Source: an uncultured virus (IMG/VR IMGVR_UViG_3300050509_000576)
Taxonomy: Duplodnaviria > Heunggongvirae > Uroviricota > Caudoviricetes
IMG/VR virus record: IMGVR_UViG_3300050509_000576
Reading direction: 5' to 3' (one strand)
Length of the DNA stretch: 20,000 nt
In this document: piece after piece, positions 1-20,000 of the stretch
Layout: each line of letters begins with the position of its first letter
How positions within the stretch are numbered: the stretch's first letter is position 1
Made by a program: the position numbers and the translations under genes
The notes under the pieces: model-generated
Told to the model about the DNA's origin: nothing
The model's database searches: none
Seen by the model: the letters and a program-made list of their open reading frames with translations, nothing else

Positions 1-12
1 ACCAAAAATGGC

Positions 13-954
13 CTATGAGGCATTTCTGTCCTTCTCTCCCTGCTCCGCCGCCTCCCGCTCCTCCCGCGCAAAAAGATCCTCGCTGCTCAGCTGCGGCGGG
101 GGGGGCGACGCCCCCTGGGGCGGCGTATCGGCGGCCTCAGACGCCGCTGGCGGGGGCTCGCGGCGGGTTCCCCGGGCCGGACTCCGCGTGGCGGGGGGGG
201 GCACGACCTCGCCCGTGACCGTCGCCTCGGGGCCAGGCGGGGCGGTCGCGGGCATGGTCGGATTCAGGACCTCGCCGTAGAGGTCGGCAATCGTCTCGGC
301 CAGCGGGACGTCCGGCGCGGGGGGCGCGGGGGTCTGCAGGGCGAGCGCCATGGGGTGGGCCGACTGGCCGGGTTCCGGGTCCCAGTCGGGGAGCCCCAGG
401 CCACAGATGGCGAGGGTGACGCGGCGCTTGGCCTTGGTCTCGGCCCGCATCATGCCCGCCGCGCGCTCCGCCACCGTGAGCGGGGTCGTCACTTCCTTGC
501 CGTCGCCGTCGATCTGCGTCTTAAAGTAGCGCTTGCCCTCCCGGGTCTGTTCCCAGCTGCCTTTGGCCTTCGCCATCGGCACTACGCCCTGGGCCTCTTC
601 CTGCCGCCCATCCGGGGTACTGGCCCGGACGGTCACCACGTAGAGATCGTCCAGAAACTCGCGGCCGACCACCATGACGCTGACGCGGTGCAGCTTGCGC
701 AGTTGCTCGGCGCAGCCCTTATCGGGGTAGAGGGTCACCCTGCCGTCGTCGCCCTTGAGCGCTTGGAACGGCTTGGTCAGGGGATTCAGGCCGACACTGC
801 GGCACGTGGCAATGTAGTAGGCAATGCGCACCTCATCGGTCATCTGGGAGAGATCGCCAACGAGGAGCGCCTGCTCCACCGCTTTGGGGTCGACACTCGG
901 GGGCAGATAATCCAGCGTCGTCCGTACTACCTCGGTGCTCACCTCGGTACGCAT
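13..954 (-). CDS. Phage ssDNA-annealing/recombination protein, Redβ/RecT-like, with Pro-rich acidic C-terminal tail
   Basis: Motifs GDLSQM..RIAYY..C.SVGLNPLTKPF and MMRAETKAKRRVTLAICGLG are typical of Bet/RecT-like phage proteins. Start moved to ATG 954, which follows an AAGGAG RBS. Confidence 0.7.
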   Translation of the reverse strand: MRTEVSTEVVRTTLDYLPPSVDPKAVEQALLVGDLSQMTDEVRIAYYIATCRSVGLNPLTKPFQALKGDDGRVTLYPDKGCAEQLRKLHRVSVMVVGREFLDDLYVVTVRASTPDGRQEEAQGVVPMAKAKGSWEQTREGKRYFKTQIDGDGKEVTTPLTVAERAAGMMRAETKAKRRVTLAICGLGLPDWDPEPGQSAHPMALALQTPAPPAPDVPLAETIADLYGEVLNPTMPATAPPGPEATVTGEVVPPPATRSPARGTRREPPPAASEAADTPPQGASPPPPQLSSEDLFAREEREAAEQGEKDRNAS

Positions 955-985
955 AGAAACTCCTTTGCGAAGCAAGACCCCCGCC

Positions 986-1252
986 TCACCCCGAGGCGCG
1001 TGAGCCTTTGCGTTGTTGATACTGCGTGCGGCCTCCCGCCCGCTCGCGGGCTTCTCCGGCTCGCACTGCCTGGCAGACGGCGGCGTGTTCTACGAGGCTC
1101 CGACTCCGATGCACGGGGTCGCCGTCCTCGGGAAAGAAGTGCGCTTCCTCCAGGCTCGTCCAGGTGACCGCATGGGCATCGAGGCGGACGAGCGCGCCGC
1201 CGGGCCCCACGGCCTCGATCACGTCATGCTGGCACTGTGGGCAGCGGGGCAT
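986..1252 (-). CDS. Small zinc-binding hypothetical phage protein
   Basis: CPQC near the N-terminus and HAAVC near the C-terminus; GGAGGAG RBS just upstream. Confidence 0.65.
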   Translation of the reverse strand: MPRCPQCQHDVIEAVGPGGALVRLDAHAVTWTSLEEAHFFPEDGDPVHRSRSLVEHAAVCQAVRAGEARERAGGRTQYQQRKGSRASG

Positions 1253-1254
1253 GG

Positions 1255-1926
1255 CTAGGGCTCCTCCGTGGCCGCGGCCTGGGGGGCCGGGCCTGCGGGC
1301 ATTGAGCCCAGCATCACGTCATGAGAAATGCCTAGGCTGTCGTTGGGGGGCTTGGAACGATACCAGCCAATGGGAGCATTGCTCTTGGGCGGCGTGGCAC
1401 CCTGCTTGATGGCATCCCAATACGCTTGTTTGTGGACGCTGCTATGGCAACTGACGCACAAGATTTGCAGATTGTCGGGATGATTGTTGTAATGATCGAA
1501 GTCAGTGTGATGCACACAGAGGTTCTGCGTTCCTCTACAGCGCTCGCAGGCTTCGATGGGCTTGGCATGGCGATAGGCATGGATGCCCGCGTTTTTCCCA
1601 TGCTTGTAATTCCCGTTATCTTTGCCTGAACGAGGTCGAGGCACGATATGGAAGTCCTGTATGCGGCGCCGAATCGACCGGACGGACACCTGGAGTATGC
1701 GAGCGATTTCCTTCTGGGTTTTGCCTTGAATCTCGTAGAGATCTCTCAGGGTCATTTCGGCAATATCGACTTGATTCGTTACGCGGGCTTTGATCCCGTA
1801 CAACTTCATCCACTCGCGCACCGTATAACGATCTACCCCTAGGCTATCCGCGATAGCTTCTTGCGTCATATGCTGAGTGTGGTACATCTGCATGAGCACG
1901 TCCCTGGCTGGTCTCTTGAGGATCAT
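1255..1926 (-). CDS. HNH endonuclease with two N-terminal HTH repeats (free-standing homing endonuclease-like)
   Basis: Two HTH units (MTQEAIADSLGV, KTQKEIARILQV), then CERC...VHHTDFDHYNNHPDNLQILCVSCH. Visibly lower GC than the flanks; GAAAGGGGG RBS. Confidence 0.85.
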   Translation of the reverse strand: MILKRPARDVLMQMYHTQHMTQEAIADSLGVDRYTVREWMKLYGIKARVTNQVDIAEMTLRDLYEIQGKTQKEIARILQVSVRSIRRRIQDFHIVPRPRSGKDNGNYKHGKNAGIHAYRHAKPIEACERCRGTQNLCVHHTDFDHYNNHPDNLQILCVSCHSSVHKQAYWDAIKQGATPPKSNAPIGWYRSKPPNDSLGISHDVMLGSMPAGPAPQAAATEEP

Positions 1927-1929
1927 GTG

Positions 1930-1969
1930 TGCCCCCTTTCTGGCCTAATATGATCGCAGAAAGAGGACA
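1930..1969 (-). promoter_or_regulatory. RNA hairpin sequestering the HNH gene Shine-Dalgarno
   Basis: Minus strand UGUCCUCUUUCUG (1969-1957) pairs with CAGAAAGGGGGCA (1942-1930): 13 bp including 2 G-U pairs, 14-nt loop, ending 3 nt before the ATG. Confidence 0.65.
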
Positions 1970-1985
1970 AAAAGGCAACATTATT

Positions 1986-3644
1986 CTATGCCCGTCGTCT
2001 CGCATCCAGGCGGCCGGGTCGCATCGTGCCCAGCTGCCCCTCGCTCTGGCCGTAGGGCTGCATCGCCCGGCCGGGCGTCAGGCGCTGGCCGGTGCCGGTG
2101 ACTTTGCTGTAGTCAATGCCATGGTGCGCGCCAAGGACCTCGCCGGCCCCGGCGTAGGGCGGCGAACTGAGGCACGCGTCGAGACTGCCGGGCGCCGTGT
2201 CGAGCGGCTTCTGCATGCAGTACACAACCTCGTGGTTAATCGCGAGGTCGGGGCGCTTCTTCTCGTGCAGGCGCCGAAAGAAGGACTTTCGGTGGGTGGT
2301 ATGCGTCGTGTCCGCGCCAAACAGCCCGCCCTGCGTGCCGTGGTCCTCGACGAGCAGCGCGTGGTGCTCGTGCAGGGTGACGAGGCCCAGGGATTCGCAT
2401 AAAGTTCTCCATTGTCCTGGAAAATCAACGATTTGCCCATTACGAACATACGATTTCACGACCCATACGGCAATGCCGTTAGGCTTAAGGAGGGCTACGA
2501 CCTGGGCGAGTATCTGCTTGCTGGCTTCCCAGAAGGTATGACCGAGATCTTCGCCACGAAATTTCCAGGCAGGCTCGGCACAGTGACACCGTCGTGCCCC
2601 CCGTTTGCGACCACCGCAGAGGGTACACGTTGGGTTGCAGGCAGCATCTCCTGTCGCGCCTAATTGTCCAGGCGTTGTCCCGTAGATTGCATCCATTGAG
2701 CCAGGACTAGCGCCTGCTTCGAGCCTGGCTCTGCTAGGAGTCGCAGACTTGCTATTCGTCTCTTCCATCCATGGCGGGCTGGACACCACCGCCTCCACCG
2801 TCCCCGCTGGCAGGTTCCCCAGTTGCGCCGGGTCGCTGCCGTAGTCCTGGCTGATAGAGGGACCAAGTTTGCCGCCGTGTCCGTGACCATCGCGCACGAC
2901 TGCGGCATGGAGTCGGTCGAGCCTGGCGCGGTCTTTGTCGCGATTATCGCTGTTGCAAAATGGTGGCGACGACAGACACGCATCGAGCGAGCCGGGGGGC
3001 AGGTTCCCCAGTTGCGCCGGGGAGATGCCGTACGTGGCCTCCTTATTGGAACTGGCACGCCGGCCGCGTGCCGGCGTTGCCGGTGTGCCCTTGCCGTGAT
3101 TGATGTACGACCAGCCTGCCGCATAATCCTGGTTACTGCTCGCGTACGGTGGACTACTCACGCAGCACGTCACCTGCTCCCGCAGCACCTCTGCGAGTCG
3201 TCTCGAATCCCCTTGCAGCAGCGTCGGCGCCACGTACTGCGGCAGGTGCCCATAGCGCCGCTGCCACAACTCCAGGTTGCCGGTGACGTGGTGCGGCGCG
3301 TGATCCCCGTGCTGGCTACAGGCCTCGTGCTTGGCACGACTGCCGCCACAGTCGAAGCCGTGGGCTAACGCCTGAAAACGGCCCTCCAGCTCGCACCCGA
3401 CCCAGTGAATCCCCTGGAGCAGGCAGGGCAGTGCCCCCAGTGCCACGCCCCCGAAGGGGTCAAGGCAGGTGGCCCCTGGCCACAGCCAGCCCTCTTCCAG
3501 GGCGTGCGCGACGAGGCGAAAGGCGAGGCCCTTCGCGAACTTGGCCGGGTGGGCCATACAGGCGTCCGTGGCGATGCCGACCCAGTTGTCTCGGTACAGG
3601 CCGGGCCAGGTGTCGACGGGGTGCGCGGGCGTGGTCGTTGGCAT
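1986..3644 (-). CDS. DNA amino-methyltransferase (N4-C/N6-A type) with four SPP[Y/F/W] modules
   Basis: HPAKF, SAM-binding LDPFGGV and GCELE motifs, QGDSRRL, then SSPPY/SSPPF/SSPPW, LKPNG and a fourth SSPPY. Confidence 0.8.
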   Translation of the reverse strand: MPTTTPAHPVDTWPGLYRDNWVGIATDACMAHPAKFAKGLAFRLVAHALEEGWLWPGATCLDPFGGVALGALPCLLQGIHWVGCELEGRFQALAHGFDCGGSRAKHEACSQHGDHAPHHVTGNLELWQRRYGHLPQYVAPTLLQGDSRRLAEVLREQVTCCVSSPPYASSNQDYAAGWSYINHGKGTPATPARGRRASSNKEATYGISPAQLGNLPPGSLDACLSSPPFCNSDNRDKDRARLDRLHAAVVRDGHGHGGKLGPSISQDYGSDPAQLGNLPAGTVEAVVSSPPWMEETNSKSATPSRARLEAGASPGSMDAIYGTTPGQLGATGDAACNPTCTLCGGRKRGARRCHCAEPAWKFRGEDLGHTFWEASKQILAQVVALLKPNGIAVWVVKSYVRNGQIVDFPGQWRTLCESLGLVTLHEHHALLVEDHGTQGGLFGADTTHTTHRKSFFRRLHEKKRPDLAINHEVVYCMQKPLDTAPGSLDACLSSPPYAGAGEVLGAHHGIDYSKVTGTGQRLTPGRAMQPYGQSEGQLGTMRPGRLDARRRA

Positions 3645-3845
3645 CTAGGCTATCTCCTTGGCCACACCGCGGCGGCGCAGGGCGGCGTTGTATTGGGTGG
3701 CGCGCACGGTGGCGTGCCACCGGCAGAAAAGCCGCGTGTGGCGGGGCTGTGTTACGCGGCGGATGCGCCACCACGCGTGGCGATGGCGCAGGACATGCGT
3801 CGCGGCACGGGGCGGCGTCAGGGTACAGTCGACGCAGGGGGTCAT
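3645..3845 (-). CDS. Small basic hypothetical protein (CxxC...CxxH)
   Basis: Fills the gap exactly between flanking genes, with an ATGA overlap at 3842-3845 and a stop abutting the MTase ATG. Confidence 0.55.
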   Translation of the reverse strand: MTPCVDCTLTPPRAATHVLRHRHAWWRIRRVTQPRHTRLFCRWHATVRATQYNAALRRRGVAKEIA

Positions 3846-4366
3846 AGGACCTCGCCCTCCTCTGGCAGGGCCAGGAATCCCGCGGGTGCCCGCATGGTCT
3901 CATCGCGTTGAGGCTGCGAGGCTGCGATGGCCTGGGCGTGCTGGAGTTCCCGGTAGCGGCTTACAAACTCCCTGCGTTTCTGGTCTTCCTTCGTGAGGTC
4001 CCAGTTGCCAAAGCCCCAGTCTAGGATATAGCCGCCGCCCATCGCCTCGAAGACCTGCTTGGTAAGGGGATCGCGTAACGCCTCACGGTTATAGCGGCAT
4101 TCCAGATTGCGCAGCCGCTGCCACGCCGCTTCCGCGGCTGGGAGCTTCTCGGTGGCATAGCCCGCCAACTCGCGTAGGGTGGCCGGGACCGGAAAATACT
4201 TCTCGCAGCGGATCGCCTCATGCATGGCCCGCTCGATGGCGTCCCACGCGACATCTTCCAGGGCAGCAAAATAGGCCCGCTTGCGGGCAGCGGAGAGTTC
4301 GACGTTGAACACCTCGGCGACGGTGTCGAGGGCGAGATAAAAGTCTAGGCGATCATCGTGGGTCAT
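3842..4366 (-). CDS. Phage replication accessory protein (helicase loader/inhibitor-like, DUF6475/G39P-like)
   Basis: Y..AL.D.....IERA....IR..KYFPVPATLRE motif; lies directly downstream of the initiator with a 4-bp overlap. Confidence 0.65.
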   Translation of the reverse strand: MTHDDRLDFYLALDTVAEVFNVELSAARKRAYFAALEDVAWDAIERAMHEAIRCEKYFPVPATLRELAGYATEKLPAAEAAWQRLRNLECRYNREALRDPLTKQVFEAMGGGYILDWGFGNWDLTKEDQKRREFVSRYRELQHAQAIAASQPQRDETMRAPAGFLALPEEGEVL

Positions 4367-5298
4367 ACTAAGCCATCCTCCTTGAGGAGTTGCTGCGTGA
4401 CGGCGAGGTTGCGGAGCCCTTTGGCGCTGACCTTGCTGCCGGTGGGGCCGGGCGTGCGGCGGCCCTGCTCATGCCACTGCTGCGCGGCGGCCCGGTAGTC
4501 GTCAAAATGTTCGGGCTTGAACGGCGTCGAGGCGTTGAAATTGATGGCCTGGTTCGGCTGCTCGACCACCTTGACGGCCTGCCACCAGTCAATCACCAGC
4601 GTGCACTCCGCGACGGTCGCCTCGTGGTCGAGGAGCGCGGCAATCAGTGTGGGGTTTTTGTGGTCGCGCTTGGTGACCTTGTTGAGATACGCGAGGACCT
4701 CGTGTGCCTCCACCTGGGCTTGGCGATTAAAACTGGCAGCAAAGCCATTATCCCCACCCATACCTCCAGAGGGGTAAGGGGTGTGTGTACTCTCAAGATT
4801 AACTTCTTTCAATTCTTCTTCTTTAAGTCCTTTATAACTAGTGACGGTTTTGCCGACTTCGGTTTTGCCGACTTCGGTTTTGCCGACTTCGGTTTTGCCG
4901 ACTTCGGTTAGACCGAGATCGGCAAACCCGTTTTCGGTGTCTTCACCGGGAAACGGCGGGGGTATTTCCTGGTCAAAGGCGGTGTCGTCCTGGGCCAGCT
5001 CGGGGGTTTCATAGATTTTCGTATCCCAGCCTTCCATACGTCCTTGCGTATTGCGCAGTCGTTTGCGACGGATATAGCCCGCGTCTTCGAGTTCTTTCAA
5101 GGCCCCAGCAATGGCCTCTCGGCCCTCTTTAGGAGACTCCTTGGCGAGTTGCTTGATATAGACCCGCCAATTATTGGGCTTCGACATCAGATAGGTGTGG
5201 AGCCCCTTAGCCCGAAAGCTCAGCCGAGCGTCGTTCAATGCGGTAATTTCTAATTGCACATAGGGGGCCGTTTTCTTCGAGGTCCGTGCGACGCTCAT
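4363..5298 (-). CDS. Phage replication initiator (N-terminal wHTH, conserved phage C-terminal domain)
   Basis: NDARLSFRAKGL..YLMSKP.NW...GREAI..ALKELEDAGYI, internal TEVGK repeats, and C-terminal EVLAYLN...TPFKPEHFDDY. Confidence 0.85.
   Translation of the reverse strand: MSVARTSKKTAPYVQLEITALNDARLSFRAKGLHTYLMSKPNNWRVYIKQLAKESPKEGREAIAGALKELEDAGYIRRKRLRNTQGRMEGWDTKIYETPELAQDDTAFDQEIPPPFPGEDTENGFADLGLTEVGKTEVGKTEVGKTEVGKTVTSYKGLKEEELKEVNLESTHTPYPSGGMGGDNGFAASFNRQAQVEAHEVLAYLNKVTKRDHKNPTLIAALLDHEATVAECTLVIDWWQAVKVVEQPNQAINFNASTPFKPEHFDDYRAAAQQWHEQGRRTPGPTGSKVSAKGLRNLAVTQQLLKEDGLV
4846..4935. repeat. Iteron array, putative origin of replication
   Basis: Four perfect tandem GGTTTTGCCGACTTC copies (4846-4905) and two degenerate copies (4906-4935), next to an AT-rich tract (~4791-4840) inside the initiator gene. 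Confidence 0.8.
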
Positions 5299-5371
5299 GG
5301 CGGTGTCCCACTGATTAGATTTTCGCGTTTGAATGCGCTATGATTTCATTCGGTAGCCAAAACGTACCCAG

Positions 5372-5418
5372 ATCATAACTATAATTTGGTTGCATTGCAA
5401 TACTAAAATAGGTATTCT
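5372..5418. promoter_or_regulatory. Back-to-back sigma70-like promoters sharing a palindrome
   Basis: Rightward TTGCAT(5390-5395)-17-TATTCT(5413-5418). Leftward TTGCAA(5400-5395)-17-TATGAT(5377-5372). Palindrome TTGCATTGCAA at 5390-5400. Confidence 0.65.
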
Positions 5419-5440
5419 TACTGGCAAAGGAGGTGCATCT

Positions 5441-5647
5441 ATGGCACGCAGCAAGGCAGCTTCGGACGCGATCGAGTCGTTGACCGTACGCTTTCCCAAG
5501 GAGGTATTGCAAGCACTGCGCGAGAGCGCCAAGGCCAATGATCGCAGCCTGAACCAAGAGATTGTGAATGTAACACGGCGTCGCGTAAAGTCCCATCAAA
5601 CTACGCAAAGAGACCATGATCTTGTGTGCTCCAATACCGAGGAATGA
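5441..5647 (+). CDS. Arc-family ribbon-helix-helix DNA-binding protein
   Basis: SLTVRFPKEVLQALRESAKANDRSLNQEIV matches the Arc signature; AAGGAGG RBS before ATG 5441. Confidence 0.85.
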   Translation: MARSKAASDAIESLTVRFPKEVLQALRESAKANDRSLNQEIVNVTRRRVKSHQTTQRDHDLVCSNTEE

Positions 5648-5677
5648 TACCGCTACCCCCTCACCCTGGAGGTCCCC

Positions 5678-5941
5678 ATGTCCCCTGCACGCGCGTATCT
5701 CGGTAGCCTGGCCTTTCCCGCCGACCTGCTGGCGTGGGCGGAGGCCCAGCCGGAGGGCCTGCACCAACTCCTGCTCGACCTGCTGCGCCGCGAACAATGG
5801 TTGCGGGAGGAGGTCACCGGGGGCGATCCCCTGTGGGTGGACACCCTTCGCGCGCAGATCGCGGAGGCCTTCGCGGCTCTCCCTCTCCTTGCGGGGGAGA
5901 TGCCTTTTCCCCCTGTGCCTGGAGGTCCCCATGCCCACTGA
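5678..5941 (+). CDS. Hypothetical protein
   Basis: GGAGGT RBS, GC-rich third codon positions, overlaps the next start. Confidence 0.6.
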   Translation: MSPARAYLGSLAFPADLLAWAEAQPEGLHQLLLDLLRREQWLREEVTGGDPLWVDTLRAQIAEAFAALPLLAGEMPFPPVPGGPHAH

Positions 5942-6155
5942 TCGTATTCCGCTGGGCCCGCCCCCGCGAGCGCTCCATATGGTCGCCTGTGCGGCGGGCT
6001 CTTTCCGGCCCGGTGACCCCTTCGCGGTGCTCTGTGCCTCGCGTGGCCGTCGGCTGCACGGTACCCTGAGTCAGGCCATGGTCACCTGTCCGCGCTGTCT
6101 GGCGTTGCTGGCCGACCCACCGGCGCCGGCGCGCCCTTTACCCTGGAGGTCCTGA
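5931..6155 (+). CDS. Small zinc-finger protein
   Basis: GGAGGT RBS before ATG 5931; H...C...VTCPRC motif; TGATG coupling to the next gene. Confidence 0.6.
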   Translation: MPTDRIPLGPPPRALHMVACAAGSFRPGDPFAVLCASRGRRLHGTLSQAMVTCPRCLALLADPPAPARPLPWRS

Positions 6156-6559
6156 TGCCTTTTCGCCGTGAGCGCTATCCCCGTAACTGGGAGGAGGTCT
6201 CCCGCTTTATTCGGTTCGAGCGTGCCGAGCACCGCTGTGAGTGCACCGGCCGTACGGCGACGCGCGTTCTCTGTGGCCTGCACTGTACCCATCCGGGCCC
6301 CCGGCGCTGCGTCGAGGTGAACCATACGCCCGCCCTCTGGGCCAGAGGCCGTATTATCTTGACCGTGGCCCATGTGTGCGACTGTGAACCCTTGTGTGCC
6401 GATCCGGCTCATCTCCTGGCGATGTGCCAACGGTGCCACATGAGGACAGATATTACTCTCCACAGCCACCATGCCGCTGAACATCGGCGTCTCCGGCGCC
6501 AACAGGCGGGACAACTCACGTTTCTGCCGGAGACGCCCCTCTACGGTCATCCTCACTAG
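6155..6559 (+). CDS. HNH-like nuclease-fold phage protein
   Basis: YPRNWEEVSRFIRFERA..RCEC...IILTVAH...HLLAMCQRCH..D. Confidence 0.75.
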   Translation: MPFRRERYPRNWEEVSRFIRFERAEHRCECTGRTATRVLCGLHCTHPGPRRCVEVNHTPALWARGRIILTVAHVCDCEPLCADPAHLLAMCQRCHMRTDITLHSHHAAEHRRLRRQQAGQLTFLPETPLYGHPH

Positions 6560-6568
6560 GAGGTCCTG

Positions 6569-6808
6569 ATGCCCCCTGAGCTGCTGACCCAGTGCCGCGC
6601 GCTTCTGGCGGCCTACGCCGCTGCGACCTCGGCCCCGGAGCGCCTCACGCTCGGCGTGCGCCTGGCCCATCTGACACTCGTCCACGGTCCGGCCCTCGCC
6701 CGCCTGGCGCCGGAGACCTACGCCGCCGCCATCGCTATTACACGGGCCCCGGCCTATCCGCCGGAGCCGCAACTCGCGTTGTTTCCCGCGGCACCCTGGA
6801 GGCCCTGA
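6569..6808 (+). CDS. Hypothetical protein
   Basis: AGGAGGT RBS; TGATG coupling to the next gene. Confidence 0.55.
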   Translation: MPPELLTQCRALLAAYAAATSAPERLTLGVRLAHLTLVHGPALARLAPETYAAAIAITRAPAYPPEPQLALFPAAPWRP

Positions 6809-7029
6809 TGCACACCACCCTGACCCTGACCCATCCGTCCGCCGCCTTCCCCGCGCTGCTCCAGCTGCTGACCGCCTGGCACGATAGCCAGCCCCCGGGC
6901 ACCGTGCAGATGCGGATTGCTGCCGATGCTCCGGAGAGCGGGGTGCAGGACATGCGCGAGCTGCTGCAGCGCTTTGTCCCTCATGTCACGACGGTTCCCC
7001 CGCCCCCGGGAGGTGCCGATGGCCCGTAA
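6808..7029 (+). CDS. Hypothetical protein (MHTTLTLTH...)
   Basis: GGAGG RBS and TGATG overlap define the start at 6808 within ORF 6592..7029. Confidence 0.55.
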   Translation: MHTTLTLTHPSAAFPALLQLLTAWHDSQPPGTVQMRIAADAPESGVQDMRELLQRFVPHVTTVPPPPGGADGP

Positions 7030-7185
7030 GACGTCCTGATGACTGTGCCGCTCCTCCCCGAGACGCCGTCCGTGCCGTCGGGCGCATATGTTCAATGGGG
7101 CGAACGCACACCGGCCCCCAATGCGGCGTGGCGTAGCCCCCTGTGGGCGGCCGCTTGGCCAGGGGGAAGGTAAGCATCGCCCCAT

Positions 7186-7620
7186 CAATCGTCTCCTCCA
7201 AGGGGACTGCCTGCCTCGGCTGGCAGGGGAATTGGAGGTTGAGCCGCACAGGCTCAACAGGTGTTCAAGGCTTGCTCCGTCTTTGTGTAGGCTTTGTTCA
7301 CTGTTTCTACTAGGCATATCGCGGTATACTTTCTCTACGTCACGCTGCTTTGAGGCCGACGAGAAGGTGTCGCAGCCGAGACGTGCTCCTGTCACCGGGG
7401 GCACCGGGCAGGCTAAACGACCTTGAGCTACCAGGGACACCGAAACCTCCTTAATCCGCTGCCGTGCATGCGACGGCAGCCGGGGGCGTACTGTGCGTGT
7501 AGCGGATAGGTACCCCAGCCGTGAAGTGGTCAGCTACCCAGAGCATGCCACCACGAGGGCTGGAAATCTGCGCCTCAGGTTGCGGGAAGCCGCTGACCTT
7601 GAGGTAGCGGAGGATGTCAC
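7186..7620 (+). mobile_element. Non-autonomous IS200/IS605-family element, 435 bp, with no tnpA/tnpB
   Basis: Left end: CCAT|CAATC..., GGGA (7203-7206) then hairpin CTGCC/GGCAG (7207-7226). Right end: GAAG (7586-7589), hairpin CCGCT/AGCGG (7590-7610), terminal TCAC (7617-7620). Precise removal restores the host ORF. Confidence 0.8.
7337..7620 (+). ncRNA. Putative structured RNA inside the IS element (omegaRNA-like candidate)
   Basis: TATACT -10 box at 7325-7330, then consecutive stems (ACGTC/GACGT with GCTGC/GCAGC; GTGCTCCTG/CGGGGGCAC; ATCCGCT/AGCGGAT; GCTGCCGT/ACGGCAGC; CCAGCC/GGCTGG) running into the right-end hairpin. Confidence 0.45.
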
Positions 7621-7931
7621 CAATCAGGTAACTGGTGAGCGAGCACGGCTCCTGCCAGATGAGGTGCGCCGTGAACAGCGCCTGGAGCGTCTCGACCCAG
7701 GCCTCGCTCATGCCGGCCCAGAAGAGGAGATTGGGCACCTGGGACGCTTCCGTGGCCATCTCGCCCCGCGTCTCCATAAACGGCGCGAGGACCGTCGGCA
7801 TCTCCGCAAACGTCACGGAATCGTTCGCACGGATATAGGCGAGGAGGGCGGCGGCCGCGGGCGGCAACCCCTCGGCGGAGCGGTACGGCTCATACGGCGG
7901 CCCGGAGGGCGGTGTCTGTGTTCGGCCTCTC

Positions 7932-8156
7932 TTACCCATGGGTCACCTTCCGTGTCTGGCGCAGTGTCTTACGCTGTGTCTTACGCTGATGCCGTATGAG
8001 ATAGGTTTCAAGCGCCTCATGGACGATCTGTGTCGTAGACACAGGTGCTCCGTCGCCCTCGCGTTGTTTTTCGAGCACGCAGATCTGGAGTCTGGTGTAG
8101 AGATCGGTGGGCACCCGTATCGTCAGGCTACGGCTCGGCGCGCGGCGGGGTGCCAC
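7932..8156 (-). CDS. Ribbon-helix-helix (CopG-like) DNA-binding protein
   Basis: SLTIRVPTDLYTRL...STTQIVHEALETYL; GTG start immediately after the upstream stop. Confidence 0.65.
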   Translation of the reverse strand: MAPRRAPSRSLTIRVPTDLYTRLQICVLEKQREGDGAPVSTTQIVHEALETYLIRHQRKTQRKTLRQTRKVTHG

Positions 8157-8157
8157 G

Positions 8158-9054
8158 CTATTTTACCCGCTGGAGTGGGATGGCATATTGACGTTTGAGC
8201 CACGGCTCCAGACACTGCGCCAATACTTCTACATGATAGCCATGTGCCGAGGGATAGGGTTTGCCGATCACCCCCATGTTGCGCATCGGGATACCTTTTT
8301 CCAGGCAATAGCCGGTTAGATAGCGACCAAACTCCGGCCAGAGCTTTTCAGGAAACTGGCGCTCGAGCTTTTCTTGGTAGACATACTCGGCAATGGTAAA
8401 CCAGTGCTGGTGTTGGATGGCCATCTCCGCTTTGACCTCGGCCCTCGCTGCCTGGATCTGGGCTTCGTGGGCGGCGAGCCGGGCCTGGGCGACGCCCTCG
8501 ACCAGTTCGATAATGGCGCGCAGTTCCGGGAAGGCCGCCGCCGCACTCTGGCGTTGGAGATTCTCCTGGACCCCGAGGCCGGTCTGTTCCCGCGATTCCT
8601 GGTCGGCTTCCGCATAGGTCAGCTGTTCCTGGATATACGTCCACATCTTGCAGGCAAACTCGGTATCGCCTTTCGCTCCCGCCAGGAGCACATGGGGCCA
8701 GGCGACAAAATTGGCCTGCGATGTGTGCTTGTTGAGGCCAAAGTGATCTATAATGAACCTCCGGTCATTGTAACCGGAGGTTCCAATAGTCAGAAATTCA
8801 ACGTCATAGCGCTTTAGGAGTTTGCCAAGCGTTGAGGTGTCGCCGTCTTCATAGCAGAGTCGGGCCAAATCGCGGGCGAGTATGACGCGGTGGCCCTCAA
8901 AACTGTCTTCGCGGTGCCAGCTGCGGTAGGTATAGCGCTGCGCTAGGGTCAGTAACTGCTGATTCCCGCGTTCCTTGGCCAGGGCGTGAATAAATGCCTG
9001 GATTGCGTCACGACGGCCATGCAGCACATCGCTGCGGAATTGTTCGAGATTCAT
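8158..9054 (-). CDS. Phage antirepressor-like protein
   Basis: N-terminal FEGHRVILARDLARL (ORF6N/Bro-N-like), coiled linker, C-terminal WFTIAEY...GRYLT.YC..KGI...GYHVEVL. Start moved to ATG 9054 after GAAAGGGA. Confidence 0.6.
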   Translation of the reverse strand: MNLEQFRSDVLHGRRDAIQAFIHALAKERGNQQLLTLAQRYTYRSWHREDSFEGHRVILARDLARLCYEDGDTSTLGKLLKRYDVEFLTIGTSGYNDRRFIIDHFGLNKHTSQANFVAWPHVLLAGAKGDTEFACKMWTYIQEQLTYAEADQESREQTGLGVQENLQRQSAAAAFPELRAIIELVEGVAQARLAAHEAQIQAARAEVKAEMAIQHQHWFTIAEYVYQEKLERQFPEKLWPEFGRYLTGYCLEKGIPMRNMGVIGKPYPSAHGYHVEVLAQCLEPWLKRQYAIPLQRVK

Positions 9055-9149
9055 GCGGAGTCCCTTTCGTAGTGGCTGCTTTGTCGCAGTTGCAGACTGC
9101 AGCCTAGACCTGCAGGAGGTCGCGTAACCGTTCTTTGTCTGTGCCGTCT

Positions 9150-9416
9150 TCACCTCCGTCTTTGCCTCTTTTTCCCATGACACGCTCTGCACAGCGTTAC
9201 GAGGGCCTGCATCGGCACCTCCCAGGGCATCACCCCGTACACGTACCAGCGATGATGCACCTGCAACTCCCTGTTCGTTGCCCCGCACTCTTGGCAGGCC
9301 CAGCGATCGCGAGCAAAAATCTCCAGCCGCCGCTTCTGCCAGCGCGGATCGCGCAGCAACTGCCGATAGGCCCGGCGCCTGGATGGGGGTGTGCGGCGCC
9401 GGGCCGTGCGACTCAT
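9150..9416 (-). CDS. Small HNH endonuclease
   Basis: YRQLLRDPRWQKRRLEIFARDRWACQECG...LQVHH..Y...PWE.....LVTLCRACH. Confidence 0.85.
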   Translation of the reverse strand: MSRTARRRTPPSRRRAYRQLLRDPRWQKRRLEIFARDRWACQECGATNRELQVHHRWYVYGVMPWEVPMQALVTLCRACHGKKRQRRR

Positions 9417-9728
9417 CTACTCCTCCTCGACGCCACCCTGTAACGCCCGACGCTCATGCGGTGTGAGCATCTCACTCAAGAAGCGTAGGCGATCCTCCGG
9501 CGTGACCTGGCGCCAAGAGCGATGGAGGGAGTCGAGCGGGGTCGGGCTCTCTGGCGCTCTTAGGGCCTCGTGGGGCACCTCCTGGGCGCGGCACCTTTCA
9601 CAGCGATTCCCCGGCGTGCCGAAGAAAATACCGCCGCACTCGTAGCAGCGGACGCGCGGCAGGACCTGCGCTGGCACAAACGCCTGCGGCGTCCGGGAGG
9701 TGTGGGCATCATGCCTGCGTGTGGCCAT
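9417..9728 (-). CDS. Zinc-ribbon hypothetical protein
   Basis: CYECG...CERC; start at ATG 9728 after GAAAGGGAA. Confidence 0.6.
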   Translation of the reverse strand: MATRRHDAHTSRTPQAFVPAQVLPRVRCYECGGIFFGTPGNRCERCRAQEVPHEALRAPESPTPLDSLHRSWRQVTPEDRLRFLSEMLTPHERRALQGGVEEE

Positions 9729-9745
9729 CGTGTTCCCTTTCTTCG

Positions 9746-10018
9746 CTAATTGCGCCGCAGCCACACGCTCAGCCGTGCCTGGGCGCCGTGCCAGAGTCCC
9801 TCCTGGGCACGGCCGTGCACGAGGCGCTGGGCGCGGTCTGTGTGTTCCTCCCGGTGGCGCCAGGCACGCAGGAGCTGCAACGTCTCCGCTTTGGCCTGGG
9901 ACGTCTGTCCCGGCATCGTGAGATACGGGGCGGCCCAGGGTTGCGTCACGACCTGCAGGGCCGTGCCGTCCTGGCGTTCGCGCGCGTGGATGAGCGTGCG
10001 GAGGGCGTCGTGGTTCAC
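9746..10018 (-). CDS. Hypothetical protein
   Basis: GAGGAG RBS; GTGA overlap with the VRR-NUC stop. Confidence 0.55.
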   Translation of the reverse strand: MNHDALRTLIHARERQDGTALQVVTQPWAAPYLTMPGQTSQAKAETLQLLRAWRHREEHTDRAQRLVHGRAQEGLWHGAQARLSVWLRRN

Positions 10019-10425
10019 AGCGGTCTCCTCGTAAGGATGCGTTCGATTGCTGGCATATCACGCGGGCGCCATTCATAGACTTCGACCCCAGGCACCGAAT
10101 GCCGTAGGAGATCGAGCCAGATGGTTTGCTCGGGTGTCAGCTTGCCTTGCTGGCTTTTGAGTTCGGTAAAAATCAGACGTCCTGGCTTGACCAAGGTCAG
10201 ATCCGGAAATCCTACGTCTGATTTGCGACTATCAAAGACGTGGAACGTTTCAAAGGCATGGGCTTTGGCGAGCGTACGCACGCGCGCCAAGAGGACCCCC
10301 TCGGGCGTCTCAGGGTCCATGGTGCGTGCCTTGGCGGGCAGGGTCAGGGCCGGGTCGAGCGCCAGGCCGTGGCGCTGGGCGTGGGCAATGGCGTCGGCTT
10401 CGGTCCACCGATCTGGCGGGCGCAT
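10015..10425 (-). CDS. VRR-NUC domain PD-(D/E)xK nuclease (putative Holliday junction resolvase)
   Basis: GFPDLTLV...IFTELKS..GKLTPEQ..WL..L...VYEWRP.D. Confidence 0.88.
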   Translation of the reverse strand: MRPPDRWTEADAIAHAQRHGLALDPALTLPAKARTMDPETPEGVLLARVRTLAKAHAFETFHVFDSRKSDVGFPDLTLVKPGRLIFTELKSQQGKLTPEQTIWLDLLRHSVPGVEVYEWRPRDMPAIERILTRRPL

Positions 10426-10598
10426 GGGTCACTCCTCACAGGAGGCTCCTTGAGCGTAGAGCAAGCGGGGACAGTCGGCTGGAATCCTACGACTCTCGGG
10501 CGCGTGAGACAACCCTAAAAAGCAGGACCATCCTGCCCTGGTGCAGCGGCTGCCGGACGAGGCGGTCGTCCGGCTCTGGCGCTTCGTGTGGTGGTGGG

Positions 10599-10805
10599 TC
10601 AGTCATCAGTCGTAACGGTGTCAGGGCAATCCGTGGGGGTGAGCAGGCCGGCCTCGATCTCGTCGGCGAGGCCGCGTAAGAGTGTCACCAGCCGGGCGGG
10701 GGTCCCCTGTACGTAGTCTTCATAGACGCGGGGCCACTGCGCCTGCGCGGCATCGTAGCGTTCGATACTGATTTCCAATCGACATCGCGGCGATGGACGG
10801 GCCAT
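10599..10805 (-). CDS. Hypothetical protein
   Basis: AAGGAGG RBS, part of the repeated intergenic module. Confidence 0.6.
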   Translation of the reverse strand: MARPSPRCRLEISIERYDAAQAQWPRVYEDYVQGTPARLVTLLRGLADEIEAGLLTPTDCPDTVTTDD

Positions 10806-10852
10806 CGTTCCTCCTTGTGGTGAGAGGGCGGCGTACGCCGCCCCGGTGGTGG

Positions 10853-11494
10853 TTAATCACCGAAACATACGCCGCCGCCTGCCGCCGTGTGGCACCAGTA
10901 CGGCTTGCCGTTCTTCTTGCTGCGGCGCTGCTCTAGCGGTACGCCATGCCGGGCACAGAGGCGTTGCTCCGGCTCGGACGCCGTGCTCCTGGGCGTCGGG
11001 GCCGCCGGGTAGCGCGCCAGGACGCGCTCCAGTCGCGCCAGGACCTCGTCTTCTGCCACGCCGCGGAGGGTGAGCTGCACCTCGCGCCCGTCGATCGTCA
11101 GGCGCACATTGACGCTCGTCGGCGCCTCGGGTAAGGCCGCGGGGGCCACGGGCGCACCCGGCGCCGCCAACTCCTCCAGGGTGCGCTTGTAGAGCAGGGC
11201 CGCAAACCAGTGCTTACACCGCGCCTGGGGGGCGCCAAACTGCGCATCCTTGCAGGGACAGGCGCTATTGACCAGATACGTGTGCGCCGCCTCGCCCTCC
11301 TGGGAGCAGACGCTGAAGTGGGTGCCGTCGTCCTCGGGGAAGACGCCGCCCGCTACGACAATCGCGTGGCCCATTTCGAGCCGGCCGTGCTGCTCCTGGG
11401 GGAGCTTGGCATGGGCAATGGCAGTCAGTTGGGTGAGCATCGCGGCGAACGTGCGGGGCTTGTCGCCGCCGGGAAAGGGTGCTACGGTTCTCAT
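10853..11494 (-). CDS. SWIM zinc-finger protein with a second C-terminal Cys/His cluster
   Basis: V.SQ.....Y.V...CPCKD......RCKH, plus CARHG...WCH...C. Start moved to ATG 11494 after GAAAGG. Confidence 0.75.
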   Translation of the reverse strand: MRTVAPFPGGDKPRTFAAMLTQLTAIAHAKLPQEQHGRLEMGHAIVVAGGVFPEDDGTHFSVCSQEGEAAHTYLVNSACPCKDAQFGAPQARCKHWFAALLYKRTLEELAAPGAPVAPAALPEAPTSVNVRLTIDGREVQLTLRGVAEDEVLARLERVLARYPAAPTPRSTASEPEQRLCARHGVPLEQRRSKKNGKPYWCHTAAGGGVCFGD

Positions 11495-11571
11495 CTGCGT
11501 TGCCTTTCTGGGGAAGGGTACGGGCAAGAGGCCGTCGGGTGTTCGCCCACCTGGCGGTCTCGCTTGTGCTC

Positions 11572-11997
11572 TCAGTAGCGCAGGCGGGCATCCTCCGCTT
11601 CGGGGGGGCGCATGCCGAGATCCTGCGCCGTCATGCGCGTGAGGCACCCACGTTCCATCTCCTGTTGGAGTGTGGTCGGAGACAGGCGTGGGAAGTCGTA
11701 GACGAGGCGGATGATCGCCTCAGCGCCGACCTGGGTCTGTGCATCGGTGCCGAGTCTTACCTGGATGCGCCGAGAGAGGTCCAGGGCGCTGAGGAGGCTC
11801 ATGCCGCCATCACGAGCACGGGCGAAGGTGAGGGTAAAGACCCCGCGTATCTGGCAGAGTTGCTCCGTCGGCGTGAGATACGTCTCCAGCGGCGGCGGCG
11901 CCGGCACCGGGCGCGGCTGTTTCGGGCCGGCCAGGACACTCCCGGCGAGGAGTAGCGTACTCAGGGTCAGGGCGAGGGTGGTCGTGGTGCGGATCAT
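11572..11997 (-). CDS. Exported/periplasmic hypothetical protein
   Basis: N-terminal signal-peptide-like MIRTTTTLALTLSTLLLAGSVLA, two Cys, AAGGAG RBS. Confidence 0.65.
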   Translation of the reverse strand: MIRTTTTLALTLSTLLLAGSVLAGPKQPRPVPAPPPLETYLTPTEQLCQIRGVFTLTFARARDGGMSLLSALDLSRRIQVRLGTDAQTQVGAEAIIRLVYDFPRLSPTTLQQEMERGCLTRMTAQDLGMRPPEAEDARLRY

Positions 11998-12047
11998 ACG
12001 GTCTCCTTGTGGTGCTGGGCTATGGAAAGCAGCCCCGGTGGTTGTGG

Positions 12048-12311
12048 TTACTCTCGTGCCCAGTACGCTTCGCAGGCGTCGTAGGTTGCTTGCTCGTGGG
12101 CGATAGCGTTAGCCACGCGCTTGGGTATCAGGTACGGTAGCAGCTGCCTGGCTGCGGTGACGTTGTGGCGCAGCGTGTCGGCGTCGGGTGGGTACATGCC
12201 GTCGCTGTCGTGGGCGAGAATGTCCAAGTAGACCAGCACGTCCGCCAGGTTGCGGCTGGCGTCCTGCAGGGCCTGTTTGATGTCGAGGAGCGGATACGAT
12301 TGCCTAGGCAT
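12048..12311 (-). CDS. Hypothetical protein
   Basis: AAGGAG RBS; bounded on both sides by the repeated intergenic module. Confidence 0.65.
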   Translation of the reverse strand: MPRQSYPLLDIKQALQDASRNLADVLVYLDILAHDSDGMYPPDADTLRHNVTAARQLLPYLIPKRVANAIAHEQATYDACEAYWARE

Positions 12312-12357
12312 ACGGTCTCCTTGTGGTGGGGGGCGGTTCGCGCTCGCCCCGGATGAT

Positions 12358-12639
12358 TTACGCCGCGATGATGGCGGCTTCGCGTTTCCGTGCCTCTAAG
12401 ACCGTGAGGTCCGTCCCGGCGGCCAGGTCTGCGAGCCGCTGCTCGGCCGCCACATCAACTCTCCCAAAAAGCATCAGTGCTGGGGCATCGGCGTCCGTGA
12501 GGCGCTGGACGTGGTCGTCGTCGCTCACGAAGTACACCTCGCCGCGGTGGTTCCGGAGCGCCGTGCCGTACGTGCCCTGAAACGTCGCGTGATAGGCGAT
12601 GCGCTTGTGCGCAGTGGGGGTCTGTGGTACTGTCTGCAT
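12358..12639 (-). CDS. Hypothetical protein
   Basis: GAAGGAG RBS before ATG 12639; an alternative start at 12675 overlaps the upstream stop. Confidence 0.6.
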   Translation of the reverse strand: MQTVPQTPTAHKRIAYHATFQGTYGTALRNHRGEVYFVSDDDHVQRLTDADAPALMLFGRVDVAAEQRLADLAAGTDLTVLEARKREAAIIAA

Positions 12640-12671
12640 GAGCTTCTCTCCTTCCGTTGGGGGTGGCTCTC

Positions 12672-12950
12672 TCATGGGGAGGCGTCCGGCTTGAGCGTGG
12701 CTGCTGGCCGGGCGCCTTCACTTCCGTCGATCTGCTCCCAGGACGCGTCTCCCTGGAGCCTCTCTGCCGCGTGCGCCTCGCACAGGTGCACCACGTCCAG
12801 GTCTGGCCATGGCATGTAGCCTGGCTTCCGTCGCAGCGTGACACTGCCTCTCGCCGGACAGCGGCGCGTCCGCACATACGATACCCGCTGTCCGTGGCGC
12901 TCCCCATGGTCGGTGCTGTACTCTTTCCGTTCACAGCGCGGCTGCTTCAT
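12672..12950 (-). CDS. Hypothetical protein, possibly zinc-binding (C...C...CxxH)
   Basis: AAGGAG RBS; RC, RRC and LCEAH residues. Confidence 0.6.
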   Translation of the reverse strand: MKQPRCERKEYSTDHGERHGQRVSYVRTRRCPARGSVTLRRKPGYMPWPDLDVVHLCEAHAAERLQGDASWEQIDGSEGARPAATLKPDASP

Positions 12951-12969
12951 ACGTTGCTCCTTGTCGCGT

Positions 12970-13039
12970 CCAGGCTTGTGACAGGCGCCTCACCATGAGG
13001 CGGTCGCATTAGGCAGGCACGAGGCCTGCTCACTCTGCG
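12970..13039 (-). ncRNA. Twister-ribozyme-like RNA, circularly permuted (type P5-like), partly degenerate
   Basis: Minus strand CGCA GA GUGA GCAGGC-CUCGU-GCCUGC C UAA UGCG AC CGCCUCA-UGG-UGAGGCG CCUG UCACAAGC CUGG contains the twister core: UAA, P2 GCA/UGC, GA-GUG and L4 UCACAAGC with a CAC/GUG pseudoknot. Confidence 0.7.
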
Positions 13040-13249
13040 TTATTCAGGGATATACACACTGGCCGTTAAGCCGTGCTGATACACCGGCGTGTGCCAGTGG
13101 GTGATCGTCTCGACGGTGCAGGTGCCGTCTCGCAGGGCAATCCCGTAGGTGCGGGGGGCTATTTTCCAGCAGTGCAGAACGCGCAGGCGGCTCACCGTGC
13201 TCGGGGAAAAACTAAACGTTTCGCCGACTTGTAAGCTTTTAAAGGTCAT
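13040..13249 (-). CDS. Small hypothetical early protein (MTFKSLQVGETF...)
   Basis: AAGGAG RBS before ATG 13249; F..L..GETF start common in small phage proteins. Confidence 0.6.
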   Translation of the reverse strand: MTFKSLQVGETFSFSPSTVSRLRVLHCWKIAPRTYGIALRDGTCTVETITHWHTPVYQHGLTASVYIPE

Positions 13250-13524
13250 GGGGCGTCTCCTTGGTGTCATCTGAGGTTTATGCTGCCTGTGAACAGCTGC
13301 GCATCCCGCGCAGGCTCATTACACCATGGTGTCGTCGTCGCCAGGGTCCTCGCGTTCGATGCTCTCCTAGTGGGGCGTTTGTCTTCAGTAGCCTTCGAGG
13401 GGGGTGTGCCTCTTCTCGCCCTGGCTCTGTCTTTCCCTCCCCGGTTTCGTAAGTGCCGGCATGCATGAGGTACTCAACTCTGTAGCGCCCATCGCGTTGT
13501 CAATCAACCAACCAACTGAAAGTA

Positions 13525-13603
13525 ATCTTACACCCAATTGGGAAGTATGTCAATGCCAATAGGAAACTATTTTACACCCAAACGGAAAATATTATGCTAT
13601 ACT
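13525..13603. promoter_or_regulatory. Divergent promoter pair with three operator-like repeats
   Basis: Leftward TTGACA(13553-13548)-17-TAAGAT(13530-13525). Rightward extended -10 TGcTATACT (13595-13603). CCAAnnGGrAAnTAT-like repeats start at 13534, 13556 and 13578. Confidence 0.75.
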
Positions 13604-13626
13604 CTGTTCTGAAAGGAGAGCAGGTT

Positions 13627-13863
13627 ATGGCATGGAATATTGCAGAACGTGTTGAGGCATGTCGCAAAGCCAAAGGCTGGACGCGTAGCGAGTTGGCGCG
13701 ACGGGCCAAGCTGAATCCTACCCACCTCTGGAAAATTCTCAGTGGGCAACGCCCACGCATCGAAGCTGTGACGGTCAAGAGTCTTGCGCGTGCCTTACGC
13801 GTGCCAACCGATTACTTATTAGGGATGGATCTCGAAGAGGATAACGAGGAGCCGATGGTATGA
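13627..13863 (+). CDS. XRE-family HTH regulator (Cro/CI-like)
   Basis: RVEACRKAKGWTRSELARRAKLNPTHLWKILSGQR...LARALRVPTDYLLG; GAAAGGAG RBS. Confidence 0.9.
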   Translation: MAWNIAERVEACRKAKGWTRSELARRAKLNPTHLWKILSGQRPRIEAVTVKSLARALRVPTDYLLGMDLEEDNEEPMV

Positions 13864-14420
13864 GTGTTTCGCTTGAGGAGCGTTTTTGGAACCACGTGCA
13901 GATCTGTGAGCATGGGATCGAATGCGGCGAGTGTTGCTGGCCGTGGCGCGGCGCGCTGAGTAATGGCTATGGGGTGTTGTCTGTCTATGATGCCGCGCGG
14001 TACCAACAGACCAAACTGCCTTCCAAGAACATACTTGCCCATCGCCTCGCCTGTGAAATCGCCCTTCATGCCCACATCCCTACTGGCCTCTACGCTCTCC
14101 ATAAATGTAACTATCGCGCGTGTTGCCATTTCCATCCTCGCCATGTCTATATAGGTGATTCCCTACAAAATATTCACGATGCTATTGCGGCAGGTACGCA
14201 TATAAGCCTCCATCAACGAGGCGCTCCTCATTGGCGAAAACGTGATCCTGAACGCAGCAAACAACACAAGCCTGTGTTAAAACATCCTTTTGAAAAGATT
14301 CAACGTATACGTTCTCTTGCCTATGCAGGATTTCCTGTTGGGGTTATCGCTCGTATCTTTGGCTTGCGTGAAGGTTATGTATCGGCGGTAGTCTTGCGCA
14401 AAATACGCCTTGATAGCTAA
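13860..14420 (+). CDS. HNH (HNH_3-type) homing endonuclease
   Basis: RFW..V...CWPWRGA...GYG...AHR......IP.GL..LHKC....C...HVYIG....N..D; lower GC; ATGA overlap with the regulator. Confidence 0.85.
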   Translation: MSVSLEERFWNHVQICEHGIECGECCWPWRGALSNGYGVLSVYDAARYQQTKLPSKNILAHRLACEIALHAHIPTGLYALHKCNYRACCHFHPRHVYIGDSLQNIHDAIAAGTHISLHQRGAPHWRKRDPERSKQHKPVLKHPFEKIQRIRSLAYAGFPVGVIARIFGLREGYVSAVVLRKIRLDS

Positions 14421-14714
14421 GGTCTATAGGAGAAGCTCTCGCTCCCTCGCCACCCGCCGTTTTTGCTTGACATTCCCCAGCCGTCTCTCGCACACTAGTA
14501 GGGCGTATTTGATTCTGTTCTGTACATCGGCGTTGACGTTCCGTCTTGCGTACGGCTTGGGCGCCACAGTGGCGAGGGGGCCTCAACCGCCCTCTTGGCT
14601 CGCGCACGTCGAGCACGCCCATCTCACCCCTCATCCCTACTCTCTCTCTCTCTCTCCTTGAGCGGAGCGGAGAGGCGTGGTGGCGTCGTCACGTCCCTGG
14701 AAGGGATTGAAACC

Positions 14715-15053
14715 ATGGCCGAGCAGTCCCCGTGTCCGCACAGCAATATTGAAGCCCAGGTCCAGGCGCGCCCGACCGCCACGCTCCCCCAGGGCCAGCG
14801 CTATCAGGTCCTCGTGCGCCTCCGCTGTGCGGCGTGTACCACGCCACTCACCTTTGAGTTGCCCCCCGGCTTTGTAGGCGATTCCATGCACGCCGCGACG
14901 ATGAGCAGCGATGCCTACGAAGCACGCCTGGGCGCCACACTGAAGACGGCCGTGCCGACGCAGGACGTCGGCCCCTGGCTGGCGGTGACGGTGCTGCCCC
15001 AGGACACGACGCCGGCGCCCACGACCCCGCTGCCGGTCCCGGCTCCGGTGTAG
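14715..15053 (+). CDS. Conserved-looking hypothetical phage protein (CxH...CxxC)
   Basis: CPH...LRCAACTTPLTF; GAAGGGA RBS before ATG 14715. Confidence 0.6.
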   Translation: MAEQSPCPHSNIEAQVQARPTATLPQGQRYQVLVRLRCAACTTPLTFELPPGFVGDSMHAATMSSDAYEARLGATLKTAVPTQDVGPWLAVTVLPQDTTPAPTTPLPVPAPV

Positions 15054-15057
15054 TGCG

Positions 15058-16605
15058 ATGGCGCCCCCGCTCACGCAGCTCTCGCCCGAGCAACTCACGC
15101 TCGTCGCCATTGCCGAGCTCAAGCCGCATCCCCGCAACGACGGGACGCATCCCCCAGCCGAACTCGACCACCTCAAAGCCTCGATTACGCAGCACGGCAT
15201 TTACCGCAACGTCGTCCTGGCACAGGATGGGACCCTGCTCGCCGGCCATGGCGTGGTGGAAGCCGCCCGGGCGCTGGGCCAGACGCATGTGCCCGGCTAC
15301 CGCCTGCCGTATGCGCCGGACGATCCGGCGGCCCTCGCGCTGCTCGTGGGCGATAACCATATTGCGCGACTGCGCGAGCAAGATGACGCGCAGCTCACCG
15401 CCCTCCTGGTGGACCTCGCGGCCGAGGACCCCCTGGCGCTGCTCGGCACCGGGTATGACGCGGCGGCGCTCGACGCGCTGATCGCGCAGCAGACCGGCAG
15501 CGGCGAGGGGACAGGCGAGCAGGCCGGACGCGACGTGGCGCCCGAAGTAGACCGTGCCGAGGAACTCCGGGAGCAGTGGGGGACAGCCCAAGGACAGCTC
15601 TGGGCACTCGGCCCACACCGCATTCTGTGTGGCGACGCGACCGACAAGGCGGTGGTCGAGCGGCTTATGCAGGGCCAGCAGGCGCTCCTCTGCCACGCGG
15701 ACCCGCCCTATGGTATGGGCAAGGAAGCCGAGGGCATTGCCAACGACAACCTCTACGCCAGCAAGCTCGACGCCTTCCAGATGCGCTGGTGGCATGCCGC
15801 CCGCGCCAGCCTGGCAGCTAATGCCAGTGTGTATCTCTGGGGCAATGCGGAGGACCTGTGGCGGTTGTGGTATCAGGGCGGCTTGCAGGCGAGTGAACGG
15901 CTCACGTTTCGCAATGAGCTGGTCTGGGATAAGGGCGACGCTGGGGCGGGTGGTATTAGTCATCAGGGCGCCGAAGGCTTACGCCTGTATCCTGGTGCCA
16001 GCGAGCGCTGTCTCTTCTTCATGCTGGGTGAGCAAGGCTTTAGCACCAATGCTGACAACTACTGGGAGGGGTGGGAGCCGATCCGTGCGTATTTGAAACA
16101 GGAACGTGACCGTATGGGGTGGGACAATGCTCGCTGTAAAAGCCTCGCGGGCCATAGTCCTACGAGTGGTTGCCATTGGTTTGATGCCTCGCAATGGACC
16201 ATGCCCACCCGCGAGGTCTATGAAGCCTGGCAGCGGGCTGCCCGTGGCGACGGCTTCAAGCGTGACTACGACGACCTCAAGCGTGACTACTATGCCACCC
16301 GCGCCTACTTCGACAATACGCACGACAATATGACCGACGTGTGGGCCTACCCCCGCGTCAAGGGTGAAGAGCGTCAGGGTCACCCCACGCCCAAGCCGTT
16401 GGCTCTGATTGAGCGCACGGTGAAGAGTAGCACGCCTACGGGTGCCCTGGTCTATGAGCCCTTCCTCGGCTCCGGTACCACGCTCATGGCCTGTGAGAAC
16501 TTGGGGCGTACCTGCTATGCCTGCGAGATCGGCCCCGGCTATGTGGCGGTGACACTTGAGAGGTGGTCACAGTTAACGGGGGAGCAGCCCCAGCGGCTTG
16601 CATAA
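15058..16605 (+). CDS. ParB/Srx N-terminal domain fused to a beta-class N6/N4 DNA methyltransferase
   Basis: LKPHPRN...SITQHG...LLAGHG...DN; W.LGPHRILCGDAT; DPPY; HPTPKP; EPFLGSGTTL. Confidence 0.9.
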   Translation: MAPPLTQLSPEQLTLVAIAELKPHPRNDGTHPPAELDHLKASITQHGIYRNVVLAQDGTLLAGHGVVEAARALGQTHVPGYRLPYAPDDPAALALLVGDNHIARLREQDDAQLTALLVDLAAEDPLALLGTGYDAAALDALIAQQTGSGEGTGEQAGRDVAPEVDRAEELREQWGTAQGQLWALGPHRILCGDATDKAVVERLMQGQQALLCHADPPYGMGKEAEGIANDNLYASKLDAFQMRWWHAARASLAANASVYLWGNAEDLWRLWYQGGLQASERLTFRNELVWDKGDAGAGGISHQGAEGLRLYPGASERCLFFMLGEQGFSTNADNYWEGWEPIRAYLKQERDRMGWDNARCKSLAGHSPTSGCHWFDASQWTMPTREVYEAWQRAARGDGFKRDYDDLKRDYYATRAYFDNTHDNMTDVWAYPRVKGEERQGHPTPKPLALIERTVKSSTPTGALVYEPFLGSGTTLMACENLGRTCYACEIGPGYVAVTLERWSQLTGEQPQRLA

Positions 16606-16624
16606 CTTTTGGAACTTTTGGCCT

Positions 16625-17038
16625 ATGTCTATGCCGCAGCGCTATACCGCGAAGCAAGTGGCCGATGCCCTGATCGAAACGAAGGGCATGGTGTTTATTG
16701 CGGCCCAGCGCCTCGGCTGTAACCCCGAAACGATCCGCCTCTACTGCAAGCGCTATCCGTCCGTCCAGGCGGCGAAGGATGCCCAGCGTGGTATGATGCT
16801 TGATGCCGCGGAGTTGAAACTGTGGCAGTCCATCCAGAACGGCGAGCCCTGGGGCATTGCCTTTGCCCTGAAGACCATTGGCAAAGATCGCGGCTATACC
16901 GAGCGCCACGAACATACGGGCGAGGACGGCCACGACATCGTCTTGCGGGTCGTGTATGAGAATCCGCCGGCGGCTCCCCTGGCGTTGCCCGAGCCACAGC
17001 CCGTCCTGGAACTGCCCTCCCATGGGTCGCTCCCATGA
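16625..17038 (+). CDS. terS: Terminase small subunit
   Basis: HTH (AAQRLGCNPETIRLY), LDAAELKL...IAFALKT.GKDRGY.ER.E.TG.DG; ATGA overlap with terL. Confidence 0.75.
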   Translation: MSMPQRYTAKQVADALIETKGMVFIAAQRLGCNPETIRLYCKRYPSVQAAKDAQRGMMLDAAELKLWQSIQNGEPWGIAFALKTIGKDRGYTERHEHTGEDGHDIVLRVVYENPPAAPLALPEPQPVLELPSHGSLP

Positions 17039-18354
17039 CCGCGACGGCCGTCGAGCCCAGCGCCCGGCTGCTCCCAGTCACGATTCGGCTCAAATGTCCG
17101 CATGCCGAGCAACTACGCTTTCTCCGTTCAACAGCGCCCCGGCGGGTCATCCGTGCTGGACGCCGCGGGGGCAAAACCACGGGCCTTGCGATCTTTGCCG
17201 TCGAGGAATTTCTCAAGGGCGAGCGTGTGCTCTATGCCGTGCCGACCGCCGAGCAAGTGATGCGCTTCTGGCATGAGGTCTCGCTGGCGCTGGCCGAACC
17301 GATCGAGGCCGGGCTCTTTCGTAAGAACGAAACGCTGCATATTATTGAGTTGCCGGGCACCGAGCAACGCATTCGGGCGAAGACGGCCTGGAATGCCGAT
17401 ACGTTACGCGGGGACTACTGTTCGCGGCTCATTCTCGATGAGTGGCAGCTCTGCAATGAGGAGGCGTGGGAGCTCGTCGGGGCGCCCATGATGCTCGACC
17501 GGGCGAACAGTGTGGCGATTTTTTGTTATACTCCGCCCTCGCTGCGGGCGGCCGGAACGACCAAAGCCCATGATCCGCGCCATGCCGCCAAACTCTTTAA
17601 AGCCGCCAGCAGTGATCGCACAGGGCGCTGGGCGACCTTTCATTTTAGTTCGCATGCCAATCCGCATATCTCGCGCCAGGCGCTCCATGAGATTCTCCAG
17701 GATATGTCCGTACTCGCCCATCGCCAGGAGATTCTGGCCGAAGACATTGACGAGGTGCCAGGCGCCTTGTGGACGCAAGCGCTCCTCGACCGGACCCGGA
17801 TCACCACGAACCAACTCCCGGCCTTGACGCGGGTGGCGATCGCCCTCGATCCTGCGGGCACGTCGCAGGAGACGAGTGACGAGATGGGCATTGTCGCCGG
17901 GGGACGGGATGCGCAGGGCCATGGCTATACCTTGCGCGATGCCTCCCGACGCGGGACGCCGGCGGCCTGTGCGCGCCAGGCGATTCTGCTCTACGATCAG
18001 TTAGAGGCCGATGTCCTCCTTGGGGAAGCCAACAATGGCGGCGAGTGGATTGGCACGGTCATTGCCTTTGTGGCGCAAGAGATGTACCGTCAAGGCGCCC
18101 GACCCACGGCGTCCGTCCACTACAAGATGGTGCATGCAAGCCGCAGCAAGCAGACGCGGGCCGAGCCAGTGAGTGCCGAGTATGAACACGGGAGGATTTC
18201 GCACGTGGGCGTGTTCCCGGCGCTCGAAGAGGAAATGGTGTCCTGGGTGCCGGGCATGCCGTCGCCCTCGCGGATGGACGCGGCGGTCTGGTGTTTTACC
18301 GAGTTACTGCTCAATCAACCCAAGCCCCTGCGGCTGATGGAGATGCATATCTAA
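17035..18354 (+). CDS. terL: Terminase large subunit
   Basis: Walker A GRRGGKT, Walker B LILDE, TP motif, RQEILAE, and RNase H-like IALDPA...DE.G...E.NNGG...MDA. Confidence 0.93.
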   Translation: MTATAVEPSARLLPVTIRLKCPHAEQLRFLRSTAPRRVIRAGRRGGKTTGLAIFAVEEFLKGERVLYAVPTAEQVMRFWHEVSLALAEPIEAGLFRKNETLHIIELPGTEQRIRAKTAWNADTLRGDYCSRLILDEWQLCNEEAWELVGAPMMLDRANSVAIFCYTPPSLRAAGTTKAHDPRHAAKLFKAASSDRTGRWATFHFSSHANPHISRQALHEILQDMSVLAHRQEILAEDIDEVPGALWTQALLDRTRITTNQLPALTRVAIALDPAGTSQETSDEMGIVAGGRDAQGHGYTLRDASRRGTPAACARQAILLYDQLEADVLLGEANNGGEWIGTVIAFVAQEMYRQGARPTASVHYKMVHASRSKQTRAEPVSAEYEHGRISHVGVFPALEEEMVSWVPGMPSPSRMDAAVWCFTELLLNQPKPLRLMEMHI

Positions 18355-19904
18355 TGAGCGTCACCCTGCCCCACCCCGCCTATGCCGCTATGCTGCCCTT
18401 GTGGGGGATGCTGCGCGACGCCTATCTGGGGGAAGCCGCCGTCAAGTCGGCCCGGCCCTTGAGTGTCTCGCAGCGGGCCGGGGGCAGTGCCCTGGACGGG
18501 ACGGCGTACCTACCCCGGCCAGCGGGGATGCGCCGCGATGAACAATACGCCGCCTATCGGGATCGCCCGTCCTGGACGAGTGCGACCGAACATGCCGTAC
18601 ATGGCATTACCGGGTCCGTCTTTCGGCATGAGCCGCAACTCATTGGCCCTGCCACGCTGGAGCCCCAACTCGCCGATATCACGCAGACGGGCATTTCGCT
18701 CCGCATGTTCTGCGAAGAGGCCGTGCGCGAGACCTTGTTGATGGGTCGCTTCGGTATCCTCGTGGACTTCCCCACCGGGGACGTGACGCCGGACGGCCAG
18801 CTGCTCCCCCCGCCCCCGCAGAGTCGCCCCTACTGGGTGGCGTACCGGGCCGAGGAGATCATCAACTGGCGCACCATGCAACGCGGTGGGGATACGATCC
18901 TGTCACTCGTGGTCCTCAAGGAATGCGTGCAGGTTCCTCAAGGCGTGTGGGGCACGCCCGACTTCTTTGTGGTCAAGGATCAGATCCAATACCGCGTGCT
19001 CCGTTTGAATGAAGTGGGCCTCTACGAGGTGAGTCTGTGGCTGGAAGACCCCGTGGGCCAGCGGACCAACGCGCAGGCGGCGACGCTGCAACGCGTCTGG
19101 ATGCCCATGCGCCAGGGGCAACCGCTCGATTACCTGCCGTTTTGCTTCATGGCGCCGTTCTCGCTGGAGCCGACCCCGGAGAAGTCGCTCCTGGAAGGCC
19201 TCGTCCGCCGCAATTTCCTCAACTGGCGCCATAGCGCCGACTATGAGCATGCGCTGCACCTTACGGCCATGCCCCAGTTCTACATTGCGGCCAATATGGA
19301 AGCCCCCCCAGAGCTCTATGTGGGCGCCAGCTCGGCCCTCTTCCTCCCCGATAATCAAGCCAAGGTGGGCATTGTCGAATTTCACGGCCAGGGCCTCCAG
19401 CCCCACGAAAATGCCCTCAAGGCGGATTTGCAGATGATGGCGGCGATGGGGGCCCGGCTGCTCGAAGGCCCCCCGGACACGCAGGAGACGGCGACAGGGG
19501 TGCAGTGGCGTATGGCGGGGAGCGATAGTCCCGTGCAGAGCCTCGTGAGTAGCGTGAGTCAGGGGCTGACGTGGGCACTCCAGGTCCATAACTGGTGGGC
19601 TGGATTCAGTGAGAATAGTGATGAGCCTACCGTGCATGTCGTGCTGAACAAGGACCTCGTCTCGAACCTGATGCAGCCCCAGATGCTCCAGGCCTTGATG
19701 CAAGCCCTGCTCAATGGCACTATTTCGTATGAAACGTTCTATTTCTGTTTACAGCGTGGGGAGATTGCGAGACCGCTCGTGCCGGTGGAGGAAGAACAGG
19801 CGCTGATTGAAGATGAGCAAGCGCAACGGCCGCTGGTAACGCTGCCGCCAGGGCCAGGCACGGCTCCGCCAGGACGCAATGGCACGGCACGAACCGCGGC
19901 GTAG
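18354..19904 (+). CDS. Portal protein (DUF4055-like)
   Basis: Follows terL with a TAATG overlap; HPAY...W...RDAY.GE.AVK..YLP.P, GRFGILVDFP, YRAEEIINWR, SADYEHALH, ETAT, GTISYET. Confidence 0.88.
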   Translation: MSVTLPHPAYAAMLPLWGMLRDAYLGEAAVKSARPLSVSQRAGGSALDGTAYLPRPAGMRRDEQYAAYRDRPSWTSATEHAVHGITGSVFRHEPQLIGPATLEPQLADITQTGISLRMFCEEAVRETLLMGRFGILVDFPTGDVTPDGQLLPPPPQSRPYWVAYRAEEIINWRTMQRGGDTILSLVVLKECVQVPQGVWGTPDFFVVKDQIQYRVLRLNEVGLYEVSLWLEDPVGQRTNAQAATLQRVWMPMRQGQPLDYLPFCFMAPFSLEPTPEKSLLEGLVRRNFLNWRHSADYEHALHLTAMPQFYIAANMEAPPELYVGASSALFLPDNQAKVGIVEFHGQGLQPHENALKADLQMMAAMGARLLEGPPDTQETATGVQWRMAGSDSPVQSLVSSVSQGLTWALQVHNWWAGFSENSDEPTVHVVLNKDLVSNLMQPQMLQALMQALLNGTISYETFYFCLQRGEIARPLVPVEEEQALIEDEQAQRPLVTLPPGPGTAPPGRNGTARTAA

Positions 19905-20000
19905 GCGGGAGAAATGGTGCTCTGCAGATCTAAGAAAGAAGAGAAGATCTCGGAGAAAACCTCGATAAATCCCCTCCCCCCTCCCACCGCTGCAAGCGTA

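Follow-up and report, generated by a model that had tools for sequence, protein, structure and literature searches.

Work on IS608 established a rule by which guide motifs pair with cleavage motifs. One study (10.1101/2023.03.14.532601) describes covariation between end guides and tetranucleotides, and states that palindrome-associated transposable elements (PATEs) often encode omegaRNAs which are used in trans. An expressed PATE RNA is in print as VNG_R0052 (PMC4615843), and further literature includes 10.1101/2023.11.20.567912 and PMC13565253. Both the element type and the idea of a guide acting in trans are already published, and the class is therefore not new. Here, we describe a gene-less element in a 20,000-nucleotide stretch of DNA (the window) from an uncultured Caudoviricetes virus (IMG/VR record IMGVR_UViG_3300050509_000576). 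The window reads as part of a phage genome, with terminase relatives and members of replication initiator, HNH and methylase families. Because its ends are IS200/IS605 ends common to tnpA and tnpB elements, the element is almost certainly a non-autonomous IS200/IS605 element, i.e. a PATE (Table 1). Elsewhere in the window, a Twister-P5 ribozyme was detected between small genes (12970-13039, minus strand; 39.6 bits, above the gathering score of 37.6). An open reading frame at 13-975 on the minus strand has no PHROG match; it resembles a RecT/Bet-type annealing protein, and it could supply recombination at short homologies.

Table 1. Features of the element and its surroundings (positions are those of the window).
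Feature	Position	Strand	Basis
Interrupted phage gene, 3' part	7005..7185	-	88.8% identity to L007
CCAT target tetranucleotide (TnpA cleavage site / TAM), outside the element	7182..7185	+	precedes the left end in 27/30 loci
Gene-less IS200/IS605 element (PATE), 435 bp	7186..7620	+	absent from the intact allele of L007; both ends parsed
Left end: DNA guide GGGA 7203-7206; subterminal hairpin 7207-7226 within outer stem 7195-7238; second hairpin 7239-7257	7195..7257	+	DNA fold, z -3.07
Putative -10 box (TATACT); putative start near A7337	7325..7330	+	same position in 16/16 elements, anchors by eye
Module B, conserved 5' RNA hairpin shared with sister cassettes	7344..7376	+	covariation in 8 sequences
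Most conserved core; hairpin 7395-7407 then TAAACG, like the 5' hairpin of one TnpB omegaRNA type	7386..7437	+	homologues; model R2
Further module C stems: 7454-7468 with 7492-7507; 7515-7520 with 7558-7563	7438..7563	+	pair probabilities 0.67-0.98
Surplus, degenerate copy of the right-end hairpin; predicted to mask the genuine right end by pairing with it	7567..7585	+	RNA/DNA energy models; X12 and X13 diverge here
Right end: DNA guide GAAG 7586-7589; hairpin 7590-7610; TCAC 7617-7620	7586..7620	+	end-motif pairing among 22 parsed elements
Would-be guide, right flank	7621..7640	+	identical to the empty allele 3' of CCAT
Interrupted phage gene (phrog_7134, unknown function), 5' part	7621..7939	-	intact in L007; protein relatives

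The element is inserted after CCAT into a conserved phage gene, which it truncates after about 105 codons, and its ends carry paired guide and cleavage motifs of the kind seen in Y1 TnpA elements. Eight relatives of this gene were found in the protein collection (one near-identical match and seven more). Alignment to the intact allele of phage L007, which lacks the element, breaks at 7190 and 7618. At this empty site CCAT is joined directly to the sequence that follows the element and 40 of 40 bases are identical, which bears out the proposal of an earlier sequence-only reading that a guide starting at 7621 would match the empty allele next to CCAT. An antisense effect of the element RNA on the phrog_7134 gene matters little since the insertion already truncates it. 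The empty-allele joint was not seen in sequencing run X5, a result that carries no weight, and the nearest virus record (G001) does not include the element region. Elements of this kind often stand directly before an oppositely oriented gene (L008 at 2991-2994, the region of L009 at 2916-2925, and L057) because a start codon plus G reads CCAT on the opposite strand.

The five bases CAATC are present at both junctions and the element boundary is therefore set by the CCAT/TCAC rule. At its start, the left end copies the right flank over 5 nt in the window (7186-7190) and over 8 nt in L024, whose left end differs at its start from the sister left ends L021 and L036. Such repeats of at least 5 bases, noticed after the fact, occur in two of 22 elements; they are a weak lead for repair scars because 4 of 462 cross pairs also match over at least 5 bases.

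A left-end pattern that did not specify CCAT returned 30 loci, several of them redundant and two being the window's own element. CCAT stood just upstream in 27, contig ends cut two, and CCAC was found in one. Left-end patterns were used for one metagenome scan and both genome scans, one of these scans being without a match. Over 42 nt, the window's left end shares 95% identity with its counterpart in a tnpB element carried by a Gloeobacter plasmid, and that element likewise follows CCAT. The same left end occurs on the tnpB elements L008, L012, L022, L027 and L029, and TnpB is encoded at four of the 30 loci (L012, with an internal stop, L022, L027 and L029); at L022 this left end also precedes a Y1 tnpA fragment. 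The TnpB element L027 shares the left-end subtype and the last 14 bases with the window element, so that a TnpB element with such ends, which the sequence-only reading proposed to look for, does exist. The right-end hairpin and terminal TCAC noted in that reading were also confirmed. Right-end guide and terminal tetranucleotide covary in 21 of the 22 elements parsed out of 25 (GAAG with TCAC in 15, CAAG with TGAC in six, one discordant; ends were chosen by eye and the three unparsed elements dropped). Three traits of a PATE were found, namely shared subterminal hairpins at both ends, insertion 3' of a fixed tetranucleotide with matching guides, and no protein gene. At L037, where the left end is preceded by CCAC, a frame at 1-258 reads towards the left end and has no Pfam match; we take it to resemble the C-terminus of IsrB.

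It is likely that an RNA is made from the plus strand of the element and folded. A promoter had been proposed at TATACT: the hexamer is there and all 16 elements compared have a TA..T box in this position (with anchors picked by eye), but a consensus promoter scan of 7000-8100 returned no site, the -35 is poor, the extended -10 is absent and 34 equally good hexamers occur in the window. The claim that the interior holds no credible ORF stood up well, the longest start-to-stop frame wholly within the element being 64 codons (the other five listed have 28-34) and a homologue carrying five single-base indels in 208 nt. A tblastn comparison likewise detected no relic of decayed tnpA or tnpB coding sequence in the interior, with a best E of 0.07 among the matches listed. 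A likeness of the frame at 7325 to the end of a TnpB zinc finger failed in that search.

Folding of 7336-7620 was better than that of shuffles on the plus strand (z -2.08, 3/200) and not on the minus strand (z +0.67). This is in line with the structured RNA of consecutive stems described earlier, although the effect is modest; both supposedly single-stranded linkers are present (7407-7421 and 7434-7450), but the first is partly paired in the fold. Rfam/Infernal models, HEARO included, had been suggested as a possible source of a family assignment and gave no significant match within the element. Apparent likenesses to group I intron and HEARO motifs failed in the same search.

The window element belongs to a family of cassettes built from a left end, a -10 box, shuffled RNA modules and a right end. 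Among the other complete elements that have such ends or related ones, most are gene-less, 200-510 bp long, and carry a TA..T box followed by RNA-like cargo. In module B, 7 of 10 pairs change on both sides across eight sister-cassette sequences and 96% of cells are paired; the covariation lies mostly in the closing stem, which the search pattern did not specify, and relatedness can inflate such counts. The window copy is identical to that of L024 at 27 of 27 positions. A pattern search gave 58 loci, mostly chance matches in genes, and five loci (L056, L057, L079, L088 and L105) were retained for alignment A3 because they lie between IS ends. No match to a module B model was found at tnpB loci among 64 sources, its other matches being loci preselected by the loop pattern. 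The module was found in none of 41 genomes, a search with no positive control and of genomes that may not be of the host's phylum.

A second module, A, is absent from the window and shows covariation in 11 of its 15 pairs (8 rows, 7 of them informative); the order of modules A and B is shuffled between cassettes. Module A is a two-helix covarying RNA with a possible pseudoknot, aligned as A5 from L020, L024, L056, L057, L079, L088 and L105 and recognised by eye also in L009, L016, L023, L026, L222 and L227; it had no Rfam match in the cassettes searched. At L016 a transposase-like ORF of another kind comes after it, apparently as the result of a second insertion. No description of either module was found in Rfam or by literature text searches, which cannot find unnamed motifs.

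Several cassettes may share one genome. G509, a complete 54-kb phage, carries three gene-less cassettes of different cargo (L218, L222 and L227) and no TnpB zinc-finger domain, therefore any protein must come in trans; the domain was found in none of five virus records. L227 has no recognisable left end in the stretch examined. In G003, there are seven left-end matches (L044, L047, L050-L054), with at least three types of RNA cargo at different CCAT sites and no TnpB downstream.

Contigs of four runs (X5, X10, X12 and X13) of 14 listed were compared with the interior, X5 being a possible source of the window, X10 a DNA library and X12 and X13 RNA libraries. Diverged homologues were present in three independent soil runs, X10, X12 and X13. 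The core is nearly invariant, with one difference in X10, two in X12 and at least one in X13. By contrast with this core, flanking parts vary: the X13 homologue, which spans 7363-7570, has 31 substitutions (eight of them not itemised) and five single-base gaps, and X12 and X13 depart from the window sequence after 7557 and 7570, respectively, into end-like sequence of their own. Read by hand, changes at 7457, 7462, 7473, 7501 and 7516 are compatible as G-U pairs on the plus strand and the helix of 7463-7468 with 7492-7497 can re-form in X13, but the inner stem 7526-7551 and the pair at 7382 are broken there. Of the homologues and covariation that a structured RNA had been expected to show, the former exist and module B covaries, while changes in module C are only partly compatible. 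The occurrence of homologues in RNA-library contigs may reflect DNA, so transcription is not demonstrated by it. In searches that had no positive control, close interior homologues were absent from viral contigs (three patterns gave none, one and six matches, all seven by chance), from phages and plasmids, and from 201 genomes of the G002 phylum and 301 of the G003 phylum (possibly not the host's phylum).

Beyond module B, we infer that the RNA is fairly probably derived from an omegaRNA. As in omegaRNAs, the right end closes the scaffold, and the adjoining flank matches what follows the TAM at the empty site. We compared the window with two models built from TnpB 3' ends, each of 14 rows. R1, the whole core of one common omegaRNA type, scored 6.8 bits on the window (E 7.4, not significant). 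R2, which comprises the omegaRNA 5' hairpin and the AAACG stretch, scored weakly on 7386-7427 (12.1 bits, E 0.36), where six of six held-out true cases score 11.9-23 and a background match at window position 9637 reaches 17.9 bits, above the element's score. This model was built after the likeness had been noticed, and three of its training rows derive from a genome that a window-derived pattern had turned up. That its match falls on the best-conserved stretch is suggestive. Further, once the end hairpin is taken out, seven of the 17 other gene-less cassettes match TnpB 3' segments at E<=0.01 (40 segments).

The ends may instead be a DNA vehicle only, the cargo being a structured RNA not yet described (modules B and C) that has its own function and is not loaded into TnpB. 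We regard this as rather unlikely for the RNA as a whole, and part of it may belong to an undescribed class. Consistent with such a cargo, modules A and B covary strongly and change order between cassettes, module B was not detected at tnpB loci among 64 sources, the end-like sequence to which module C is joined differs between X12, X13 and the window, and ten of the 17 sister cassettes as well as the window match no TnpB 3' end. In case of the window, the interior minus the end hairpin matched none of the 40 TnpB 3' segments. None of the five TnpB elements with this left end has the window scaffold; the omegaRNA of L027 shares only the right-end hairpin with the window RNA, and the same ends therefore do not identify the TnpB partner. 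Against a cargo unrelated to TnpB stand the seven sister cassettes that do end like omegaRNAs and the weak R2 match at the conserved core, and the 40 segments cover few phyla.

The right end of this copy raises a separate question. For its hairpin, a competing pairing with 7567-7585 is predicted to be the more stable in both RNA (-28.4 versus -17.3 kcal/mol) and DNA (-12.3 versus -7.7 kcal/mol). The lack of a free right-end hairpin is a result of the energy model, and protein binding could reverse the masking. Since this extra end hairpin is predicted to mask the right end, the copy may be impaired for use by TnpA and TnpB, and it is doubtful that its RNA works as a guide. Masking would also fit a decayed deletion remnant of a tnpB element whose folding is inherited and from which nothing is made or used, as would the modest z-score and the lack of a consensus promoter; core deletions are described as generating PATEs in PMC3119063. 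We consider such a remnant improbable, as no coding relic was detected among the tblastn matches listed, the 52-nt core is near-invariant in three independent runs while its surroundings vary, and the covarying module B is absent from tnpB loci among 64 sources. A working RNA on the minus strand, either an IStron-like intron restoring the host gene or an omegaRNA of IscB/IsrB type produced by read-through from that gene, would suit the transcription of the host gene across the element and the IsrB likeness at L037 (a locus with this left end, no Pfam match), but is largely refuted and very improbable, given that this strand folds no better than shuffles, that neither RF02033 (HEARO / IscB omegaRNA) nor a group I intron core on the host-gene strand was found although Rfam detected a group I intron in L023 (620-811, 52.8 bits), that no junction register has U before the 5' site and G at the 3' end, and that the invariant G-U pair of module B is on the plus strand.

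The explanation that we prefer, with moderate confidence, is a PATE which combines leader B, a divergent omegaRNA-class scaffold and a flank guide used by a host TnpB against empty alleles. A TnpA supplied by the host would have moved the element. Its promoter would drive an RNA of ~285 nt that starts with leader hairpin B, continues through module C as a divergent and expanded scaffold of the omegaRNA class and finishes with the right end; reading on into the flank would add a guide directed at the empty allele. A TnpB of the host would load this RNA and cut empty alleles, and recombination after cutting would keep or spread the element, as shown for Geobacillus elements. Guide-only homing between phages is possible, and the pair of filled and empty alleles makes it directly testable. 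A bolder version, to which we give little credence, sees the cassettes not as deletion relics but as a line of RNA genes that encode no protein and travel on transposon ends: covarying leaders (A, B) that can replace one another would be fused to omegaRNA scaffolds of several TnpB clades, borrow whichever TnpB the host offers and home into co-infecting phages without the element, and the short target copies with which the left end begins (5 nt in the window and 8 nt in L024) would be traces left by cutting and repair.

What is new is a family in related soil phages with a CCAT target and RNAs built from covarying modules without an Rfam match. A literature text search found no paper joining TnpB, TAM and CCAT as whole words. 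Should module C prove to be an omegaRNA, a TnpB clade still to be identified would be implied; otherwise, the transposon ends carry a new RNA.

We finally compared the element with known systems. It resembles PATEs (PMC3119063) in having no terminal inverted repeats, in subterminal palindromes shared with IS605-type elements, in being too short for a transposase and in its strain-specific insertion. It differs in that it resides in a bacterial phage, that its interior is a putative promoter and modular RNA with no detectable tnpB relic, and that its junctions carry a repeat of 5 nt, target duplication being reportedly absent in PATEs. As in ISDra2-type TnpB reRNA (10.1101/2025.02.11.637750), the end hairpin doubles as an RNA stem, and there is a weak likeness in the 5' hairpin and AAACG; the reRNA scaffold is 116 nt, with a distal stem that is disordered and tolerant of change, compared with about 235 nt in the window, where core model R1 is not matched. 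With sotRNAs, HgcC (RF00062) and VNG_R0052 (PMC4615843), it has in common an RNA that ends in an IS200/IS605 right end. HgcC matches are weak in the sisters L009 (E 0.0004) and L027, and in the window the match comes from the end hairpin alone (10.9 bits, E 5.9). In contrast to the protein-less, PATE-like ISGst elements (10.1101/2023.03.14.532601), the window scaffold is not recognisable, its cognate TnpB was not found, the target is CCAT and not an AT-rich motif, and there is an extra 5' module. With these ISGst elements it nevertheless shares paired guide and cleavage motifs, a flank-derived guide that matches the donor joint, and a need for TnpA and TnpB in trans.

Follow-up and report, generated by a model that had tools for sequence, protein, structure and literature searches.

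The window, by which we mean the whole 20,000-nt stretch of DNA analysed here, comes from an uncultured member of the Caudoviricetes and, judged by its gene content, is part of a temperate-type phage. A replication initiator, a terminase and a portal are recognised in it by PHROG search, and one relative (G003) is classed as a provirus. The region of interest is a leftward early operon, divergent from a helix-turn-helix repressor gene on the plus strand at 13630-13863 (PHROG 8, E 8.7e-13; Pfam HTH_31 and HTH_3 over cut-off). A sigma-70-type promoter match on the minus strand at 13553-13525 (10 of 12 consensus positions) would drive this operon, with 2 such sites found, by consensus match only, against 0.6 expected. 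Three operator-like repeats with 22-bp spacing (13512-13592; repeat family D1) are situated between divergent promoter matches and, together with these promoters and the repressor, likely form a lysis-lysogeny switch. Read leftward on the minus strand, the unit then comprises a non-coding leader of ~190 nt (13518-13326), an upstream RNA element (13325-13263), a ribosome binding site (RBS) that abuts the P1 stem of this element and is conserved in all four phage types compared below (13262-13257), a 69-codon ORF that is the first gene of the operon (13249-13040), the ribozyme flagged in the original prediction (13039-12970), a second RBS (12962-12957), a 92-codon ORF (12950-12672) and several small ORFs. 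PHROG and Pfam searches gave no family for either the 69-codon or the 92-codon protein; the Atlas matches of the former all fall below 0.9, and its single distant relative is found in L195 (44% over 41 aa). The flagged ribozyme had been placed in an early phage operon, between a stop codon and an RBS, and both sequence and gene context agree, as it starts right after the stop of the first gene and ends 8 nt before the RBS of the next. Three further gene boundaries on the same strand (12334-12309, 12045-11995 and 10853-10811; families D2, D4 and D6) have in common a short motif ending in the RBS, and by eye a G+C-rich hairpin stands before each motif, where the boundaries further upstream carry ribozymes.

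On its sequence, the flagged element is a real type-P5 twister homologue, situated in a soil phage between two of its early genes. A covariance-model search of the minus strand returns a significant match to Rfam Twister-P5 (RF02684) at 13039-12970, with 39.6 bits against a gathering cut-off of 37.6 (E 3e-05). This alignment covers the full model (positions 1-58 of 58) and is the sole one over the cut-off, with two listed at E<=5 within the 20 kb, and a descriptor search of the window found no further hammerhead or P5 twister. The element was originally described as "permuted twister-like"; it is indeed a twister with its parts in permuted order, but this order is simply that of the known type P5, and the element passes the Rfam cut-off. 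Types P1, P3 and P5, the U-A cut site and catalysis by G and A are reviewed elsewhere (PMC5408937). All of the structural parts listed earlier lie where they had been placed. The RNA begins and ends at the P5 position, and both P1 and P3 form closed hairpins. P2 (13039-13036 with 13008-13005) had been correctly located but has 4 bp and not 3; within the segment 13039-13005 it encloses G13035, A13034, one T1 strand and the 6-bp P1 hairpin (13029-13013), as read from the sequence, the Rfam alignment and computed pair probabilities (0.97-1.0 for P1, 0.76-0.95 for P2). The predicted scissile bond, U13011/A13010, is the one proposed before and agrees with its place in the Rfam alignment, and the predicted general-acid adenine (A13010) and general-base guanine (G13035) are both present. 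Pseudoknot T1 (13033-13031 with 12980-12978) consists of three Watson-Crick pairs (G-C, U-A and G-C), flanked by the A·A bases A13034 and A12977, and P3 is a 7-bp hairpin (13002-12986). The remaining segment (12985-12970) holds P4 and the 8-nt loop L4 (12981-12974), which bears the partners of both T1 and T2. P4 (12985-12982 with 12973-12970) retains three of its four pairs, including the closing G-C, with U12983·U12972 at pair 3. Only one of the two pairs of T2 (13004-13003 with 12975-12974) can form, C13003-G12975 next to the mismatch A13004·C12974.

That this resemblance is a product of chance or of faulty assembly is a notion to which we attach next to no weight. The folding energy of the element alone is unremarkable (z -0.89), but the Rfam match over the cut-off, an orthologue with compensatory changes and an identical sequence in several assemblies refute it. 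The element is identical to that of the window in three of five metagenome loci, and single contigs from runs X5, X7 and X8 span it with 0 differences among the matches listed; these contigs and identical loci possibly stem from one sampling campaign, run X6 has no coverage of the element, and contig G001, being the same DNA over 12213-13900, is not an independent copy. The deviations belong to DNA of more than one assembly and are not an assembly slip.

Three deviations from the twister consensus had been pointed out, and only one of these, A13004 with its broken T2 pair, appears to matter much. Two sources bear on this, namely a pattern scan of viral contigs that allowed A at the first T2 position and returned at least 123 stretches with at least 111 distinct cores, and published mutants of the rice twister Osa-1-4 (PMC5113685), a different scaffold without P3. 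At the base of P1, the A·C formerly counted as a defect is normal, because among the 111 listed cores the P1 segment begins and ends with A/G in 73 cases and with A/C in 4; flaws in P1 are, moreover, tolerated in natural twisters (PMC11662667). The U·U in P4 is a genuine deviation, seen in none of the 111 listed cores (G-C in 104, A-U in 6, U·C in 1), but is harmless on its own in Osa-1-4, where relative activity is 1.00 (PMC5113685). The isolated P4 hairpin is computed at +1.6 kcal/mol, and the computed probability of its closing pair is 0.005 vs. a median of 0.95 for the listed viral cores, a value that equals or exceeds those of only 11 of the 111 listed references, several of these 11 being misread where a shifted P4 met the fixed register used.

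The change in T2, for which A in place of G had been flagged, is present and serious. The first T2 position is G in 111/111 of the distinct viral cores among the matches listed, and T2 has been named the most critical long-range contact of the twister (PMC5408937). In Osa-1-4, G13 is one of four positions at which every substitution lowers relative activity below 0.20: G13A gives 0.17 relative cleavage after 2 h at pH 8.0, G13U and G13C give 0.03, and the doubles G13A+G22U and G13A+C33U (change at the P4 pair) both give 0.04, with G13A restored to 0.89 by the pair-restoring C31U (PMC5113685). The wild-type rate is quoted as 1-10 per min (PMC5113685); by our own conversion with a simple co-transcription model, 0.17 at 2 h would translate to ~0.003 per min, a figure carried across scaffolds. 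In a fast twister both T2 pairs would be Watson-Crick or G·U, and A13004·C12974 is neither. The copy at 13039-12970 is thus probably strongly slowed, and we class it, by sequence, as a damaged homologue and not as an active ribozyme. The earlier suggestion that it "may be slowed or decaying" agrees with the broken T2 pair and with the G of the orthologue. The suggestion of self-processing of the early mRNA stands in so far as a twister does sit in the early operon, but, as the T2 change is a serious deviation, efficient cutting at 13011/13010 is doubtful.

These comparisons also bear on the opposite view, which we consider unlikely, that the element is a nearly normal twister in which stacking of the 7-bp P3 on T2 compensates for the mismatch and permits efficient cleavage at 13011/13010. 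Approximately 94% of the natural twisters tested were active, those with one PK1 (T2) flaw cleaved to a mean of 0.53 vs. 0.76, their values being bimodally distributed, flaws in PK1 and P4 together were tolerated, and P3 may, according to the authors, stabilise PK1 (PMC11662667). The catalytic bases and T1 are also intact in the window. However, most non-wobble PK1 mismatches greatly lowered cleavage in the same set (PMC11662667), and both the Osa-1-4 doubles (PMC5113685) and the very low computed probability of P4 closing argue against it. With a confidence somewhat better than even, we favour the reading that the P5 copy cuts too slowly to matter within the lifetime of the mRNA, and that a second cut of the transcript would be rare.

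The locus was also compared with that of related phages. The leader is common to four phage types, those of the window, L197, L324 and L201 (the last also recovered as L199 and L323, the three being one phage), with 128/155, 110/155 and 133/155 nt of 13480-13326 identical to the window in L197, L324 and L201, respectively. It has no Rfam family, and its motif was found in 0 stretches of genome contigs and had no match among GenBank phages. Changes on both sides were counted in 9 of 60 predicted pairs of the leader stems, one of these in the ribozyme P3 (four sequences only), and a near-palindromic stretch (13477-13466, minus strand) conserved in all four types is a possible protein-binding site. 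The leader might act as a small RNA once released, or as an antitermination signal; a leader peptide was ruled out, as the frame is stopped early in L197.

After ~30 nt of common upstream sequence, the phage represented by L199, L201 and L323 carries an orthologous P5 twister (44.9 bits) with G at the T2 position. Three of 27 pairs differ on both sides between the window and L201, two in P1 and one in P3, a number reached by 66 of 500 shuffles and, with two sequences, not significant alone. As this orthologue has G, the A of the window is very probably a derived state and G the ancestral one. Any decay must be recent, since no damage is seen in P1, P2, P3, T1 or the two catalytic bases. In L197 and L324, whose records are 35-36% complete, there is no P5 match over the cut-off, and L197 has by eye a plain hairpin at the boundary after gene 1. 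As two of the four types are without a P5 twister, the slot is dispensable in this phage group, which fits drift in the window. In L201, the spacer before the orthologous twister (1839-1897) resembles the 3' end of the 69-codon ORF of the window and the preceding gene is unrelated, a pattern that we interpret as a remnant of gene exchange at this boundary.

The A·C mismatch might instead be kept by selection in a tuned slow cutter, with partial or pH-dependent cleavage setting the ratio of long to short message, although we judge this improbable. When protonated, an A+·C pair resembles a G·U wobble in shape. In Osa-1-4, a G·U at the first T2 pair retains 0.97, and A·C, at pH 8.0, exceeds G13U and G13C (PMC5113685). 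The same A·C is also seen once in an unrelated phage, and tuned slow cleavage is therefore possible. A complete scan for the A form, with P2 and L4 fixed in the pattern and other A forms uncounted, gave 69 stretches, two of which are twisters, this DNA (L178) and L190. The latter (L190:1497-1561) is a type-P1 twister (RF03160, 58.7 bits, below the 67.2 cut-off), otherwise perfect, which has the stop-ribozyme-RBS layout and is again the downstream ribozyme of two, with a canonical twister, also of type P1 (426-476), ~1 kb upstream. The remainder of the core in the window is intact. Nonetheless, only two of the 69 stretches, this DNA included, are twisters, whereas cores with G-C number at least 111; mutations from G to A are common, the orthologue has G, A13004 is shared by no close relative and a second lesion, the U·U, fits drift. 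Damage remains our preferred explanation for the mismatch. Several type-P5 matches can occur on one viral contig, with 4-5 seen in L029/L045, L047 and L009/L010, ~350-950 nt apart, among the matches listed.

Absent from the original prediction is a second element, a type-P1 twister-like RNA at 13325-13263 on the minus strand, which lies one gene, or 224 nt, upstream of the P5 twister and was recognised by descriptor match, fold and conservation. It is made up of P1 (13325-22 with 13266-63), P2 (13318-15 with 13275-72), P3 (13312-13298) and P4 (13297-94 with 13285-82), pseudoknots T1 (13292-90 with 13269-67) and T2 (13314-13 with 13287-86), and a predicted cut site at U13321/A13320; the candidate general acid (A13320) and general base (G13271) are present. 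All 22 pairs are Watson-Crick, pseudoknots and P3 included, and are pairable in 3/3 sequences. The first T2 pair is inverted (C-G), so that CC is paired with GG and the conserved GC of the 5' T2 strand is absent. Minimum free energy folding recovers the twister secondary structure, to which two U·G pairs are added on P4 (z -2.5, 4/200 shuffles), and a type-P1 descriptor, written after the element had been seen, has one match in the window and any match in 1 of 60 shuffled windows. The Rfam type-P1 model (RF03160, cut-off 67.2) does not list the element at E<=10 in G001, G002 or G004, the best Rfam score is for twister-P3 (16.7 bits, E 1.2), and the element is not assigned to RF03160. An alternative register with a GC/GC T2, built by hand, was rejected because L4 would then have 10 nt and P4 would lack its closing G-C. 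Further inverted-T2 twisters were sought among at least 116 viral matches, where six candidates appeared, none with a full P4, and among at least 120 genome matches, where of the matches listed only L424 pairs in both P2 and P4; its pairs are largely wobbles and it was taken for chance. Natural twisters in which the first T2 pair is inverted did not turn up in a narrow search of the literature. The upstream P1 of the window reaches across the RBS (pair probability >0.9), but L197 and L324 do not conserve this extension, and computed access to the RBS is only partly better after the cut; gating of the RBS by P1 thus lacks support as a general mechanism. The P3 loop (13307-13303, minus strand) is the reverse complement of that in L197 and L324, and looks like a hairpin micro-inversion.

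Conservation speaks for a function of this upstream RNA. Outside P3, 54/54 core nucleotides are identical in L197 and L324, in contrast to leaders that are only 83% and 71% identical to the window, although recent exchange of the block could also explain this identity. Covariation is seen in one P3 pair only and is not significant (342/500 shuffles). In L201, a type III hammerhead occupies the slot of the upstream element, between the same closing strands and before the same RBS; it has a full core and scores 43.1 bits, below the 48.5 cut-off (E 2.8e-06). These observations weigh against the view that both elements are inactive relics, with no self-processing of the early mRNA and the upstream fold kept as a structure before the first RBS, since the conserved core includes the catalytic A and G and the pseudoknots, and since a full-core ribozyme sits in the same slot in L201. 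This view, to which we give a minor share of our belief, can draw on the failure of RF03160 to detect the upstream element, on the want of a second inverted-T2 example among the listed viral and genome matches, and on the inverted pair G13C/C31G, which retains 0.06 in Osa-1-4 (PMC5113685). Other values from the same mutant set are more favourable: A28C, which corresponds to the C that the upstream element has at the A·A partner position, has 1.00, and adding C25U to C31G lifts activity from 0.11 to 0.31, the top of the 120 values listed for that row (PMC5113685). A U occupies the equivalent of position 25 in the upstream element of the window, and the P4 extension is worth 2.0 kcal/mol. It may be that G at position 31 lets the upstream P4 zip into the loop, and that U at position 25 weakens this misfold. 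The chances that the upstream RNA is self-cleaving seem near even. Slightly short of even is our confidence in the fuller proposal that it is an active, naturally rewired twister, which tolerates the T2 inversion by means of a U at the first T1 position, is swapped with a hammerhead between phages and releases a conserved, folded leader of ~200 nt. It is a better candidate than the P5 copy for cutting the transcript.

While the anatomy, the orthology and the rarity of the T2 change are shown above, the rates and roles that follow are inferred. The P5 element would be an inherited twister that marks where the first gene in a temperate phage's early operon ends. In an intact copy, P1, P2 and P4 would fold together with pseudoknots T1 and T2, and the U/A bond would be cut, G13035 serving as the general base and A13010 as the general acid, to leave a 5'-OH, hairpin-capped message for the next genes; this chemistry is established, and the role in the phage is our proposal. 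A13004 breaks one of the two T2 pairs and the U·U weakens P4, and the damaged copy would now act chiefly as a set of hairpins in front of an RBS, much as plain hairpins do at neighbouring boundaries. A cut at 13010 makes no difference to computed access to the downstream RBS. The upstream twister-like RNA would be the more likely cutter of the transcript, removing the ~200-nt leader. Were both cuts made, they would yield this leader, a 310-nt single-gene piece and a downstream 5'-OH message behind hairpins. The effect of a 5'-OH end on the stability of a message, positive or negative, depends on host nucleases. No support was found in this analysis for a circular form of the 310-nt piece that the two cuts would release.

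A type-P5 twister in a phage operon is common, as shown by the at least 123 stretches recovered with one narrow pattern. What this locus offers is a natural experiment, in which four phage types have one promoter-leader and differing ribozyme slots: the first slot holds a twister variant or a hammerhead, and the position after gene 1 holds an intact twister, a damaged twister or none. These differences allow a direct test of the effects of phage ribozymes on message stability and translation. If the upstream variant does cut, the twister consensus has to be widened, a class of phage twisters escapes Rfam, and the downstream A·C copy could be a deliberately slow partner.

Set beside known systems, the flagged element has the element order, P5 termini, P1-P4, T1 and catalytic A and G of the type-P5 twister (RF02684, clan CL00120), and differs from it in the A·C at the first T2 pair and the U·U at P4 pair 3, each found in 0/111 of the listed cores. 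Its placing between stop and RBS is usual: 71 of the 111 listed cores have a stop codon immediately 5' and 78 have an SD-like 4-mer in the 30 nt on the 3' side, counts taken with no shuffled control. It is therefore a further type-P5 twister, probably damaged, of known family and layout. The upstream element has the canonical order, spacing, 8-nt L4, G and A of the type-P1 twister (RF03160, Osa-1-4), and differs in its inverted first T2 pair, a T1 of U-A/C-G/A-U and a C at the A·A partner position. With both elements present, the 69-codon gene is bracketed by two ribozyme motifs; the same two-motif layout occurs in the window, around 13249-13040, and in L201, with its hammerhead and its twister. 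Such a layout has been described in prophages since 2011, where clustered ribozymes flank single genes or short blocks and cutting of long transcripts was proposed (Perreault et al. 2011, PMC3088659). Twisters and hammerheads are also reported in shared contexts, their function being regarded as an open question (PMC6765202). Like the prophage clusters described in PMC3088659, our locus places a pair of self-cleaving motifs around a single short gene of a phage polycistron, and, as in the contexts described there and in PMC6765202, gene identity varies between relatives and ribozyme classes interchange in one slot. Unlike those clusters, it is built of twisters and not hammerheads, one damaged and one off-consensus, and is known here from sequence alone. 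What is new here is the upstream type-P1 twister-like RNA, which Rfam misses.
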